Positions 1 to 64,000 of a stretch of DNA of 64,000 nucleotides are shown piece by piece; the first letter of the stretch is position 1, and every line of letters starts with the position of its first letter. The translations under genes and the position numbers were made by a program. Under the pieces are notes generated by a model. That model saw only the letters and a list, made by a program, of their open reading frames with translations, had not been told where the DNA came from and made no database searches. Source of the DNA: a virus; the UHGV virus genome UHGV-0113858; one strand, 5' to 3'.

Positions 1-471
1 TGCAGTCACGGCAGTACCATCCCCAGCACGGTTACCCGCAGCAACCAGTACAGCCCCTTCCGGGAACTGATAGGTCCCGATTCGACGGTCCAGCATTATT
101 TGGAATGCCAGTTTCTGAAGGTAAGGCTCTGCGTGGAGAAGTTCGTCAAGGAACACAATACCTTTCCAGTTAGGATCACGAGGCCAGAAATCCGGCAAGG
201 CGTACACTGTGCGAGTAACACCATTGTCATCGGTGTATGGAATCTGCACCCCGGTGAGGTCGGTGTTATCTTTATCAGCCAAGCGAAAGTCTACCAGGTT
301 ATCACCAGGCCCGAAAAGAGAATCCGCAATTTGCTTCACAGCCTGACTTTTACCAATACCTGCCCCGCCGAAGATCATCAGTGAACGTTTGTGACGCTGG
401 CAAAATTGTACCAGTGGTGGAAGGTCACGTAAAGTGATCCAGTTACCAGAAAAGATGTTGCGACTTGACAT
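1..471 (-). CDS. AAA+ ATPase (MoxR/AAA_5-like), partial: the C-terminus lies beyond the window start
   Basis: Manual translation from ATG at 471 gives MSSRNIFSG...MIFGGAGIGKSQ (Walker A) and IVFLDELL (Walker B). SD AGGAGACAAATAATG lies upstream. Not in the ORF track because it is truncated. Confidence 0.7.
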   Translation of the reverse strand, partial: MSSRNIFSGNWITLRDLPPLVQFCQRHKRSLMIFGGAGIGKSQAVKQIADSLFGPGDNLVDFRLADKDNTDLTGVQIPYTDDNGVTRTVYALPDFWPRDPNWKGIVFLDELLHAEPYLQKLAFQIMLDRRIGTYQFPEGAVLVAAGNRAGDGTAVTA

Positions 472-534
472 TATTTGTCTCCTGTAAATTAAATTCGGGA
501 GCAGGATACATTTGATCCTCCCCCATTGCAATGA

Positions 535-906
535 TTATTTATCCACCCATACGCGATTTTCATCACACCAATCATAAAAATCATTCATGATGTCGTTGAA
601 TTCCCGCAAGGGTGTATAATGGCGAATAGGATCAGCATCATACCCCTCATTTTCACATTCTGCAATAGAGGTTAGCCAATCTTGGTATGTTGGAACATCC
701 CGGAAATAGCCAATTATATCACACAACTCGGTATCGCAGAGGTCGCTATCATAGTTTGATTCATGAGGGAATTTCCGTTCAAGACGACGGGCTATCTCTT
801 TAGCAAGCTCATGTACCGTCTTATCTGTCCAGTCTTCTCTACCGCATTCACCATTTCTTTTAGACCAGATGTCACGTAGGTCCAGAGCTGTTTTCCAGTT
901 AGACAT
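535..906 (-). CDS. hypothetical protein (123 aa)
   Basis: ORF-track ORF in the same leftward operon. Its ATG overlaps the stop of the upstream gene (899). Confidence 0.5.
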   Translation of the reverse strand: MSNWKTALDLRDIWSKRNGECGREDWTDKTVHELAKEIARRLERKFPHESNYDSDLCDTELCDIIGYFRDVPTYQDWLTSIAECENEGYDADPIRHYTPLREFNDIMNDFYDWCDENRVWVDK

Positions 907-1387
907 TAGTTATTTTCCTCAATTCAAATTCATCACCGTACCCGATCATATGCCCTTTAGCTGTGATCACCTTTTCTCCGAACACACTGCCAGTGCATTT
1001 ACCAATGAAAACTTCTGGCATATCTTCTTCTGAAAGAAGAATATCCACAGTAAATTTACCATGATAGTGCCTTGCGTTGTAATGCGGACCTTCATCATCT
1101 GTTTTATACCAGTATTTACCATTCCAGCGGTATTTGTTATGCCTGTACCATACGTATGACCCCCAGGCGTCTTGTGCTATATGGTCCACTTTGGTAGTAA
1201 TAAGTCGGCCTGTATTACGAAGTAGCTCGTCATATTGCTTTTCGTAAACTTCCACACGATTTTTCATACTGTTGTAATAGTTCTGGTAACGATCAGCTCT
1301 GTTGACCATAACCCTGAGAAGGTTCTCAATAGGCGTACCTTTCTCAAGATGTTCTTCATAAAGTTGTTGGCTTGTCTTGCTTCCCAT
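899..1387 (-). CDS. hypothetical protein (track ORF 899..1429; the SD-supported start MGSKTSQQ is near 1387)
   Basis: TAAGGAGATTTGATATGGG lies at the internal Met. Aromatic-rich, no motif recognised. Confidence 0.5.
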   Translation of the reverse strand: MGSKTSQQLYEEHLEKGTPIENLLRVMVNRADRYQNYYNSMKNRVEVYEKQYDELLRNTGRLITTKVDHIAQDAWGSYVWYRHNKYRWNGKYWYKTDDEGPHYNARHYHGKFTVDILLSEEDMPEVFIGKCTGSVFGEKVITAKGHMIGYGDEFELRKITNV

Positions 1388-1388
1388 A

Positions 1389-1724
1389 TCAAATCTCCTT
1401 AATAGATTCGAGGTCAAGATAGTCATCACCGCCCACAGCTTTCCCGTCAGTCTTACGATACTTCACTATCTTTCCGGTCTCCGAATGCTGGTAAGACATC
1501 CAGTAACGAGATGTTTCGCGAAGTTTCTCAGTCCACGCCCAGCCGAGACGAGGCTTCTTGACTGTTCCTTTGTGGGTATAACCTTGGTTTCTGGACATTC
1601 TTTGCTCCTGTATAGAGTCACTTTCCATGATGGAATTCCCAGCAGGAATTCCATCTTTTTCTGAGTATACTTGTTTGTGCGAAGCAGTGTCAAGATGTTC
1701 ATGACAAATACCATTTAAAGCCAC
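1389..1724 (-). CDS. hypothetical protein (111 aa; start uncertain)
   Basis: ORF-track entry. Overlaps neighbours at both ends, as in the rest of this operon. Confidence 0.4.
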   Translation of the reverse strand: MALNGICHEHLDTASHKQVYSEKDGIPAGNSIMESDSIQEQRMSRNQGYTHKGTVKKPRLGWAWTEKLRETSRYWMSYQHSETGKIVKYRKTDGKAVGGDDYLDLESIKEI

Positions 1725-1884
1725 AGTTCGGGCAACAAGGTTCCTTAATCCGAAGCTGGTCGGGAGCCTTTACAGGAGCATCTTTAAGGTTATAATTAGA
1801 AAAACATCTCGCACATACTACAACCTTGTCAGGAATTTCCATTTCGAACCAAGGAAGGCCATTTAATTTTTTCGTAATGATCAT
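1699..1884 (-). CDS. small zinc-ribbon protein (61 aa)
   Basis: CARC...CCPNC gives two CxxC pairs. Confidence 0.45.
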   Translation of the reverse strand: MIITKKLNGLPWFEMEIPDKVVVCARCFSNYNLKDAPVKAPDQLRIKEPCCPNCGFKWYLS

Positions 1885-2390
1885 AATGTAGCCAACATGT
1901 TGATCGCTTCGTGGTGTTCTTTCATCTTTGTCAGACGAAGATACATGTCATGATACTTACGAACACGTAACAAATCCTTATCTGTCAGACCTTTCAGACG
2001 ACGAACATCGGAGTTATGGCGCAGGTCTGCAAGCTTCACACGTACCGCATCATAGTTTTGGGCCAGGCGGTTAAAATACTCTTCCGGTGTCTGATTAGGG
2101 GTTTTCGTCAGAAGAACCACAGCATCCTTCACACGGTTCGAGAAGCCTAGCAGAACCAGATCCGCAGCGGTAACATCGGTGTCTTCAACCACATCATGAA
2201 GCGCGGCGATAGCCATAAGCTGAAAATCATCAGTCTTCAGATAGTGCATTACCTTCAGCGGGTGAAGGATGTATGGGTTACCACCCTTATCTTTCTGATT
2301 CAGGTGGGCTTCTGCTGCAATTTTGATCGCCAGCGCCAATTCCTGGGCCGGACTTAAAGCTTGAATACAACTCTTGTCTGTTGATACCAT
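1881..2390 (-). CDS. HD-domain phosphohydrolase, SpoT/RelA-N-terminal-like ((p)ppGpp / small alarmone hydrolase-like)
   Basis: H..LHP...AALHDVVEDT signature of the SpoT-type HD hydrolase domain. 169 aa. Confidence 0.65.
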   Translation of the reverse strand: MVSTDKSCIQALSPAQELALAIKIAAEAHLNQKDKGGNPYILHPLKVMHYLKTDDFQLMAIAALHDVVEDTDVTAADLVLLGFSNRVKDAVVLLTKTPNQTPEEYFNRLAQNYDAVRVKLADLRHNSDVRRLKGLTDKDLLRVRKYHDMYLRLTKMKEHHEAINMLATL

Positions 2391-3415
2391 TTGACAGCTT
2401 CCTCTAGGTTAAAGGGTTTTATGTTCAGTCTATCGAAAGATTTTACGTTGTCAAGCCAAAATTCATCTTCATACCCTGCGATCGACATCATCATCAGTTC
2501 TTCCTCTGTCGGGGAGTCCCCCTCCATCATACTCTGTAGCTTGGGGTCATATTCCAAGTGGAACATTGTTTCTTTCGGGGAACAAACGAACATTGCCTTA
2601 CGTGCCTTATTAGCGATCTTTCTGTTCATGATGTTGATAACAGAATGATTTATTTGGCTACAAATACGATCTAATGCGGAAGGCTCAAGATAGTCAGAGT
2701 AAAGAACCAAATCACCACTGATGAGGCTTACATTTTTAAGGGTTAATCTCTCCCCATTATGGGCCATCCAAGATTGGATAGGGGCATTTTTTTGATAACC
2801 GGTGTATTCGACAACCAAACGAAGAGCAAGAGTATCCCTTGACATCCCCACCAAAAGCTGCTTTATACACTCAAGAAAATACTTAGTACGGTAGTTAAAA
2901 TTGCAGAACCCACCAAGAAATGCTTCACCGCAACCGTGACTATAAATATTGATGGAGATTGTTTCTACAAAGCGATGTTTCCAAGGATCATCACCCGTAA
3001 TATGTGATTTGTGGCCTATTTCCATACGTGAAACATTTAGCTTCTGATTCATATCAGAACCATACTCCCGGACATCACCGGAATGCCATTGCCAATAAAA
3101 AGGGCCACCATGAGCCGGGAGTTTATGGAGACATGACAAAAATATGTCCAATATGGGGTTTGAATCCTGTACCCCTTGGAGATAATCTCTAAAGCGGGTG
3201 ATGGGATTGTCAACAGATCTGTCCCTCTCAAAAGTTGAAAGAAATCTCTCTTGAGCAGCCTGCTTCCCTTGTAACAACTTGTCTATGAAATCCCGCTCCT
3301 CATTCCAAGTATAAGTATAGTTTGGTTTTACATTAATATCTACCTTGCTCATAATCTCACTTACCCTCTTATACAAATAATGAACAAAGATACACCGCCA
3401 CTTTTTAGAAATCAA
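2354..3415 (-). CDS. hypothetical protein (353 aa in track; that start is TTG. ATG MSKVDIN near 3349 with SD GAGGGTAAGTGAG is more likely)
   Basis: Long ORF. I checked the track start codon and it is TTG. Confidence 0.5.
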   Translation of the reverse strand: MISKKWRCIFVHYLYKRVSEIMSKVDINVKPNYTYTWNEERDFIDKLLQGKQAAQERFLSTFERDRSVDNPITRFRDYLQGVQDSNPILDIFLSCLHKLPAHGGPFYWQWHSGDVREYGSDMNQKLNVSRMEIGHKSHITGDDPWKHRFVETISINIYSHGCGEAFLGGFCNFNYRTKYFLECIKQLLVGMSRDTLALRLVVEYTGYQKNAPIQSWMAHNGERLTLKNVSLISGDLVLYSDYLEPSALDRICSQINHSVINIMNRKIANKARKAMFVCSPKETMFHLEYDPKLQSMMEGDSPTEEELMMMSIAGYEDEFWLDNVKSFDRLNIKPFNLEEAVKWYQQTRVVFKL

Positions 3416-3418
3416 GGG

Positions 3419-3447
3419 TTGACAACTCTTTTCAGAATGGTGATAAT
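3419..3447 (+). promoter_or_regulatory. sigma70-type promoter TTGACA-N17-GATAAT for the 3486 gene
   Basis: ttgaca actcttttcagaatggt gataat, then AAGGAG SD and ATG at 3486. Confidence 0.6.
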
Positions 3448-3451
3448 CACC
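3439..3451. promoter_or_regulatory. perfect palindrome GGTGAT-A-ATCACC overlapping the -10 (candidate operator)
   Basis: Seen directly in the sequence. Overlaps GATAAT. Confidence 0.4.
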
Positions 3452-3485
3452 TTACTAAGAACGGGTAAGACCCAAGGAGTTAGAA

Positions 3486-4397
3486 ATGTTTGATATTAAA
3501 AAGAAATTTACCAACAGCGAGATTAAAAGTCTAGAAGAACGGTATCATAAAAAGGTAGAGCGCACAAAGAAACGGGGTTTAGAATTCTCCTTGACCCTTG
3601 ATGACTGGTTCATGATGGGAGAAAAGCTTTTGGGCATCGGCCCGTGCGACTACACCAATATGAACTTTAGCACGAGGTCGGTACATGGCGAAAAAGACCC
3701 ATTGTATCCGACAGTTGAGCGCATTGACGATAAGAAAGGTTATGTTCGTGGAAATGTATGCGTTGTCTTGCAAAGAGCCAATGAATTGAAAGATCGTTTG
3801 GTTGACAAGAAAACAGCCATCACTATAATTGATCCGCTAGACCGTGAGATTGTGCAGGCTATGATACTGAATATGTCTAAAGACCATCTCGAAAAACTGA
3901 AAACTAAATATATCCCACAACAGGAGACAAAAATGGACATGAAAGAACACATGGCAGAAGTAGAAAAGAATCATAACACCGACTATAAAGAGCTTGCTGA
4001 ACACGAACACAAACAACCGCCTGCGGCAGAAGAAACCACTGCGCCTGTGGAAGTGGAGGCTGAACCGAAAGAAGCTATCAGTGTTGCACTGCCAGAAGAT
4101 GTAGCTGTTGCGCTTGCTTATGCAAATTACTGCAATACTTTTGCGAATGTCGGTATGAAAGTAAGTGTGACATATGCTCAGTTCAAGGCAAAATATATTC
4201 GCAGCACCTGTGCAATGACAGGAGAGAAGCTTACTGGTGAGCCTAAATCCATTCTGATTCTGGATCTTAACATTGGCTTTGCCAAAGATAATTTCATCAT
4301 CGTCTCCAAGAAAATGGAAACGGCTATGACTCAACTGATGATCCAGACGGGCCTTAGCCTGCCAAAAGTTACAGCGATGCTGAACAAGGTGGTGTAA
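3486..4397 (+). CDS. hypothetical protein with acidic Glu/Pro/Ala-rich central linker (303 aa)
   Basis: Perfect SD AAGGAG. ATG confirmed at 3486. Confidence 0.6.
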   Translation: MFDIKKKFTNSEIKSLEERYHKKVERTKKRGLEFSLTLDDWFMMGEKLLGIGPCDYTNMNFSTRSVHGEKDPLYPTVERIDDKKGYVRGNVCVVLQRANELKDRLVDKKTAITIIDPLDREIVQAMILNMSKDHLEKLKTKYIPQQETKMDMKEHMAEVEKNHNTDYKELAEHEHKQPPAAEETTAPVEVEAEPKEAISVALPEDVAVALAYANYCNTFANVGMKVSVTYAQFKAKYIRSTCAMTGEKLTGEPKSILILDLNIGFAKDNFIIVSKKMETAMTQLMIQTGLSLPKVTAMLNKVV

Positions 4398-4598
4398 ATG
4401 GACAAGCTCCTTGAGCGGTTCGCACTGGACCGCCTTGGACATTTCGACTACTCCGAAGTTGTATACTCAAAAGAGCTATCTAAGAAGAAAAGAGAGTTCA
4501 AAATACGATACAATAAAGGTGAAAAGTATGTCGAAGTAACCTACCAAGGCGATAATACAGGCGGCATTGAGGTTGTTGAAATAAAGGAGAACACCTAA
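4398..4598 (+). CDS. hypothetical protein (66 aa)
   Basis: TAAATG overlap with the previous gene. Confidence 0.45.
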   Translation: MDKLLERFALDRLGHFDYSEVVYSKELSKKKREFKIRYNKGEKYVEVTYQGDNTGGIEVVEIKENT

Positions 4599-4858
4599 TG
4601 TACGAAGATATCTTGGGCAGGCCAGCATCCCCGCCAGAGCAAAAAATGCTGAATGCTGGCTTCAGGCCGGGTCTTAGTTTCGGGGATCTGGTAGAGACTT
4701 TCACAGAGAACGCGATTCGAGGAACTATTGATGGGATCGTCTTGTTTGCTGTTCCTCACCTTCCGGGAGCGCCTGGACCACAACTAGCGTGGGGTTTCAG
4801 GATTGAAGGGATAGATGAATTTTTACCCCAAATTGCATTGCAAAGGGTGATGAATTAA
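4598..4858 (+). CDS. hypothetical protein (86 aa)
   Basis: Coupled start. Followed by a terminator. Confidence 0.45.
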   Translation: MYEDILGRPASPPEQKMLNAGFRPGLSFGDLVETFTENAIRGTIDGIVLFAVPHLPGAPGPQLAWGFRIEGIDEFLPQIALQRVMN

Positions 4859-4867
4859 CCTATAATA

Positions 4868-4897
4868 AGGCCATCGTAACTGATGGCCTTTTTTCTT
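4868..4897 (+). terminator. rho-independent terminator
   Basis: aggccatc-gtaact-gatggcct followed by TTTTTCTT. Confidence 0.65.
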
Positions 4898-4907
4898 GGA
4901 GATAAGA

Positions 4908-6335
4908 ATGTATACAGATGAAAAAGAAAGCATTATGGAACTGGCTGATGAAGCACTGAAGAAAGTTCAGTCTGCCCGCATCGCTTTACTTACTAATCGA
5001 CCATTCTACGGGACGCTATTAAGCGGTATGCCGCTGATAGTTGACTGTGCATGGCTTCCAACCGCAGCGACTGATCATCGCAACCTATACTTTAACCCAG
5101 AGTTCATTATGGGTATGCCTGTTGATCGCAAGAAAAAGGTTTTTGCTCGTATTGACAAGCACCCGATGATGACACAACAGCAAAAAGATGAATATAAAGA
5201 ATATGTTGATGTCTTCTATCGTCAAAAAACCATGAAGGAAATTGTATTTATTCTAATGCATGAGGTCCGCCATGTTACCAACGACCACATGTCTCGTGGG
5301 AAAACATTTGACCGTAGACGTTTCAATATCGCAGCCGATCACTATATCAACACCGACCTGGTCAAGGAGTTGGGCCAGAAAGCCGAGAGTTTGAAATGGT
5401 TCACTCATCGGCAAGTCTTTGATAAGACAAAAGAATTTGGATTCCTTGCTTACTGCTATTGTGACTATCAGTACGAGGGGAAAACGGCTGAAGAGATTTA
5501 TGCTCTGTTGCCGGATGAGGTTGGTGATGGTAAAGGTAAGCCGCTGGGGGCGCACATCGGGGATTATGATAAAGACCTGGACATCCTGGGGTATACGGAC
5601 CCACACCCACAGAAGTCTGCTGATCAGGAAGATGAGGATATGTCTTGGTCTGAGGACATGATTGACGCTGCTATGAAAGCCGCAGGTGGTGAAGGACCGA
5701 AAGAAGCCAGAGAATTAATCGCACAAAAAGGTAAACCGAAGATTAATTACCTGCAAATAATTAAGCAACGAATGATTTCTCGTGTTAAATCTGATCGTAC
5801 TTACCGGGTCTTAGGTCGTCGATCAGGGGGGATGACAAAAGTCCTTCGTGATCACGGCGCTCTAACTAAGAGACAGTTCATGGTTATGCCTGGCAGAAAA
5901 AGAACAGAGACTGTTGATATTGTAATCGGTTTTGACGTTTCAGGTTCTATCTCTCGTCAAACAATGACGCGTATTTTCAATGAGATAATCGCTTTGAGCA
6001 CCCTGTACCAATGTTTCCGTATCACATTGTTCTGTTGGTCAACCCAAGTTGGCAACGTCAACGTGTACACACAGGACAATATAAAGGAAATTCTGGATTA
6101 CAGAGTTACATCAACTGGTGGAACAACTGCCGCATGTGCATTTGAGTACATCGATGAGTTTATTCCTAAGGCAAAAGAGGTTATAATCTTCACAGATGGT
6201 TACATAGAGGACCTGAGACATCGTGGCGCAAGCTGGGGGCGTAAGTACAACACTCTCTGGGTTATCTGCGGTGGGCGCAAGGGTTGGTTAGCTCCTTTTG
6301 GGAAGGCGGTAGATTTGGATGAGCACTTTAAATAA
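4908..6335 (+). CDS. HExxH metallopeptidase-like N-domain plus C-terminal von Willebrand A (VWA/MIDAS) domain protein
   Basis: HEVRH motif and MIDAS-type DVSGSIS. The track start at 4896 is TTG; ATG at 4908 follows SD GGAGA. This kind of protein is commonly partnered with MoxR-type ATPases. Confidence 0.6.
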   Translation: MYTDEKESIMELADEALKKVQSARIALLTNRPFYGTLLSGMPLIVDCAWLPTAATDHRNLYFNPEFIMGMPVDRKKKVFARIDKHPMMTQQQKDEYKEYVDVFYRQKTMKEIVFILMHEVRHVTNDHMSRGKTFDRRRFNIAADHYINTDLVKELGQKAESLKWFTHRQVFDKTKEFGFLAYCYCDYQYEGKTAEEIYALLPDEVGDGKGKPLGAHIGDYDKDLDILGYTDPHPQKSADQEDEDMSWSEDMIDAAMKAAGGEGPKEARELIAQKGKPKINYLQIIKQRMISRVKSDRTYRVLGRRSGGMTKVLRDHGALTKRQFMVMPGRKRTETVDIVIGFDVSGSISRQTMTRIFNEIIALSTLYQCFRITLFCWSTQVGNVNVYTQDNIKEILDYRVTSTGGTTAACAFEYIDEFIPKAKEVIIFTDGYIEDLRHRGASWGRKYNTLWVICGGRKGWLAPFGKAVDLDEHFK

Positions 6336-6726
6336 GAAAGTTGTCCACAATTTGGATTTTGAGATTTACTTGATGGGGCTTGGTTGTTGTCTCATTGTGA
6401 ACTTTGAAGTACAAAATGGTCATGATCTGACTGGCTATAGGTATGACATTTTCTGTAACAGGAAGATTGTCGAGGTATATGGTGCCGGAGAAGGTGGTGA
6501 GAGGGAGATTATCATTTCCAGGGATTTCACGGATGATCCCCTCCACATCACAGAAGAAGAGCTTAGTCTGGTCGAAGTTATGATGACACACTTGTCGCCA
6601 TTCGAGAGAAGTTTGCACAAACTTGGATGTGATCTGGCTGTTCTTCACCATAATGATGCATCTCAAGAGTATGCCCAAGAGGTTGTTAAAAATCACTTGA
6701 ATAATTATCTGGAGGTAGAAACATGA
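6319..6726 (+). CDS. hypothetical protein (135 aa)
   Basis: ORF-track entry, overlaps the previous stop. Confidence 0.45.
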   Translation: MSTLNKKVVHNLDFEIYLMGLGCCLIVNFEVQNGHDLTGYRYDIFCNRKIVEVYGAGEGGEREIIISRDFTDDPLHITEEELSLVEVMMTHLSPFERSLHKLGCDLAVLHHNDASQEYAQEVVKNHLNNYLEVET

Positions 6727-7019
6727 GAATCTCTAAGAGTTTCAGTGTTTTATGCTCTTATGGGATGATATCCAATCTGAAGTTATCTTCAACGGATATC
6801 CGCATTTACCTGTACTTGAAATTCAGGTGGCAGTTCTTTCACAGCAAAGGCTCAGAGTTTTGTGAATCAACCACCACTATCTCTGAAGAGGTTGGTGTTT
6901 CTGAAAGGACTGTTCGTCGGTCTATGGAGAAATTAGAAGAGTTGGGATACCTAGAGGTAGTCAACCGACCAGGAAAAACCAGCCTGTATATCACCAAAGA
7001 TGAGGTGGCTATTAAGTAA
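6723..7019 (+). CDS. winged-helix/HTH DNA-binding protein (98 aa)
   Basis: SEEVGVSERTVRRSMEKLEELGYLE helix-turn-helix signature. SD GGAGGTAGAAACATG. Confidence 0.55.
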   Translation: MRISKSFSVLCSYGMISNLKLSSTDIRIYLYLKFRWQFFHSKGSEFCESTTTISEEVGVSERTVRRSMEKLEELGYLEVVNRPGKTSLYITKDEVAIK

Positions 7020-7292
7020 CCAACCCCGGACACTGGTGACCGGACACCCCGGACATGGATGACCTACGACATAATAAAGAATAAAACAATAAAGATAATA
7101 AAACATAAAACATAGATCTTTATAAAAAGATCTTGATCTATGGTTTAGTTAGTGTATAGTTAGTTTCAAGAGGAAGTGATGAATCACTTCAGTCATCCAT
7201 AAGTGGATTAGCCATAAGCTAACCCGTTTACGGGTGTTAGATGTGTGTGGAAGTGCAATGTGTTCGGAGCCACGGGCGACAGGAGCTTCTAA

Positions 7293-7544
7293 ATGCGACG
7301 ATTAACTGGGGGCGGCGCGAGCCGTACTGAGATGGAAGTTATAAAACTACGAAAAACGTGGAATAACCTTGTTGGTGGAAGACGAGGTACGGTAAAAATG
7401 CATTTGGTAGCCAGCTTTATTGACCAAGGTCAACACGTTGCAACATATCGTTGGTGGTCAAGAAAATATGGCTGGCAATATGAGACCAAACCTGCATACC
7501 TTTATGCACAGACATGGCGGCTAATGGAAAAATGGAATGACTAA
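7293..7544 (+). CDS. hypothetical protein (83 aa)
   Basis: ORF after a 270-bp repeat-containing spacer. SD AGGAG at a 9 nt spacing. Confidence 0.4.
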   Translation: MRRLTGGGASRTEMEVIKLRKTWNNLVGGRRGTVKMHLVASFIDQGQHVATYRWWSRKYGWQYETKPAYLYAQTWRLMEKWND

Positions 7545-7610
7545 ACAACAAGCTTGGACACTTGACAAGGGCATAGAAGCACTAGATTCAACCCTAAACA
7601 AGGATAAAAA

Positions 7611-7871
7611 ATGAAAACGATCCGTATCCGTCAACACCGTGGTGGCCTGTTGGAAAGCAAACAAACAGAGAAAGAAATTCCTGCCACCAAAGAAGCTGTG
7701 CTTGAATACGTTGTAGATTCTGGTATGATTATGACTATGCTTCCTCTGGGAGCTGATGATGTTGTAGTTGTGCCTTACTATGAAGATGGTAAGGACAGGA
7801 TTTATATGGTGAAGATATTCTCTATGCCCTTCGGCTTCATCGAAACTGTTGGAAATTTAACACTTAACTAA
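7611..7871 (+). CDS. hypothetical protein (86 aa)
   Basis: SD AAGGATAAAAAATG. Confidence 0.5.
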   Translation: MKTIRIRQHRGGLLESKQTEKEIPATKEAVLEYVVDSGMIMTMLPLGADDVVVVPYYEDGKDRIYMVKIFSMPFGFIETVGNLTLN

Positions 7872-7896
7872 AGTTATCTTAAGAGGAGATTACAAA

Positions 7897-8541
7897 ATGG
7901 GTTCATGGCCTTTTCTGATTTATGTGATTGATGTTCTGACCACAGACGGTAATTATGGTGGTTGGGTTGCTCTGATGCTTATCTCTGCTCTCGCATACGC
8001 CGCCTGCTATTGCGGTCAGAAGATTTATGAAGACCTTGAGAAGAATGGTACAGCCTTAGGGTATCAGTTCTTCGAAGGTGAAAATCTGGTTCTTAACCAA
8101 GACTGGAGTGGATATAAGGCCGGGGATACGATTGAAATCGTTACGGTATGGAACAGTGATAATACGCTTCGAGTTCGCTTGCCGAATGGAAGGGTCTCCA
8201 GCAACGATATTAAGCAGTCCACAATTTACAAAGTAACCCGGAAGGAAGGCCAATCAACAACACCTGTTGTGGTAAAGGATGTTACCAAAGGCCCACGTAA
8301 GATCGCAGTCTTTGGCATGGTGATCTGCTTCATTGGTATCCTGTATGCTAACTTTATGCCTCAGAAAGAAACTGCGTATAAAATGCTGGCAGCGTATGTA
8401 GGTCAGAATGTGGTTGAGTCACCACGTACACAACAACTGGCTGATAGCACCATTAAGTATCTTGATGCTCAAATCAAGAAATATACTGAAGAGTTGGATG
8501 CAGCCGCCAAAACAAAAGAAGAGAAAAAGGAGTCTAAATGA
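7897..8541 (+). CDS. membrane protein (two or more TM segments, 214 aa)
   Basis: SD AAGAGGAG. Hydrophobic N-terminal and central segments. Confidence 0.55.
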   Translation: MGSWPFLIYVIDVLTTDGNYGGWVALMLISALAYAACYCGQKIYEDLEKNGTALGYQFFEGENLVLNQDWSGYKAGDTIEIVTVWNSDNTLRVRLPNGRVSSNDIKQSTIYKVTRKEGQSTTPVVVKDVTKGPRKIAVFGMVICFIGILYANFMPQKETAYKMLAAYVGQNVVESPRTQQLADSTIKYLDAQIKKYTEELDAAAKTKEEKKESK

Positions 8542-8873
8542 CAGGAATCACTGAACGCGTACTCCAGTCCTCGGTTCGGGCGCAAGCCCGTTCTGTCCCC
8601 TCTGTCATGATGAATTTGGTAGAGGAAGTCGGGGAACTGGCACGAGCACTTAATCGTCCTTATCGCTGTGACGAGCCATCAATTGCAGAAATTGCAGATG
8701 TTATCAACTGTGCAGTCGACCTTGCATACATGTTGGAGATTCAAGAATATCTCAGCCCTCGCGTGTATGACCCCAAAGATATTGCAGAGACCGTGAAGCG
8801 TCGTCTTGAATACTTTGTTGACAAGAAGTGCGATAAGTGGGACAGTATCGTAAAGAAGCTGGAGGAAAAGTGA
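8538..8873 (+). CDS. MazG-like nucleotide pyrophosphohydrolase (small form)
   Basis: NLVEEVGELARAL gives the EExGE motif. Confidence 0.5.
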   Translation: MTGITERVLQSSVRAQARSVPSVMMNLVEEVGELARALNRPYRCDEPSIAEIADVINCAVDLAYMLEIQEYLSPRVYDPKDIAETVKRRLEYFVDKKCDKWDSIVKKLEEK

Positions 8874-9073
8874 AAACTGACTTTCTTGGCAATAATCTTG
8901 CAATTGGTGATAAGGTTGCATTCACAGAGGGTGGCTACAAAAACATGTTACTTGGAGAGGTTATTGGGTTCACAAAGACCACAATCAAGATAAAGCATCT
9001 TTCAAAGCCCCGCTTTGATCATCGTGAGTTTTGTAACCGCGAGCCAGCTTATGTAGTATTGGTGGGTAAATGA
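8870..9073 (+). CDS. hypothetical protein (GTG start after GGAGGA; track ORF 8837..9073)
   Basis: SD GGAGGAAAAGTG. Confidence 0.4.
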   Translation: MKTDFLGNNLAIGDKVAFTEGGYKNMLLGEVIGFTKTTIKIKHLSKPRFDHREFCNREPAYVVLVGK

Positions 9074-9414
9074 AACCATTTGAAAGTAAGCGAATAGCCC
9101 TTGACTTCGATGATACCTTTACCCTCGACCCTGAACGCTGGGCTGAGTTTGTCCACCTGTTCTGTTCTCGTGGTTCTGGTTGGTCAGTGAAGTTTGTTAC
9201 CTTCAGGTATGAAACGGATCGCAATGAAGACATCGAATACTGGTCTGAGAAACTTGGCATTGACATCATCTACTGTGGTGGTGTACAAAAGGCTACGGCT
9301 TGTGCTAAAGCGGGTTGGGTTCCTGATATCTGGATAGATGACTTCCCAGTGCTGATCCCAATGAAACAGCAACTCCAGGGTATGATCCTTGGTATTGAAA
9401 AGAATGGAGGATAA
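9070..9414 (+). CDS. mini-HAD superfamily phosphatase (deoxyribonucleotidase-like)
   Basis: Motif I ALDFDDTFT (DxDxT) and motif IV DIWIDDFP. Confidence 0.5.
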   Translation: MKPFESKRIALDFDDTFTLDPERWAEFVHLFCSRGSGWSVKFVTFRYETDRNEDIEYWSEKLGIDIIYCGGVQKATACAKAGWVPDIWIDDFPVLIPMKQQLQGMILGIEKNGG

Positions 9415-9417
9415 TTT

Positions 9418-9747
9418 ATGAAATTCGAAGAATGGTTATCGCAACAAGATGGCATTATCGAGGTGGATTGCGGCTGTGTTACCATGGAAGCTTTTTATCA
9501 CTGGCTACGTATGGCTTATGTAGCTGGGAACTCTCCGGCAATTCCAGAGGGGTACGTGATGGTGCCGAAGGTTCCAAGTCAAGCCCACCTGAACAGCATA
9601 GCTATGCGCTACCGTCACGATTTCTATTTGCTTAACGATGCGCAGAAAGATATCGCCCTTGCTACCGCCAGGCAGATGTATGAGGAATGTAGTGGGCAGG
9701 GATTCTATACGCTGCCAGCCGTCCCGCAGGAGGTGAGGCATGGCTAA
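9418..9747 (+). CDS. hypothetical protein (109 aa)
   Basis: SD GGAGGATAATTTATG. Confidence 0.5.
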   Translation: MKFEEWLSQQDGIIEVDCGCVTMEAFYHWLRMAYVAGNSPAIPEGYVMVPKVPSQAHLNSIAMRYRHDFYLLNDAQKDIALATARQMYEECSGQGFYTLPAVPQEVRHG

Positions 9748-10150
9748 GTTAGGAAAGCGTGGATATCCAGCACTATACCTGAAGGGCAGTAATGCTTGGT
9801 ATACCGGGTATGCCCATGACTGGAAAATGGAAGATAAGGTGGATGTTTCCGATCGTCATGAAATTCGCGAGCTGAAACTCCAGTACACTGGATTCAGTCG
9901 TGGTCGTTCTGCTGCGAATATTGAAATGGTCGATCAAGACGGGAACAAGTTCCTGATGTCAATGTCTGGGTTTGATTTGTTGATGAAAATAGCCGATGCA
10001 CCAGCAAGTGTCAAAAGAGCAGAAAAGCTTCGCGGATATGATATCCTCCGTAGCACCCATCATGGTGGTTCCGGTGTCTGGTACGTTGGTTCATTTTGTC
10101 AAACAAAACAAGGTCAGAACTATTTTATTGAACCTGTGGAGGTGAGATGA
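9740..10150 (+). CDS. hypothetical protein (136 aa)
   Basis: Overlaps the previous stop. Confidence 0.5.
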   Translation: MAKLGKRGYPALYLKGSNAWYTGYAHDWKMEDKVDVSDRHEIRELKLQYTGFSRGRSAANIEMVDQDGNKFLMSMSGFDLLMKIADAPASVKRAEKLRGYDILRSTHHGGSGVWYVGSFCQTKQGQNYFIEPVEVR

Positions 10151-10305
10151 TGAGCTTAGAAAAACGATCTAAATATTTGGTTTTCAAGTTCTGGGAGATC
10201 CTGTATGATGTCTGCTACTTTGTATTTGGTAATCTTCCGGTTACTTACGATGTCAAACACAAGATGAATATGGCGTATATGCGCTACCAAATGAAACGTG
10301 ACTGA
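10150..10305 (+). CDS. small protein (about 51 aa), ATGA-coupled to the upstream gene
   Basis: Manual translation gives MSLEKRSKYLVFKFWEIL... Confidence 0.35.
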   Translation: MSLEKRSKYLVFKFWEILYDVCYFVFGNLPVTYDVKHKMNMAYMRYQMKRD

Positions 10306-10432
10306 AAAAACAGATGCTATGATACCCCGTATGATGCGTAGAAACGCCGTGGCGGGGTTTTTAGCACATAAGGTAGGCAAACGTACTGCCTTTTCATAAA
10401 ACCCCTCAGGATTGATTACAGGACGCTACACG

Positions 10433-11248
10433 ATGACTACTATCTTAAACACTCTCGAACTTATCCCCCATAACAAGGTTAGTTATGATTTTCCTAACGT
10501 GCGCGGCGACCTTGAAAGGCTTTACCTTGATGCAGTATATGCCCTTGGTGGTGTAGAATTCTCTACTGACGAGACTGATGAGAGGACTTTCAATCAGGCC
10601 AAGGCCAGCGTGGAAAGTGTGCTTGATGACCTTAAGCAATACGCTACAGGTTCAGAGGTTGAAGGGCTTCTCGATTATGCAAAAGACACTGAACGTGCCT
10701 TTGTTGAAAGAGGTGAGTATGTACTCAATGCCATGCGGCGCATGAACAAGTTCAGTAAGGATATCTTAGATATCGACAATACTTGGAACAGAGAAGACAT
10801 TGCAAATGGTGTTGCCTGGATCGCAGAGCAACTGGGTGAGATGTTTGATGGAGGATCCCATATACGGTACATGATGCAGAATCGAGGATGGCGAGACCTG
10901 TATCTTGATTACCTCGTGAACCTTGTCGGTAACCCGGTAGTAGAGGTGCTTGCACATTATTCTTCTGCTCATGATTTGGTGTATGGTGTCGATGGTCGTA
11001 TCAAGATTGCTGATAATACCGTTACACTTATGAATGGCCCTACTTCCTTGGTCCTTTCTCCTATTCCCGGTGATATGCGTATTGTTTACACAGTCCCAGG
11101 AAAGACAGAACGGTTCCTGATTTCTGTATTGAGCACATTTTTCATTGACATTTGTAATCCGACTCCAGATGAGGTTCAAATGTATGAAATTTCTACAGGC
11201 ACAACCTATGATATTATTAAATGGAAGGATATTTTCAATCCAAGATAA
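10433..11248 (+). CDS. hypothetical protein (track 10412..11248 starts on TTG; first ATG MTTILN is at 10433)
   Basis: Long ORF with no recognised motif. Followed by a hairpin, gggatatt-N12-aatatccc. Confidence 0.55.
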   Translation: MTTILNTLELIPHNKVSYDFPNVRGDLERLYLDAVYALGGVEFSTDETDERTFNQAKASVESVLDDLKQYATGSEVEGLLDYAKDTERAFVERGEYVLNAMRRMNKFSKDILDIDNTWNREDIANGVAWIAEQLGEMFDGGSHIRYMMQNRGWRDLYLDYLVNLVGNPVVEVLAHYSSAHDLVYGVDGRIKIADNTVTLMNGPTSLVLSPIPGDMRIVYTVPGKTERFLISVLSTFFIDICNPTPDEVQMYEISTGTTYDIIKWKDIFNPR

Positions 11249-11523
11249 GATTCAAAACTGTGGGATATTTGTACGATATTTAATATCCCAAAGATATTTT
11301 AAAATTCGAAATGGTTTTCAAAATCGTTTTTGAAACGGATTTCATCTTACCTGCAAATTTTTAAATAAAGAGTTTTGGGAGTAGATTATCTCAAACCTTT
11401 GTGGAAGCTATGTCGAAAAATGATGCACAAGTGTATGATTGCTATAGGTATCTTGGCATCAAGATTGGACATTTATCTCAAATAGGCGAAAAAGATATCT
11501 CAAATTTTCAGGTAGAAAACTCT

Positions 11524-11730
11524 GGGTTCTCGATCGACTTTTCGTTTTCAAAAACGTATTTGCTCTCACTATCAAAAAATTTTTCTCTATATCAACCGGG
11601 TTCTCGATCGGTTTTTCAAAATCGAGATCGTAATTGTTTTTTCTCTAGAAAAAATTTTTCGGCCCGGTTCTCGATCGAGATCTCAATTTCCAGATCGTAT
11701 TTGTTTTCTTACGCGAAAAAATTTTTTAGG
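11524..11730. repeat. three tandem roughly 67-75 bp repeats (iteron-like; core GGTTCTCGATCG ... TTTTCAAAATCG ... AAAAAATTTTTC)
   Basis: Core motif at about 11524, 11598 and 11665. The A6T5C motif recurs at 11574, 11649 and 11715. Confidence 0.7.
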
Positions 11731-11787
11731 GGTATCGCTCAGTATCTCACATGAAAAATCAGAAGTCAATATTTAAATTTTTTGTTG

Positions 11788-11835
11788 AATGAGAAGCATT
11801 CTTATTTAGTTATTTGAATGATAATCATTCTCATT
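11788..11835. promoter_or_regulatory. two adjacent imperfect copies of the palindrome AATGAGAAnCATTCTCATT (operator-like)
   Basis: aatgagaagcattcttatt at 11788-11806 and aatgataatcattctcatt at 11817-11835. Confidence 0.5.
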
Positions 11836-12105
11836 TGCTGAATGACAGGCACCCCCGGTGTTTTGTACTCCGGTTTCAATGTTCCCGCTATGTGTATAAT
11901 ATAGGATACACGGCCCCATGTTGCAAGCGTCTTTACAATTCTTTACAAATAGACTTTAGGCGAGCTACCGGCGATCCACCTTCCAACCAGGTCTCCGCGC
12001 CTGGTATGTTAGCCCCGCCTTTCCGCCGTGGGGTGGCGTCTCTTCTCCTGTCTGATAAATATAACCCAAGCCGGGGCCGTTTGCAAGCCCCGCGATAAAA
12101 TATTT

Positions 12106-12291
12106 TTACTCCCAGGAGTCCGCGATCACTTCTCCATTTTCCGCAACAATTCTCACCCTGGTAAATCCTGAATTATACATTTTCAACGCAAAGGGTAAAG
12201 GCACGATCCTAACCTGGGGCGCTGCGCTTTCCGTCTCCCAGGTGGAAAGGGTAACCATTGTTTCACTCGTTATTACTTTTGCGTTTTCCAT
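12106..12291 (-). CDS. hypothetical protein (61 aa); the only minus-strand gene in the GC-rich block
   Basis: Carries the block-typical RBS AAAGGTAAACGAAATGG on the minus strand. Confidence 0.5.
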   Translation of the reverse strand: MENAKVITSETMVTLSTWETESAAPQVRIVPLPFALKMYNSGFTRVRIVAENGEVIADSWE

Positions 12292-12395
12292 TTCGTTTAC
12301 CTTTATTTGTTGGCGTCCTTATATAGTACACTAACCAGGCCGGGGCGCAAGCCCACACGAACAAAAATATTTTTAATTTATTTTCATCCAGGGTA

Positions 12396-12424
12396 TTGAC
12401 GCGGGGATCACTATCACTTAATAT
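12396..12424 (+). promoter_or_regulatory. sigma70-type promoter TTGACG-N17-TAATAT
   Basis: ttgacg cggggatcactatcact taatat. Confidence 0.5.
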
Positions 12425-12579
12425 TCATTTCACCGGGGCGGGGTGAATCCAAGGCCCCCGGTTGAAATAGTGGGGCGTGGAGTAAAGCGCAAGCGATGAG
12501 GATTCAATCTGGCCCGGAAAGGTGAGGATCTCCAAAATCCAGGGCAAAACAAAATTACATCTACTGAAGAGGCTACAAC

Positions 12580-12747
12580 ATGAAAAACATTTCTTTTACT
12601 ACCCGTGACCAGGCCCGCGCTTTTACCCGTAATGTTAACAGCAAGGTAACCACGGCGGCGCGTTTACGTCAACCTGTTAAAGATGGCGCCGGGCAATGGG
12701 TTATCCCTGGAATTAACCACGGTAAAACCTTATCCCTGGCTAAATAA
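12580..12747 (+). CDS. small protein (about 55 aa)
   Basis: SD GAAGAGG then ATG. Manual translation MKNISFTTRDQARAF... Below the track's 60-aa cutoff. Confidence 0.4.
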   Translation: MKNISFTTRDQARAFTRNVNSKVTTAARLRQPVKDGAGQWVIPGINHGKTLSLAK

Positions 12748-12840
12748 AATATTTTATCCTGGGCGCTTGCTTTCAGTTAGCGCCTTTGATAAAGTGTTTT
12801 CTCAGGCGGCAAGGGCCGCGATAAATCGAGGTAAAAAGCA

Positions 12841-13626
12841 ATGTCTACGTTTAAACTTAATAATGGTCTGGTTGTCAACTCAGAATCCGAGATCGTGCAT
12901 AGTGTACCGGGTAAAAAATCCACAGCAAAAAAGGGTTATGTATTATATAAAGGCCCGTCAGTTCTGGATAAGGCCCCGATCGTGGTCATTGCTACAATGT
13001 CAACCGCTAACGATAAAACCGGCGATATGATCCAGACCTGGATCATGCGGGAAGATGTTAGCCCACTGGAAGCGAGCGCTAAAAAACTTGATTCATCTGT
13101 TTGCGGTATGTGTCCCCATCGTACCAGCTTAAACGGCGCTTGTTATGTGACGTTACACCAGGCCCCGCTGGCAGTCTGGAAGTCTTACAAAAAAGGCAAC
13201 TATAAAGATCTTGATTCTCGCGATCTGGTACATTTTGCGGGGCGTTATATCCGTTTAGGTTCCTACGGTGATCCGGCGGCGGTCCCTTTTGAGGTATGGC
13301 AAAACATGGTCAACCATACGCAAGGAAACACGGGATACACTCACCAGATCCACCATAAGAATTTTGATCATCGTATCGCTACCATTTGCCAGATCTCAGC
13401 CGATACGGAGAAACAAGCGATCACAGCATGGGGCCAGGGTTATAAAACTTTCCGCGTGAAAACTCCCAACATGCGCCGCTTGGAAGGTGAGATCACTTGC
13501 GTTAATACAACTCACAATATCAGCTGTTTAGATTGCGGATTGTGCGACGGTAAACGCGCCAACGTCGTGATCGACGTTCACGGCAGATCCGCAAAAAGAT
13601 TCGATAAATTCGAACGTATCATTTGA
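12841..13626 (+). CDS. hypothetical Cys-cluster protein (261 aa)
   Basis: CGMCPH and CLDCGLC pairs. RBS GAGGTAAAAAGCAATG. Confidence 0.55.
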   Translation: MSTFKLNNGLVVNSESEIVHSVPGKKSTAKKGYVLYKGPSVLDKAPIVVIATMSTANDKTGDMIQTWIMREDVSPLEASAKKLDSSVCGMCPHRTSLNGACYVTLHQAPLAVWKSYKKGNYKDLDSRDLVHFAGRYIRLGSYGDPAAVPFEVWQNMVNHTQGNTGYTHQIHHKNFDHRIATICQISADTEKQAITAWGQGYKTFRVKTPNMRRLEGEITCVNTTHNISCLDCGLCDGKRANVVIDVHGRSAKRFDKFERII

Positions 13627-13699
13627 CAACCGCCACACGATAACAGATAATACAAATCAGCCGGGGAATTCTCCCCGGCCCTAGCAAGGGTAAAATATC

Positions 13700-13969
13700 A
13701 TGGCAATGAATCTCAGGTCTTTAAAGCTTATGCGCGATTTTAACAAGTGTTTTCACCAGGTCGCCCAGTATGGCGAGTGTATCAGCATATCAAAAGAGGC
13801 CTACAACGTGGATCACTTCCATCACGGCCCTGATTGCCTGATCTCAGTCCTTGTTAAAAAATTTAACTATCTTGGGCATGAATTCACCTTTAAGATCTCA
13901 GATCTTGATAATAAATATTATCTAGCTGGCGATATATGCGCCGCTGGCTGGAAAGATTTAAGAAAATAA
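13700..13969 (+). CDS. hypothetical protein (89 aa)
   Basis: Upstream promoter, hairpin gccgggga-attc-tccccggc, then AAGGGTAAAATATCATG. Confidence 0.55.
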   Translation: MAMNLRSLKLMRDFNKCFHQVAQYGECISISKEAYNVDHFHHGPDCLISVLVKKFNYLGHEFTFKISDLDNKYYLAGDICAAGWKDLRK

Positions 13970-13972
13970 TAT

Positions 13973-14002
13973 TTGACACCAGGCCCGGAAAGGGCCTATA
14001 AT
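13973..14002 (+). promoter_or_regulatory. sigma70 promoter TTGACA-N18-TATAAT with a GC hairpin (ggccc-ggaaa-gggcc) in the spacer
   Basis: Seen directly in the sequence. Confidence 0.6.
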
Positions 14003-14045
14003 TACCAGGCACCAACAAACTAAACACTAAACGAGGTAAAATATC

Positions 14046-14558
14046 ATGGGCTGGACTGGCATTTATTCTAATCTTAATAACAAAAAATTTGTTGAAAATT
14101 ATCTGACTGATAACCGCGTGATCGAAACTTCTGTTGTAGGCAATGAAGTTTATCAACTTGCAAGGGCGAGGGATGAAAGTCTTTACATTCGTGTAACAAT
14201 TCTTTCCCGTAAAGATGGTATGGTTTTTTATAAGGATATGGATGAATCTTGCGGCCCGTGTTATTACAACTGTCCTGAAAAATTCCTTAAGCTATCCACG
14301 CAAAAAGATGAATTTTCCGTTAATTGGCGCGCCGCTTGCCGTCAACATGCTAAATACAAAAAAGAGCAGAAAGCATTGATTGATCGGATCAAGATCCTGA
14401 AAAATGGTGATCGCGTGGAAATGATATCCGGGCGCGTGGTAGTCTTTGAGTTCCCCCATAACCGCGCCCGATTTGCTGGACGTCTGGCGGACGTTGCACC
14501 AGGTAAACAAAATTCTCTTTTTGCATGGTCTTATAAAGACGTTGCAAAGATTCTTTAA
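14046..14558 (+). CDS. hypothetical protein (170 aa)
   Basis: RBS CGAGGTAAAATATCATG. Confidence 0.55.
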   Translation: MGWTGIYSNLNNKKFVENYLTDNRVIETSVVGNEVYQLARARDESLYIRVTILSRKDGMVFYKDMDESCGPCYYNCPEKFLKLSTQKDEFSVNWRAACRQHAKYKKEQKALIDRIKILKNGDRVEMISGRVVVFEFPHNRARFAGRLADVAPGKQNSLFAWSYKDVAKIL

Positions 14559-14617
14559 ACCGCTATACTGATTAAAGCCGGGGAATTGTCCCCGGCATAA
14601 CCTAAAAGGTAAACAAA

Positions 14618-14995
14618 ATGGCCTACATGAATAAAGAGAAGAAAGCGAAAATTGTTGAAGCAGTGAAAGCTGTATTGCCAAAAGGCTGGAAAGCAACATT
14701 TGCGATCCGTCACTATTCAACTATTGTTTGCACTATCCGATCCGCGCCGCTGGATCTCAAAGATGCCTTTCATCGTACCCGTGATGATTGGGATTTTCTA
14801 ACGATTAATACCTATCACGCTGAAAAGCAATGTAAGAATAAAGATATCGCCGATAAATTAGAAAAAATCATTGCAGCGTTAAATCTTGATAATTACGATA
14901 ACAGCGATATAATGACAGATTATTTTGATGTCGGTCATTATGTAGATCTTAAGTTCGGATCATGGGATAAGCCATTTAAAAACAGCGCTGCGTAA
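14618..14995 (+). CDS. hypothetical protein (125 aa)
   Basis: Hairpin gccgggga-attg-tccccggc, then AAAAGGTAAACAAAATG. Confidence 0.55.
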   Translation: MAYMNKEKKAKIVEAVKAVLPKGWKATFAIRHYSTIVCTIRSAPLDLKDAFHRTRDDWDFLTINTYHAEKQCKNKDIADKLEKIIAALNLDNYDNSDIMTDYFDVGHYVDLKFGSWDKPFKNSAA

Positions 14996-15101
14996 TATGA
15001 AAGAATTGTTGATTCTACTCATATTTTGTTATTATGCAAAAATACACGCCAGATCCTGGCGTGTTATAAAATGGTTTTACTACTGGTACAGGGTTAAAAC
15101 A

Positions 15102-15359
15102 ATGTTCCACTATATAGAATATCGCTTCCAGGGGGAGGATTACCACACCAGGCGATCCGGGCCGTTGAATGATCTGGAGGGTAGCGGCCTGATATGTGAG
15201 ATTAAACACCGGGGCGGCGTGGTCCTGGTACATAAAGAGGGATCCTTCGACTACATCGAAGAGCTGATCGAATATCGCAAAAAACAGATCGCGGAATGGC
15301 GATCGGAAACATACAACCACAGGGGATCAAGATATGACAGCAAAAAGCCGCAACTTTGA
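15102..15359 (+). CDS. hypothetical protein (track 14997..15359 has no RBS; in-frame ATG at 15102 follows GGGTTAAAACAATG)
   Basis: Hairpin cgccag-atcc-tggcg upstream of the alternative start. Confidence 0.4.
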   Translation: MFHYIEYRFQGEDYHTRRSGPLNDLEGSGLICEIKHRGGVVLVHKEGSFDYIEELIEYRKKQIAEWRSETYNHRGSRYDSKKPQL

Positions 15360-15549
15360 GAAGATGACAAGCCAGCGCGATCGCCTTGCTTTTGGTGAGA
15401 CTAACGAGCGGCGCGAGCGTAACAATAAACGGCATAAGCCGGAACGGATCGCGGTTCAATGGTCGCCGGACCAGTATGATCCGAAGTTGAATAAACGCCT
15501 TGCGGATCGTAAACGTAATTTGCAGCGATACGCCGTAGCAGGTGAATAA
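15334..15549 (+). CDS. small basic (Arg/Lys-rich) protein (71 aa; start may be 15364)
   Basis: ORF-track entry. Highly basic, candidate nucleic-acid binder. Confidence 0.4.
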   Translation: MTAKSRNFEKMTSQRDRLAFGETNERRERNNKRHKPERIAVQWSPDQYDPKLNKRLADRKRNLQRYAVAGE

Positions 15550-15553
15550 CCAG

Positions 15554-15579
15554 GCCGGGGATAATTCCCCGGCTTTTTT
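15554..15579 (+). terminator. rho-independent terminator gccgggg-ataatt-ccccggc then T6
   Basis: Seen directly in the sequence. Confidence 0.7.
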
Positions 15580-15608
15580 ATGCAAAATAGTGAATATGGC
15601 GAGATCTC
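15578..15608. repeat. 31-bp element TTATGCAAAATAGTGAATATGGCGAGATCTC (copy 1 of 2 identical copies)
   Basis: Identical copy at 19312-19342. A related ATGCAAAAAGTGAATAATG is at about 19488. Confidence 0.7.
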
Positions 15609-15882
15609 AGCGCAGCAATGCACTTACCAGGGTTACACATTGAAGCGCTTAGAATCGATTTGAGGGCGTTTTAGATGGTATCCGATAACCGCGCCCCGCT
15701 CAAAACGCCGAAAATTTAGTTACCGGTTGAAACTAATTGCATAACAGCGATTTTCTATGCACATCACTGCATATGAGAACAGTTCTCAACAATTCTTAAA
15801 AATATTTGTTGCATCCTGGCGGCGTTATGCTATCCTTTAATCAGTGGCGGAATTCACCGCCACACTGAAAAAGGTAAACACT

Positions 15883-16059
15883 ATGGAAAAGCAAAACATG
15901 TATAAAACGGCCTATAGTTCTGAATTTTGTTGTTATGTTGGGATTAATCGCGCTTGGAAAGATTCAAATGGTAAATGGATTTTTGAGTGCTCAAATGTGG
16001 CAAAGGGCCTGGATAACTTCCTTTTTCGTGAGTCAGAACTAGAAAAATTTTGTCTTTAA
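15883..16059 (+). CDS. small Cys-containing protein (about 58 aa; track 15844..16059)
   Basis: Hairpin gtggcgg-aatt-ccgccac, then AAAAAGGTAAACACTATG. Confidence 0.45.
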   Translation: MEKQNMYKTAYSSEFCCYVGINRAWKDSNGKWIFECSNVAKGLDNFLFRESELEKFCL

Positions 16060-16139
16060 TTGTTGACAAGCCAAGTCAAAAGGCCTATTATTCTCAATAA
16101 GGCGGGAATAGGTCCCGCCACCAGCTGGAAGGTAAAGAT

Positions 16140-16391
16140 ATGACAATTGTAAATGAAATCAAAAAACCTGGTATCGTTATTCGTGATATCTCCTCGGATT
16201 TTGGGGACGGAACTTATGACGTGTTGATCACGGATGAAAAAGGTAATTGCAGGTACTCACCCGAAGTTTTTAACACGGCAGAAAGCGCCGAAAAATATGC
16301 TCTTGCTGTTAATGATTTTTCTTGGTGGGATCAATACTTTAACAGTAAAGAGGCGGCCAGTGTCTGGGAATTGGTTAAACGCGTAAAATAA
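16140..16391 (+). CDS. hypothetical protein (83 aa)
   Basis: GGAAGGTAAAGATATG. Confidence 0.5.
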   Translation: MTIVNEIKKPGIVIRDISSDFGDGTYDVLITDEKGNCRYSPEVFNTAESAEKYALAVNDFSWWDQYFNSKEAASVWELVKRVK

Positions 16392-16469
16392 CAGTTGACA
16401 CTGGTTAATGTGTGGGATTATACTTCCTACACATTGACAAGTGAAACAATTAACCAAAAGGTAAACAAC

Positions 16470-16754
16470 ATGCAAAACGTAAAATCTAACATCGCCGATC
16501 TTGAATCAAAATTCCTGGGTAAAATGGTGTATCATAACTATGGTCAAATCGCTTTTGGCGTGGTAACCGGAATCGATGATCGCGATCCCAATAAATTACG
16601 TTTACGCGTGAAGTTTACCCGCAACAATACTCCGGCGCATATCAAAAAATATGACAACCGCGCGGATCGTGTTCGTTGCTTACTCCCTCAATCTGTTACC
16701 GTGTCCCGTGTTCAATATGGGATCTATAATCAGACAAACCAGATCAACAAATAA
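16470..16754 (+). CDS. hypothetical protein (94 aa; track 16395 start is non-ATG)
   Basis: Promoter TTGACA-N17/18-TATACT at 16394-16423. RBS AAAAGGTAAACAACATG. Confidence 0.5.
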   Translation: MQNVKSNIADLESKFLGKMVYHNYGQIAFGVVTGIDDRDPNKLRLRVKFTRNNTPAHIKKYDNRADRVRCLLPQSVTVSRVQYGIYNQTNQINK

Positions 16755-16792
16755 TCATTAACGGGGCTTTGCGCCCCATTAAGGCGGCTAAC

Positions 16793-17011
16793 ATGTTCGG
16801 ATTTATTATATTGGCTTGTCATATTTCTGTTAGTTCGATGGCATTACAATGTGATTGGAATGTTAAAAAAACATTCCCCACGGAACAGGCTTGCAACGTG
16901 TACGAAAACGAATACACGTTAGGCAAAGGCGAGCAGATTGGGATCTGCGATGAGTTAGATCCCGGCGTTAAAGAAGGCGATAAGCGCCCTATTCTCACCC
17001 TCAAAAAGTAA
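16793..17011 (+). CDS. small protein with N-terminal signal-peptide-like segment (about 72 aa)
   Basis: MFGFIILACHISVSSMA... with SD AAGGCGG. Hairpin ggggc-tttgc-gcccc upstream. Confidence 0.45.
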   Translation: MFGFIILACHISVSSMALQCDWNVKKTFPTEQACNVYENEYTLGKGEQIGICDELDPGVKEGDKRPILTLKK

Positions 17012-17021
17012 GGTAACGATC

Positions 17022-17225
17022 ATGTTTGAAGTATTCGCGGGTATGTGCTTTTATGGTGCGCTGGCTTTAAAACAGTGTGATGATTATGTAGTAGAAAGCT
17101 ATGATGATCAATTGACTTGCGAGATCGTCGCCGTTGACTATCAGCGCCAGGGGCGCTGGATTAATCCGGCCTGCATACCATCGCCGGAAGTCGAACCGAT
17201 GCCGGAAAGCAAAAATAATTATTGA
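17022..17225 (+). CDS. hypothetical protein (67 aa)
   Basis: AAGGTAACGATCATG. Confidence 0.45.
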   Translation: MFEVFAGMCFYGALALKQCDDYVVESYDDQLTCEIVAVDYQRQGRWINPACIPSPEVEPMPESKNNY

Positions 17226-17296
17226 TCCCCCGGCCCGGTTAGGTTATATTACTTGGACCGGGCAAGATTGGCCCACTAACAAAAAGGTAAAATAGT

Positions 17297-17620
17297 ATGG
17301 AAAAGGCAAACAAATTTTTCTTTCTGGAAAATGTTAACGATAATGTTAATTGCGACTTTAATCGCCAGGGTGAAAAAACCATGTTAGTATTTTGTCATGA
17401 GAATGACAGCGAACAAACTGACCGTTTAACTGTCCTGATCCGCACTGAAAAATCCATTCAATCCCATAGCGGGAAACTTGAAAACCGTCATTTTATCGCC
17501 TACACGCTTGAAAGAAGCGGAGTAACAATAAAACAGGCTGACAGCCTGCCTATAACTACCCCGGATCTAGTCTGGATGTTTACAACTGCTATTGTTAACG
17601 ATGTTTTCCGTGCTGACTAA
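17297..17620 (+). CDS. hypothetical protein (107 aa)
   Basis: AAAAAGGTAAAATAGTATG. Confidence 0.5.
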   Translation: MEKANKFFFLENVNDNVNCDFNRQGEKTMLVFCHENDSEQTDRLTVLIRTEKSIQSHSGKLENRHFIAYTLERSGVTIKQADSLPITTPDLVWMFTTAIVNDVFRAD

Positions 17621-17636
17621 TTGAGAAAATTAATCT

Positions 17637-17670
17637 GAAAAGTCGCTTGCAAACGTGAGCGACTTTTATT
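17637..17670 (+). terminator. rho-independent terminator agtcgct-N10-agcgact then TTTTATT
   Basis: Seen directly in the sequence. Confidence 0.6.
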
Positions 17671-17727
17671 ATATTTAATGCACAGGGCGGCAATGGTGCG
17701 ACGGCCCAAAAATCGAGGTAAAACAGA

Positions 17728-18498
17728 ATGACCACTAAAATCACCGTTACTTATTACATCGACTCCGGTAAGCTGAATGCAATGTATACATTGCGCCGCC
17801 GTAATTTTGGTGGTGGCGTTTTTGCAGATTCTTACATTTGCAATCTTTCAACCGATCCCCAAAAAGCAGAAAATAAAGCAAAGGAATATTTTGATCGAGT
17901 AACCGCGCGGATCGCCAATACAGAAAACTTTGAGCAAGTTTTTGCAGGCTATGCGGATTTTGAGCTGGGGCAACGTCGCGGTAAATTGTCGATCGTCGAT
18001 ACCGCCCGGATCGAAGAAATCGAAGCGGGGCGCTTTCCGTTTGGCAAGCATTGCGGTAAAACGTTTGCCGATGTTAAAGAATCCTATGTTTTATTTTTTG
18101 CCGATATGGCAAACAAGCCAGACAACGGCCCGGTAATGGAAGCATTAAGCGCGGCATGTTTGGGTTATGCTCTTGATCATGGTTACATTGCAGCCCGTGA
18201 CCAAAAACGCGCCGAGCGTAAAGCCGAGGATTTAAAAAGCAATTGGATCGGCAACATTGGCGATCGCCTGGTTTTTGAGGGTGAGATTATTTTCTCTTAT
18301 CTGAAAATTGATGAATGGAGTTTATCATCTTACTATATTATAAAAATTCGCCAGGGTGACGATCTGGTTACCTACATCGGATCAAAAGAGTTAGGCCCGG
18401 TTGGAGCGGTTATTAAGTTTAAAGCTACCGTCAAAAAACATGATACCTATCAGGACGTCAAAACGACCGTTGTAAACCGTCCCGCCATTCTGGCATAG
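17728..18498 (+). CDS. hypothetical protein (256 aa)
   Basis: ATCGAGGTAAAACAGAATG. Confidence 0.55.
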   Translation: MTTKITVTYYIDSGKLNAMYTLRRRNFGGGVFADSYICNLSTDPQKAENKAKEYFDRVTARIANTENFEQVFAGYADFELGQRRGKLSIVDTARIEEIEAGRFPFGKHCGKTFADVKESYVLFFADMANKPDNGPVMEALSAACLGYALDHGYIAARDQKRAERKAEDLKSNWIGNIGDRLVFEGEIIFSYLKIDEWSLSSYYIIKIRQGDDLVTYIGSKELGPVGAVIKFKATVKKHDTYQDVKTTVVNRPAILA

Positions 18499-18541
18499 TG
18501 TACACCAGGCCCCGGATCGCCGGGGCAACTTTTACTGGTAA

Positions 18542-18697
18542 ATGCAAATGATACGTTTTCTCAATATGCGATCTGGTAAAATTTACCGCTGGATTGAAAA
18601 CCGCGTTTTAGTTGAAACGCCAAAAGGCTGGCGACGTGTAGATCACTTGCGCCCCGCCGATCTGGCTTGCTTTCCTTTCATGGGGATTAAAAAATGA
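18542..18697 (+). CDS. small basic protein (about 51 aa), ATGA-coupled to 18694
   Basis: Manual translation MQMIRFLNMRSGKIYRWIENR... with GGTAAATG. Confidence 0.3.
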   Translation: MQMIRFLNMRSGKIYRWIENRVLVETPKGWRRVDHLRPADLACFPFMGIKK

Positions 18698-19161
18698 TTA
18701 GTGTACGAATGTTTTATTACGATGAATTATCAGACCAGGCAAAAGCCGCCGCCCGCGCTAACGTTGTGATCCCCGAGGTGGAAGCACTGATCCGTAATGT
18801 TGGCAACGCTCGCCAGGCCTGGAAGGAAAACATTCACCGGGCAATTAATGACCCTTATCACGTGCGCCGGATCTACAATGGACAAATGGCGCTTTACAAA
18901 ATCCGGCACCAGGGCGAGGCTTATTTGATACCCTACATCCGGCAAAACTGCACAATTTATCTGGCCGATGGATCATATGTTTACTATGATTGCAACAAAA
19001 AACGGATCGCTATTGTTAACAGTGGTTATCATGGATTATTACCCGACGATCTCCAGGTGGCGGCGCGTGATGAATATGTGAGGGTAAACGAGCGAGGCCC
19101 GGCATACTTTAGAAAATTATATTCCGACATTGCAAAGGCGAAGAGATCCGGCCCAGCATGA
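18694..19161 (+). CDS. hypothetical protein (155 aa)
   Basis: GGGGATTAAAAAATG. Confidence 0.5.
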   Translation: MISVRMFYYDELSDQAKAAARANVVIPEVEALIRNVGNARQAWKENIHRAINDPYHVRRIYNGQMALYKIRHQGEAYLIPYIRQNCTIYLADGSYVYYDCNKKRIAIVNSGYHGLLPDDLQVAARDEYVRVNERGPAYFRKLYSDIAKAKRSGPA

Positions 19162-19311
19162 TAGGAAAAATCTTTACAATTCCAGGGCTTGTTTTCGGTC
19201 CTGGTTTTTGTTATTCTGTTTTTGAAGCGGCAACGATGGACACCGGAGGAAAGTCACCGGAGGTGCCCGCTATTATGGTAATGAGAATTACTCTCAACAA
19301 CACCTAAAATC

Positions 19312-19342
19312 TTATGCAAAATAGTGAATATGGCGAGATCTC
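19312..19342. repeat. 31-bp element TTATGCAAAATAGTGAATATGGCGAGATCTC (copy 2)
   Basis: Identical to 15578-15608. Preceded by an AATGAGAAT half-site at 19280-19288. Confidence 0.7.
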
Positions 19343-19529
19343 CGCTAAAATGGACTAGGGTACAGCCTGGACGAAAAACCGCTTAAAACTCGTTACAGGA
19401 CGTTTAAAGGCCATATAAAAACAGCTTGACACGGGAAAACGGCTAAAAAGTAATTTCACCATGAAATCAATTGCATAGCGATGCATAAAGATGCAAAAAG
19501 TGAATAATGTAAAGATACGTAAAAGTCTA

Positions 19530-19558
19530 TTGACAGCGACCCCCGCTTATATTATTAT
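19530..19558 (+). promoter_or_regulatory. sigma70 promoter TTGACA-N17-TATTAT
   Basis: ttgaca gcgacccccgcttatat tattat. Confidence 0.55.
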
Positions 19559-19606
19559 TTATCTCGTAGGGCAAACAAACGAAAACAACTTAACGAGGTA
19601 AACATC

Positions 19607-19978
19607 ATGCGCTTAACTAACTTTGACCGTTACTACATCCGCGACGAACAAGCCAGCGCTTTCGGGTATGATCGTTCTATGTGTATGCAGCAGCACAAAG
19701 AAGGCGCACGTTTACACGTTGAAACCGTTGCTTTTGAAAATTATTTCATGGCTACTTTTACCGATGGTTTGCAAATGTCTATTGAGTTTAAAAATGGCGT
19801 TATGACCCTCGCAACCGAAGACAAATTTCGTAAAAAAGATCTCCGCGCTCATCCTTGTTTTGCAACTAATAAAGAATTATTGATCCGTGTTTATATCCGC
19901 CACGTTGTAGGCCGCATCGCTAACGAACAGCAGATCGCCGCCCTTGTTGATCTGGCCCTGAATCTCGATTTAAACTAA
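19607..19978 (+). CDS. hypothetical protein (123 aa)
   Basis: AACGAGGTAAACATCATG. Confidence 0.55.
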   Translation: MRLTNFDRYYIRDEQASAFGYDRSMCMQQHKEGARLHVETVAFENYFMATFTDGLQMSIEFKNGVMTLATEDKFRKKDLRAHPCFATNKELLIRVYIRHVVGRIANEQQIAALVDLALNLDLN

Positions 19979-20008
19979 TTGACAACGGGGCCGAAAGGCC
20001 CCATAATA
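19979..20008 (+). promoter_or_regulatory. sigma70 promoter TTGACA-N18-ATAATA with hairpin ggggcc-gaaa-ggcccc in the spacer
   Basis: Seen directly in the sequence. Confidence 0.55.
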
Positions 20009-20040
20009 CAGACTCACTAAACAAAACGAGGTAAACGGAA

Positions 20041-20355
20041 ATGACTAAATCTAAATTCTTTGAAATGCTGGATAAATATCTATCAAGCCATAACGAGTGG
20101 GCCAAACTTGGAAACGGTGGCGATTCATACAACGCTCGCCAGCTTAAACCCTACGTTTTCCACGAAGATCCGGCAAAACTGAAAGCATATCAAGAAAAAG
20201 ATCCGTCATATCCCTGGACCGCTCACGCATCAGGTTTTACCCTAGCTGATTGTTGGCATGTTGAAGTAATGCAACATAAAACCGCCGAGGCGGCAGAAAA
20301 GCAAGCCAAGATTTTTACCCGCTGGATCGCTGAATATAAAGAGCTTAACAAATAA
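20041..20355 (+). CDS. hypothetical protein (104 aa)
   Basis: AACGAGGTAAACGGAAATG. Confidence 0.55.
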   Translation: MTKSKFFEMLDKYLSSHNEWAKLGNGGDSYNARQLKPYVFHEDPAKLKAYQEKDPSYPWTAHASGFTLADCWHVEVMQHKTAEAAEKQAKIFTRWIAEYKELNK

Positions 20356-20403
20356 TTAAACCGGGGCGCTAGCCGCCCCGTTATCCTTTGAGGTAAAGCA
20401 ATT

Positions 20404-20634
20404 ATGATTAATATTAGTGTTGACAAGTTAGCCGAAATCATCCAGAAAGCAGGCGATGAAAAATATGGCGTAAACGATTGTTATTTCATTGGGCAGTATG
20501 AGGACGGGCGCTATTATGGTGTGTTGTCTAACAAGGTGAAAAGCCGTAGCAGCGCCGCACAATTGCGCCGCCCGGAGTTTTTAGAACAAAAGGGCCTTAA
20601 AGTAATAAAAGTAATTAAACGCAAAAAAGGTTAA
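20404..20634 (+). CDS. hypothetical protein (76 aa)
   Basis: Hairpin cggggcg-ctag-cgccccg, then GAGGTAAAGCAATTATG. Confidence 0.5.
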   Translation: MINISVDKLAEIIQKAGDEKYGVNDCYFIGQYEDGRYYGVLSNKVKSRSSAAQLRRPEFLEQKGLKVIKVIKRKKG

Positions 20635-20846
20635 TGATCATGAGAACTGTAAAAGCGAAGGAATTAAAAGGCGGAATGGTCATTGAGTTACCGGACATTG
20701 CACCAGGCTTTAAGCCGGGTAGCGTCCTCATCACACAAATAGAAATCGAAGCGCCCCACATTGTGGAAGTATCTTTCTATTACAAAAAGCGCTATATGGC
20801 CGACCTTTATCACCCTGAGGCGGAATTTAAACTAATCGGTGAATGA
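20634..20846 (+). CDS. hypothetical protein (70 aa)
   Basis: TAATGA-type overlap. Confidence 0.45.
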   Translation: MIMRTVKAKELKGGMVIELPDIAPGFKPGSVLITQIEIEAPHIVEVSFYYKKRYMADLYHPEAEFKLIGE

Positions 20847-20959
20847 GGCTGTAAAGAAAAGGCAACTAATTAAAAAGCGCTTGCCTGGCCAGATGTTTTC
20901 GACTATTATTTATTTCAGGGCGGGAAGATAATCAACCCGCAAAACCGAAGGTAAATAAA

Positions 20960-21130
20960 ATGTCAAATATCCGCTACAATATCAAAAGCACTTCAAAAAC
21001 CGGTTATGTGTCTTATGTTCGCCAGGGGTCTACAACTGCTTGGACCTTTGAAGAATGTATGAAAATTGTTACTACGCTTTCAGGTGATGATCGCTATATG
21101 GGCGTTTTATTTGAGATTGAATTAGCTTAA
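20960..21130 (+). CDS. small protein (about 56 aa)
   Basis: GAAGGTAAATAAAATG. Manual translation MSNIRYNIKSTSKTGYVSYV... Confidence 0.4.
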   Translation: MSNIRYNIKSTSKTGYVSYVRQGSTTAWTFEECMKIVTTLSGDDRYMGVLFEIELA

Positions 21131-21146
21131 TTAGCAAAATAACACC

Positions 21147-21172
21147 GGGGCGCTATTGCAGCGCCCTTTTTC
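21147..21172 (+). terminator. rho-independent terminator gggcgct-attgc-agcgccc then TTTTT
   Basis: Seen directly in the sequence. Confidence 0.65.
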
Positions 21173-21215
21173 GTCTGTTATTCTTCTATCTCCTTCATTA
21201 AACGAGTAACACCAA

Positions 21216-21479
21216 ATGACAAACATGATTTACACTGTAAGCAAAACAAGCCTTTTACGCGCTACCCTGCTGGCTTGCCTTATTGCTTTAGTGTCTAATA
21301 CGTGTTTTAACTCGCTGGCTTGCCTGGTAACGACTGAGACAATGGCGCAAGGTTTTAACACCATGATCGACGTTTTACAATTGACGTTTTACACTCTGAT
21401 TAAACTTAATCGCTTTAATCGTTTAGACCGTTATGATCTCCCTTTCTTGATCGCTGGCCTGCTGGCTATCGCGCTGTAA
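21216..21479 (+). CDS. putative membrane protein (87 aa)
   Basis: Hydrophobic segments. Weak RBS. Confidence 0.35.
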   Translation: MTNMIYTVSKTSLLRATLLACLIALVSNTCFNSLACLVTTETMAQGFNTMIDVLQLTFYTLIKLNRFNRLDRYDLPFLIAGLLAIAL

Positions 21480-23250
21480 GTCTCCACTACTCCCCAAAAA
21501 TAATGCCGGGCAACTCCCGCTTTTGTGTTTTTATACTTTAGGTTTTATCAATCAATAATCAAAAAGTGATAGATGACTAAAACCTGCATAATCGAGATCT
21601 CCAGACGGTAACCCACTAACCAGGGTAAGAGATAAAGCCCCTCAAAATGGCACATATTGCGCTTAAAATGGTATGGCCCTACCTAACAACCCCAACAATT
21701 AATAACGCATGTTATTAACTGAATAAAACATGCATTTTTAAGCATTATGTATGCATAGTGTGAGAATCGCTATCAAATGACAACTTTTATCATCTAGCCT
21801 ATTGTGTGAACTGGTTTTATTGAGCATAAAAATAAAATCTTGTCAAATAAAAATCGTTCGCGTAATCGTGGGGAGTGGCGCGAGCGTAGCGAGCGACACA
21901 ATAACACGGGAGTAACTCAAATGATAATCTCCCCGTCGCTAAAGCGATTAGCAACTAAAGTTGCTAACCCGTGGAACGGGCTATTATCATTTTCGTTCGC
22001 GTTATCGTGGCTCGTAGACGCCTAAGAGCGAATGAAAATTGTTATCATTAAGATGATTACATACGTAATCATTAACAGCCTAATTTTATCACATCGCCAC
22101 GATAACACCGATCACGCCCTGCGTGATCGCTCCCGTGTTATTGTGTCGATAGATATCGATTAGCGTAAACGCTAACCCGTTTCGGGCATTGATTGTGTCG
22201 GTATGTGATGATAACACATGGTTACTATATGCGATCAAATCGCATTAAATCGTGAATAATGGTTGACAAACCAGAATTATTGATAATGAAAACATGTTGT
22301 TTTTGAGCATAGTTTGCCTGAAGTGTCAATATAAATTTATCATAGGGAATAGCTATCAATCCCTTGCGTAGCAATAAAGAAAATAGTTACCTATTGTAAC
22401 TATTTCAATGCTTTAGCATTGCCGGGTATCCGGTCCGTAACGGTGTTGATGGGAATGATTATCATTGCGGAAATGCTCAAAGTATAGCTGTGTGTTAAAC
22501 ACAATTCTCTCTCCTTGTCAAGCTTTTATTTATAAATTTACAAAATATTTATATTTGCGGAATGATTCTCATTTCGAAATTGAATTCGAAATCGAAATAA
22601 TAATGATTCTCATTCGTCGTCTCATTCACAAAACAACCCTAAAACATGAATAATCACACATGAAACTATCACCACAGTAACAGTCACACCATGTAATGAC
22701 CTGAAGCGGCTGGCCTATGCGTCGCACTGGTAACATTGGGGCATTATTAGCTTGCTATGTGTTGTTATCTAGTGCGTATAACGTGTTTTATGTTAAATGG
22801 CGTAATTCATATAAATATAAACAAGTCAATAGCAAATCGTGCTCTAAGCTGGCAAACCATATGCTTGCTATGTATCACACACAATTATTATTAGTTTCGG
22901 CAAGTAACTATCATGTCTGAGGAGGCCCCGAGGAACCGGGAACCGGATCGACCTTGCCCATGATATTTTGTAAAGATCCGTAAAAATAGTTGACGCCCGG
23001 AGCTGTCCGTCTAGCACCTCAGACAGTGCGAATGCTCCAAAACACCCAGACAGATATTTTTCGGCAAGTGATATTTTCGGCAGGGGGCATGTTTTGATTT
23101 CCCCACGGGGGAAGGGGTGGTTATACGGGGAAAACAGGGGCCTGTTTACGGTATCGACATATCGGGGAGTCCCTTCAGATTGTGTGTTAATGAAATGAGT
23201 ACGTAGTACAATGAGAATCATTCTCATTTACAGACAACCGGGCAGGTCCG
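21480..23250. other. 1.8 kb noncoding, repeat- and palindrome-rich island (candidate origin, packaging or regulatory region)
   Basis: No credible ORF. Direct repeats CGTTCGCG(T/A)TATCGTGG (about 21854 and 21994). Inverted GTTATCGTGGC / GCCACGATAAC (about 22000 and 22097). GATAACAC repeated three times. Palindromes TTAGCAAC-TAAA-GTTGCTAA (about 21947) and TTAGCGT-AAA-ACGCTAA (about 22160). TCGAAAT repeated three times (about 22575). Confidence 0.6.
23210..23228. promoter_or_regulatory. perfect 19-bp palindrome AATGAGAATCATTCTCATT (operator-like), at the right edge of the noncoding island
   Basis: Related copies AATGATTCTCATT at 22561-22573 and 22602-22614. Confidence 0.55.
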
Positions 23251-23332
23251 GTGATTGTTTCGTGCAGCCTCAGCACCTGTTGCTGTGTGCAGGATAACAG
23301 GGTTGCCTATTCAGGTCAACCCCTTCGTGCGG

Positions 23333-23620
23333 TCACCACTGATGAAATCTTTTGTGCTCCCATCTCGCCCGGCTGATGATACACCACATAGCCTGTTCAT
23401 CATAGAAACCAAGCGCTTTAAGCTCTTGCTTCACATCGCTCAACTGTGCGTATAAATAAAGCTTTTTACTACCTTGACGCAGGAGGATAGCTGGTACAAG
23501 TGTCTTTGCATAGTCCAACAACACCTCTATTCTCTGCCTTTTCCCTTCAGATTTCTTGCGTGGGCAATTCCTGATGTGTGCCAGTTTTGCTGGCGCTTTT
23601 ACTACTTTGTTGAAAGCCAT
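23333..23620 (-). CDS. hypothetical basic protein (95 aa)
   Basis: SD TAAGGAACCTCTATG. Confidence 0.5.
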   Translation of the reverse strand: MAFNKVVKAPAKLAHIRNCPRKKSEGKRQRIEVLLDYAKTLVPAILLRQGSKKLYLYAQLSDVKQELKALGFYDEQAMWCIISRARWEHKRFHQW

Positions 23621-23629
23621 AGAGGTTCC

Positions 23630-23800
23630 TTAAAGAATGGTTGTGATGATCAGACATTGTTGTGTGGTTCTCATCATTGCATGGGTGGCCTGGCCCGTTG
23701 GAGGGTCGTTATTGTCATCATCGTCATCTACGAATAAGGTAAGGACCACCACCACGATGGCAACAATCCCCAACACCCAAAGAACTATAAGTCCCATCAT
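23630..23800 (-). CDS. small membrane protein (about 56 aa) with acidic DDDDDN loop
   Basis: Manual translation MMGLIVLWVLGIVAIVVVVLTLF... Overlaps the upstream stop. Confidence 0.4.
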   Translation of the reverse strand: MMGLIVLWVLGIVAIVVVVLTLFVDDDDDNNDPPTGQATHAMMRTTQQCLIITTIL

Positions 23801-23913
23801 TCATCCTTCTTAGCCACTGGCCCAATAGATACGTACAACATCATCCCATAAGGGATAAGGATCAGGAGCACTGTAATCAGCATCCCTAGTAATAAGAAAC
23901 CCATGTCGTCCAT
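23797..23913 (-). CDS. small membrane protein (about 38 aa)
   Basis: SD GAGGAGAATTTTATG. Manual translation MDDMGFLLLGMLITVLLILIPYGMMLYV... Confidence 0.4.
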   Translation of the reverse strand: MDDMGFLLLGMLITVLLILIPYGMMLYVSIGPVAKKDE

Positions 23914-23942
23914 AAAATTCTCCTCGTGTAATTGATAGAGGG

Positions 23943-23971
23943 AGTATAATCGCCGAGCCTGTTTACGTCAA
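23943..23971 (-). promoter_or_regulatory. sigma70 promoter (minus strand) TTGACG-N17-TATACT
   Basis: The reverse complement of 23943-23971 gives ttgacg taaacaggctcggcgat tatact. Confidence 0.55.
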
Positions 23972-24036
23972 GGTAAATTGATGCTCCACTTTAGATAAAA
24001 GAAAAGGAGCCTCTTCAGACTCCCTTGTGGTGTGGG

Positions 24037-24465
24037 TCAGATATTCTTGACTGCGATCAGGTTTGGGACATACGTACATGTTGGGGAGTAAGGGGTGTCC
24101 TTCCTGCGAAGCTGTGTCTTGCACAGAGAAGCATGTGATTGTGTGTCCACAGGCTCTCGGTCATAGAACGGATATCCGCTGCACATGTACGGGCGATCCT
24201 CGTAAATTGAGCACTTGTTGTCTTTCAGCTTTGTGCAGGTAAAGTAGCTGGTGAAGTGATTTGTTCCTTTACCAACTTCCTCACGACCTGTAACAACAAG
24301 AGGATTCCGTTTGTAGGCCTCATCCCTGGAGATTGGTTTCATCATCTCCCCGTGGATAGCAGATATTCTTCCGGCCCTGATTTTTTCGTGGAAGTCTTCG
24401 TGGGTGATGTTGTCTATGGCGATAACTTCACAACAGGCACTGCAATTATGGCAATGTTTTATCAT
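24037..24465 (-). CDS. Cys-rich protein (142 aa; CHNCSACC..., many Cys/His)
   Basis: ORF-track entry. Probable Zn-binding. Confidence 0.5.
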   Translation of the reverse strand: MIKHCHNCSACCEVIAIDNITHEDFHEKIRAGRISAIHGEMMKPISRDEAYKRNPLVVTGREEVGKGTNHFTSYFTCTKLKDNKCSIYEDRPYMCSGYPFYDREPVDTQSHASLCKTQLRRKDTPYSPTCTYVPNLIAVKNI

Positions 24466-24783
24466 TTATAACCTCATCCAGGTTTGATAGTCAGCTTCTG
24501 TGTGGTGCTCATCCCGTGCAACCTTTTGTGGTGGAGCAGGGTTCTTTGCAGCAGCTTCCATGATTCCCCGTGGGTCGGGGTCTTCAATCAGGTGTTTGTG
24601 TTCATCACAGGCGTAATGCTTGTACCAGTCACGCAGTCCCCACGGTGGTTGGTATTTCGTCATAACTGTGCAGCGCCTGCGGATGCCAATGGCTTTGCAG
24701 AATTTGCAGTAGGTTATAGGTTTGCACTTCTTCAGCGGGATAGCTTTCATTATCACCCCGCAAATGGATGGTGCAGAATACAC
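24466..24783 (-). CDS. Cys-rich protein (105 aa; CKFCK...C, YACDEHKH)
   Basis: ORF-track entry. Confidence 0.5.
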   Translation of the reverse strand: MYSAPSICGVIMKAIPLKKCKPITYCKFCKAIGIRRRCTVMTKYQPPWGLRDWYKHYACDEHKHLIEDPDPRGIMEAAAKNPAPPQKVARDEHHTEADYQTWMRL

Positions 24784-24947
24784 ACAGCGAAGTTAAATAG
24801 TGTCAGCAACTGAAGTGGCAGCATCCACCACCGACGTCCTTCGGGAAAGAATTGCACCATACTTCTCCAACCAACACATTCGAAAACCGCTGCGACGGAG
24901 ATGAATAACCAAAGAAACCAGAGTATTGCCAATAGTGCTGTCATCAA
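24753..24947 (-). CDS. small membrane protein (64 aa)
   Basis: Two hydrophobic helices. Confidence 0.4.
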   Translation of the reverse strand: MMTALLAILWFLWLFISVAAVFECVGWRSMVQFFPEGRRWWMLPLQLLTLFNFAVCILHHPFAG

Positions 24948-25147
24948 TAATATTCCCCCTCATCACCCATATACCACGAGTCCGGGCTATCGTCTAAAGC
25001 AGCCTCTCCCCAGTCACGGCTCTTTTTCCCTTTGGTCTGTTCCTTTCCAAAAAGAGCAGTCCCGTCAAGAAGATGGCCCATAGCTTTCTCGCCCTTTTTG
25101 ACGATCCTCCCACGGGCATTCCATTCTTCAAATGTTCTGTAGGCCAT
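24944..25147 (-). CDS. hypothetical protein (67 aa)
   Basis: Coupled stop and start. Confidence 0.4.
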   Translation of the reverse strand: MAYRTFEEWNARGRIVKKGEKAMGHLLDGTALFGKEQTKGKKSRDWGEAALDDSPDSWYMGDEGEYY

Positions 25148-25156
25148 AATTTTCCA

Positions 25157-25402
25157 TCACCAAAGAATTACATAGTTATGCTTCAAGCATCTCTTCATAC
25201 CATAAAGGTCGGCCTGAATGCACATGATGACCAACTCACGATCGAAAGATGTCATGCCGTCTTCATGGCAACTCTTTACATAGTTTTCGATCCAAACTTC
25301 ATCTGTTAACAGCGCCTCTGTGGTAGCAATTTCTTGCTTTATCCACTCACGCTCTTCAGGTGTTATTGGGGTCCCCATCCTTGCATCCGTAAAGATATTC
25401 AT
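25157..25402 (-). CDS. hypothetical protein (about 81 aa; track 25157..25435; SD GGGAGA-supported start MNIFTD)
   Basis: Manual check of the start. Confidence 0.45.
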   Translation of the reverse strand: MNIFTDARMGTPITPEEREWIKQEIATTEALLTDEVWIENYVKSCHEDGMTSFDRELVIMCIQADLYGMKRCLKHNYVILW

Positions 25403-25581
25403 GGTGTCATCTCCCACCAAACATTGAACATCCATGCTGAAAGAAATGCATGGGCAATCATCATGAGACCAGGGAAAACAAACGGATCTTCTTTTTTACG
25501 AAGCAGGAGTGTTAATCCCTGCAACCCACAGCAAACCGTGTTCAAAATGAACAAGAAAAACGTAAATACTAAGACAAACAT
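25399..25581 (-). CDS. small membrane protein (about 60 aa; track 25399..25632)
   Basis: SD GGGAGTAAGGATATG. Confidence 0.4.
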   Translation of the reverse strand: MFVLVFTFFLFILNTVCCGLQGLTLLLRKKEDPFVFPGLMMIAHAFLSAWMFNVWWEMTP

Positions 25582-25585
25582 ATCC

Positions 25586-25741
25586 TTACTCCCAAAGACC
25601 AAAGTGATTAAGTACCGCGATGATGAGAACAATGGCTACGACTTTCAGGATAAAAGGCAGACATCCGAGGTTCTCATAAACACCGCTTCTTTCCGCATTG
25701 AAGTGATCGCGGACGATCGCCCTCATTATCCAGAAATTCAT
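25586..25741 (-). CDS. small membrane protein (about 51 aa)
   Basis: SD AAGAGGAGGAGCTATG. Manual translation MNFWIMRAIVRDHFNAERSGV... Confidence 0.45.
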   Translation of the reverse strand: MNFWIMRAIVRDHFNAERSGVYENLGCLPFILKVVAIVLIIAVLNHFGLWE

Positions 25742-25793
25742 AGCTCCTCCTCTTGATTAGATACCCTGAGGATATATTACTATCCATGAGGTG

Positions 25794-26039
25794 TCAAGGC
25801 TCTTTTCCAAAAAGAATACGATCATGACCAACAATAGCCTTCGTCTTTTCCTTCAGAGCGAACCGCTTTGTCCAGTCAGCCATGTCCTGAATGTACCAAC
25901 AAGCCTCTGCCGCTGCACGAATATTCGCTACATATTCGAGTGCGCCCTGATACCCACGAGAAACACCCTCCGCCCACCGGATACCGGGGCGCGTTGTATC
26001 AAGATGCTCTAATGCCTTCTTAACATTTTCCATCATCAA
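25794..26039 (-). CDS. hypothetical protein (81 aa)
   Basis: ORF-track entry. Confidence 0.45.
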   Translation of the reverse strand: MMMENVKKALEHLDTTRPGIRWAEGVSRGYQGALEYVANIRAAAEACWYIQDMADWTKRFALKEKTKAIVGHDRILFGKEP

Positions 26040-26334
26040 CCTCCAGGAGATATTTTTGTCTACGTCGCACTCTCACATCATGCATACCTGTACTGCCGAG
26101 AAGATTTGCGATCTTCCATGATTTTACTTCAGGAAATTCCTTTTTTACCACACCCTGAAGATGTTTGTTTATTTTTCTACGGGTCTCCACTGCACGTTTA
26201 TAACCTTTAGTTTTGAACAGGTTACACCAGGTGTCTCTGGTATTTGCATCGATGCTGAAACTTCTCATCACTAATTGAAAGATCCGTTTACGGTGACCCG
26301 TACATGTCTCATCGAGGACATAATAATTTTTCAC
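26020..26334 (-). CDS. hypothetical basic protein (104 aa)
   Basis: ORF-track entry. Confidence 0.45.
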   Translation of the reverse strand: MKNYYVLDETCTGHRKRIFQLVMRSFSIDANTRDTWCNLFKTKGYKRAVETRRKINKHLQGVVKKEFPEVKSWKIANLLGSTGMHDVRVRRRQKYLLEVDDGKC

Positions 26335-26421
26335 AAGAACTCCTTCACAAAAAGATCGACGGCAAAATCCAGGCCCCGGCGTAGCGGGGGTACTGGATTT
26401 GGACGGCGCGGCGCTTCGCGC

Positions 26422-26970
26422 CTATACACGATCACCAAACAGTTTTTCAAAGCTAGCCATTCTTTCTTTCACCCGTTCAGGGTCTGCGGACAAGAAGTGG
26501 CGACTATCGCCCCTGATAAGTGTTCCCGTGTAGCCGATACTTTTATTAAAGGCTGTGGCGATATCTTCCACAGCATATCCTCTCTTGTGCAGTTCCCTTA
26601 TGACCGCGACATCCTCGTCACTGAGTGCTTGATTTCCCGCCTTGATGTTCTTAGCAGTACCTTCGGGACCATTTTTACCCTTCACCATCCCCGTAACCTC
26701 ATAAAAGTATTCCGGGATTCTTGAAGGAACCAGCACAGGGTCTCTTAATCGGACGGCCTTTATAACCTTGTGGTATGAGATTCCCATCATTTCGGCTACT
26801 TTCGTCAAAGGCCATTTGGTGTACTTCTTGATGGCTTTCAGAAAGATAACCTCCTCGTTTGAGAGCGATCTCCCATTGGGGGTCCCACTCGGGTCCCACC
26901 ATTGGTAATCTCTTGCCATCTGCTGTAAAGACTGCGTTCCCATAGCCATATTTTTGCTTTCTATCTTCAT
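26422..26970 (-). CDS. DNA-binding protein with two HTH-like segments (182 aa)
   Basis: LTKVAEMMGISYHKVIKAV and VEDIATAFNKSIGYTGTLIRG. Confidence 0.5.
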   Translation of the reverse strand: MKIESKNMAMGTQSLQQMARDYQWWDPSGTPNGRSLSNEEVIFLKAIKKYTKWPLTKVAEMMGISYHKVIKAVRLRDPVLVPSRIPEYFYEVTGMVKGKNGPEGTAKNIKAGNQALSDEDVAVIRELHKRGYAVEDIATAFNKSIGYTGTLIRGDSRHFLSADPERVKERMASFEKLFGDRV

Positions 26971-27129
26971 TCACCGCCACTCCATCTTTACGCAACCGTA
27001 GCCTTTGTCCTTACATTTTACCATCTGCCGAATGGCCTCGTCAAAGCTTTCGCCCTGCCAGAATACATAATATTTATACTCACCTTCGTAGGCGTTTGTC
27101 CAGTATTGGACAGTAAAAGTGCTTCCCAT
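26971..27129 (-). CDS. small protein (about 52 aa)
   Basis: SD TTAGGAGGCTAAATG. Manual translation MGSTFTVQYWTNAYEGEYKYYVFWQGE... Confidence 0.4.
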   Translation of the reverse strand: MGSTFTVQYWTNAYEGEYKYYVFWQGESFDEAIRQMVKCKDKGYGCVKMEWR

Positions 27130-27137
27130 TTAGCCTC

Positions 27138-27314
27138 CTAATGATTTTCTAATAGCCGCCAAAAACGATCCAGGAAAAGGTTAGCCCAGAATGCGAATGC
27201 TATTCCAAACAACAACATCCCCAAGAACTCGCGAAATTCTGTTGTCAGCACCAGGCCAGTCCCCATGATAATGGTCATGATAACACAGCCCAAGGTTTTC
27301 CAGATCTCAATCAT
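27138..27314 (-). CDS. small membrane protein (about 58 aa)
   Basis: Manual translation MIEIWKTLGCVIMTIIMGTGLVLTT... ATGA-coupled to 27311..27559. Confidence 0.4.
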   Translation of the reverse strand: MIEIWKTLGCVIMTIIMGTGLVLTTEFREFLGMLLFGIAFAFWANLFLDRFWRLLENH

Positions 27315-27559
27315 AAAGCGCCATCCCAGATCTCAAAAGATTCACCACCAAGCCTGAGGAGATCATGCTCATGAATCGGACAACAACGAAATCCTTCCAG
27401 CAGGCACATTTTGTCTAAATTGTAAACAAGATATAAACTGCCTCCCTTAGACATGTAAATGTAAATGCCCTGTAACCACTTAGGGTCCCTGAAGTAAATT
27501 CCATTGCTCCGAGATTTCTTCAGAGCAGACTTTATCAAAACCAAATCATCGTAAATCAT
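27311..27559 (-). CDS. hypothetical protein (82 aa)
   Basis: ORF-track entry. Confidence 0.45.
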   Translation of the reverse strand: MIYDDLVLIKSALKKSRSNGIYFRDPKWLQGIYIYMSKGGSLYLVYNLDKMCLLEGFRCCPIHEHDLLRLGGESFEIWDGAL

Positions 27560-27571
27560 ATTTTATCCTCA

Positions 27572-27931
27572 TTAAGGCTTGGAAGGAGGGGCTGGTGGTG
27601 GACCTGGTCGCAACATCTTAGCAGAGACTGCGGCGATAATCTCTTCCCGTGTGGGATAGTAAATGCACTCATCCTCTTTTTCCTGGACGTGCTCTGCAAT
27701 CTTTGCCATTGCACTTTCTTTCGTCAAAGAGGAATTCCAAATGGTTAGCCACAGGAATCCAAAGAATTTTTCCTGCACCCACCAACGTCCACCTTGACAT
27801 TTTAGCCTAAATTTATTCATCGTAAGAAATCCCCTTAACATAACGCCAAGTTTTACGGCAATAGGCGAGCCACTTGGCAAGTTCGTCTTCACCAACACCA
27901 GATTTGCACAAATACCAGCCGTTGTCAACAC
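27572..27931 (-). CDS. hypothetical protein with Pro-rich C-terminal tail PGPPPAPPSKP (track start is GTG; ATG MNKFRL at about 27820 is possible)
   Basis: First gene of the minus block after the divergent promoter region. Confidence 0.45.
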   Translation of the reverse strand: MLTTAGICANLVLVKTNLPSGSPIAVKLGVMLRGFLTMNKFRLKCQGGRWWVQEKFFGFLWLTIWNSSLTKESAMAKIAEHVQEKEDECIYYPTREEIIAAVSAKMLRPGPPPAPPSKP

Positions 27932-28035
27932 TCACCCGCCCATAGATGCAGAAGTTTTTCATACGCCTCCCCATGATTTCTCCTTTGAAATTGTTTATCT
28001 TGGCATTATGACAGAAAAAGAGGTCGTGTCAACAG

Positions 28036-28064
28036 TTGATTGATACCAAATTTGTTGGTATACT
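28036..28064 (+). promoter_or_regulatory. sigma70 promoter TTGATT-N17-TATACT for the + cassette
   Basis: ttgatt gataccaaatttgttgg tatact. Confidence 0.55.
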
Positions 28065-28087
28065 CCCCATACAGATTTTAGAGGAGA

Positions 28088-29584
28088 TTGATTTTGAACT
28101 ACAGTGATTTTGGGGTTACTTGTGCAGAAGAGCTTGAACAGGATGAGTGGTCACTGAGCAGACCAACATTCGAAACACCGAAGGGTGGGGTGTTGACAGT
28201 GATTGGTCACAACGGAAAAAAGAGTAATATGAAAAGGTATATAGTCTACTGTAATAACTGCGCGTCAGATCCCCTCCTCTTTGGAGAGGCAGTATTTTCA
28301 TGCGGCAAAGAGTCATTAACTGGCGGGTCCTTTCCATGTGGGTGCTCTAAGAGACCCAAGTGGAATCAGAGACAACAGGTAGTAAGGGTGGAAAGGTTAC
28401 TTGAAGGAACCAAGTTATCATTCATCGGATTTGCCGAAAAATACTCTAATGCCTCCACAAGATTACTCGTCTCATGTGGAAAGTGTTCACATGACCGTTT
28501 TGTAAAAGAGGGTTTTTGCAAAGGAGTTTTCATAACAACTTATGATGGGATAAAGGCGGGGACGTTACCCTGCCGATGCTCTCCCTGTTACAAATGGAGT
28601 CATCAACAACAGGATGCAAGAATGAAATTTCTTGCAGAGGAGAATGGGCTAACCATTATTAAAAAGCTCGGTAGCGCACGTAATTACAACGATACCAAGT
28701 TTCTTCTTTCAGATAAGGATGGAAATCAGTGGTCTTGTTCCATACAATCCGCATTTTTCAGGAAAACACCTTTAGCATATCCGGGAAAAAATATAAAAAT
28801 GAGGTCAGAAAACTCACGGGCCACGGAAAGGGATTGGGAAGAGAGGTTCCTCTCGACAGGTAAATTTGTTAAAGGAACAACTTTTAAAAGATTGGCAAAG
28901 AGGAATCATCAAGGGGTCTTTTCTTTTTGGGAGGTGTTTTGCCCTGTCTGCGCCGATGATGATTATTCACGCGCTGGCCTGTGCAATGGAACATTTATAA
29001 GCAACTCTACAAACCTGTCCAAAGGGCAGGTTCCGTGTAGGTGCAATACCAAAAAACACAACTGGACAGAGGAACAACAGATTTTCCGCATATCTCCTGA
29101 GCTAAAGGCCAGGGGGTGGGAATTTTTAGGGTGGGTAGATGGTTACAGAGGTAGTAAATCAAAATTTTATTACAAGTGCCCTCATCATCCACACCACAAA
29201 TGTGAGACTAACATCTCCTCATTCCTGTCATTGGGCAGGGGTTGCCCATTGTGCTCTGGGAAATCACAAAAACAGGCCTATCTCCATGCTGTGCAGGATG
29301 GAGAGATTATATGGGCGGTTAAGTTCGGAATCTCCAATGATTGGGAAAAGAGATTGTATATGCAGAATTATCTAAACGCGATTAAATTGGAGAACTTGGG
29401 GGTGTGGGAGTTCTCTTCAGTTAAAACTTGCAAATTAGCAGAGAAGGAGTGTAAAATGTCTTTACAAACAGGGGTTGTGTCTAAGAACGTGATGCCTGAC
29501 GGGTGGAGTGAGACAACTCTCAGCCTTAATATTGAAAAAGTCATCGCCATTTATGAAAAACATGGTGGAAAAAGAATCAAATAG
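28088..29584 (+). CDS. Cys-rich protein with three internal zinc-ribbon-like repeats; C-terminal region weakly GIY-YIG/T5orf172-like (candidate nuclease)
   Basis: Repeats: CNNC..SCGK..PCGCSKRPKWNQRQQ, then CGKCSHD..PCRCSPCYKWSHQQQ, then CPVCADD..PCRCNTKKHNWTEEQQ. C-term CPHHPHHKC...CPLCSGKS and IIWAVKFGISNDWEKRL. Track start is TTG (28088); TTG at 28094 or ATG at 28232 are also possible. Confidence 0.55.
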   Translation: MILNYSDFGVTCAEELEQDEWSLSRPTFETPKGGVLTVIGHNGKKSNMKRYIVYCNNCASDPLLFGEAVFSCGKESLTGGSFPCGCSKRPKWNQRQQVVRVERLLEGTKLSFIGFAEKYSNASTRLLVSCGKCSHDRFVKEGFCKGVFITTYDGIKAGTLPCRCSPCYKWSHQQQDARMKFLAEENGLTIIKKLGSARNYNDTKFLLSDKDGNQWSCSIQSAFFRKTPLAYPGKNIKMRSENSRATERDWEERFLSTGKFVKGTTFKRLAKRNHQGVFSFWEVFCPVCADDDYSRAGLCNGTFISNSTNLSKGQVPCRCNTKKHNWTEEQQIFRISPELKARGWEFLGWVDGYRGSKSKFYYKCPHHPHHKCETNISSFLSLGRGCPLCSGKSQKQAYLHAVQDGEIIWAVKFGISNDWEKRLYMQNYLNAIKLENLGVWEFSSVKTCKLAEKECKMSLQTGVVSKNVMPDGWSETTLSLNIEKVIAIYEKHGGKRIK

Positions 29585-29592
29585 GAGATAAA

Positions 29593-29832
29593 ATGTCAGA
29601 ACAAGTTCTTGAACAAGATAAGTACAAAATTTACGAAGTCGTCCTCATCGATGGTCAATACGAGGCAACGATTCGGGATATCTTTACCCGGACTGTCCGC
29701 AAGGACGAGGATACCGTTGAGGTTTATGTGTCTTATCGTCTTCACGAGAAGGATTGGTGGTGGCAGGAAATTCTCCCTCACCGTGTACAAAAGTTGAATG
29801 GCGAACTTAACTTTGGAGATAAAAAATGCTGA
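29593..29832 (+). CDS. hypothetical protein (79 aa)
   Basis: SD GGAGATAAAATG. Confidence 0.5.
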   Translation: MSEQVLEQDKYKIYEVVLIDGQYEATIRDIFTRTVRKDEDTVEVYVSYRLHEKDWWWQEILPHRVQKLNGELNFGDKKC

Positions 29833-30122
29833 AATTAGAAGATAGTGGTATGCCTGATCGTAACGAGCCAGACCATAAGGTTTGTGTTGATTCCATCTGC
29901 CTGCTGTATGGATTCTCGGAGGATAATATCCTTAATGGAAAACGCTGTCTTGTGCTGGAGAAGACCATCCTCGGTGTAAATGGATATTACCCTCGTAACG
30001 AATCCTGGTTTCTTTGTCACGTTGATGGACTCCCATATCTGCATGATATCCGATCTGATCACTTGATGCACCTGGACGATTCAGATCATCTCGTGATAGA
30101 AAAGCTATCCAAAGGTCAATAA
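29826..30122 (+). CDS. hypothetical protein (98 aa)
   Basis: Overlapping coupled start. Ends at the terminator. Confidence 0.5.
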   Translation: MLKLEDSGMPDRNEPDHKVCVDSICLLYGFSEDNILNGKRCLVLEKTILGVNGYYPRNESWFLCHVDGLPYLHDIRSDHLMHLDDSDHLVIEKLSKGQ

Positions 30123-30153
30123 AAAAAACCCGGCGATTGCCGGGTTTTTTTTT
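30121..30153. terminator. bidirectional rho-independent terminator A8-cccggc-gatt-gccggg-T9
   Basis: Seen directly. Sits between convergent genes. Confidence 0.8.
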
Positions 30154-30526
30154 ATACATCTTTCAACCATTCATTCCTTTCGGTATAAATCATACGGTTT
30201 TTCTTCTTTCTGTTGAGGGTAGCAGGTATCACTTGGATATTATCACCACAGTTAAGGCCGGACACTTTAGTTGCCCTGAGCGGAAGCATATGGTCTGGTT
30301 CCCACTTTATTCCAGTATCTTCACAGCGAACAGAACACAAGTGGTCAGCCTCATCTCTGACAAACTCATCCCACTCACTATGGAGGGTAGCACGTTTCTC
30401 TGCTTCAATACGAGCAAGACGGATACGAAGTTGTTCTGCTTTACCTTCCGGTGTGGAACGCCGCTGACGATCAATCTCACGACGACGGGCGGCATACTGA
30501 CGATAATACTCCTGACGATCTCTCAT
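30152..30526 (-). CDS. small HNH-family endonuclease-like protein (124 aa)
   Basis: C..C..., WEPDHMLPL and GDNIQVIPATLNRKK give the H-N-H pattern. Confidence 0.5.
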   Translation of the reverse strand: MRDRQEYYRQYAARRREIDRQRRSTPEGKAEQLRIRLARIEAEKRATLHSEWDEFVRDEADHLCSVRCEDTGIKWEPDHMLPLRATKVSGLNCGDNIQVIPATLNRKKKNRMIYTERNEWLKDV

Positions 30527-30538
30527 AAGAATCTCCTC

Positions 30539-31018
30539 TTAATGCAAGGTCAGAAATACCGTTAACAGGCCGTAGAGAACTGCCGCCAGAAGAAACCAGC
30601 GGTTATTGGAATTTCTGAACCAGTCTTTTACTCGGTATTTTACACCTAGCGTTTTCTTGTGTTCACTGATAATCCTATCCAACGATCTATAGAGATCACG
30701 AATAGAGGCTTCGAACCCTTCATAACTATCAAAGGCCTCTTCCAGATGTTCTGGATCTAGCTTCCCCATGTCTCCAACACGAAAAGTGTAAGTTGTTGGT
30801 CTTATGGTATTTGAACCTCTAGTGACGTCCAGACGACCAACTTTGATAGAAAAAAGGATGCCGTTTTTGGCATCCCTTATGACGAGAACTCGTTCTTCTG
30901 TCACAGGCTCCCTTACGAGAGCGATGCAACCTTTTGAGTTTTCTATAAAACCCTTTTCCAGCAGAGTATGCCAGTGCTCTCGAAGGATAGGGTGTTCACG
31001 TACAATCTTTTGAAACAT
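30539..31018 (-). CDS. hypothetical protein (159 aa)
   Basis: ORF-track entry. Confidence 0.5.
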   Translation of the reverse strand: MFQKIVREHPILREHWHTLLEKGFIENSKGCIALVREPVTEERVLVIRDAKNGILFSIKVGRLDVTRGSNTIRPTTYTFRVGDMGKLDPEHLEEAFDSYEGFEASIRDLYRSLDRIISEHKKTLGVKYRVKDWFRNSNNRWFLLAAVLYGLLTVFLTLH

Positions 31019-31090
31019 ACTAACCTCCTATCTTAATGATAGATCCATTTTATCATGAAAAACAGGGTTATCATATAAGATAGGGACGAT

Positions 31091-31321
31091 TCAGCACTTA
31101 AAACTGCACTTGGGACAAGGACAAGATATGCCGTGGAAGCATAAACCAGTGCCATCTTTTCTAACACCAGTGCCACCACAATTCGGACAAGAGTCATGCA
31201 AGCACTTCATAGTCCCGGTATCACCTGAAGAATGCCATACAACTTTCTCGATGCCTTGCTGGGCATAGTATCTTTCTCTCATAATCTTTGCCTGTTCTGG
31301 AGTGAGAAGACCATAACTCAT
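31091..31321 (-). CDS. small DnaJ-type zinc-finger protein (CxxCxGxG)
   Basis: CPNCGGTG plus a CPCPKC motif. Confidence 0.5.
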   Translation of the reverse strand: MSYGLLTPEQAKIMRERYYAQQGIEKVVWHSSGDTGTMKCLHDSCPNCGGTGVRKDGTGLCFHGISCPCPKCSFKC

Positions 31322-31480
31322 ACTGTATACCCCTTACATTGTAGCCAAACAAAGAAATCCTCCATCCAATCTTCCTGATCTCTGGTGTCGGGCCAGTTCT
31401 CAGGTTCTTCGGAGAGATTCCTGTGCATTTTATATTCTGATTGCCATTCTGAAATCAGTTCTACCATTCTACCCATAAAC

Positions 31481-31693
31481 TCAAGCTGTCGCATTTCTTC
31501 TCCTCATAACATAGTGGATTAAGGCCCCGAAGGGCCATGCAAAACCGATGGCAAAACAAATTTCAGACCAATCCCGATCCGTCTTGGCCTTATAGATTTG
31601 CTTCAGGACTGTATCCTTTTCCATCCTGATTGAGTATACCACGGCTATGATTGAATATGCAACACCAAATATCCCTACCAGCGCTTCAATCAT
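31481..31693 (-). CDS. small membrane protein (70 aa)
   Basis: Two TM helices. Confidence 0.45.
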   Translation of the reverse strand: MIEALVGIFGVAYSIIAVVYSIRMEKDTVLKQIYKAKTDRDWSEICFAIGFAWPFGALIHYVMRRRNATA

Positions 31694-32763
31694 ACCATTT
31701 TACTCCAGCACATATCCTGAGCCGTCATGAGAACCCTGGCAAACAGGTCAAGATCCGCCATTTTAGGAAGCTGTGTCTTTTTGTACAAATCTTCCCGGAT
31801 ATAATGGTCCTTCTCGTCAGCCCATGAGAGCAGTTCGTCAAGAGTCCACTTACCAGCCCGGATATCGAGAAGTTCCTGAGCATCAGGACGCTTCACAAGC
31901 ACCTTCCCATCAGAAAGAATCTCTTCTGCCATACGCATCAGGCGTACAAGGTGCATCGCGTGTTTGGTATCATAACCAAAGTCAACTTCGAGCTGATGAC
32001 GAACTTCGTTTCGGTTCTGTTTCCATGTCCAATAGTTACGATGCTTCTCTTTCGCCTGCTTGTGGTCTTCTGCTAGGTACTTGACAATGAACACAGGCTT
32101 TCTTCTTTTATCAGCATCCGATAACTGCTGGTAGTCCACACGACGGATCGAACCATCGGTATTAAACATCCCTGAGCTGCTGAAGTTTTCCATCACCCCG
32201 TAGATATCATTCCCATAAGGCACAAGGATACACATATCGTTGAGGTTGTTCATTGCTTCCATGAAACGATCATGTTTAATTGCCCCGGCAAGGAATTCGT
32301 TCTCACTATAGTTGTGAACTAATCGGAAGAATTCCTTTTGCGTAGGCTTTGCCTCAGGCTGCGGGTTGCTGATCCATTTATCGTGACCACGAATACGCTT
32401 CAACTGAGCCATCGCATACCCAGAAAAGGAGAACGCTACCTTACTGGTCAGTAGCGCCGGGGCCATTGTGCGAAGATATTCATAAACTTCAGAGGTTTGC
32501 AGAATATCCATATCGTCGACAAACATCAGTTCGATAATGTTGGGGTTCATCTCTGCAAACAATTTCATGAAGTTTGTCAGCTCATAAATCTTCCCATCTT
32601 CTTCATCTTCCAGTGTCTGCTCTTTAATGTTAAAGAACGGTGTGCGAATGAATTTAGGAGGGGCGCAGAACAGACCCCGGATATCCACATCACTAGTTGG
32701 CAGATTTGTGCCATAAGCCAAACTTCCTGAGTGACATCGCATCACTTCGAAATTTTCCATCAT
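31690..32763 (-). CDS. Pol-beta-superfamily nucleotidyltransferase (Cid1/TUTase/OAS/cGAS-like signature)
   Basis: GSLAYGTNLPTSDVDIRGLF matches the GS-x(n)-(D/E)hD NTase motif. Later acidic ELMFVDDMD. 357 aa. Confidence 0.55.
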   Translation of the reverse strand: MMENFEVMRCHSGSLAYGTNLPTSDVDIRGLFCAPPKFIRTPFFNIKEQTLEDEEDGKIYELTNFMKLFAEMNPNIIELMFVDDMDILQTSEVYEYLRTMAPALLTSKVAFSFSGYAMAQLKRIRGHDKWISNPQPEAKPTQKEFFRLVHNYSENEFLAGAIKHDRFMEAMNNLNDMCILVPYGNDIYGVMENFSSSGMFNTDGSIRRVDYQQLSDADKRRKPVFIVKYLAEDHKQAKEKHRNYWTWKQNRNEVRHQLEVDFGYDTKHAMHLVRLMRMAEEILSDGKVLVKRPDAQELLDIRAGKWTLDELLSWADEKDHYIREDLYKKTQLPKMADLDLFARVLMTAQDMCWSKMV

Positions 32764-32769
32764 CTCTCC

Positions 32770-33144
32770 TTAGGAGGTTACCAGTTTCATCGGGCGTTTC
32801 ATATCCCAAAAGTTCAGGAGGCCCTGACACAGTTGCTTTGTGGGCAGACCATCTTTATTCATCGGGGCTTCGTCACGCAGACGGCGGATCTCTTCAAGCA
32901 GAAGGATCACCTCATCTGGATAATAACCAGTAGGCTCTTCCGCCTTGATCATGCAGATACCAGGTTTCCACTTAGACAAAGAGTAACGACTCTCGTCTTC
33001 TTCCCGGTTAGGGTATGCATCAACCAACACCTTAGCCAGCTTACCACGGATCTGCTTTACAATACCGGGTTTTAGTTCATTGTACCCGAAATAAATATAA
33101 ACAGAGTCGCCAACCTTGAGAGTATCGCCACGAACATCATTCAT
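32770..33144 (-). CDS. hypothetical protein (124 aa)
   Basis: ORF-track entry. Confidence 0.5.
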   Translation of the reverse strand: MNDVRGDTLKVGDSVYIYFGYNELKPGIVKQIRGKLAKVLVDAYPNREEDESRYSLSKWKPGICMIKAEEPTGYYPDEVILLLEEIRRLRDEAPMNKDGLPTKQLCQGLLNFWDMKRPMKLVTS

Positions 33145-33145
33145 G

Positions 33146-33637
33146 CTATTCTCCTTTCAGTCGGAAAGATTTGATCATGGTAATCAGGTCTTTCTCCACT
33201 TGGGTATAGTTGTGGATAACATTTCCCATCTCATCACGATACTGATTCGCAATTTGTGGACCTGACAGTTGACCTGGTCGGTATACTAGATCCGCAACTT
33301 CCATGTATTGTGGATTGTACATATACTCTGGTAGCACAACAGCAACCGCCGTCATTGCCCCGTTAAGAGCATCCTTTTCCTCACAGAACGAGGCCCACGG
33401 ATACGTGGCCGAAACAGGGATCAGCTTTTCACACAAGGATTGAAGGCTTGACTGATAACCGCCATTAAGAACAATGATAGTCTTATCTTCATCCGCCCAT
33501 TCCAATACTAACTTACCTGCCTTTGTCTTGGCAGGGGTGTAGTCACGGAATACCTCCGCGATCGCATGAGCGGACTGAATTCCGGCATGGATACCTGCAA
33601 TATATTGATTTACTACGCAATACATACGTGTCTTCAT
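33146..33637 (-). CDS. hypothetical protein (163 aa)
   Basis: ORF-track entry. Confidence 0.5.
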   Translation of the reverse strand: MKTRMYCVVNQYIAGIHAGIQSAHAIAEVFRDYTPAKTKAGKLVLEWADEDKTIIVLNGGYQSSLQSLCEKLIPVSATYPWASFCEEKDALNGAMTAVAVVLPEYMYNPQYMEVADLVYRPGQLSGPQIANQYRDEMGNVIHNYTQVEKDLITMIKSFRLKGE

Positions 33638-33852
33638 TATTTCTTTCTCCTGTACACAACTGTCCTACTATTCAGATGCTTCCCTACCCAACCACAAATG
33701 GCGCATAAAATGGCTAGCCACCAAAAAACACCACAGATCAGGGAAATTAAAATATCTTCGACCCTCAGTAAATCTTGTTCACGAAGGATGTGATAAATTA
33801 TAGCCACTGCTGTGATGATACCGAGAACAATATAAATAATGGCAAAAATCAT
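33637..33852 (-). CDS. small membrane protein (71 aa)
   Basis: Hydrophobic. Confidence 0.45.
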   Translation of the reverse strand: MIFAIIYIVLGIITAVAIIYHILREQDLLRVEDILISLICGVFWWLAILCAICGWVGKHLNSRTVVYRRKK

Positions 33853-34205
33853 TTTTCTTTCCTTTCTTTCAAAAACTTACCAAGAAGGAATGCCCCTAAT
33901 GCCAAGATAGCAACCCCCGCAGCAAGCACAAGAATAGGGAGCAGTAGCACACCCATTGCAATAATTACTGGAAGGAATAATCCACACATGACCGCAAGGC
34001 AAGCTGGCAGGCCATACTTGTACCAGATAGTATCATCTTCTGCCCGGTAACTGATACCAATCCCCAGCCCAGCCAGGAGGCTGAACACGAACATAAGCAA
34101 GAATGCGTTATTAAAGATAAATCTCCATACAGGAAGTACAACATCATCGATATAATTCATTTTCCTATCCTTTTTTGAAGAACTCTGTGTATTTAAACAT
34201 AGCAC
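33849..34205 (-). CDS. membrane protein (118 aa, three or more TM segments)
   Basis: Hydrophobic. Confidence 0.5.
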   Translation of the reverse strand: MLCLNTQSSSKKDRKMNYIDDVVLPVWRFIFNNAFLLMFVFSLLAGLGIGISYRAEDDTIWYKYGLPACLAVMCGLFLPVIIAMGVLLLPILVLAAGVAILALGAFLLGKFLKERKEK

Positions 34206-34374
34206 CCTTGTAGCTTGGATGCAAGCGATAATTACAACCTTTTTCGATACACCAGTCTGTGGCCTTGTTACGCAGGGCTACTAAACCGCACCATGCACAA
34301 ACTTGCTTCCCTGCATGTTTGTCCAGAAAGAAATGATGTTTCTCGTAGGTGTACTCTTCTTTGTCCTTAGACAT
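34165..34374 (-). CDS. small Cys-containing protein (about 69 aa; track 34165..34569 overlaps the upstream gene; ATG MSKDKEEY verified at 34374)
   Basis: CAWCG...C..C...GC. TAA/ATG coupling. Confidence 0.4.
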   Translation of the reverse strand: MSKDKEEYTYEKHHFFLDKHAGKQVCAWCGLVALRNKATDWCIEKGCNYRLHPSYKGAMFKYTEFFKKG

Positions 34375-34825
34375 TGTTCTTCGCCTCCAGCCAATTCCCA
34401 AGTTCATCTCTGGCCTGTTTGAAAGATTCAAGTTCAAGCAGTTTTTCATCTTTTTCCGTGAGCCTATCTGCCAGGTTGAAAAGTCTTGCCAACGCATGGT
34501 TGAGCAGCGTTCTCTCAAACAGAGTAGCCCAAGAAATTCCTTTGAAGCTGATTGCGTGATCAGTCCCATACTCAGTTATATCGAAGATTTCCACCTTCTC
34601 TATGCGGAAAGGAAGCTCTCCATTTTTCCACACAAGAAATTTCCTTTTCCCTTCATTTCTGGTCCTAAAGTTGTTCGCCTCTTTTTCCAAGAACTTAAGG
34701 AATTCCCAAGCCGGGTAATCACATCTCGCCACAAGTCGAGCATACTCTGCCTTCGCGTCTATAGTATTCTTTGGAGAGCGTCTTATCCACCACAAGTTGA
34801 AATCTTCGTGACTTACAAGTTTCAT
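34367..34825 (-). CDS. hypothetical protein (152 aa)
   Basis: ATGA-coupled to the CCA enzyme gene. Confidence 0.5.
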   Translation of the reverse strand: MKLVSHEDFNLWWIRRSPKNTIDAKAEYARLVARCDYPAWEFLKFLEKEANNFRTRNEGKRKFLVWKNGELPFRIEKVEIFDITEYGTDHAISFKGISWATLFERTLLNHALARLFNLADRLTEKDEKLLELESFKQARDELGNWLEAKNNV

Positions 34826-36069
34826 GGTCTCTCCTTAAGAACATTACGGATTGCATCGATACGTGCAACACGGATCGCCTCACCGATCTCCTTACCGCTT
34901 TTGCCTTTCTCCAGCATTGCGGAAGATACCGCCTTGCTGTCCGTATTTACAACCGCCTCGAAAGCATCAAGGAGAATTTTTCCTTGCGGGTATTCCTTAT
35001 CTGCGTGCGTGGCACCACGACCACGGGCATCGCAGAAACAAGCGTCTGCTAAGGCAAACACCTTGTCCTGTGTCTTCTGACTAGCCACGTTACCTGCGGC
35101 TTCGAAAAGCTTCATCATGGAACGTGGCTTGATTCCTTTATTATTCCCACGGCCCAAAATGCAATGCACACGAGTATGGTGCTCTGTCACGTACAGCGCA
35201 ATATCCCTGAATTCGTTAGGAACTCGAATCCGACTGCACAGCGTCCGCACAGGATCAAGACCAGCCTCTTCATGACCGAGGAGATTACCGTACTTACGGA
35301 AAGTGATCGCCTTTCCAAAGTCATGGCACAGCACCGCAAATTTCACCTGAGGAGAGCAAAAGGTTTTGTCTGCATGATGTAGACACATTAATGTATGAAT
35401 GAAAGCGTCTCCCTCCGGGTGATGTTCTGGTGGCTGCTCTACTCCACGTAGGGCATCCAGTTCTGGAAGTTCACCCATAATCGACATGTGGTAGGCGTAA
35501 TTATGGAAGTTTTTGGAATTTAAGGCCTTTTCCATTTCTTTCCATTTCCGCTCAGGGCTAATCTCCGCAAGACGGTGACGATTATTAAACATAAGTGTGT
35601 ATGTTTTATGGTCAACAGACCAACTCTCACCCAACTGCGACTTAAGACGGAAAAGACGCAGAATACGCAGCGGGTCATCCATGAACGCCGACGTAGTATG
35701 ACGAAGAATCATATTCGACAGGTCATGCATACCATTGAACGGGTCAATGATAAATCCTGTCTCCATGTCTTTAGCCATCGCATTGATCGTCAGGTCACGA
35801 CGCGATAAATCCTCTTCCAGAGTTACATCCGGGCTGAAGAAGGTCTCAAAGCCAGTATGGCCCTCACCCGTTTTGCGCTCAGTACGGGCCAGTGCGTATT
35901 CTTCTTTGGTTTCAGGATGCAAGTACACCGGGAAAGCAGCGCCAACCTGGGTGAAACCTTTTTCAATCATCTCTTCGTGTGTTGCACCCACAACCACGTA
36001 ATCACGGTCATGAACTGGACGACCCAGCAGACCATCACGAACAGCGCCACCTACCAGATATACTTTCAT
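34822..36069 (-). CDS. cca: CCA-adding tRNA nucleotidyltransferase with HD domain
   Basis: MKVYLVGGAVRDGLLGRPVHDRDYVV head-domain motif. HD-domain residues HHPEGD and H..D.GK are also present. Confidence 0.85.
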   Translation of the reverse strand: MKVYLVGGAVRDGLLGRPVHDRDYVVVGATHEEMIEKGFTQVGAAFPVYLHPETKEEYALARTERKTGEGHTGFETFFSPDVTLEEDLSRRDLTINAMAKDMETGFIIDPFNGMHDLSNMILRHTTSAFMDDPLRILRLFRLKSQLGESWSVDHKTYTLMFNNRHRLAEISPERKWKEMEKALNSKNFHNYAYHMSIMGELPELDALRGVEQPPEHHPEGDAFIHTLMCLHHADKTFCSPQVKFAVLCHDFGKAITFRKYGNLLGHEEAGLDPVRTLCSRIRVPNEFRDIALYVTEHHTRVHCILGRGNNKGIKPRSMMKLFEAAGNVASQKTQDKVFALADACFCDARGRGATHADKEYPQGKILLDAFEAVVNTDSKAVSSAMLEKGKSGKEIGEAIRVARIDAIRNVLKERP

Positions 36070-36078
36070 CTTTTCTCC

Positions 36079-36345
36079 TTAGAAATTGTCTGTGTTGATG
36101 AAGTGTATACCGTTCTTCTTCAACAAGTCAACCTTTAATTTCCGTAAAAGAAGATCGTGGTCTTTTTTAATGGAAATAAGGGTATTCCTATGACCATCTA
36201 TCTCATGTGACGGCCTCACATGGAGGACCTTTTCGCGATTGTATGTGCCAGATGCCGTTTTCACATCAAAATTCTCTTGCAGGTCACCCAAAACAACAGT
36301 GTAATACGGATACAGATCATATTTCACAAATGCAGTTACTTTCAT
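36079..36345 (-). CDS. hypothetical protein (88 aa)
   Basis: ORF-track entry. Confidence 0.45.
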   Translation of the reverse strand: MKVTAFVKYDLYPYYTVVLGDLQENFDVKTASGTYNREKVLHVRPSHEIDGHRNTLISIKKDHDLLLRKLKVDLLKKNGIHFINTDNF

Positions 36346-36349
36346 AGTA

Positions 36350-36634
36350 TCACCATATCACGTAAGTTTTATAAATTTGGGGAAGATTGTTTTTATTCAT
36401 GAAGATATCGTACTCTTCAAGACCATTTTCACCTTCAACGAAAAATGTAAACTGAACACTGTTCCAGCCGTTTCCGTGCTCATTGAGAGTTATGGCTGTG
36501 CTGCTACGACCAATAGCAACTTCAAGCACAGAGAGAATTTCTTCCTCATCATGAGTTTTCAAAAACTCTTTTGCTCGTTTCTCATCATAAGGCCAACCCG
36601 CATTCGGGCTAGTAAGCTTTGCGTAAAGATTCAT
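36350..36634 (-). CDS. hypothetical protein (94 aa)
   Basis: ORF-track entry. Confidence 0.45.
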   Translation of the reverse strand: MNLYAKLTSPNAGWPYDEKRAKEFLKTHDEEEILSVLEVAIGRSSTAITLNEHGNGWNSVQFTFFVEGENGLEEYDIFMNKNNLPQIYKTYVIW

Positions 36635-36939
36635 TCAGTAATCTCCAGCTCTTCTGCGGTATACACATCGTTACCTTCGTACACTGTACCACCAATACGC
36701 ACGACGAATGTACGATCAACAACCTTACCAAAGTGTAAAGTTCTTGATCCTCCGCCCGTGGTTAAGTAGACATCCCGACTAGTGCGTGCAGTCCCGCACA
36801 ACTTATCCTCGGAATAAATAGCCATCTCTGTCCCAGCAGGTATTGCTACGACTGCTGTTACAATTTGTCCAACAGTAGAAGATGTTCCCACAACTTCACT
36901 GCACAGATCTCTAACAACGGTATAGATTTTATTAATCAT
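36631..36939 (-). CDS. hypothetical protein (102 aa)
   Basis: ORF-track entry. Confidence 0.45.
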   Translation of the reverse strand: MINKIYTVVRDLCSEVVGTSSTVGQIVTAVVAIPAGTEMAIYSEDKLCGTARTSRDVYLTTGGGSRTLHFGKVVDRTFVVRIGGTVYEGNDVYTAEELEITE

Positions 36940-37267
36940 TGTGTCTCCCCCAAGTATTCATATAAGAAACCAGATCCTTAAGTGAGCGTTTGTCGGATAG
37001 TGGATAAATACCATCTGAAGGGACGCCACCAGAAGCTAGCATTTTGTTCAATCGATTATACACGGCCTCAGGACGATTGCAACGTTTAATTTTCCATTGC
37101 TCCCCATCCGGGCTAAAATCTTTCTCTTCACAAGAAACATGGATCAGATCGCCCATGTACTCTTTGAATTTGATGGTGTGCATAGGACGGTGATAAATGT
37201 AGAATTTCATAGCAATCTCCTCTGATACGAGAAGCATAATTGAAGCTGTGCAGGGAGTCAAGCACAA
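36932..37267 (-). CDS. hypothetical protein (111 aa)
   Basis: ORF-track entry. Confidence 0.45.
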   Translation of the reverse strand: MCLTPCTASIMLLVSEEIAMKFYIYHRPMHTIKFKEYMGDLIHVSCEEKDFSPDGEQWKIKRCNRPEAVYNRLNKMLASGGVPSDGIYPLSDKRSLKDLVSYMNTWGRHND

Positions 37268-37272
37268 AAACT

Positions 37273-37296
37273 AAAAAACCCGCCGAAGCGGGTTTA
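37273..37296 (-). terminator. rho-independent terminator (minus strand) cccgc-ttcg-gcggg then U6
   Basis: The plus strand reads aaaaaacccgccgaagcgggttt. Confidence 0.7.
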
Positions 37297-37572
37297 CCAT
37301 GTAATATACAATCGTGCTCTAATGCCTTGCATAGAGGGTTCAACTTCTACGACATCAACCTCGAAACCTCCACCACGAAGATCAGCAATAATATGAGGCA
37401 AATAATCAAGCAGGTGATCCGGCAGGTCTATCACCATCCCCATCCCCAAAAGTCCCTTCTTGGCACATTGGTGAATCCCCTCCACCATGTTGTCGTACAA
37501 CTGGTTCATCTCGGGCGGGATTGCTGCGTTTGCGATTTCTGCGATCCCTCGCATCTTGCTTGCGGCACTCAT
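37294..37572 (-). CDS. hypothetical protein (92 aa)
   Basis: SD GGAGGGACAAGACGATG. Well-formed protein. Overlaps the 3' tail of the MTase ORF. Confidence 0.5.
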   Translation of the reverse strand: MSAASKMRGIAEIANAAIPPEMNQLYDNMVEGIHQCAKKGLLGMGMVIDLPDHLLDYLPHIIADLRGGGFEVDVVEVEPSMQGIRARLYITW

Positions 37573-38089
37573 CGTCTTGTCCCTCCAAAAAATAAAATGG
37601 CTTAAGATTCAGCCTGTTCTTTCGATCCCAGACAAAGTAAGCATACCCACTTCCGTCTGTTTTACCATCTTCAGTAAATGATGGTCTTTGAGACAACACC
37701 ATCAGACTGGTGATAGGATTCTCTTGCCACCATTCCCATCGCTTCATACTCTCAAGGAACCCTAACCGCAAAAGCATAATCACGACATCGGCATCGTCAA
37801 GTGCTTTTGTCACAAACTCTTGGGCCAATGAATATGGCGGGTTGGTGATGATGCAATCCACATGATTTGGATAATAGGTGTTGAGATAATCCACACCTTC
37901 ACGAATTTCCCCCCAAGCTGAACCGAGAGGCATGTGATTATAGAACCTCCCAGACGCTCTACAAGGTTCTAGGTATGTCCATGAGGGGTTAATAGGGATA
38001 ACATCCAAAAGGGCCTGTACGGCCCATTCAGGAGTCTCATATACGTCCATAGGCTTGCGTTCAGATTTCTTTTTCAAAGGGACCATCAT
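37406..38089 (-). CDS. DNA N6-adenine methyltransferase (Dam-like, NPPY); the 3' roughly 55 codons are low-complexity and overlap the next gene, so this is a possible frameshift or read-through
   Basis: YETPEWA...EPCRASG...CIITNPPY. Confidence 0.7.
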   Translation of the reverse strand: MMVPLKKKSERKPMDVYETPEWAVQALLDVIPINPSWTYLEPCRASGRFYNHMPLGSAWGEIREGVDYLNTYYPNHVDCIITNPPYSLAQEFVTKALDDADVVIMLLRLGFLESMKRWEWWQENPITSLMVLSQRPSFTEDGKTDGSGYAYFVWDRKNRLNLKPFYFLEGQDDECRKQDARDRRNRKRSNPARDEPVVRQHGGGDSPMCQEGTFGDGDGDRPAGSPA

Positions 38090-38760
38090 TTCCTCAACGT
38101 CTTATGTGTCAAATTACCCTCTGCCAGATCTTGCAAAATGTTTTTGCAGATAGTCTTTATAGCTGCTCCCACCCTTTCATCTTGATAAGGTGACAACAGA
38201 TACTTCTTCCTTGCCAGCATCAGTATTTCAACTTTTCTTTTTTGCCAAGAACGATGCGCCTCGTAGGCATTATCGAAATATCCCAAGAATTCTCTTTCGC
38301 CACGGTTTGAAATCTGGGCCTTGTATTTACCAATCGCCTTATTAAAGTATACACCAAGTGGAAGATGTGAATCCCCCTGCCTATCGTTCAACAAACTATT
38401 TAACCATGATGGTATAAATACGCATTCCTCAGGGCCGTAGGTTTTCCCATCTCCCAAAAAGTCCTTGTCCAACTCTAGGGTCTTGTCAAGAAATCCCATC
38501 TTATTTCGGTTTTCCTGCACCCATGATTTAAAATTTTCGAAAGTGTGCCATACCTCCGCCACAACACAACCTCTGTAGCTGGGATTTTTCAAGAGATATA
38601 CTTCGGAGTAACAACGTCTTAAGATAGATGTCCAGAGAACGTAATAAGGGCATTTCCAGAGCATAACTTTGTTTTCGAAAGCATACACCTTTGTTGAAGG
38701 GGCCTTGTGGCCCACTCCAAACACCCTACGTTCCCCCTTTTTCTTTAGGGGAGCACTCAT
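38086..38760 (-). CDS. AP2-domain protein (HNH/AP2-type homing-endonuclease-like)
   Basis: The segment LGVYFNKAIGKYKAQISNRGEREFLGYFDNAYEAHRSWQ resembles an AP2/ERF-type DNA-binding domain. Confidence 0.5.
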   Translation of the reverse strand: MSAPLKKKGERRVFGVGHKAPSTKVYAFENKVMLWKCPYYVLWTSILRRCYSEVYLLKNPSYRGCVVAEVWHTFENFKSWVQENRNKMGFLDKTLELDKDFLGDGKTYGPEECVFIPSWLNSLLNDRQGDSHLPLGVYFNKAIGKYKAQISNRGEREFLGYFDNAYEAHRSWQKRKVEILMLARKKYLLSPYQDERVGAAIKTICKNILQDLAEGNLTHKTLRK

Positions 38761-39686
38761 TACTCGGCATTCCCAAAGGTGTCGATGATAACTTCACCTG
38801 CGGTCAGGAGAGCTTCGATTAGTGCTTGGCGATCACGAGAAGTGATCTCCAGAGCATTCTCTTCCCCTTGTGCAATAGCCCCGACCTGTGACAGGATGCT
38901 TTGCAGCTCATCAATGTTGAAGATATCAAAATCAGAGGCCTTCAGGTTTCTCACATCCAACGAGAAAGTCTCGCCATCGACATGTACCTTCAGGACAACA
39001 CTGCGGTCAGGATCTCCAGTAACAGTGTCCTCTTTCTGGGTATCTTTCACACCAACAGGGGTTACGATCGGATTTTTACCGGATTTCATCCTTTCGATAT
39101 TTTTATCATCCAAAATCACTGCGCGGGTTCGTTTCGTGATCTCAACTTCATCCAGCCACACCTGCCCGCCACCTTTGATTGTGTTGATCTCCCCATCCGT
39201 CAATACACCTTTGTAGAAATAATCGATTAAGCGATCGAAGTGTTGTTTATAGAACAGCACCTGGGTATAAATATTAGCCCCATCACCAAATGCCCCGCCC
39301 TGATAGTTATGGAACATAAATTCCGTCATCGGGGCGACAGTTCGCTCTTTAGAAGCCAGCCATAAGATTGTTCCAGCAGAACACACCTGCCCCTCTGCAT
39401 GGGTAACTACAGTTGCTTGACTCTCGCGCATCGCACTAACATAAGCCATTGCGATATCTACACGTCCACCGTAAGTGTTGATGATAACACGCACCATATC
39501 GTCTGGGTTGGCTTGACGTATTTGTTGCAATTTATTGAAATGATCTTCCATATAATCCAAATCATGAATATAGATCACATGCTCATGAGAGGGCATTGGA
39601 TAGCAGAAAGAACCTTCCCCACCAAAACCACCGCCAAAGCCAAAGTAATTCTTTTTGTCGTTATTCTGCATCTTGTGTCTCCCCAT
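38760..39686 (-). CDS. ClpP-like (S14 family) serine protease homologue
   Basis: INTYGGRVDIAMA...GQVCSAGTILWLA...MFHNYQGG parallels the ClpP INSPGG...G.AASMG...HQP blocks. Ser and His are in place. Confidence 0.65.
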   Translation of the reverse strand: MGRHKMQNNDKKNYFGFGGGFGGEGSFCYPMPSHEHVIYIHDLDYMEDHFNKLQQIRQANPDDMVRVIINTYGGRVDIAMAYVSAMRESQATVVTHAEGQVCSAGTILWLASKERTVAPMTEFMFHNYQGGAFGDGANIYTQVLFYKQHFDRLIDYFYKGVLTDGEINTIKGGGQVWLDEVEITKRTRAVILDDKNIERMKSGKNPIVTPVGVKDTQKEDTVTGDPDRSVVLKVHVDGETFSLDVRNLKASDFDIFNIDELQSILSQVGAIAQGEENALEITSRDRQALIEALLTAGEVIIDTFGNAE

Positions 39687-40155
39687 TCGCGTCTACAATC
39701 AGTTGTCGTAATGTGTATGCATTCCGTAACAACCAGTCTATATTGAACCCTGAATCATCATCCACAAGGACTTGGTCGCTGTACTTAAAGCACAGGAGTA
39801 CCCTCTTGGCGCGTTCTGAGGCTACTGCCGCTTGATGCAACAGCGTAAAGTGGTTAAGCTCTTCTTTGGTCAAACTCACGTACTGAGATTTTCCATCTAG
39901 GTAAATCAAATGTTCCAACAGGTCACGACGATCCGGGAACATCCAAGAGGCATCCCGCTCGGCAGCGGAACGACTATAAATCATCCGGGTAAAGAACCCG
40001 TCATTCATTCTATAAAGTGATTCAGCCACAACCTTTAGATAGAGATTGTAATACTTTGTCACCTCGGACTCGAAAAATTCAGGCTCGACGACTCCACAAT
40101 TCTTCAGTTCCATCAGTCTCCGATGGGAAAGAATCCCATGAATACTAACTGTCAT
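39661..40155 (-). CDS. hypothetical protein (164 aa)
   Basis: ORF-track entry. Confidence 0.5.
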   Translation of the reverse strand: MTVSIHGILSHRRLMELKNCGVVEPEFFESEVTKYYNLYLKVVAESLYRMNDGFFTRMIYSRSAAERDASWMFPDRRDLLEHLIYLDGKSQYVSLTKEELNHFTLLHQAAVASERAKRVLLCFKYSDQVLVDDDSGFNIDWLLRNAYTLRQLIVDANGETQDAE

Positions 40156-40162
40156 ACTCCTC

Positions 40163-40474
40163 CTATCGAGCTATAAGGTACTTAATACTTCCGTCTTTCT
40201 CACGGTGACCGATATCTACCACATAGTATGGTCCAAACTTGTCAACGTTCACCTTGTCACCAACGAATAACTCTCTCTTACTTTGGTACTCAATGGATTC
40301 CAGGAAGTATCTGAATAAATCAGTATCGTCTGTGTTACAGATGTTTTTCATCCCGCCATCCTTGTAAGTAATGAAAATCACTTTGTTACCGATTTTACCA
40401 ACTGACCAGCCCTGCCCATCAACTTTAACGAGACAATAAGAATTATTAAGCTTATCGCGAAATCTGGATGCCAC
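40163..40474 (-). CDS. hypothetical protein (103 aa)
   Basis: ORF-track entry. Confidence 0.5.
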   Translation of the reverse strand: MASRFRDKLNNSYCLVKVDGQGWSVGKIGNKVIFITYKDGGMKNICNTDDTDLFRYFLESIEYQSKRELFVGDKVNVDKFGPYYVVDIGHREKDGSIKYLIAR

Positions 40475-41093
40475 GTTTTTCCTCCAAGGATCTTAAGAAC
40501 CTCTCCAACAAGGCTAGTTTATCAGGTGTGTTCAGGTTAAGAACCCGAACTCCGTACTTTCTGGCTAAATTAACTGCGGTTGCAGTACCTCCCTTAGGAT
40601 TTCCGTTCCTATCTTCTTTGGCATAGTACAAACAAAATGCAGAGGGACGTGGATCGAGGATATTGGCCCCCAAGACTTGATGCACATTACGAGAATGGAG
40701 CGCAAAAGCTCCTCTTTTTCTTTTAAGAGCTTCAAAATTAGGATGAATCTCCTCAACCAGTTCCTCACGTACAACCTTTTGGTCGGGAATCAGATAATCA
40801 AGATAATCTAAAGGATAATCCCAGAAATCCCAGAGATTGTCATTGTCAGATGCAAATCCATCCCAGGGTATATAGATCTCCGCCAAATGTGTACGATACT
40901 CTTCTTGCTTCCCATTGTCAAGAGATTCGTAATATTTTTGCATTCCGACCTGGAATGCTTCATCTGCGCCACCTGCTTTTCCACTTCTCAAGGTGAATCC
41001 GCACCTTGCAAGGCGGAAACCAGCATCTTCCATGATGCTGATAACCTCAGGAGGGGTCTCCCTGCTTCCTATGCCGCTGTAGTACGCTCTCAC
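40452..41093 (-). CDS. SLOG/DprA-like Rossmann-fold protein
   Basis: YSGIGSRETP...GKAGGADEAFQ resembles the DprA/Smf/SLOG nucleotide-binding motif. Confidence 0.4.
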   Translation of the reverse strand: MRAYYSGIGSRETPPEVISIMEDAGFRLARCGFTLRSGKAGGADEAFQVGMQKYYESLDNGKQEEYRTHLAEIYIPWDGFASDNDNLWDFWDYPLDYLDYLIPDQKVVREELVEEIHPNFEALKRKRGAFALHSRNVHQVLGANILDPRPSAFCLYYAKEDRNGNPKGGTATAVNLARKYGVRVLNLNTPDKLALLERFLRSLEEKRGIQISR

Positions 41094-41695
41094 ATTCCCT
41101 CCCTTTTTGTTATATTACGGCAGAAGTCTAAAAATTCCTCTTCCGTAAGGTCGTTTTTCATCCTGTTTACCGCATAGGTTACCCATTCAACATTCCCTAA
41201 TGTATAGCCCTTGCTTGGTATTTTCCTATCTATAGATGGAAAATCCCTATGAGGTTGTCCCTTCTCTGAACACCGAAGGGTAAAATCCAGTTTCTTTCCT
41301 GTATATCGACATAACCCGCCCTGAGCATCAAACTCATGAATAAGATCTTCGGCAGTGAGATTGAACGGCAGGTTTTCACTCTTTGCTCTTGCCTTGAGCT
41401 GGGATAACAGTTTTTTGCAGTACCATTTATAATCTTCCTTTATTCTGGCGTTGTGCAAAGCTCTTTTTCTTACCATGCACAACTTACATGCTCCATCGTA
41501 ACCTACAGAAACAATCTTGCCGTTTTCATCCCTGTAGTATCTATGTACACCGAAGTTTTCTTTATTCAAGTCTTTTATTTCCTGACATGAACTGCAACAA
41601 CGTTTGCCTTGTGGATGAAATACATATCTATTCATCTTTCTTAATGTTTGCCCAGAGTAGGGTGGGCTTTCGCCCACGCCTGTATAATAAGCCAT
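41090..41695 (-). CDS. HNH homing-endonuclease-like protein
   Basis: CSSC... C..C...; SIDRKIPSKGYTLGNVEWVTYAVNRMK gives the HNH pattern. Confidence 0.55.
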   Translation of the reverse strand: MAYYTGVGESPPYSGQTLRKMNRYVFHPQGKRCCSSCQEIKDLNKENFGVHRYYRDENGKIVSVGYDGACKLCMVRKRALHNARIKEDYKWYCKKLLSQLKARAKSENLPFNLTAEDLIHEFDAQGGLCRYTGKKLDFTLRCSEKGQPHRDFPSIDRKIPSKGYTLGNVEWVTYAVNRMKNDLTEEEFLDFCRNITKREGM

Positions 41696-41704
41696 AATCC
41701 TCCG

Positions 41705-42493
41705 TTACGAAGCCAGTGGAGTATAGCGTCCTTCTGCACGGTCGGCGATTAACGCCTTGGCAATGTCACGAACCATACCACCACGGACGATGTCATCATC
41801 TGGGTTGTCGAAGTTTACAATACCCACACCCGCGATCCCGTTCCGGCTCAGGAAATCTTCCACCCACTCCAGACCGGATATTCCGTGGATATCTTTCTGA
41901 GAGGCATCCCCCATGACCACGAGTGTACAGTTGTCAGAGATACGTGTGATGATACTCAACATTTCCTCTGGGGTACTCTGCTGGGCTTCGTCGATCAGGA
42001 GATAGCTTCTTTCATCGAATGAACGACCACGGATGCTTTCCAATTCCTGAACTTCAATACGCCCATTCAGACCATCTTTAAGCGCATTGTAATAGGCACC
42101 GTCGCCCATACGTTTACGGATGGTGTCTAACATGTTACGAACATACGGGAAGAGTTTTTCCAACGATGTTCCCGGTTTGAAGCCGGAGGTTTTACCCGTC
42201 TGCACATAAGGGCGAGCGACAATGATCTTGTCGAGTTCATTCTTACGGAGCAGATCAGCAGCGTAGGCCGATGCCAGGTAAGTTTTACCTGTACCGAAGA
42301 TACCTTTTGCGATAACAATATTGCAAGTTTGCAACTTGTGAAGGTAATCTTGCTGCTTGTCATTCAGAGGAGTCAGCGGTTGAGCGCTATTCCTTTCCTC
42401 ATCGAATTTAGGGTGGTGCTTGGCTTGTCTCTCAGCACGTTGTTGCTGGCGAACGCTGAGTTTGGTTGCACGAGCCTCTTTGCTTCTTCCCAT
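41705..42493 (-). CDS. phoH: PhoH-like ATPase
   Basis: Walker A GIFGTGKTYLA. LLIDEAQ Walker B/DEAD-like. Confidence 0.85.
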   Translation of the reverse strand: MGRSKEARATKLSVRQQQRAERQAKHHPKFDEERNSAQPLTPLNDKQQDYLHKLQTCNIVIAKGIFGTGKTYLASAYAADLLRKNELDKIIVARPYVQTGKTSGFKPGTSLEKLFPYVRNMLDTIRKRMGDGAYYNALKDGLNGRIEVQELESIRGRSFDERSYLLIDEAQQSTPEEMLSIITRISDNCTLVVMGDASQKDIHGISGLEWVEDFLSRNGIAGVGIVNFDNPDDDIVRGGMVRDIAKALIADRAEGRYTPLAS

Positions 42494-42503
42494 GTGGTTC
42501 TCC

Positions 42504-43058
42504 TTAAGAGGTTAGAACAGATTTTGCCTTTTTGTAGTATGCGGTTCTTTCTGCGAGGTGGTTAGTCCCGCCATTTACCAGCTTGGTGATTTTGGTGATA
42601 TCATCAGCATCGCAAGCGGCGTTGATGTTTCTCATGTTCCAGTACCAACCAGCGCTGGCAACTGCATATTTCGGCTGTTCAAGTAATTCAGGGTGATTGA
42701 CGAGATCCAACCCTAAGGCTTTACCACAAGCTTTGTAGTTTGCAAGCCCGGTGACTTGGATCAGACCACGTCCCTTGTACTTAGCTCCGTCACCATCCTT
42801 TTCTGGTGTATTGCCAAGTCGCTTTGCAATTGGTCCGGTATCATACTTATTAAAGTAGGCATTGTTTCCAAGCTCTCTGGTATACAGGAACTCTGCGGAC
42901 TCCACACCGATTTGGGAAAGGAATCCGGCAATGCGGTTGACAGTATTAATACCACCCTTCTCAAACAAATCATTCAAAGGACCAATAAACTTGGCATTTC
43001 TGCCAGCCTTCGCGCCATTCGGAAATATTTTGTTGAGTTGTTCCAGCGTAAGTTTCAA
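42504..43058 (-). CDS. endolysin, glycoside hydrolase family 19 (chitinase-like lysozyme)
   Basis: GFLSQIGVESAEF...YKGRGLIQVTGLANY, GH19 catalytic signatures. Confidence 0.75.
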   Translation of the reverse strand: MKLTLEQLNKIFPNGAKAGRNAKFIGPLNDLFEKGGINTVNRIAGFLSQIGVESAEFLYTRELGNNAYFNKYDTGPIAKRLGNTPEKDGDGAKYKGRGLIQVTGLANYKACGKALGLDLVNHPELLEQPKYAVASAGWYWNMRNINAACDADDITKITKLVNGGTNHLAERTAYYKKAKSVLTS

Positions 43059-43076
43059 AAGACCTCCTTTTTCAGG

Positions 43077-43457
43077 TTAGGCCTCTCCCACCGCCTCTTC
43101 AAAAGCCGCTTCGAGCTGGGAGGCTACCCCATGAATCTTGATCGTAATCTTCTCTTGGAAGATCGCGTATCTCAGCTCTTCTTCTGTCAAAGCCTCTGCC
43201 AACTGGCAGACCAATTTATCAAACACTTTCTGTTGAACCCCTGTAGAGAGAGTTTTACGAAGGCGTTCTTTTTTCTCCTTTATTTCCTTGGCAAAATATA
43301 CGTCTTTCTCTCCCTTTACCATGTTCTGGAGACTTTCAACCTGCACCTGCAATCCAGTAGCAAAATCTCCGATCAGTCGGTCCCACACCAGAGAAACAAA
43401 CTCCTTTGCCAGAGAAGGTCGTAAGTCAGTGGTTACAACTGCGGCCTTTTTTGACAT
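43077..43457 (-). CDS. hypothetical protein (126 aa)
   Basis: ORF-track entry. Confidence 0.5.
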   Translation of the reverse strand: MSKKAAVVTTDLRPSLAKEFVSLVWDRLIGDFATGLQVQVESLQNMVKGEKDVYFAKEIKEKKERLRKTLSTGVQQKVFDKLVCQLAEALTEEELRYAIFQEKITIKIHGVASQLEAAFEEAVGEA

Positions 43458-43597
43458 TAGTAACCCCCGCGAGCGGCAGCGTCTGCTGCAAGTTGCTGAA
43501 GTTCTTCATCAGAAGAGCGTTTATTCTTCGGCTTTTTGCCACGCAGTTCCAGAGCCAGTTCCTTGGTATATGCCTTACGCAGTGCTTTCTTACTCAT
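43457..43597 (-). CDS. small basic protein (about 46 aa)
   Basis: SD AGAGGAGAATTCGAATG. Manual translation MSKKALRKAYTKELALELRGKKPKNKR... Confidence 0.4.
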   Translation of the reverse strand: MSKKALRKAYTKELALELRGKKPKNKRSSDEELQQLAADAAARGGY

Positions 43598-43651
43598 TCG
43601 AATTCTCCTCTAAATTTCCTGCCGGACAGATTTCTCGGCAGGATTACATAA

Positions 43652-43680
43652 ATCATACAGACAGAAGGTTGCTATGTCAA
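43652..43680 (-). promoter_or_regulatory. sigma70 promoter (minus) TTGACA-N17-TATGAT, then hairpin cctgccg-N-cggcagg
   Basis: The reverse complement of 43652-43680 gives ttgaca tagcaaccttctgtctg tatgat. Confidence 0.55.
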
Positions 43681-43949
43681 CAGGATTTCATATGTTTTTG
43701 CACAAAAGCAATGAAGTCATCAGCGCCACCAATGTACTCCGTTGAGGAGTCCGTCTCACGGAAAATCTGCGGGACGGTGCGAGGGATAACCGGGGCGCAC
43801 TGCTCCACCAGCTCTTCCTTGGTGTAATTCTTCCCGAGTGTCAGATAGATATACTCGATCCCGTTTGCAATGGCGAACTCCTTCGCGCGGGTGCAGTGCT
43901 GGCAGTTCTCCTTACCATAAATGGTAAAGGTGGAATTCTTCAGATTCAT
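43677..43949 (-). CDS. glutaredoxin/NrdH-like redoxin (CxxC = CQHC)
   Basis: FTIYGKENCQHCTRAKEF with a thioredoxin-fold signature. Adjacent to nrdB. Confidence 0.7.
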   Translation of the reverse strand: MNLKNSTFTIYGKENCQHCTRAKEFAIANGIEYIYLTLGKNYTKEELVEQCAPVIPRTVPQIFRETDSSTEYIGGADDFIAFVQKHMKSC

Positions 43950-43958
43950 TGTTACTCC

Positions 43959-45047
43959 TTAAAAATCCCAGACTTCGTCTTCAGCGTCATTGACTGTCGC
44001 ATTAAGACGATAATCGGTGTTTGTTTGTTCCTGATTCGCATTCTGTTGCTTGGAAGGATTCATCCAAACATCCATGAACGGGAGAGGATCACGTTTTGGT
44101 GCTACGAAATCTTTTTCAATGCCGTAGTAATCGTAGATCGGAGCACAGTTCCAGTCAGTCCAATCTTTCAGCAATGGAGCGTTCAACCCGATGATCGCAC
44201 GGCCTTCACTGAAGAGATAATCGCCCCAACCATATTCATTGGTACGAACTTCATCCAGAATTGCTTTCAGCTCGTGCTTGATTGCGATAAAACTGGCCTT
44301 CCATACCGGGTCTTTCAGAAGGATATCGATAACTCCGAAATCCATCTTGGTATGCAGCATCTCATCCAACATAATTTTCTGCACTAGCTGCCCCACCTGG
44401 ACAAACACACCCTGTTCTGCAAGAGCGAACGTACAGGCAAAGCTAGAGATGAATTCAATACCTTCCAGCCCCAACAGGGAGAACATAGCTCTCAGGATTC
44501 CTCGACGGATTTCCTCTTTGTCGACAGAGTCCGGGTCAATACGGTATCGAGCACCGAGGATCTCTAATTCACGCATGAATTTGACAATGACTCCAGAGCG
44601 TTCAAGGACTGCTTGGTTGTTCTGAATATCTTCAATGATCTGGCGAGAATTAGGCAGACATTGACGAACGATATCAGAATACGTCAGAGCATGTAGGACT
44701 TCAATCTCTGATTGCTTCATCATCATGGCGAACAGTTCACTATTCGTGATGAACGGTGCAAACAGACAGATGATAGACTGTGCTGCAACACTATCAGCTT
44801 CCCATTGCCACATCAGGGTCTGCACCATGACGTCGTAAGTCGATTTGCTGCAAGTAGCAAAGTCAGTGATAGACTGGCTTAGTTCAACTTCATCTTCTGA
44901 CCAGTCCTGTTCTTTCTGCTTTTTATACAGGTCAAACAGTTGCGGATACTTTTTATTGATGGAGTCATACATCCCCATCTGTTGACCAAGGAACAGGGGG
45001 TAGTCCCCGGTCTTATGCGCGGTGTTTTCTACGTTAAAAACTGCCAT
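43959..45047 (-). CDS. nrdB: ribonucleotide reductase class Ia small (beta) subunit
   Basis: Two ExxH iron-ligand motifs (EIEVLH, DEMLH). Acidic C-terminus DEVWDF. 362 aa. Confidence 0.9.
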   Translation of the reverse strand: MAVFNVENTAHKTGDYPLFLGQQMGMYDSINKKYPQLFDLYKKQKEQDWSEDEVELSQSITDFATCSKSTYDVMVQTLMWQWEADSVAAQSIICLFAPFITNSELFAMMMKQSEIEVLHALTYSDIVRQCLPNSRQIIEDIQNNQAVLERSGVIVKFMRELEILGARYRIDPDSVDKEEIRRGILRAMFSLLGLEGIEFISSFACTFALAEQGVFVQVGQLVQKIMLDEMLHTKMDFGVIDILLKDPVWKASFIAIKHELKAILDEVRTNEYGWGDYLFSEGRAIIGLNAPLLKDWTDWNCAPIYDYYGIEKDFVAPKRDPLPFMDVWMNPSKQQNANQEQTNTDYRLNATVNDAEDEVWDF

Positions 45048-45084
45048 TTTCTCTCCTCAAAAACGGGGCCGAAGCCCCTACAAC

Positions 45085-47397
45085 TTATAAAGAACAACTT
45101 TCGCAATAAGGATCTTCAGTATCCCCGGCGATAAGTGGTGCAACAGCCCTTGTCTCTTCCTCAGCTTTTGCTTTAGCATGAAGTTCCTCAGTGAGGGAGT
45201 CTCCCGCCCCAACCTTGGAGTTCAGGTAATACCATGTCTTCATTCCCATCTTCGTGGCGCGAATCAGATACCCAAGTTGTTGTTTCATGGAAATCTTACC
45301 ATCCGGCAACTGGGTATAGTCGATGTAAAGATCCGCACTAATTGCTTGCCCTGCGAACTTCTGAATGATTGCATAGGTATCAATCAAGTCATTCGTATCG
45401 ATATCCCAAGCCGATGTGTAATATTCCTTCAGCTCTTCATACTCAGGCACGATAAACAGCACAGAGCCTTGAGGGGATTTCTTGAAGATCACATGGTCAC
45501 GTACTGGATACAGGCCATTTGTTGTGTTGGTAGCCAATGATGAACTTTCGTTCGGCATATAAGCTTCCAGAACACTGTTACGGATACCACCATTTTCGAT
45601 GATTTCCTGGCGCAAAGTTTCCCAGTCCTGCTTCAGGCTCGGATTCTTCACGACACTATCAACTGCCTTATTATAGGTATCGATAGGCAACCAACCCTGC
45701 GGATACTTAGTCTTATTCATCCACGGAGCAACACCACGCTCTTTAGCCAGTCGCAGACTTGCCTTATGCAGACTGAAGCTATGCAGTTCTGCCAGATCGT
45801 GAACCAACTGCTTGCTCTCAGGAGAACCATACGCGACTTTGTGTTTCGCGATGTAGTGTGCAAGGTTGGTCAGGCCAACACCAATCGAACGACGAGATTC
45901 GGCTGTGTACTTCATGTTCTCATACGGATAATCCATGATATCCATAACGTTGTCGATCATCAGGACGGTGTAGTAAGCAACATCCTCGTATTCTTCTTCG
46001 GAAACACGACCAGCAACCAGAGAGGCGATAAAGCACAATGCAACTTCACCATCATCGATGGTCGGGTTGAAAATATTGCGCATATCTGTATACCCTTTTG
46101 TTGGCAGACAGATTTCTTGACACAAGTTAGATGAGTAAATTGTCTCAAGGAATGGCGTATGACGGTTCATTTCGTCAGGCCAGTAAACATAAAGACGACC
46201 AGTTTCAGCACGTTGAGTGATCAGTTCCATTGCCAGATCACGAGCCTTCACCCAAGTCTTTGGAATCTTAGTATCTGCTGCTACACGGGCAACCTCAGCA
46301 TCAAACTCCTGCATTGTCATTCGGAACATACCCTCATGCAGCTGAGGGGCATCCTTATACGACACCAACATCCAGTCCAGATTCTTAGCCACTCGATTCA
46401 TGAACGAGTGGTTGACACCGATCGAATAGTCCATCGTATTTATACGCTTTGAGGTAACCGTCATCGGGTTACGCAGGCGCATCAGTTCTTCAACTTGCGG
46501 GTCTAGCGCAAGGAAAGATACCGTTGCAGAACCACCACGGGATTGTTGGCGATTTTCCTTAACACCTACATCAATTCCACGGTAATAAGGGAGTTTACCC
46601 ATATGCTTGATCGTATTGTCACGAACACCATCGCCGATAGAACGAGAAGACAGATAATATCCAATCCCCGCTTGTGCTACTGTCATAGTGTACGCCACTT
46701 CACGGGCAACACCAATACTTTTAGCTGTATCGTCTGCTTTGATAATGCAACAGGATGCATATCCAGTTTTACCAGTACGCAACCCATTCAGGTACGGCGT
46801 TGGTGCATTGATTTTAAGATCAGAAAGATACGTATACAGTCTGATGACGTCATTCTTCCTGCGGGATAGTGGCATATTCTTCATAACAGCCATAGCAATA
46901 CCCATGAACATCATCTGTGGGGATTCGAACAGGATATCATTGATGTTATCTTTGATACCATACTTATCCCGGAACTGTTTCAGAACCGCATACCCATAAC
47001 TCAGGTCCTTACTGTGGTCAATGACTTGATCAAAGTTTAACAGCTCAGGTCCAGTATAGCCCATTTCTTCCCAGTACCCACGCATCACCATGTCCTGGTA
47101 AAACTCGGTAAGGCTTGGGATTTTCTTAAATCCGCCAAAAGCTTCCTTGTAGATTTGTCCAATCAGGACGCGCCCAGCCATCCGTGAATGGGCTTCGTCT
47201 TTACGACTCACACAGGCGTCGATCAATGCCTGGTTAACTTCACGAGTGGTGCAGCCGTCATACAGTCGCTTATATGCATCCATTGAGATATACGACCAGT
47301 TACCATTACCGTCATCACCAAAGATAGCGGCCTTGTTTAGACGTTCTGGTTCAAATGGAACCACACTGCCATCACTCTTCACAACTGTATTGATCAA
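45085..47397 (-). CDS. nrdA: ribonucleotide reductase class Ia large (alpha) subunit
   Basis: 770 aa. C-terminal CESCSL redox tail. ATP-cone-like N-terminus. Confidence 0.95.
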   Translation of the reverse strand: MINTVVKSDGSVVPFEPERLNKAAIFGDDGNGNWSYISMDAYKRLYDGCTTREVNQALIDACVSRKDEAHSRMAGRVLIGQIYKEAFGGFKKIPSLTEFYQDMVMRGYWEEMGYTGPELLNFDQVIDHSKDLSYGYAVLKQFRDKYGIKDNINDILFESPQMMFMGIAMAVMKNMPLSRRKNDVIRLYTYLSDLKINAPTPYLNGLRTGKTGYASCCIIKADDTAKSIGVAREVAYTMTVAQAGIGYYLSSRSIGDGVRDNTIKHMGKLPYYRGIDVGVKENRQQSRGGSATVSFLALDPQVEELMRLRNPMTVTSKRINTMDYSIGVNHSFMNRVAKNLDWMLVSYKDAPQLHEGMFRMTMQEFDAEVARVAADTKIPKTWVKARDLAMELITQRAETGRLYVYWPDEMNRHTPFLETIYSSNLCQEICLPTKGYTDMRNIFNPTIDDGEVALCFIASLVAGRVSEEEYEDVAYYTVLMIDNVMDIMDYPYENMKYTAESRRSIGVGLTNLAHYIAKHKVAYGSPESKQLVHDLAELHSFSLHKASLRLAKERGVAPWMNKTKYPQGWLPIDTYNKAVDSVVKNPSLKQDWETLRQEIIENGGIRNSVLEAYMPNESSSLATNTTNGLYPVRDHVIFKKSPQGSVLFIVPEYEELKEYYTSAWDIDTNDLIDTYAIIQKFAGQAISADLYIDYTQLPDGKISMKQQLGYLIRATKMGMKTWYYLNSKVGAGDSLTEELHAKAKAEEETRAVAPLIAGDTEDPYCESCSL

Positions 47398-47406
47398 ACT
47401 TTCCCC

Positions 47407-47637
47407 TTATTCTTCTTCAAATTGAGACAAAAACTTATCTGCCTCGTCAACATCCTGATCGTCTTTCTCGTTTTGATCTGGCGCAACGATGTTAACTATT
47501 TTACCAGAAAACTCATCATAGTAAACATCGTCGTACATTTTACTGTCATCGGTTAAATCGTTGAAGTAGAGCCACCCGGCATAATGATGCTTATCATCGA
47601 AGCCACGGTCTTTCCATTTCGTTTTTTCTTTACTCAT
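47407..47637 (-). CDS. small acidic protein (76 aa)
   Basis: ORF-track entry. Confidence 0.45.
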   Translation of the reverse strand: MSKEKTKWKDRGFDDKHHYAGWLYFNDLTDDSKMYDDVYYDEFSGKIVNIVAPDQNEKDDQDVDEADKFLSQFEEE

Positions 47638-48143
47638 TCGTCCTCCAGGCCAAATACATCGCCCAGACGAGCTTCGTCTTCAATATCGAAAGTGATTTCA
47701 AATGTCTCTGGCCGATCCCCTCGCTTGGTATACTTGCGGGTGTTAACTTTTTCAGTTACAGGGATGTCGTAAGGAAGATCTAAAACAAATTCCATATCAC
47801 TGCCTGAATAAACCCCTACATCAAGGATTTCAACACCGTTGTATATCTTCGCGTATTTATAATCAGGTCGCATTTCTCCGACAAAAATCATTGTCTTACG
47901 ATACGTCGATGGCATATTGGCACATCTTACATTTTTGTTTTGGAACACAGTTACGTGTTTAGGATTCCCATCTTTATCGGTAACCTGAAAACCGAGTGCG
48001 TATAAGGCAGCGCGGAGGTCATTATCTTTCTGAACATCAAATCCTGGGACCGTTCTCAGGAAGTCAATGGTGACCGAAATATGTTGTGGTGGCTTGCGTT
48101 TCTCTTTACTCATGTAATCTCCATTCTGCCTGACAAGGGGCAA
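47634..48143 (-). CDS. hypothetical protein (169 aa)
   Basis: ORF-track entry. Confidence 0.5.
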   Translation of the reverse strand: MPLVRQNGDYMSKEKRKPPQHISVTIDFLRTVPGFDVQKDNDLRAALYALGFQVTDKDGNPKHVTVFQNKNVRCANMPSTYRKTMIFVGEMRPDYKYAKIYNGVEILDVGVYSGSDMEFVLDLPYDIPVTEKVNTRKYTKRGDRPETFEITFDIEDEARLGDVFGLEDE

Positions 48144-48193
48144 AATCGCCCCTAATTAATATGCTTCTAAGATACGAATTAACGATATCTTTG

Positions 48194-49192
48194 TCAACCT
48201 GAAATTGCATTGTCAGGCACTAACTGGCGATGTTGTCGCCAACCACGCAGGTTACCGGACCAGAGTTGCCCTTGACGATCTGCGTGTGTGATACCTTCTT
48301 CCCAAGAGCTTGGATCACGGGGAAAGTTAATATGCCCGATAGTTAAATAATCAGAGTTCTCAATTTCCCTGTATTCTGCCATAGGTGTAGCCTGATGTTC
48401 GAATGGAGAGGCATGAACCTTGTTACCACTCACCAACTTCTCATAGATATCCAGAGCCTTTTCTTTGCTCGTATTCAGAACACGATAAGACACCTGAGCA
48501 CAACAAGATGCGGAAATAGCCAAAGCCTCTTCTAGGGTCAGCATTACAGGCTTGTTCTCTTCGTCAAGAACGCAATAGCCTTCAAATACTGCACACTCTT
48601 TGTCATCGATATCTTCAAAGCCATAAACGTGATCAACGTATGGTGTATGCCACTGTCCCGGTTCAAGAGGGTCTGGGATAGAATTATCGCTAGCCTCTTT
48701 CATTTCCTTAGCTAGTTCATAGATCGTCGGGTCAGCATCCGGGTCAACCCGCAGCCAGAAGAAATTATTCCAGTCTGTAGCGGTGACAACTGTCTTCATT
48801 CTTTGGTATGGTTCCAGAAGGCGGTTTGCAATCTGCTTGTGATAACCAGCATCTGCAAATTCTGCTGCAAACCGGGCTGCACTAAGTCCTGCGAGTTTCC
48901 ACCATTCTTCTGCCGAGTACCCATCACCAAGCTGTGCTGAGTGCTCCCCGGCATCCTGCATTCCAGGTTGGTTCTTACCAAACTTCACAGGCATTGCAGG
49001 ATTTTGCTGAACCTGCTCGATCATTTTCTTAATCGGAATAGCACGACTGCTCATCGCATTCCGACTTAACAGTCGGTGAGTCATCAACTCACTGTGAATA
49101 ATGCGTGGATATTCAAGCTCGAAAGTTGTGATCCGAGAACCAGAAGGTGAAATGCTGTCAGCTACAATTTTTACGGAAATCAAATTACTCAC
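48194..49192 (-). CDS. thyX: flavin-dependent thymidylate synthase
   Basis: HRLLSRNAMSSR matches the ThyX (R)HRxxSxxxxSxR motif. Confidence 0.8.
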   Translation of the reverse strand: MSNLISVKIVADSISPSGSRITTFELEYPRIIHSELMTHRLLSRNAMSSRAIPIKKMIEQVQQNPAMPVKFGKNQPGMQDAGEHSAQLGDGYSAEEWWKLAGLSAARFAAEFADAGYHKQIANRLLEPYQRMKTVVTATDWNNFFWLRVDPDADPTIYELAKEMKEASDNSIPDPLEPGQWHTPYVDHVYGFEDIDDKECAVFEGYCVLDEENKPVMLTLEEALAISASCCAQVSYRVLNTSKEKALDIYEKLVSGNKVHASPFEHQATPMAEYREIENSDYLTIGHINFPRDPSSWEEGITHADRQGQLWSGNLRGWRQHRQLVPDNAISG

Positions 49193-49502
49193 TCATTGCT
49201 CCTAATTTCTCAATAATCTTGTCTTGGTTTTCAGCCATACGAGCGGCGATGGCAGTTTCAACTAACAGGTCAAGTTCAGCAAGACGGTCTTTGTATTTGA
49301 TCTGGGGGGTAATAATCTCTTCCAGCTCGCGGAGAGAGAATAAGTTCAGATAGACGTCATAAAAAAGACCTTTATTAAAATCCGCATCAATCCCCATGAT
49401 ATCCGCAGTCAGTCCTGTACCTGGGAACATACCTTCAATAACACGATTCACACGAGCCGTTGCTTGTGTACGGATGTGTTCCGCCATTTCATCCTTTGTC
49501 AT
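49185..49502 (-). CDS. hypothetical protein (105 aa)
   Basis: ORF-track entry. Confidence 0.45.
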   Translation of the reverse strand: MTKDEMAEHIRTQATARVNRVIEGMFPGTGLTADIMGIDADFNKGLFYDVYLNLFSLRELEEIITPQIKYKDRLAELDLLVETAIAARMAENQDKIIEKLGAMSE

Positions 49503-49699
49503 TTTCCAACCCTCTTAATTTTGTAGTTAACATTTGGATCAAGTTCTGCCTTGAACACCAAGTAGCGGTTAAGCACATTCTTACACATGTCGCTTGTCGC
49601 TTTGAATGAGTACACGAAATTATCCTTCTCATCGAATACTTCGTACCACTTACCCTGACGGGCGATGAAATCACCGCCCTCGCATCTATTCCTTTTCAT
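49499..49699 (-). CDS. hypothetical protein (66 aa)
   Basis: ORF-track entry. Confidence 0.45.
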   Translation of the reverse strand: MKRNRCEGGDFIARQGKWYEVFDEKDNFVYSFKATSDMCKNVLNRYLVFKAELDPNVNYKIKRVGK

Positions 49700-50352
49700 C
49701 AGGAGAGGTCCAGAATAAAGTCCTGAATATGACTCCAGTCGGATGTCTCAAGGTCAATCGAGACTTTCAACTCCTCAGATTGGTCATACGGAGTCCAGAA
49801 CTTAATCTTAAGTACGTCATCTCCGAACTGATTCAGGAATTCATTGCGATCATCAATAATGACGTCAAGCTTAAGACCTGCTTTGTTCTTCGTCGCATAA
49901 AAACCATGACCAGAACCCGGCTCAAGACTGAAGAACTCTTCTGTCTCACGTTTCAAGAAGCGTACCTTAGACGAAAAGTGTCCCTTTTTGCAGTATGATA
50001 CAAATTGGTTGAAGTGACCAGCTTCAGCAAATGCGGCCACTGCTTCAACAGCGCCAGGGCGTGGTTTCAGCCTATCGTACAAATAAGGATCTTCCCAGAA
50101 CTCATACGGAGGTAATTGATTCACCTTCGCGGGTGGAAAATATTTAGAAAGATTATAGTAAGTCTTCCCCTGTGGGTTCGGGGGTGGCAAACTACAGTCC
50201 GCCTTAACGCCATACATCAGTTCCAACCAATGAAGCCAAGGAGTACCAGAATCTACAAAAGTTAGATCGACATCAATACCTATATTCATCGGTTTACGCA
50301 TCATCTTCTCCATAGCTAATTGACCTAGCCCACTCAAGGATCTCTTCTGCAC
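49699..50352 (-). CDS. HAD-superfamily phosphatase (5'-deoxynucleotidase-like); true start probably internal (about 50299-50311)
   Basis: Motif I IGIDVDLTF (DxDxT). Motif IV VIIDD. Confidence 0.5.
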   Translation of the reverse strand: MQKRSLSGLGQLAMEKMMRKPMNIGIDVDLTFVDSGTPWLHWLELMYGVKADCSLPPPNPQGKTYYNLSKYFPPAKVNQLPPYEFWEDPYLYDRLKPRPGAVEAVAAFAEAGHFNQFVSYCKKGHFSSKVRFLKRETEEFFSLEPGSGHGFYATKNKAGLKLDVIIDDRNEFLNQFGDDVLKIKFWTPYDQSEELKVSIDLETSDWSHIQDFILDLS

Positions 50353-50899
50353 AATCGATCATAGCGCCCTCTTTGTTATCAAAGTCACGTTCATGACCTC
50401 GGATACCATCAAGGTATAACCAGTTACGACTGTCATTCCCCCAATCATAACCTTTTCGGTGGATACGTGCAAGGAAGAATTCACCACCAGTCGAGTATGC
50501 ATAATCTGACAACTCTTTGATTTCCTCAGCAAAGCCACCATCTGAGAATACAATCACCTCGTCGTTGGCATAGGTCTGCTTCAGCTTTTCCACAGCAGCT
50601 TTACCGAATGCTGACTTTCCGAACAACGGCTTGATTACCTTCTCAGAGCAATGGATCATCCATTCGCGGGGAGAAACAAAGAAGCCGTCTATCATCAGGT
50701 AAGGTGTTGGTTTCTCTTTGTAGCGGCGCGTGTACAGAGAGTCCCATAGCTCGCGAGAGATACCTGCACTTCGAATAGCGACCTCAAAAAGGAGTTCCTT
50801 CACCTCTTCGTGGTTGATGTTTGGGTTACCTTTACAAAGGTACGCAGAAATCTCATCTTTACCGCTCTGTGGTGGAGCATTCAGAACAATAATATCCAT
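50294..50899 (-). CDS. deoxynucleoside-monophosphate kinase-like P-loop protein
   Basis: N-terminal IIVLNAPPQSGKDE, a P-loop variant. I call dNMP kinase from the general pattern only. Confidence 0.4.
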   Translation of the reverse strand: MDIIVLNAPPQSGKDEISAYLCKGNPNINHEEVKELLFEVAIRSAGISRELWDSLYTRRYKEKPTPYLMIDGFFVSPREWMIHCSEKVIKPLFGKSAFGKAAVEKLKQTYANDEVIVFSDGGFAEEIKELSDYAYSTGGEFFLARIHRKGYDWGNDSRNWLYLDGIRGHERDFDNKEGAMIDCAEEILEWARSISYGEDDA

Positions 50900-51084
50900 T
50901 AGTACCCCGTATACTGTTGGAGTGCATCAATGATGTCAAGACAAGCACCTAACTTATCAAAGCTTTCTTCGTTATCCTCAACCTCTACAACAGCCTCGAT
51001 CCTTACACGTAAGGATTCGATCTGCTCTCGCAGCCAATCATCATCTGCGGCATCAGGAACTTTAACAACAATTTCTCTTCCCAT
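50899..51084 (-). CDS. small acidic protein (about 61 aa; track 50899..51264 overlaps the exonuclease; SD AAGGAGATCCTATG supports the internal start)
   Basis: Manual check. UUCG-tetraloop hairpin gggc-ttcg-gccc just upstream. Confidence 0.4.
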   Translation of the reverse strand: MGREIVVKVPDAADDDWLREQIESLRVRIEAVVEVEDNEESFDKLGACLDIIDALQQYTGY

Positions 51085-51119
51085 AGGATCTCCTTTGCAA
51101 AGGGCCGAAGCCCTTAAAG

Positions 51120-52061
51120 TTAAACCAAAATATTTGACAGAAGTTGCGCTCGTTTCTCTTTCGAGAGAAGGTTTGTTCTCCCACGGCGCTGTTGCCCGGT
51201 GACCTTGTGACGGTAACGTTGGTACTTGCCAAGATTGGTGTAATGGAAACCATCCTCTATCCACTCGCTCATATCCAGAACACCATCAACATACAGATCG
51301 AAGTTAGGCAGACGAGAATCCCAAGGCATGAAGATTTCGTACAACTCTTGGTTCGATAAAACGTCGAACTTGTTATACTCTTCCATCTCATCCCAAGCCT
51401 CGGGGTTACCTTTCAAGCACTCATCCCACAGTAGGTGTCCTGGGAATTTGGTGTGCTTAGACTTCTTGTATTTCGTACACAGGCGATCGGTCAGATATTC
51501 CAGCTTGTTGGAGGTGAATCCAAACAGGGCTTTGGCGATAAGCATGGTATCGATAATACGGAAGGTTGATGGCTTATCCATTCCATTCAATAGGAAACGA
51601 GCATTGACCTTCTTAATGTCGAACTTACGGACATTATGCCCAACAACAAAATCCGCTTCATCAAGCAAGTCCCACAGGTCTTGAAGGATAGATGCATCAC
51701 TTTCCTTATCGTAGTTATCACGGATATCGCGATAAATGACCTCGTCCTGGTCAGCCCATTTGGCTACGAAAGATAGCATGTACCAGTCAGAAACCATCTG
51801 GTTAAGCCCAATTCCATTCTGCCATAGACTCCAGAGATGCCCCTTCAGCGGTGCAGTCTCGATATCTAAGAACAGGATCTTGGCTTTCTTATAGTCCGAT
51901 ACTAAGGCCTTTGTTAAAGGCGTAGACTCTGCGCTATGACGCTTAAGAACCAAACGGATGTATGACTCTCTCGACTCTTTTCCAAGAAATGTGCGAGCAA
52001 TTTCACGGTTACTCATTCCGCTTTCATGAAGTTCTATAATCTTTTTATCTACAGGTAGCAT
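51120..52061 (-). CDS. DnaQ-like 3'-5' exonuclease (DEDDy) with N-terminal HTH
   Basis: Exo I FLDIETAP, Exo II GHNVRKFD, Exo III YNKFDVL. N-terminal SNREIARTF HTH. Confidence 0.65.
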   Translation of the reverse strand: MLPVDKKIIELHESGMSNREIARTFLGKESRESYIRLVLKRHSAESTPLTKALVSDYKKAKILFLDIETAPLKGHLWSLWQNGIGLNQMVSDWYMLSFVAKWADQDEVIYRDIRDNYDKESDASILQDLWDLLDEADFVVGHNVRKFDIKKVNARFLLNGMDKPSTFRIIDTMLIAKALFGFTSNKLEYLTDRLCTKYKKSKHTKFPGHLLWDECLKGNPEAWDEMEEYNKFDVLSNQELYEIFMPWDSRLPNFDLYVDGVLDMSEWIEDGFHYTNLGKYQRYRHKVTGQQRRGRTNLLSKEKRAQLLSNILV

Positions 52062-52264
52062 TACACCTCTCGGACGAATTCAATGATATCATTCACAGCG
52101 AAATCTCTAAAGTCTTGTTTATCTAGATCATAACCTCTAATAAACCATTGAGAGTTCTTGTGATACTGGGTAGACCCATACCACATGACGGGTTCTTCTA
52201 CAGTACGATATCCGCACTTACCTCGCCAATTTCTGTAAAAGAATTTAAGTGGTTTCTTTGGCAT
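52061..52264 (-). CDS. hypothetical protein (67 aa)
   Basis: ATGA-coupled. Confidence 0.45.
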   Translation of the reverse strand: MPKKPLKFFYRNWRGKCGYRTVEEPVMWYGSTQYHKNSQWFIRGYDLDKQDFRDFAVNDIIEFVREV

Positions 52265-52739
52265 GTTTTTCCTCCGTCTGCTTGACGAACTCTGTAAGGT
52301 ATAGCAAGAGGCTGTCTTGTTTCTGAGTACCTTCGGGGATAATTATGCCAAGGTCCGCCTTAGCTCTTTCAATTATCTTCTCGTTGGTGCATCTTCTCAA
52401 AAACTTCAACATATCGTTCTTAAACCCGCCGTGAAGCGGATAGCCACTGAAGTCTTGCTCTAAGTAATCTGCCAAATTTCTAAGAGCGGTGGATAACGAC
52501 GTCTGAGTATTCTCTGAAACGTACTTCATCCAAGCCTTCAGGACATATCCCTCAAAAGTATTCACGCACTGACTAAGGACACCTCTGCATTTACCTTCGA
52601 AGTGGTCATGATCCAAGCACGGTTTGCGAAGTGGCTCGCCGAGTATAGGATCTAACCCTTGCTGCTCCAGAATCAATTTGTTTCTGAAAGCAGCAATCTG
52701 CTTTGCATCTTTCACCCAAAGTTCCGGTGTTAATGGCAC
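52245..52739 (-). CDS. hypothetical protein (164 aa)
   Basis: ORF-track entry. Confidence 0.5.
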   Translation of the reverse strand: MPLTPELWVKDAKQIAAFRNKLILEQQGLDPILGEPLRKPCLDHDHFEGKCRGVLSQCVNTFEGYVLKAWMKYVSENTQTSLSTALRNLADYLEQDFSGYPLHGGFKNDMLKFLRRCTNEKIIERAKADLGIIIPEGTQKQDSLLLYLTEFVKQTEEKHAKETT

Positions 52740-52783
52740 AACTACTGGCTTCTTCCTTGCTTTTGGTTTGGATGCTCGACTCT

Positions 52784-53398
52784 TTATTCTTTTCCTACGG
52801 ATATATCCTCCAAGAACTTCTTCCCTATCAAATATGCATCTGCGTAGTCAGCCTTTCCGGCGGCAAGAGTCATTCCATCAAGCCAACCTGGAAAATCACA
52901 ATCTACTGCTCTCACCATGTGCGATTTTTCCATTTTAACCTGACCTGTTGAGTATACCTTTTTCCCGGTCTTTTTGTCAACCTTTTCTTTAACAACTGTG
53001 CGTTCTGATTCAGGCAAAAGTGCTCTGGCATAAGCCTTCACAGAGGTAGGGGCTACAGTATGGATCGCTTGATACCCCAAAATTGCTGACTGATACAACC
53101 CGTACACAATACAGTAGAACAGACCAGCCAAATCCCGAGTGGCGCTGCCGATAGAACTAAGGCTAAGGGCCTCCATAACATATTTGTCAATCCGATGTTC
53201 TTCAGCCAAAGTAAGGATTCTGCCAACAATGAACCTAATCTGTTCATGAACATTGTCAAAATAAATAACATCCTTGTTTTTCTTGCTCTTGCTATTGTTT
53301 GAGCCTGTTCTGATCATTTCCCGGTAAACAGGCACTCCATCATCGAATATGACAACAGCACAATGGCTAAGACTCTGATCAACCGACATCAGCTTCAT
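52784..53398 (-). CDS. RuvC-like Holliday-junction resolvase
   Basis: N-terminal LMSVDQSLSHCAVVIFDDG and C-terminal DYADAYLIGKKF resemble the RuvC catalytic Asp blocks. Confidence 0.45.
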   Translation of the reverse strand: MKLMSVDQSLSHCAVVIFDDGVPVYREMIRTGSNNSKSKKNKDVIYFDNVHEQIRFIVGRILTLAEEHRIDKYVMEALSLSSIGSATRDLAGLFYCIVYGLYQSAILGYQAIHTVAPTSVKAYARALLPESERTVVKEKVDKKTGKKVYSTGQVKMEKSHMVRAVDCDFPGWLDGMTLAAGKADYADAYLIGKKFLEDISVGKE

Positions 53399-53699
53399 CG
53401 GTTACCTCCGAGTCATTTTGGTCCTTGAAGACAACAAGCGAGAATTCTTGAGTGTCTAGCAAAACGCTTGTTAACATCAACAGCTTCTCACCTTCTACCA
53501 GCTCGCAATCATCCAGAAGCAATACGGTGAATGCAACATTCGGATCAGTATAGTCATCAGTGAAAATCACATAGCAATCATCACCAGACTCAACCATGCG
53601 CCACAATCCTGTGGCGACTAAGAATTTACCCTTGACGCTGGGAACAGCCAGCGCCTCAGCATCCCTCATAACTGCCTGCATGATTAAGTTATCAATCAT
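53379..53699 (-). CDS. hypothetical acidic protein (106 aa)
   Basis: ORF-track entry. Confidence 0.45.
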   Translation of the reverse strand: MIDNLIMQAVMRDAEALAVPSVKGKFLVATGLWRMVESGDDCYVIFTDDYTDPNVAFTVLLLDDCELVEGEKLLMLTSVLLDTQEFSLVVFKDQNDSEVTDEADVG

Positions 53700-54829
53700 A
53701 TAACCCCCACACGGCGTAACTCGCTTGAAAGGGTTGTCTTATCATTTGCAGAACGTTTCATGTAGACCATCTGGAAGATGATAGATGCCCACTGGCCTGC
53801 ACTCATTTTCCGTTGTGTGCCGTCCCACGAAGTAAACTCAACACCGTTCGGGAACCAGGTTTTATACTGGTTAATGATCGCTTGCCACATGGATTTCTCA
53901 TCCTGAAGGTGTCCGATCAGATTGAATGCCGCCGTATCACCGAAACGTCCAGCGATATCGAAACACTGGTAAGGCTTGATGTTATCTGAACTGTCACCGC
54001 AAAGCATCTGGTAACCGAAGAACTTACGCCCCCATCCCTTGACCTTACTACCTTCCATCCAGATCTCTCCCATCGAATCGTCGATCAACATAGGGATCGG
54101 GTGCTTCCATGTCTTCTCTTCTGAATCGCGCATAGTATCGAAGATAAGCCCAGGGTTTCCTTTCTGGTCTTTATCAAACGATGCCACGATGTAGTTGAAC
54201 TTCCCGGTCTTCTGGTAATTCTCCCACCCCATATAAGCAAGAACAGACAGATAGTCATCTGCTTCAACACCATTGATCACCTTAGCGTTATACTTCCGGG
54301 TAACATAATCCCTTGTTTCCTGAAGAAGGAGTGGGCGTAATGTATCCTCACGATTACCCTTGTAACGCTCTGGAGCTGGGAGCATAAGGCGGAAGTTACC
54401 CTCACCACCAAGTACACCCATCCCTGTATTGCTTTCCATCTCAAGGTGTTCAAAGATAGCATTGATCTTTGTCTTCAGGATATGAAGGCAGTTTTCTACA
54501 GGTTCCGGTTCCTGAATGTCTTTAATCGTGAAGTCATCCCTACCCCACGGTACAAACACTCGGCCTTCGGCCTTTGCCTTCGCCTCCATGTTCATGTTTT
54601 GGTCTTTGATCCATCCACCGACAACTTTCTTTGTCGATCCCCAAAACTCAGTCCTGTTTTTGAAAATCTTTGTTCTTCCAGACTCAATGTGAGTGACCTC
54701 AATTGTACGCTTTTCAGCACCAGCGGCTGATACAAAGCATGTCTGGTCGAGATCCAAAGCTAATACGCAGTCTTTTGTGACTTTATTTTTCCAATCTTTA
54801 TCATACGGATATCCCACTAGCCCTCTCAA
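53696..54829 (-). CDS. hypothetical protein with N-terminal HAD-like DxDxT motif (377 aa)
   Basis: CVLALDLDQTCF. Confidence 0.45.
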   Translation of the reverse strand: MRGLVGYPYDKDWKNKVTKDCVLALDLDQTCFVSAAGAEKRTIEVTHIESGRTKIFKNRTEFWGSTKKVVGGWIKDQNMNMEAKAKAEGRVFVPWGRDDFTIKDIQEPEPVENCLHILKTKINAIFEHLEMESNTGMGVLGGEGNFRLMLPAPERYKGNREDTLRPLLLQETRDYVTRKYNAKVINGVEADDYLSVLAYMGWENYQKTGKFNYIVASFDKDQKGNPGLIFDTMRDSEEKTWKHPIPMLIDDSMGEIWMEGSKVKGWGRKFFGYQMLCGDSSDNIKPYQCFDIAGRFGDTAAFNLIGHLQDEKSMWQAIINQYKTWFPNGVEFTSWDGTQRKMSAGQWASIIFQMVYMKRSANDKTTLSSELRRVGVI

Positions 54830-55317
54830 TCTTTACTCAAATACTCGTCCAAATACCGGACATCCAATTCCCACTTTTCGCGCTTGCTTCGTTCATGATA
54901 CAAATCAAACGCTTCCTTAACATATTTCTCTGCCACAGGGCGACTAACTTCATTCACTCTCATAAAGTGACGAAGGGCAATTTCACCACGCCCACGGATC
55001 CCTGCCAAACCAATATGCTTGACTTCATGACAGGAAGGACATAGCGCGATTAGACCTATCAGAGTTATCTTACCGTCTCCGAAATTCCACTTCTCATGGC
55101 ATTCAACAGGGTGTTTTGTTCCTTTGCCCCCGCAGATTTCACATCGATAATTGGCCTTCGCATAACACTTCTTTCTGACAACATCCCACTGGGCTTTGGG
55201 GAGACGAGATCGGAGATTAGTAAACCACGCGGTCTTTGGAACTAGTTCAATCTCTAATTTCAAATCACCTCCACGTTGCAGCAACAACAATATCAATAGC
55301 TCGTTCCCAGCACTCAC
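54826..55317 (-). CDS. HNH endonuclease (track start is GTG)
   Basis: CEICGGKGTKHPVECHEKWNF...CPSCHEVKH. Zn-finger HNH. Confidence 0.6.
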   Translation of the reverse strand: MSAGNELLILLLLQRGGDLKLEIELVPKTAWFTNLRSRLPKAQWDVVRKKCYAKANYRCEICGGKGTKHPVECHEKWNFGDGKITLIGLIALCPSCHEVKHIGLAGIRGRGEIALRHFMRVNEVSRPVAEKYVKEAFDLYHERSKREKWELDVRYLDEYLSKD

Positions 55318-55770
55318 CGAGAAGATTCAAACCACGCCAGTTGGTTGGGTCATCGATACGTGTGTCATATTCGTTTAATTTAACACCCCAGATGGCATCA
55401 TAAGGGGAGGCTTCCACAAACTTACGCCCAGCATCTCGATGCCCAAGAGCAGCTTCGAGAACAGATCTGTTGGCCTTCATTTTCAATACAAGACCTGAAG
55501 TCACTATATCCATTCTATTTTCTTCCCAGACGCTGTTGTCGAAACCTTTTACCTGACGACCAAGAGCTTTGGCCTCATTAGGGTTATCAACCGTAGCGAT
55601 ACGGGAAGCAATTTCTTTGTCATCGAAGAGCATTGCCTTCTGGAACATCATGTAATGTTCTACAGTGAAAAACTCGTAACCACCACAACGAATAGGAATA
55701 ACTTGGCGGTAGTGATTACTGAACATATCCCGGTAAGTGAAGAAAAAGACGTATTTATCAGTTACTCGCA
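55265..55770 (-). CDS. NADAR (YbiA-like, DUF1768) domain protein; SD-supported start MRVTDKY near 55770
   Basis: YEFFTVEHYMMFQKAMLF...AIWGV NADAR signature. Confidence 0.6.
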
Positions 55771-55778
55771 TTATTCCC

Positions 55779-55973
55779 TCAATGAAATGTTTTCTTACTT
55801 GGACAAGAACCAGCGCCATCTTTTGTTACAGTCTCTGTTCGATGACCGTCGCTGTAAACGCAGACCTTAGAGCTGCCGTTGGTATATTCATCAACCAAAT
55901 CGAGAGTGTTTACAGTTGCGAATACCGGAGAAGAGAGCAGCAATGCTGCGATAAGAATTTTTGTGCGGATCAT
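55779..55973 (-). CDS. small exported protein with signal peptide (64 aa)
   Basis: MIRTKILIAALLLSSPVFA cleavable-type leader. SD AAAGGAGATACACAATG. Confidence 0.5.
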   Translation of the reverse strand: MIRTKILIAALLLSSPVFATVNTLDLVDEYTNGSSKVCVYSDGHRTETVTKDGAGSCPSKKTFH

Positions 55974-56035
55974 TGTGTATCTCCTTTTGTAAGTAGAGAC
56001 CCGATGATACTAATCACCGGGCCTTTTGTCAACCT

Positions 56036-56926
56036 TTACTTACCTGCTGGCAGATTTACGAAAGGTACTGCACCGTTGCCACCCATAATGGTCGGGGTTT
56101 TACCGTCCCACTTGTTGATCGCTTCCAGTTGCATGATTTCAGGGTTCTTACGGAGAGCATCACCACGCAGTTGGATGGATTCTGCTTCACCTTTTGCCAG
56201 AGCTACTTTAGCATCTGCCTGGCCCTGAGCTTGCAGTCGCTGGGATTCTGCTTCACCGCGAGCTGCTTCAATTTGTTTCTGAGCTTCAGCTTTAGTCTGC
56301 TGGATTTCGTTTTCACGCAGCAGCGCTTTCTGAGTCGCTTCGATCTTAGCGTTGATGGACGCAGTTACCTGAGGAGGATAACCAAGGTCATCAGTGTAAG
56401 ACAGTTTCACAATAATGATACCTACCGGATCAAGTTTCTGCTTCAGCGTCTTGGTCACTCGGTCCAGAAGCTGAGATTTACCATCACCAGCAAGTGTACC
56501 AATATCCATCGTACCAGCTTCTTTGATCAGCGCATCAGAGATGTTCTGACGGATGTTGACATCGGTAATCTCTTGGACGCCTTTACGGTAGGTCTGGAAG
56601 ATCTTGGTAACCTTGGAGCGGTCAACGTAATACTCAACACCGATCTTTGCAGTAACCGTCATAGAATCTTTGGTCTGGAAGTTAAACGGTTGTTCGTAGT
56701 TGTTCAACTGGTTAAACGTCGGGAACTGATAGATCTCTTCGTTCCAGGTTAACCAATACTTACCAACGCCCACTTCTTGCTGCTGAACGCCTTTCTCATC
56801 ACCATACAGGTCAACCTTAACACCCACATAACCCGCCGGAACAGTTGCACGTTCACAACCAGTCAGACCAATTGCACCCAGGGCGATCAGTCCAGCAAAT
56901 ACTACGCGTTTGATATTCTTAAGCAT
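56036..56926 (-). CDS. SPFH/band-7 (stomatin/prohibitin/HflK-C family) lipoprotein
   Basis: Lipobox LTGC after a signal sequence. SPFH core. C-terminal coiled coil AQKQIEAARGEAESQRLQAQGQADAKVALAKGEAES. Confidence 0.7.
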   Translation of the reverse strand: MLKNIKRVVFAGLIALGAIGLTGCERATVPAGYVGVKVDLYGDEKGVQQQEVGVGKYWLTWNEEIYQFPTFNQLNNYEQPFNFQTKDSMTVTAKIGVEYYVDRSKVTKIFQTYRKGVQEITDVNIRQNISDALIKEAGTMDIGTLAGDGKSQLLDRVTKTLKQKLDPVGIIIVKLSYTDDLGYPPQVTASINAKIEATQKALLRENEIQQTKAEAQKQIEAARGEAESQRLQAQGQADAKVALAKGEAESIQLRGDALRKNPEIMQLEAINKWDGKTPTIMGGNGAVPFVNLPAGK

Positions 56927-57083
56927 CAGTTTGTTTCTCCTCTTTGATTTTATACTCAGTCTTTACGTTTTCATCAACGTGGTCATCTACGATTTTTGCA
57001 ACATAAGATGCCGCAGACTTACCTTTGGACTTTGCCAAGTGCTGCAACTTTTCCCAAGTTGCCGCCTTCAAATTTAGCAACAT
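56919..57083 (-). CDS. small ribbon-helix-helix-like protein (about 54 aa)
   Basis: SD CTGGAGGAGATCGATAATG. Manual translation MLLNLKAATWEKLQHLAKSKGKSAASYVAKIV... Stop overlaps the SPFH ATG (ATGCTTAA). Confidence 0.4.
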   Translation of the reverse strand: MLLNLKAATWEKLQHLAKSKGKSAASYVAKIVDDHVDENVKTEYKIKEEKQTDA

Positions 57084-57283
57084 TATCGATCTCCTCCAGC
57101 GCTTGTCTTCGGAATGAAGACCTTACGCAACCAGTACCACACGACAACCGGGGCGGTGAAGACTAAGGCAAACCCGCCAATAACACTGATTGTATCTTTG
57201 GCAGAAACCAGAGTTGGGACACCAAACCCGAATACGACGCAGATGAAGACAAATAGGCCAACACCATTAAGGTAGTATTTCAT
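57083..57283 (-). CDS. small two-TM membrane protein (66 aa)
   Basis: TAATG coupling to the RHH-like ORF. Confidence 0.5.
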   Translation of the reverse strand: MKYYLNGVGLFVFICVVFGFGVPTLVSAKDTISVIGGFALVFTAPVVVWYWLRKVFIPKTSAGGDR

Positions 57284-57642
57284 TATTCAGTGTCCTCAGC
57301 TCCATCATCGGCTTCAGTCTGTGCAACATTGGGTGTTCCACGACCAAACAGAATATCTGCCTCGGTGAAGACTTCTTTTTCAGCCTCTAATGCAGCAGTT
57401 TTCTTTTCGGCTTCGAAGCGAACATCATACTCGCGCTTCACCAAACTATTGAAGAATTTTGGAGAGATATTATGCGTTTCTTTCTCCACAGAGCGAATAT
57501 CTTTGATCTGGTCTTTCAGATCAGCGATTTGACGCTGGAGATCAACCACTTCAGTTACGCTATCTTTCAGGCGTTTACGTTGAACCGGGTCAGACGGCAG
57601 AGAGGTGATCAGTTCGATTTTGATTTTTGGCATACGTGGCAT
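57283..57642 (-). CDS. coiled-coil protein (119 aa)
   Basis: Heptad-rich and charged. ATGA-coupled. Confidence 0.5.
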   Translation of the reverse strand: MPRMPKIKIELITSLPSDPVQRKRLKDSVTEVVDLQRQIADLKDQIKDIRSVEKETHNISPKFFNSLVKREYDVRFEAEKKTAALEAEKEVFTEADILFGRGTPNVAQTEADDGAEDTE

Positions 57643-57704
57643 ATATTGCTCCTTTGTTTGGTTTAGTGTGGTCAGTATAACCGTTCAGTTTTATTTGTCA
57701 AGCT

Positions 57705-57932
57705 TCAATTGTCAATGCCGACAATTTTTCCGCCCATTCTCTCGATCTGGTTGACATGAGATACCAGTGTGCCGAGTGTGCATTCATAAGCGTATTTCTT
57801 TACGCCACCCCAACGACGCTTCATCGTGAAGCGGATAACATGACGGGAAGATGCCCCGCGATTCATGATGGTCATTTTAAGGCGTTTAGCCAAGGCACCA
57901 ATTTCAGAATAATCAATATTTTCTTCCACTTC
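57705..57932 (-). CDS. hypothetical protein (about 75 aa; GTG start after AAAAGGAGA; track 57705..57989 runs through a promoter)
   Basis: Manual check. A consensus TTGACA-N17-TATAAT lies inside the track ORF's 5' part. Confidence 0.4.
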   Translation of the reverse strand, partial: EVEENIDYSEIGALAKRLKMTIMNRGASSRHVIRFTMKRRWGGVKKYAYECTLGTLVSHVNQIERMGGKIVGIDN

Positions 57933-57957
57933 GTTCTCCTTTTGTCTTGATGGGGTA

Positions 57958-57985
57958 ATTATACAGACCCCGATACGATTGTCAA
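57958..57985 (-). promoter_or_regulatory. consensus sigma70 promoter (minus) TTGACA-N17-TATAAT
   Basis: The reverse complement gives ttgaca atcgtatcggggtctg tataat. Confidence 0.65.
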
Positions 57986-58653
57986 ACAATAATGTTTGGT
58001 TTTTTGAAAGTCCCTGGCTTCATGATTTTACCGCCTTTGTCGAAGAATACTACGCGGTCTTCCTGGCCCAAAACACCTTTAACAATACTGAAGTGAACAC
58101 CTTCATAACGACCCTTGTTACGCTCCTCAATACAAGCACATTCTGCCTCAAGTGCCTCTACCAAGTCAAGATCTTTATGCAAAGACCGGACTTCGATCAC
58201 AGTTGGGTATTTAGAATCGTTAGACTCAAGAACGCTACTCATGTTCTTATCCAATTGCATATCAAGACTAAACAGAAGAGCCGTGCTCAGTTTGAGCATT
58301 TCTTCATAATCTTCATTCGCAAAAGCATCAAAAGCTTTACCAGGAGAAAACTTAAGATCAGGATTATAGGTTAAGGATAGCGAATAGTTATTACTCATAC
58401 TCAACCAATAAGCATACGACGCCACAACAAACAAGTCACACGCTCCATCAACAACTTCCTTACGGTCATTTTCGATTAATGCTGTAACGGTTTCTTGTAA
58501 CTCCTCTCCTACAAACTCCCACTGCTTTTCCAATGGGGTAAATTCACCCTTTGCAGAGGCTGCGATAGAATTCCAATCTACAACATGTTTCGCATACTTA
58601 ACAAGAGAGGTTGGGCGCAGCATAGCATTCAGAGTATCATAAGCTTCTTTCAT
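57982..58653 (-). CDS. MazG-like nucleoside triphosphate pyrophosphohydrolase
   Basis: WEFVGEELQETVTAL gives the EExxE block. Confidence 0.45.
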   Translation of the reverse strand: MKEAYDTLNAMLRPTSLVKYAKHVVDWNSIAASAKGEFTPLEKQWEFVGEELQETVTALIENDRKEVVDGACDLFVVASYAYWLSMSNNYSLSLTYNPDLKFSPGKAFDAFANEDYEEMLKLSTALLFSLDMQLDKNMSSVLESNDSKYPTVIEVRSLHKDLDLVEALEAECACIEERNKGRYEGVHFSIVKGVLGQEDRVVFFDKGGKIMKPGTFKKPNIIV

Positions 58654-58661
58654 TAAGTCTC

Positions 58662-58940
58662 CTAAATTGTTTTTTCAAAAACACCATCGATGGCGTATTT
58701 AATTTTTTCCCAAGTTTCTTTGTCGAAACCTACCATACCACGCTGCTCATAGCCTTGGCGAGAACGGTTGTCATAATGAGCTAACTCATTATAAGAAAGA
58801 TTAACTGAACCGGGTAGGTCAGGATCTGGACGAATTGACCATCTATAGTTGTCGTTCATCGCAGAATCGTAGATATGCGCTTCAAAATCTACAGTATTTT
58901 CTTTAATTTGATGCATCACTATCTCCTTGCGGTTGATCAC
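58662..58940 (-). CDS. hypothetical protein (92 aa)
   Basis: ORF-track entry. Confidence 0.45.
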   Translation of the reverse strand: MINRKEIVMHQIKENTVDFEAHIYDSAMNDNYRWSIRPDPDLPGSVNLSYNELAHYDNRSRQGYEQRGMVGFDKETWEKIKYAIDGVFEKTI

Positions 58941-59253
58941 GACTGATACCTAAAGGTAGCCATGCCCCTGTCTTGCTTTTATACAGGCAGGTTGATTTGT
59001 ACCATGAATAACTGGTCTCTGTATTCGCGGCCCAGCCGTCGAACTGACAAGTCATAGTATGCCATAATGGGACAGTAAGGGCCAGCGTAACAAGGCCCAT
59101 AACAAATACCCAGATGATCAGCAGACGTTTAACCTTTCCAGCAACCCAGTCAAAGAAATCATCCAGCTTATCTTTTCGGAATCTGTAAGCGGCATAAATG
59201 CCGCCTCCTGTTACAAATGATGCGCCTAGTAGCGCTAGCCAATACCAGATCAT
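58903..59253 (-). CDS. membrane protein (116 aa)
   Basis: Two to three TM helices. Confidence 0.45.
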   Translation of the reverse strand: MIWYWLALLGASFVTGGGIYAAYRFRKDKLDDFFDWVAGKVKRLLIIWVFVMGLVTLALTVPLWHTMTCQFDGWAANTETSYSWYKSTCLYKSKTGAWLPLGISRDQPQGDSDASN

Positions 59254-59254
59254 T

Positions 59255-59734
59255 TTACTGTGCCTTTGTTACGATAATTTGAGTATCAGGGCGCACAGGG
59301 ATTTGGGAACCATCACCGAGAGTCAGGATAACATCCTCCCCCATCGCACCAGTATTCGTTACGGTATAAACCTTTCCGCAAAACATGATCTCATCACCCT
59401 TACGGATTGCTTTAGCTGGGTAGTTCCCAGGTTCCCGATCAGTGTCTTCCAGCGGGTCATATGTTGCATGGAAAATTTCTGATTTGCAAGGATAGAATTC
59501 TCCAGCCACCCCTTTAATTACATAATCCCCAGCAGAGGCTACAACCACACCCTCTGGGGTTTTTATCTCTACAGTACGACCACAATCACGCGTGTGGATT
59601 TCGGAATCCTTCCACACACCAGTTTCCATCCAATTATGGATCTGCCCTGCGCTGGTTGACGACCCGTCAAACTTATGTGCTTCAACCTCTACAGGTTTTT
59701 TACGATAAAATCCCATTAGTATACAGGCTCCCAT
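59255..59734 (-). CDS. hypothetical protein (159 aa)
   Basis: ORF-track entry. Confidence 0.5.
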   Translation of the reverse strand: MGACILMGFYRKKPVEVEAHKFDGSSTSAGQIHNWMETGVWKDSEIHTRDCGRTVEIKTPEGVVVASAGDYVIKGVAGEFYPCKSEIFHATYDPLEDTDREPGNYPAKAIRKGDEIMFCGKVYTVTNTGAMGEDVILTLGDGSQIPVRPDTQIIVTKAQ

Positions 59735-61020
59735 GTTAATGTATCGAGTTCACGAACGCTTTGGCCCACAGGGAACTGAGGAACACCATCATCAGTTCTA
59801 GCCTGGAACGTGAAGTTAATAAACTTATCCACCAGCAGGAGCATTCTTTCCTGAGATCGCTCTGCGTGGGTTCCCTTCATTTTACAGTTGAAACGTGTAC
59901 CATCTTTCTCTTCACAAAGAAGGACACCCTCACCGTTCTTATCTTCCACAGAATCAAGGACTTTAGCCTCACCATCTTGGAACAATTTCCATTTTAGAAG
60001 GTCTGATGAACGCTGTCCAAATTCATACAGGCCTTTGTAGTTTCGAATGATAATACCCTCGAAACCACTCTGCATGTAATGTCCAATAAAACTCTTGACC
60101 AGAAGCTCGTTGTTCACAAACTCGCCAGTAAGAGTTTTTACCAGGGGGATGTCCAGTTCACACTCAACAGCTTCCTGCACAGTGTACAGATCTGCAAGGC
60201 GACACTGTTCTGGTTCATCTGGATCGTGCCACGGGCGTCCTGCGTTTACAGGGATATCGAAGATATGATATTCAAGATCAAGGCTTGAATAACCACCATA
60301 ACGATCAACATCTTTAACGGGTTCAATTGCGACGGAATAAACCTCACCATCATGATCTTTCCAGCTTTCTTCTCCGTTGTCAACAGCTTTCTGATGACGC
60401 TTCAGGTCTGACTGATAATCCTTTTCAATCTCTTCTTGAATCTGCTCTGGTGTACGCCACTTCTTAGCAAGAGCGACAATCTTTTGCAGACTCAGGCCAT
60501 GAATGTACAGCTCCCCATCGAATTTGTCAAACCCTGAATGCTCAGAAAGGGATTTAACCTGTTCAGACAACTCAGAATCAAGCGGTACAGGATACAGTTT
60601 GTTACCACGGCTATTGAATTGTGGGAAGCCATCTGCATCAAGAGTAACCAGAGCACGTACACCATCGAGCTTTGGCTGCACGTATGCAGGATAAACTATT
60701 GATTTTGAACGTTTAGTTGCATCATGGGCCAGCATTGGGGAGAAGTTCTCTTCCTGCTCAAGCTTGCTTGTATCGTCACGATATCCAAGGCGAACCTGTT
60801 TCTCCCATTTGGAAACCGCCTCAGCCAATGCCTGCTGTTCTGCGGTGGTTTCGTTAGAACGTCCAACGTTCTTCGGTTCACAGGTGGTAACCTTTTGTTG
60901 CTTCTTACCACCAACCTTGCCAAACTCTACAACTACCTGATTACCAGAAATAAACACCTTCCAACACTGGAAAGAACCATCTTTATTAAGGGCGTACAGT
61001 GTACTGTTTACTTGTTGCAT
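59716..61020 (-). CDS. ATP-dependent DNA ligase
   Basis: Motif I YVQPKLDGVRAL (KxDGxR). 434 aa. Confidence 0.75.
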   Translation of the reverse strand: MQQVNSTLYALNKDGSFQCWKVFISGNQVVVEFGKVGGKKQQKVTTCEPKNVGRSNETTAEQQALAEAVSKWEKQVRLGYRDDTSKLEQEENFSPMLAHDATKRSKSIVYPAYVQPKLDGVRALVTLDADGFPQFNSRGNKLYPVPLDSELSEQVKSLSEHSGFDKFDGELYIHGLSLQKIVALAKKWRTPEQIQEEIEKDYQSDLKRHQKAVDNGEESWKDHDGEVYSVAIEPVKDVDRYGGYSSLDLEYHIFDIPVNAGRPWHDPDEPEQCRLADLYTVQEAVECELDIPLVKTLTGEFVNNELLVKSFIGHYMQSGFEGIIIRNYKGLYEFGQRSSDLLKWKLFQDGEAKVLDSVEDKNGEGVLLCEEKDGTRFNCKMKGTHAERSQERMLLLVDKFINFTFQARTDDGVPQFPVGQSVRELDTLTWEPVY

Positions 61021-61796
61021 TATTTCTCCTTGCTTTGCAATGGTGTCTTACCTTCAAGGTGATTCTCAACTATCTTGATAAGGCCGGGATTATTAAAGGC
61101 ATCAACAGCTCCGGTACGATATACAAGAACACCCGCATTCTCATACATCATTTGTTCATCATACCTAATAGCAGGATTAACAACAACAACTTTTGTCCCC
61201 CGCATAACCGCAGGGAACAACTCCCAGTTGAAGTTAATAACTGTATTTGAACAGCCTACAACAATTACAAGATCCTGATTTGTCAATGACTCCAAGGTAT
61301 CATTCATAGGGCCATAGGCCGGAGCATTCTCACCAAAGAAAACTACGTTTGGTTTACACCAATGAAATTGGTCGGGGTCTACCTCATCGTAACCGATGTC
61401 AACCAACTGCTCTTCAGAATCTTCATGGAGCTTGTATCGAATTTCTTTCAGATACCCGTGGATGTAAAGAGTATCTTCTTTAGGGACACCCGCACGTTCC
61501 AGAAGGTCATCAACGTTAGTTGTCATGTTAACAACCTGCCCAGGATAACGTCTGTACCACTCAGCCACGCGAAGATGCGCCGCATTCGGATGTACCGTTG
61601 GTAACTCTGCACGACGCTTGTTATAAAACATGTGCGTTTTATGGTAGAAGTTACCACGGAAGGCGTGTATGTTACAAACCTCCTCAAGGTCGTATTCATC
61701 CCACAGGGCTTTACCAGATTCAGTATCTGTGCGGAATGTACGTACACCACTCTCCGCAGAGAAGCCAGCACCACTTATAACGATAAGACGTCTCAT
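61020..61796 (-). CDS. Sir2-family NAD-dependent deacylase/ADP-ribosyltransferase homologue
   Basis: ISGAGFSAESGVRTFR matches GAGIS..SGIPTFR. VVVGCSNTV C-terminal Rossmann strand. Confidence 0.7.
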   Translation of the reverse strand: MRRLIVISGAGFSAESGVRTFRTDTESGKALWDEYDLEEVCNIHAFRGNFYHKTHMFYNKRRAELPTVHPNAAHLRVAEWYRRYPGQVVNMTTNVDDLLERAGVPKEDTLYIHGYLKEIRYKLHEDSEEQLVDIGYDEVDPDQFHWCKPNVVFFGENAPAYGPMNDTLESLTNQDLVIVVGCSNTVINFNWELFPAVMRGTKVVVVNPAIRYDEQMMYENAGVLVYRTGAVDAFNNPGLIKIVENHLEGKTPLQSKEK

Positions 61797-62017
61797 GGAT
61801 TTTCCCCTATAACATTATTTATCTCATTCATAGCCTCATTATAACCATTGCACCGCTCGGTAATACCTTTCATATAACGAATTTTATTAAGAACTCGTAA
61901 ATTTGAAAACTTCCAGGCTTCCCATGCAGCAGATTTTGCTTCTGGTGTTGACCAAGGATCGCTAAGAGAGTCCCACCAATTTTCGAACGATTCCCGTAGG
62001 TTATTTCCTTTATACAT
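61793..62017 (-). CDS. hypothetical protein (74 aa)
   Basis: ORF-track entry. Confidence 0.45.
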   Translation of the reverse strand: MYKGNNLRESFENWWDSLSDPWSTPEAKSAAWEAWKFSNLRVLNKIRYMKGITERCNGYNEAMNEINNVIGENP

Positions 62018-62025
62018 ATCTTTCC

Positions 62026-62430
62026 TTACTGTAATTTCAATGAGTTACGCAGACGAAGCTCTTGAGCATCACGAGTTTCCTGCGGAACATTGTGAATAGA
62101 ATCATTACCATGCCTATTCTCGACCACCAAGCTAATAACTTGGTATCCGTGCTCATCAGCAAGGGCAATGTAGGGTTTTAGTTCCTTCTCTGTTGTCGAA
62201 GTGTTGGATACGATAATTTTTGCAATACGGCACACCATAGCCTCACGTACCTGTTCTTGACACCACTTATGAGCAACAGCCATGTTTTCAGGCTTCCAGT
62301 CGTAAACCCCGTCCCGATAATGGTATTTATCGGCCTCAAATACAGGCCATGCTTTACCAGCGATTGTTTCAGCAACTGTAGACTTACCAGCACCAGACAC
62401 GCCGCGTAAGATAATCAGAATCTTTTCCAT
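62026..62430 (-). CDS. polynucleotide 5'-kinase domain (T4 Pnk kinase-like P-loop; no phosphatase domain)
   Basis: ILRGVSGAGKST P-loop. EADKYHYRD and IVSNTSTTEKE parallel T4 Pnk RDDYRQ and ISDTNLNPERR. Confidence 0.55.
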   Translation of the reverse strand: MEKILIILRGVSGAGKSTVAETIAGKAWPVFEADKYHYRDGVYDWKPENMAVAHKWCQEQVREAMVCRIAKIIVSNTSTTEKELKPYIALADEHGYQVISLVVENRHGNDSIHNVPQETRDAQELRLRNSLKLQ

Positions 62431-62439
62431 CTCTTCTCC

Positions 62440-62784
62440 TCAGTAATTGTTTCTTAAGATCGTAATACGATACTTCGAGAAGCTCTCTTTTGCAAGCATG
62501 AACTTTTGTGCCGCAGAAGGGTTAGACGTATGGACATAGAGTTTAGCATCATGCACAGGAAGTTTTCCATACACAAGCTTCTCTTCCAAGGCCAACAGGC
62601 AGTCATAGCCCTCCATTTCTGACCCTTCCCCAAGGTCATTATCGAAATGCCACTCTGTGACATAACGATAGAACTTTGACCTGTTGTCCAGAAAGTCCAT
62701 AAATTTCTGAGAGGTCTTGAACCACAAGGCATCAGGATACCCGTAGTCTTTTGGATCTCTCAGGTCATCAAGCCAGATAATCAT
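62440..62784 (-). CDS. hypothetical protein (114 aa)
   Basis: ORF-track entry. Confidence 0.45.
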   Translation of the reverse strand: MIIWLDDLRDPKDYGYPDALWFKTSQKFMDFLDNRSKFYRYVTEWHFDNDLGEGSEMEGYDCLLALEEKLVYGKLPVHDAKLYVHTSNPSAAQKFMLAKESFSKYRITILRNNY

Positions 62785-63743
62785 TTTGGAACCCCAACAT
62801 AAAAACGACTACCACGATCAAACATGTCTTCGATAGCGAAGTAATCTTCAACAACCTGACGTCGTTTTTGAGAATCCATCGCGGACCAAACATCTTTAGA
62901 GTAATACTCACGAATATGGTCTAGCAACTCGTAATACTCTTCGTCAATACGCTTCTTGGCCTCTTTCGGGTTATCCCAGATCATATCCCACTTGTTATCA
63001 CCTCCACGCATCAGGAATTTCTTCGCCAGGTAATGTGGGGACTTGATTTTCAAAAGTAGTTCGCTATTTTCGTCATCTGTCCCGATATTTCGGACAACAA
63101 AACCTTCGTGGCTAACAGCATGACTGGCTGCAACGACATCGCCAAATGCACGGACATCCCATTGAGGACGTTTTGCACCGATCACTTCAGCGATGCGATC
63201 AAGTTTGTGCTCTTCAACCATAACACCGTTTAAAGCGAGGTCACGGACACCAATCAGATAAGCACCTTCTTTCTCTTCCACAATATGTGGGTCGCTGCTA
63301 TCGCATATTTCGAAAATGAAAGTGTAATCTTCACGGAAAGAAATCAGATCAAAATTCATTTTTTCGAGGTACTTACGAGCCAATTCTGAAAACTCAGAAT
63401 CCAATGTCCCTGTTGTTGAAACGAGAAGCTTGTCTTTGTGTATTGCCGCTGTAGCCATAAAACCATTGACCTTGCGGGAACAAATAACCGGTTTGTCAAG
63501 AGGAAGGTCAGTTCCATTCTCGAAGCGGTTGAAAATCTTAGTGAAAGGCCAGATAATCACGTTGTCTTCTGAATCAACAACCATGCCACGGCACTCAAGC
63601 AGGCGTGGATCAGTATGCCACAGGTTATCCCAGAACACATTGTTCTTATACTTCAGCACAGACAGACCTGCGAACGGGCCTTCGGTGTAAGTCTTTTTGG
63701 TTACCAGTTTTTTAGCGACCAAATCGTCTACGTTGAATTTCAT
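62781..63743 (-). CDS. RNA ligase (Rnl1/Rnl2-like covalent nucleotidyltransferase)
   Basis: Motif I SRKVNGFMA (KxNG), motif IV EGFVVRN, motif V LLKIKSPHY. Confidence 0.55.
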   Translation of the reverse strand: MKFNVDDLVAKKLVTKKTYTEGPFAGLSVLKYKNNVFWDNLWHTDPRLLECRGMVVDSEDNVIIWPFTKIFNRFENGTDLPLDKPVICSRKVNGFMATAAIHKDKLLVSTTGTLDSEFSELARKYLEKMNFDLISFREDYTFIFEICDSSDPHIVEEKEGAYLIGVRDLALNGVMVEEHKLDRIAEVIGAKRPQWDVRAFGDVVAASHAVSHEGFVVRNIGTDDENSELLLKIKSPHYLAKKFLMRGGDNKWDMIWDNPKEAKKRIDEEYYELLDHIREYYSKDVWSAMDSQKRRQVVEDYFAIEDMFDRGSRFYVGVPK

Positions 63744-63909
63744 GTTCTCTCCTTCGTCTGAGATTTTTCAATAGTTTGAGCACTTCTTTTTGTGCTGATT
63801 TCATTTCACTGTAGTCATCATAGATGCTCAGGTCTAGTTCGTCAACATATTCTTCAAGCTCGCTAATCAAAAAGGCCACGTTATGGATAAGATCAAGATC
63901 TTTTTTCAT
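63712..63909 (-). CDS. hypothetical protein (65 aa)
   Basis: ORF-track entry. Confidence 0.4.
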   Translation of the reverse strand: MKKDLDLIHNVAFLISELEEYVDELDLSIYDDYSEMKSAQKEVLKLLKNLRRRREHEIQRRRFGR

Positions 63910-64000
63910 AACCTTCCGCCTGATAATATGTTGTATTATAAGGGGTTTCGATACTGAAGCTTATCTGGCACATCTCCTGAGCAAGATATTTTCCAAGTTC

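Follow-up and report, generated by a model that had tools for sequence, protein, structure and literature searches.

The 64,000-nt stretch analyzed here (the window), part of virus genome UHGV-0113858, carries on its minus strand a gene for a lipoprotein of the SPFH (Band 7) type, which raises the questions of which neighboring genes act with it and what a phage gains from it. The window belongs to a Mydovirus, an rV5-like Klebsiella phage, and is 98% identical to KB57/NDO71. A preliminary description of the sequence had proposed an operon of five translationally coupled minus-strand genes at this locus. Our analysis found all five ORFs (119, 66, 54, 296, and 64 aa), each with a PHROG match, and comparison with orthologues showed that pN was far lower than pS in all of them, indicating purifying selection. 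The features of the locus were as follows.

57674..57701, minus strand: promoter-like site of the sigma-70 type, TTGACA-16-TATACT (11/12 consensus), intergenic, preceding the four-gene unit
57283..57642, minus strand: 119-aa protein of the T4 DsbA-like 'transcriptional regulator' family (phrog_639, 4.9e-24)
57083..57283, minus strand: 66-aa two-TM hairpin membrane protein (phrog_1130, 1e-25)
56919..57083, minus strand: 54-aa probable ribbon-helix-helix (RHH) protein (phrog_13358, 2.3e-38)
56036..56926, minus strand: 296-aa SPFH (Band 7) lipoprotein (Pfam Band_7, 1.2e-21; phrog_200, 2.5e-91)
55997..56024, minus strand: 12-bp RNA hairpin, called by folding energy, just 3' of the SPFH stop and inside the next promoter
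56004..56032, minus strand: promoter-like site of the sigma-70 type, TTGACA-17-TATCAT (11/12 consensus), preceding the 64-aa gene
55779..55973, minus strand: 64-aa exported peptide (phrog_4641, 4.9e-31)

The first four genes overlap start to stop, with the junctions TAATG, TAATG, and ATGCTTAA read in the sequence; the last of these is the 8-nt overlap between the 54-aa ORF and the SPFH start that had been pointed out before. In contrast, the 64-aa gene lies beyond a 62-nt spacer after the SPFH stop, which contains its own promoter-like site and the hairpin. The overlaps expected of coupled genes were thus present among four genes, whereas the fifth is not coupled to them and probably has a separate transcription start. 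The hairpin had a folding energy of -19.4 kcal/mol (z -3.49), and none of 200 shuffled sequences folded equally well. Because it lacks a T-run, a consensus scan made no terminator call; it may terminate transcription weakly or stabilize the 3' end of the four-gene transcript. Overlapping starts and stops are usual in this genome: in the homologous KB57 region, they were counted for 16 of 27 annotated neighboring pairs. Coupling alone is therefore no proof of functional linkage.

We counted seven copies of the motif TTGACA-N15-18-TATAMT in the window, where 0.07 would be expected, and we infer promoter function for both sites from their sequence. The two-TM and SPFH genes are presumably transcribed early, from a host-type sigma-70 promoter. 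The assignment of the locus to an early region could be upheld in part, the sigma-70 consensus promoters being the sole support for early expression here. In the KB57 region, the locus is surrounded by early genes and by genes for replication and nucleotide metabolism, and the annotation of the region examined lists neither an integrase nor any lysogeny gene. In KB57, the SPFH orthologue is labeled 'lipoprotein' and its neighbors 'membrane protein' and 'transcriptional regulator'.

The identity of the 296-aa product was clear. The Band_7 profile (PF01145), a search set beforehand as the check on this assignment, matched residues 28-215 over positions 2-176 of 176 with 78.1 bits against a cut-off of 23.6 (E 1.2e-21). 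The N-terminus consists of the basic stretch MLKNIKR, the hydrophobic stretch VVFAGLIALGAIG, and the lipobox L21-T-G-C24. An AF2 model (monomer, pLDDT 80) contained strands at residues 25-101, an alpha/beta region at 103-177, and a 75-residue helix at 185-260, and the C-terminal tail carries the conserved pattern K-W-x-G-x-x-P...P-F. Foldseek returned full-length matches (250-310 columns) to prohibitin (3e-14), HflC/K (1e-13 to 1e-12), erlin, stomatin, QmcA, and flotillin. Every solved SPFH cage was matched along the full length. The SPFH core, LTGC lipobox, and long C-terminal helix described at the outset were thus all recovered, and the protein is predicted by its model to have a complete SPFH fold with the full architecture of a cage former, namely an anchor, SPFH1/SPFH2, a long helix, and a C-terminal segment. 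In sequence, it was equidistant from all characterized SPFH subfamilies (profile E ~1e-4).

From its sequence, the protein is predicted to be exported and lipid-anchored, with its membrane anchor at the N-terminus. Among the SPFH relatives, 76 of 113 unique N-termini contained a lipobox of the pattern [LVI][ASTVI][GAS]C, whereas about one-third of the close relatives have an uncleaved N-terminal TM anchor in place of the lipobox Cys, which would place those proteins only in the inner membrane. The residue following the Cys (+2) is Glu in the window and E (34), D (11), G (9), or S (8) in the family. Under the '+2 rule' of E. coli, Asp retains lipoproteins in the inner membrane, whereas Glu has no established retention role, and the window protein could be destined for the outer membrane. 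An outer-membrane or vesicle lipoprotein might act on the environment of the bacterium as a lysogenic-conversion or virulence factor. The HflK/C-like protein PM0222 of a Pasteurella prophage, which can be likened to the window protein by its description only, is reported to be secreted in OMVs and to act as an agonist of TLR1/2, virulence being attenuated when it is deleted (PMC9872710). In addition, a copy of the type found in the P2-like phage P88 was matched in 714 of 5,426 complete E. coli genomes (13%), half of these copies being on ~100-kb plasmids. However, the window phage is a member of the Vequintavirinae with no lysogeny gene annotated nearby, one-third of the relatives would be held in the inner membrane by a TM helix, the conserved partner described below is a predicted inner-membrane protein, and the gene pair lies in lytic early operons. 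We consider this explanation very improbable.

The gene with which the SPFH gene is most consistently associated encodes the 66-aa protein, which has two hydrophobic segments and a short basic C-terminus. Its charge distribution predicts an N-in/C-in topology with the short periplasmic loop V-P-T-L-V-S-A-K-D-T. The loop motif [VIL]-P-x-[LMF]-x-[SN], in which the Pro is invariant, is the most conserved part of the family, and dN/dS of the gene was 0.14-0.27. Members of the family are 55-67 aa long, and relatives in the databases are stand-alone proteins of ~60-100 aa; one repetitive match of 1282 aa looks spurious. The 66-aa protein had no credible match in Pfam or NCBIfam, and neither it nor four homologues matched NfeD (PF01957) at E <=0.1.

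In 16 of 18 lineages (loci dereplicated at 90% identity), a two-TM gene, homologous or architecturally equivalent, was located directly upstream of the SPFH gene on the same strand, mostly with a 4-nt overlap. This order was found in the N4-like Erwinia phage S6 and the N4-like phage Paxi, in P88, in Salmonella and Serratia prophages, in phage BcepF1, and in most of 80 IMG/VR loci. The two genes are therefore adjacent, and usually overlapping, across unrelated phages, and this adjacency strongly supports the earlier proposal that the two-TM peptide occupies the slot of an SPFH partner. Co-divergence of the two proteins was moderate (Mantel r 0.36, reached by 23 of 5000 permutations), and linkage can explain co-divergence of adjacent phage genes. 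The literature searched contained no description of a conserved two-TM partner forming a cassette with a phage SPFH gene, and the pairing with a tiny two-helix membrane protein has apparently gone unremarked.

The size of the partner, its predicted N-in/C-in two-TM topology, and its short basic C-terminus are those of class II holins, raising the possibility that the pair stabilizes the membrane or sets the timing of lysis. The SPFH scaffold would corral a holin-like partner, or another host or phage membrane protein, so that the inner membrane stays energized and premature holes or abortive-infection triggers are avoided until late in infection. In Kayviruses of Staphylococcus, the genes for the SPFH protein MbpS and the 102-aa single-TM protein MbpV lie between the endolysin gene lysK and the transglycosylase gene tgl, and MbpV 'resembles holins' according to its authors (PMC7150955). 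Cellular SPFH proteins have also been tied to membrane stress tolerance (PMC10434171, PMC13220708). However, early or replication regions, and not the vicinity of lysis genes, are where the pair is located both in the window phage and in most of the lineages examined, and no lysis-cassette position was found. The Pfam matches of the 66-aa protein included no holin family, and the peak of conservation in the periplasmic loop would be unusual for a holin. A role in lysis timing is thus rather unlikely.

The remaining three genes had a much narrower distribution. The 119-, 54-, and 64-aa genes joined the pair only in some Vequintavirinae with genomes of ~145-150 kb (Mydovirus, Seunavirus, and Henunavirus), whereas outside that group the overlap is between the two-TM and SPFH genes themselves. 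Within it, the five-gene order was shared by Mydovirus, Seunavirus, and genomes of the type of Erwinia phage Hena1, with SPFH identities as low as ~50%. The Kolesnikvirus phage vEam_PM_6 has two unrelated small ORFs at the two-TM/SPFH junction.

The 119-aa product, previously taken for a coiled-coil protein, proved to belong to the T4 DsbA-like family phrog_639, although its match to Phage_DsbA (PF11126) was below the cut-off (20.9 bits vs 25). The gene had a dN/dS of 0.07-0.08. Between the window and two Seunavirus-type loci (L012 and L016), however, pN was 0.29 for the 119-aa gene vs 0.04 for the SPFH gene, and the phmmer E values of the 119-aa protein were 1e-38 and 3e-29 vs 3e-74 in near-identical genomes. 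An allele so much more diverged than the SPFH gene points to independent exchange.

The 54-aa ORF was kept in 66 phage records, which agrees with its expected conservation in related phages; among the matches listed, all were Vequintavirinae of 136-172 kb, and homologues also occurred in metagenomic contigs of up to ~161 kb. Its pN was 0.10-0.33 vs a pS of 0.74-0.92. The proposed RHH-like character was plausible, although every match fell below the curated thresholds: sub-threshold matches in the family were to RHH_4 (8 of 14 members, best 0.006), RHH_5 (5 of 14, best 9.4e-5), and ParG (2 of 14), and the window ORF scored 14.4 bits against RHH_4 (cut-off 25) and 22.6 bits against the RelB-like NF048017 (cut-off 50). 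A PDB profile search with this ORF found nothing. The top of its Foldseek list was nearly all RHH, with an rmsd of ~1 Å over 28-42 residues, but with E >=0.9, and one homologue bears the JGI name 'predicted DNA-binding ribbon-helix-helix'. The ORF resembles RHH proteins of the Arc/CopG/RelB type in its length and in its sequence pattern, in which a short strand-like segment at the N-terminus is followed by two helices joined by a G/K-S turn; in contrast, the N-terminus of the AF2 monomer (pLDDT 70) is a helix and not a strand. It is plausibly an RHH protein and may regulate the operon; we identified no toxin partner or operator for it and found nothing that ties it mechanistically to the SPFH protein. 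The 64-aa peptide has, as read from its sequence, a signal peptide ending in VFA and two Cys in its mature part; the loci in which its gene follows the SPFH gene on the 3' side were all from Vequintavirinae, and the gene had a dN/dS of 0.07-0.08.

These data bear on the proposal that the five genes form one system, in which the SPFH protein, the two-TM partner, and the exported peptide would be controlled by, or work together with, the RHH regulator and the 119-aa protein. Four overlapping genes behind one promoter and the order conserved among the three groups of genomes are consistent with such a system. However, the three extra genes never accompanied the pair outside that group of Vequintavirinae, the junction in vEam_PM_6 is filled by other ORFs, and in 16 of the 18 lineages no gene lies between the two-TM and SPFH genes. 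Overlap is usual in this genome, the fifth gene follows the hairpin with a promoter-like site of its own, and the 119-aa allele seems to have been exchanged independently. A five-gene functional operon is therefore improbable, and the 119-, 54-, and 64-aa proteins are best regarded as neighbors by descent within part of the Vequintavirinae. We put at about even the chance that the functional unit is instead a two-gene cassette (phrog_1130 and phrog_200), passed among many phage lineages, that encodes an HflK/C-like, periplasm-facing cage with a TM subunit.

Contrary to the earlier supposition, the SPFH half of this cassette is not unusual in phages. A tblastn search found relatives in 693 of 50,697 phage records (~1.4%) belonging to many families, and a table of Pfam SPFH hits in T4-like phages was published in 2006 (PMC1524935). 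Phage SPFH proteins annotated earlier include phrog_200 'lipoprotein', ORFs of the T4-like phages 44RR, Aeh1, and RB43, proteins of Vi01-like and N4-like phages, MbpS of the Kayviruses, and gp002 of BcepF1; the window protein shares its PHROG family (phrog_200, 2.5e-91) with phage SPFH proteins of this kind. Public labels were inconsistent, and several ('serine protease', 'putative transposase', and 'RIIB lysis inhibitor') look like mis-transfers. A 2026 paper states that the reason for an SPFH gene in a phage 'remains unclear' (PMC13239085). The literature searched contained no experimentally tested function for a phage SPFH protein, other papers offering speculation only, and in this respect the earlier statement that no phage function has been assigned holds.

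Temperate phages carry the pair in early lytic operons, in keeping with early lytic expression: between cox and the replication gene in P88, between the SSB and DNA polymerase genes in the Salmonella and Serratia prophages, and on the pL side in an Stx2 phage. Early phage lipoproteins such as T5 Llp and phi80 Cor are established in superinfection exclusion, and T4 Imm and Sp offer further analogies. The SPFH protein, a predicted lipoprotein whose host-type promoters suggest early expression, could likewise, together with its partner, alter the periplasm or inner membrane and so block DNA delivery by a later phage or protect the infected cell against lysis from without. The gene is accessory and horizontally mobile, occurs in both virulent and temperate phages, and in a Vi01-like phage adjoins a gene annotated as superinfection exclusion (PMC3220722). 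However, the SPFH fold is absent from known exclusion proteins, and none of the five proteins matched any defence model in PADLOC-DB (E <=0.01). The positions in temperate phages are not those of prophage-expressed morons, and the very different hosts and receptors of the carrier phages rule out a receptor-specific mechanism. Exclusion or envelope protection is therefore a possible but doubtful role.

How the two-gene cassette might work is suggested by its likeness to two known SPFH systems. The first is HflK/HflC of E. coli, which shares with the phage protein a periplasm-facing orientation, an N-terminal anchor, and the layout of SPFH1, SPFH2, long coiled-coil helix, and C-terminal cap segment. 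HflK/C structures were among the top folds (7vhq, 7wi3, 9cz2, and 9paw; E 1e-13 to 1e-10), and the best curated sequence model was hflK (4.1e-12, below cut-off). All equivalog scores fell far below their thresholds (hflK, TIGR01933, 46.1 vs 159.4 bits; hflC, TIGR01932, 25.1 vs 134.4; PRK11029, 17.6 vs 427). Unlike HflK/HflC, the phage locus has a single SPFH gene next to one for a 66-aa two-TM protein, and a lipid anchor replaces the N-terminal TM helix, with no cytoplasmic N-terminal extension.

The second system is the SPFH-NfeD operon (QmcA-YbbJ, YqiK-YqiJ, FloA-NfeD, and archaeal stomatin-NfeD), in which, as in the phage pair, the gene for a small membrane protein is directly upstream and co-translated. 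The QmcA-YbbJ cage consists of 26 heterodimers (8z5g; PMC13086221) and provides a working model for a 1:1 cage of scaffold and partner. However, the phage partner, at 55-67 aa, has no room for an OB-fold or a ClpP-like domain, and QmcA faces the cytoplasm according to the cited papers, whereas the phage SPFH protein is predicted to be exported. The resemblance is thus one of gene arrangement and not of family membership.

We propose that, on the periplasmic side of the inner membrane, the phage SPFH protein would oligomerize into a dome like that of HflK/C or prohibitin, and that the two-TM protein would bind it at a ratio of ~1:1, in the way that YbbJ, an NfeD protein, binds QmcA. The two-TM protein would supply in trans the ring of TM helices that HflK and HflC supply from their own N-termini, and early in the lytic program the complex would fence off a patch of the inner membrane of the host. 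The roles suggested at the outset (FtsH modulation, superinfection exclusion, or a membrane checkpoint) are conjectural. The client that we favor is the membrane protease FtsH, although we give this identification well under even odds. The small periplasmic domain of FtsH sits inside HflK/C cages, and prohibitin and HflK/C are the two SPFH families that cage FtsH-type proteases and have the topology seen here; the idea of an FtsH client follows from the sub-cut-off match to the HflK model and from the prohibitin and HflK/C folds at the top of the structural list. Distant SPFH relatives were also found in haloarchaeal viruses, whose hosts, to our knowledge, lack FtsH, which counts against this client. 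The HflK residues that contact the periplasmic domain of FtsH are R141, E142, and R185 (PMC13220708). The profile match of the phage protein to HflK spans HflK residues 181-321 only, so that the SPFH1 region is unalignable by sequence and the FtsH-contact residues could not be placed on the phage protein. More broadly, and again speculatively, the cassette may be a minimal 'split HflK/C', with a lipid- or helix-anchored SPFH dome and a separate two-TM fence subunit that is made early and captures an inner-membrane client (FtsH, or a DNA-entry or secretion component). Such a complex would be a general device for host takeover or exclusion, common to virulent phages, temperate phages, and phage-plasmids.

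SPFH scaffolds such as prohibitin, stomatin, flotillin, and HflK/C were recently found to be membrane-enclosing cages, the role of which is debated. Our analysis indicates that a pared-down and mobile form, with a partner of ~60 residues, is present in viruses as a widespread early gene pair, and that SPFH genes in phages are common; the labels 'serine protease', 'transposase', and 'RIIB' on such genes need correction. Since a phage must gain fast and measurably from a gene that it carries, the pair would be a tractable probe of what an SPFH cage does to the inner membrane, and it may be tied to the old story of lambda, hfl, and FtsH.

The 2-kb region encoding the SPFH (Band 7) lipoprotein was 98% identical to that of the Klebsiella phages vB_KpnM_NDO71 and KB57, rV5-like phages of about 143 kb that belong to the genus Mydovirus in the subfamily Vequintavirinae. 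The five minus-strand ORFs of the preliminary description were all present; they are listed here with their neighbours and with three near-consensus sigma-70 promoter-like sites, all of which are intergenic.

57958-57985, minus strand: promoter-like site, a perfect 12/12 consensus match, belonging to and in front of the 74-aa gene
57705-57929, minus strand: small gene of unknown function (phrog_14443; 74 aa when read from a GTG start), immediately 5' of the four-gene unit
57701, minus strand: promoter-like site (11/12 matches) in front of the 119-aa gene
57642-57283, minus strand: 119-aa DsbA-like protein
57283-57083, minus strand: 66-aa protein with two transmembrane (TM) helices
57083-56919, minus strand: 54-aa ribbon-helix-helix (RHH)-like protein
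56926-56036, minus strand: 296-aa SPFH lipoprotein
56032, minus strand: promoter-like site (11/12 matches) in front of the 64-aa gene
55973-55779, minus strand: 64-aa exported peptide
55265-55771, minus strand: NADAR-domain protein (Pfam 1.2e-34), directly downstream of the exported peptide gene
54826-55317, minus strand: ORF near the NADAR gene, downstream of the 64-aa gene; the KB57 annotation labels its orthologue an HNH endonuclease

A Shine-Dalgarno-like AGGAG or GAGGAG was read 8-14 nt 5' of each of the five ORFs, every one of which matched a PHROG family. Compared with orthologues in other Vequintavirinae, non-synonymous differences were far fewer than synonymous ones (for the 54-aa ORF, pN 0.10-0.33 versus pS 0.74-0.92). 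On these grounds the five ORFs are real genes. The promoter-like sites are very probably real host-polymerase promoters, since the strict pattern TTGACA-N15-18-TATAMT occurred seven times in the window versus 0.07 times expected; these host-type promoters point to early expression of the unit, a timing that we infer from them. Translational coupling had been proposed for all five genes, and four of them (119, 66, 54 and 296 aa) do overlap, with the junctions TAATG, TAATG and ATGCTTAA. The 64-aa gene lies behind a 62-nt spacer, from the SPFH stop to its own start, which carries a promoter-like site and folds as a 12-bp hairpin (55997-56024; -19.4 kcal/mol, z -3.5), so the predicted transcription unit is that of the four overlapping genes and the 64-aa gene opens a new one. 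Overlap is weak evidence for functional linkage, because 16 of the 27 neighbouring annotated gene pairs in the homologous stretch of KB57 overlap. Two consensus sigma-70 promoter-like sites of the window contain a G+C-rich hairpin within their spacer (GGCCCGGTGATTAGTATCATCGGGTC at 56004-56032; GGCCC-GGAAA-GGGCC at 13973-14002), possibly a combined terminator/promoter design that recurs in the phage.

The 296-aa product has a basic N-terminus and a hydrophobic stretch followed by the lipobox L-T-G-C24, and its proposed SPFH identity was borne out by an end-to-end match to Pfam Band_7 (E 1.2e-21; 78 bits versus a cut-off of 23.6). It falls into phrog_200, 'lipoprotein' (2.5e-91). An AlphaFold model made from 30 homologues (pLDDT 80) consisted of a signal helix, a beta-rich SPFH1 domain (25-101), an alpha/beta SPFH2 domain (103-177), a 75-residue helix (185-260), a short helix and a flexible tail, and Foldseek aligned it over its full length with the prohibitin (3e-14), HflC/HflK (1e-13 to 1e-12), erlin, stomatin, QmcA-YbbJ and flotillin cages. 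The predicted structure shows a complete SPFH cage-type fold, and the N-terminus shows the signals of a protein predicted to be exported with an N-terminal lipid anchor. The protein scored far below the cut-offs of the curated equivalog models for HflK and HflC, its family profile lay at much the same distance (E around 1e-4) from each of QmcA, HflC, HflK and prohibitin, and the FtsH-contact residues of HflK lie beyond the reach of the profile alignment to it. Rather than an orthologue of HflK or HflC, it is a genuine SPFH protein with a subfamily of its own. A virion component was considered and rejected: in the Vi01-like phage Sajous1 the SPFH lipoprotein was retrieved 3 times versus 196-311 times for the most abundant assembly proteins (PMC10892097), a count consistent with membrane carry-over. 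PADLOC matched none of the five proteins to a known defence system.

The 66-aa protein (phrog_1130) consists of two hydrophobic helices with basic ends and a nine-residue connecting loop (P23-T31). The suggestion that it fills the partner slot of the SPFH protein holds far outside the window phage. Homologues were encoded directly upstream of the SPFH gene in the N4-like Erwinia phage S6 and the P2-like P88, in phage BcepF1 and the N4-like phage Paxi, in prophages of Salmonella and Serratia, where the two genes overlap by 4 nt, and in most of 80 IMG/VR loci; at loci missed by the HMM, the upstream gene still encoded two TM helices within 55-67 aa, and the loop between them followed the same motif, [VIL]-P-x-[LMF]-x-[SN]. 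After dereplication of the SPFH proteins at 90% identity, a two-TM gene lay directly upstream in 16 of 18 lineages. The exceptions were Bruynoghevirus U47, with a single-TM protein instead, and Kolesnikvirus vEam_PM_6, in which a two-TM protein with an L-P-D-F-M-S loop is encoded two genes further upstream. Distant phages also carried a small membrane protein in this slot, with one TM in Kayvirus MbpV and three in CcrRogue. In its gene context the two-TM protein is an obligate-looking partner.

When the 66-aa sequence was searched against 1.84 billion representatives, the partner was never found fused to another protein; only 29 clusters came back, and such a single-sequence search is therefore too insensitive for sizing the family. 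Co-divergence of the two proteins was significant and modest (Mantel r 0.36; 23 of 5000 permutations) and is confounded by linkage. An NfeD identity was rejected, since the only Pfam matches that the 66-aa protein and four of its homologues drew were spurious, TM-driven ones (Phage_Coat_B, RseC), none of them to NfeD. The SPFH and two-TM cassette is a non-NfeD variant of the SPFH-partner operon, and we found no description of it in the literature searched. In the Stx2a-converting phage Stx2_EH2201, where the SPFH gene is labelled 'serine protease', an unannotated gap of 370 nt (2631-3001) lies upstream where the partner is expected.

The SPFH gene had been thought unusual in a phage, but 693 of the 50,697 phage records searched by tblastn contained a relative. 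The carriers were both virulent (Vequintavirinae, N4-like Schitoviridae, Bruynoghevirus, Ounavirinae, Kayvirus, jumbo phages and phiCbK-like phages) and temperate (the P2-like P88 and the Stx2a-converting phage), and relatives also occurred in haloarchaeal viruses. Prophages account for the close homologues on the chromosomes of Salmonella and Serratia, and the P88-type cassette matched 714 of 5,426 complete E. coli genomes. Of its 806 matches in E. coli, about half were on plasmids (~95-125 kb among the matches listed), which fits carriage of these copies on phage-plasmids; the 107.6-kb record 'Escherichia phage CMS-2020a' also has the SPFH gene. A 2006 paper (PMC1524935) tabulated the SPFH domains of T4-like phages and phage SPFH genes were noted in later genome papers (including PMC10892097), so that the phage SPFH lipoprotein as such is common and already annotated. 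Why a phage should have the gene 'remains unclear' according to a 2026 paper (PMC13239085); published speculation concerns HflKC-like control of lysogeny or help with secretion, and the literature searched held annotations and speculation only, with no experimental test of function. An HflK/C-like protein of a Pasteurella prophage was studied solely as a vesicle-borne TLR1/2 agonist (PMC9872710). Public annotations of these genes are inconsistent and partly wrong, with labels such as 'serine protease', 'putative transposase', 'RIIB/RIIA lysis inhibitor' and 'B-cell receptor associated protein-related'.

The three other genes had been grouped with the pair in one five-gene system, and they join it only in some Vequintavirinae. 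The 54-aa ORF occurred in only 66 phage records, all of those listed being Vequintavirinae of 136-172 kb (Mydovirus, Seunavirus-type phages such as PVP-SE1, GAP31 and 4MG, and the Erwinia phage Hena1 type), and in equivalent metagenomic contigs. Where present, it always lay between the partner and SPFH genes, which elsewhere overlap directly. In Erwinia phage vEam_PM_6, two unrelated small ORFs (phrog_5180 and phrog_27922) lie between the SPFH gene and the gene for the two-TM protein with its L-P-x-F-M-S loop (1875-3376), an independent insertion at the same junction. The supposed RHH character of the 54-aa ORF drew recurring weak matches to RHH_4, RHH_5, ParG and a RelB-like model, all below thresholds, and a Foldseek list of mostly Arc, CopG, FitA and TacA-type proteins, all non-significant; a PDB profile search gave no match, and the AF2 monomer had two helices at moderate confidence. 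This enrichment, entirely sub-threshold, makes it probably an RHH protein. It may regulate the operon. A type II toxin-antitoxin reading was rejected, with no toxin-like neighbour and a RelB-like score below the cut-off.

The 119-aa product groups with the T4 DsbA-like regulators (phrog_639), and the 64-aa product is by sequence an exported two-cysteine peptide; both genes accompany the pair only in Vequintavirinae that have the 54-aa ORF. Between the window and some Seunavirus-type genomes (loci L012 and L016), pN was 0.29 for the 119-aa gene (57283-57642) versus 0.04 for the SPFH gene; phmmer E-values for the 119-aa protein were 1e-38/3e-29 there, versus 3e-74 in near-identical genomes. Because it is so much more diverged, the 119-aa gene appears to have been exchanged independently of the SPFH gene, which suggests allele replacement by recombination inside the operon. 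Given this exchange and their restricted occurrence, we treat the three genes as neighbours by descent. The preliminary description was thus largely right in what it observed; of its interpretation, the partner slot stood and the rarity in phages and the coupling of five genes did not. NADAR proteins have links to the metabolism of ADP-ribose or NAD; the NADAR gene is labelled 'GTP cyclohydrolase II' in public records, and the KB57 annotation has a Sir2-like gene about 5 kb upstream.

At the periplasmic surface of the inner membrane, the SPFH protein would assemble into a dome resembling those of HflK/C or prohibitin. The partner, bound at about 1:1 after the example of YbbJ and QmcA, which form a cage of 26 heterodimers (PMC13086221), would provide the transmembrane ring, which in HflK/C comes from the N-termini of these proteins themselves. 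An inner-membrane location is suggested by the nature of the partner and by the close relatives, about a third of which have an uncleaved TM anchor in place of the lipobox. The +2 residue, next to the lipobox Cys, is Glu (E25), which is to our knowledge not an established retention signal. Because of this residue, and because the Pasteurella protein was reported in vesicles (PMC9872710), this placement is not secure.

In temperate carriers the pair is located in early lytic operons, which favours a function during infection of the cell over one in the lysogen. The favoured client of the complex would be FtsH, a doubtful assignment made by analogy, since both of the nearest characterised families with this topology, prohibitin and HflK/C, form cages around FtsH-type proteases. 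The pair might instead serve in exclusion or envelope protection, or in membrane stabilisation or lysis timing, for which its position beside lysK and tgl in Kayvirus is the best hint. The retention of the two-TM partner across phages is the main positive result of our analysis. The SPFH and two-TM cassette is a reasonable experimental target.
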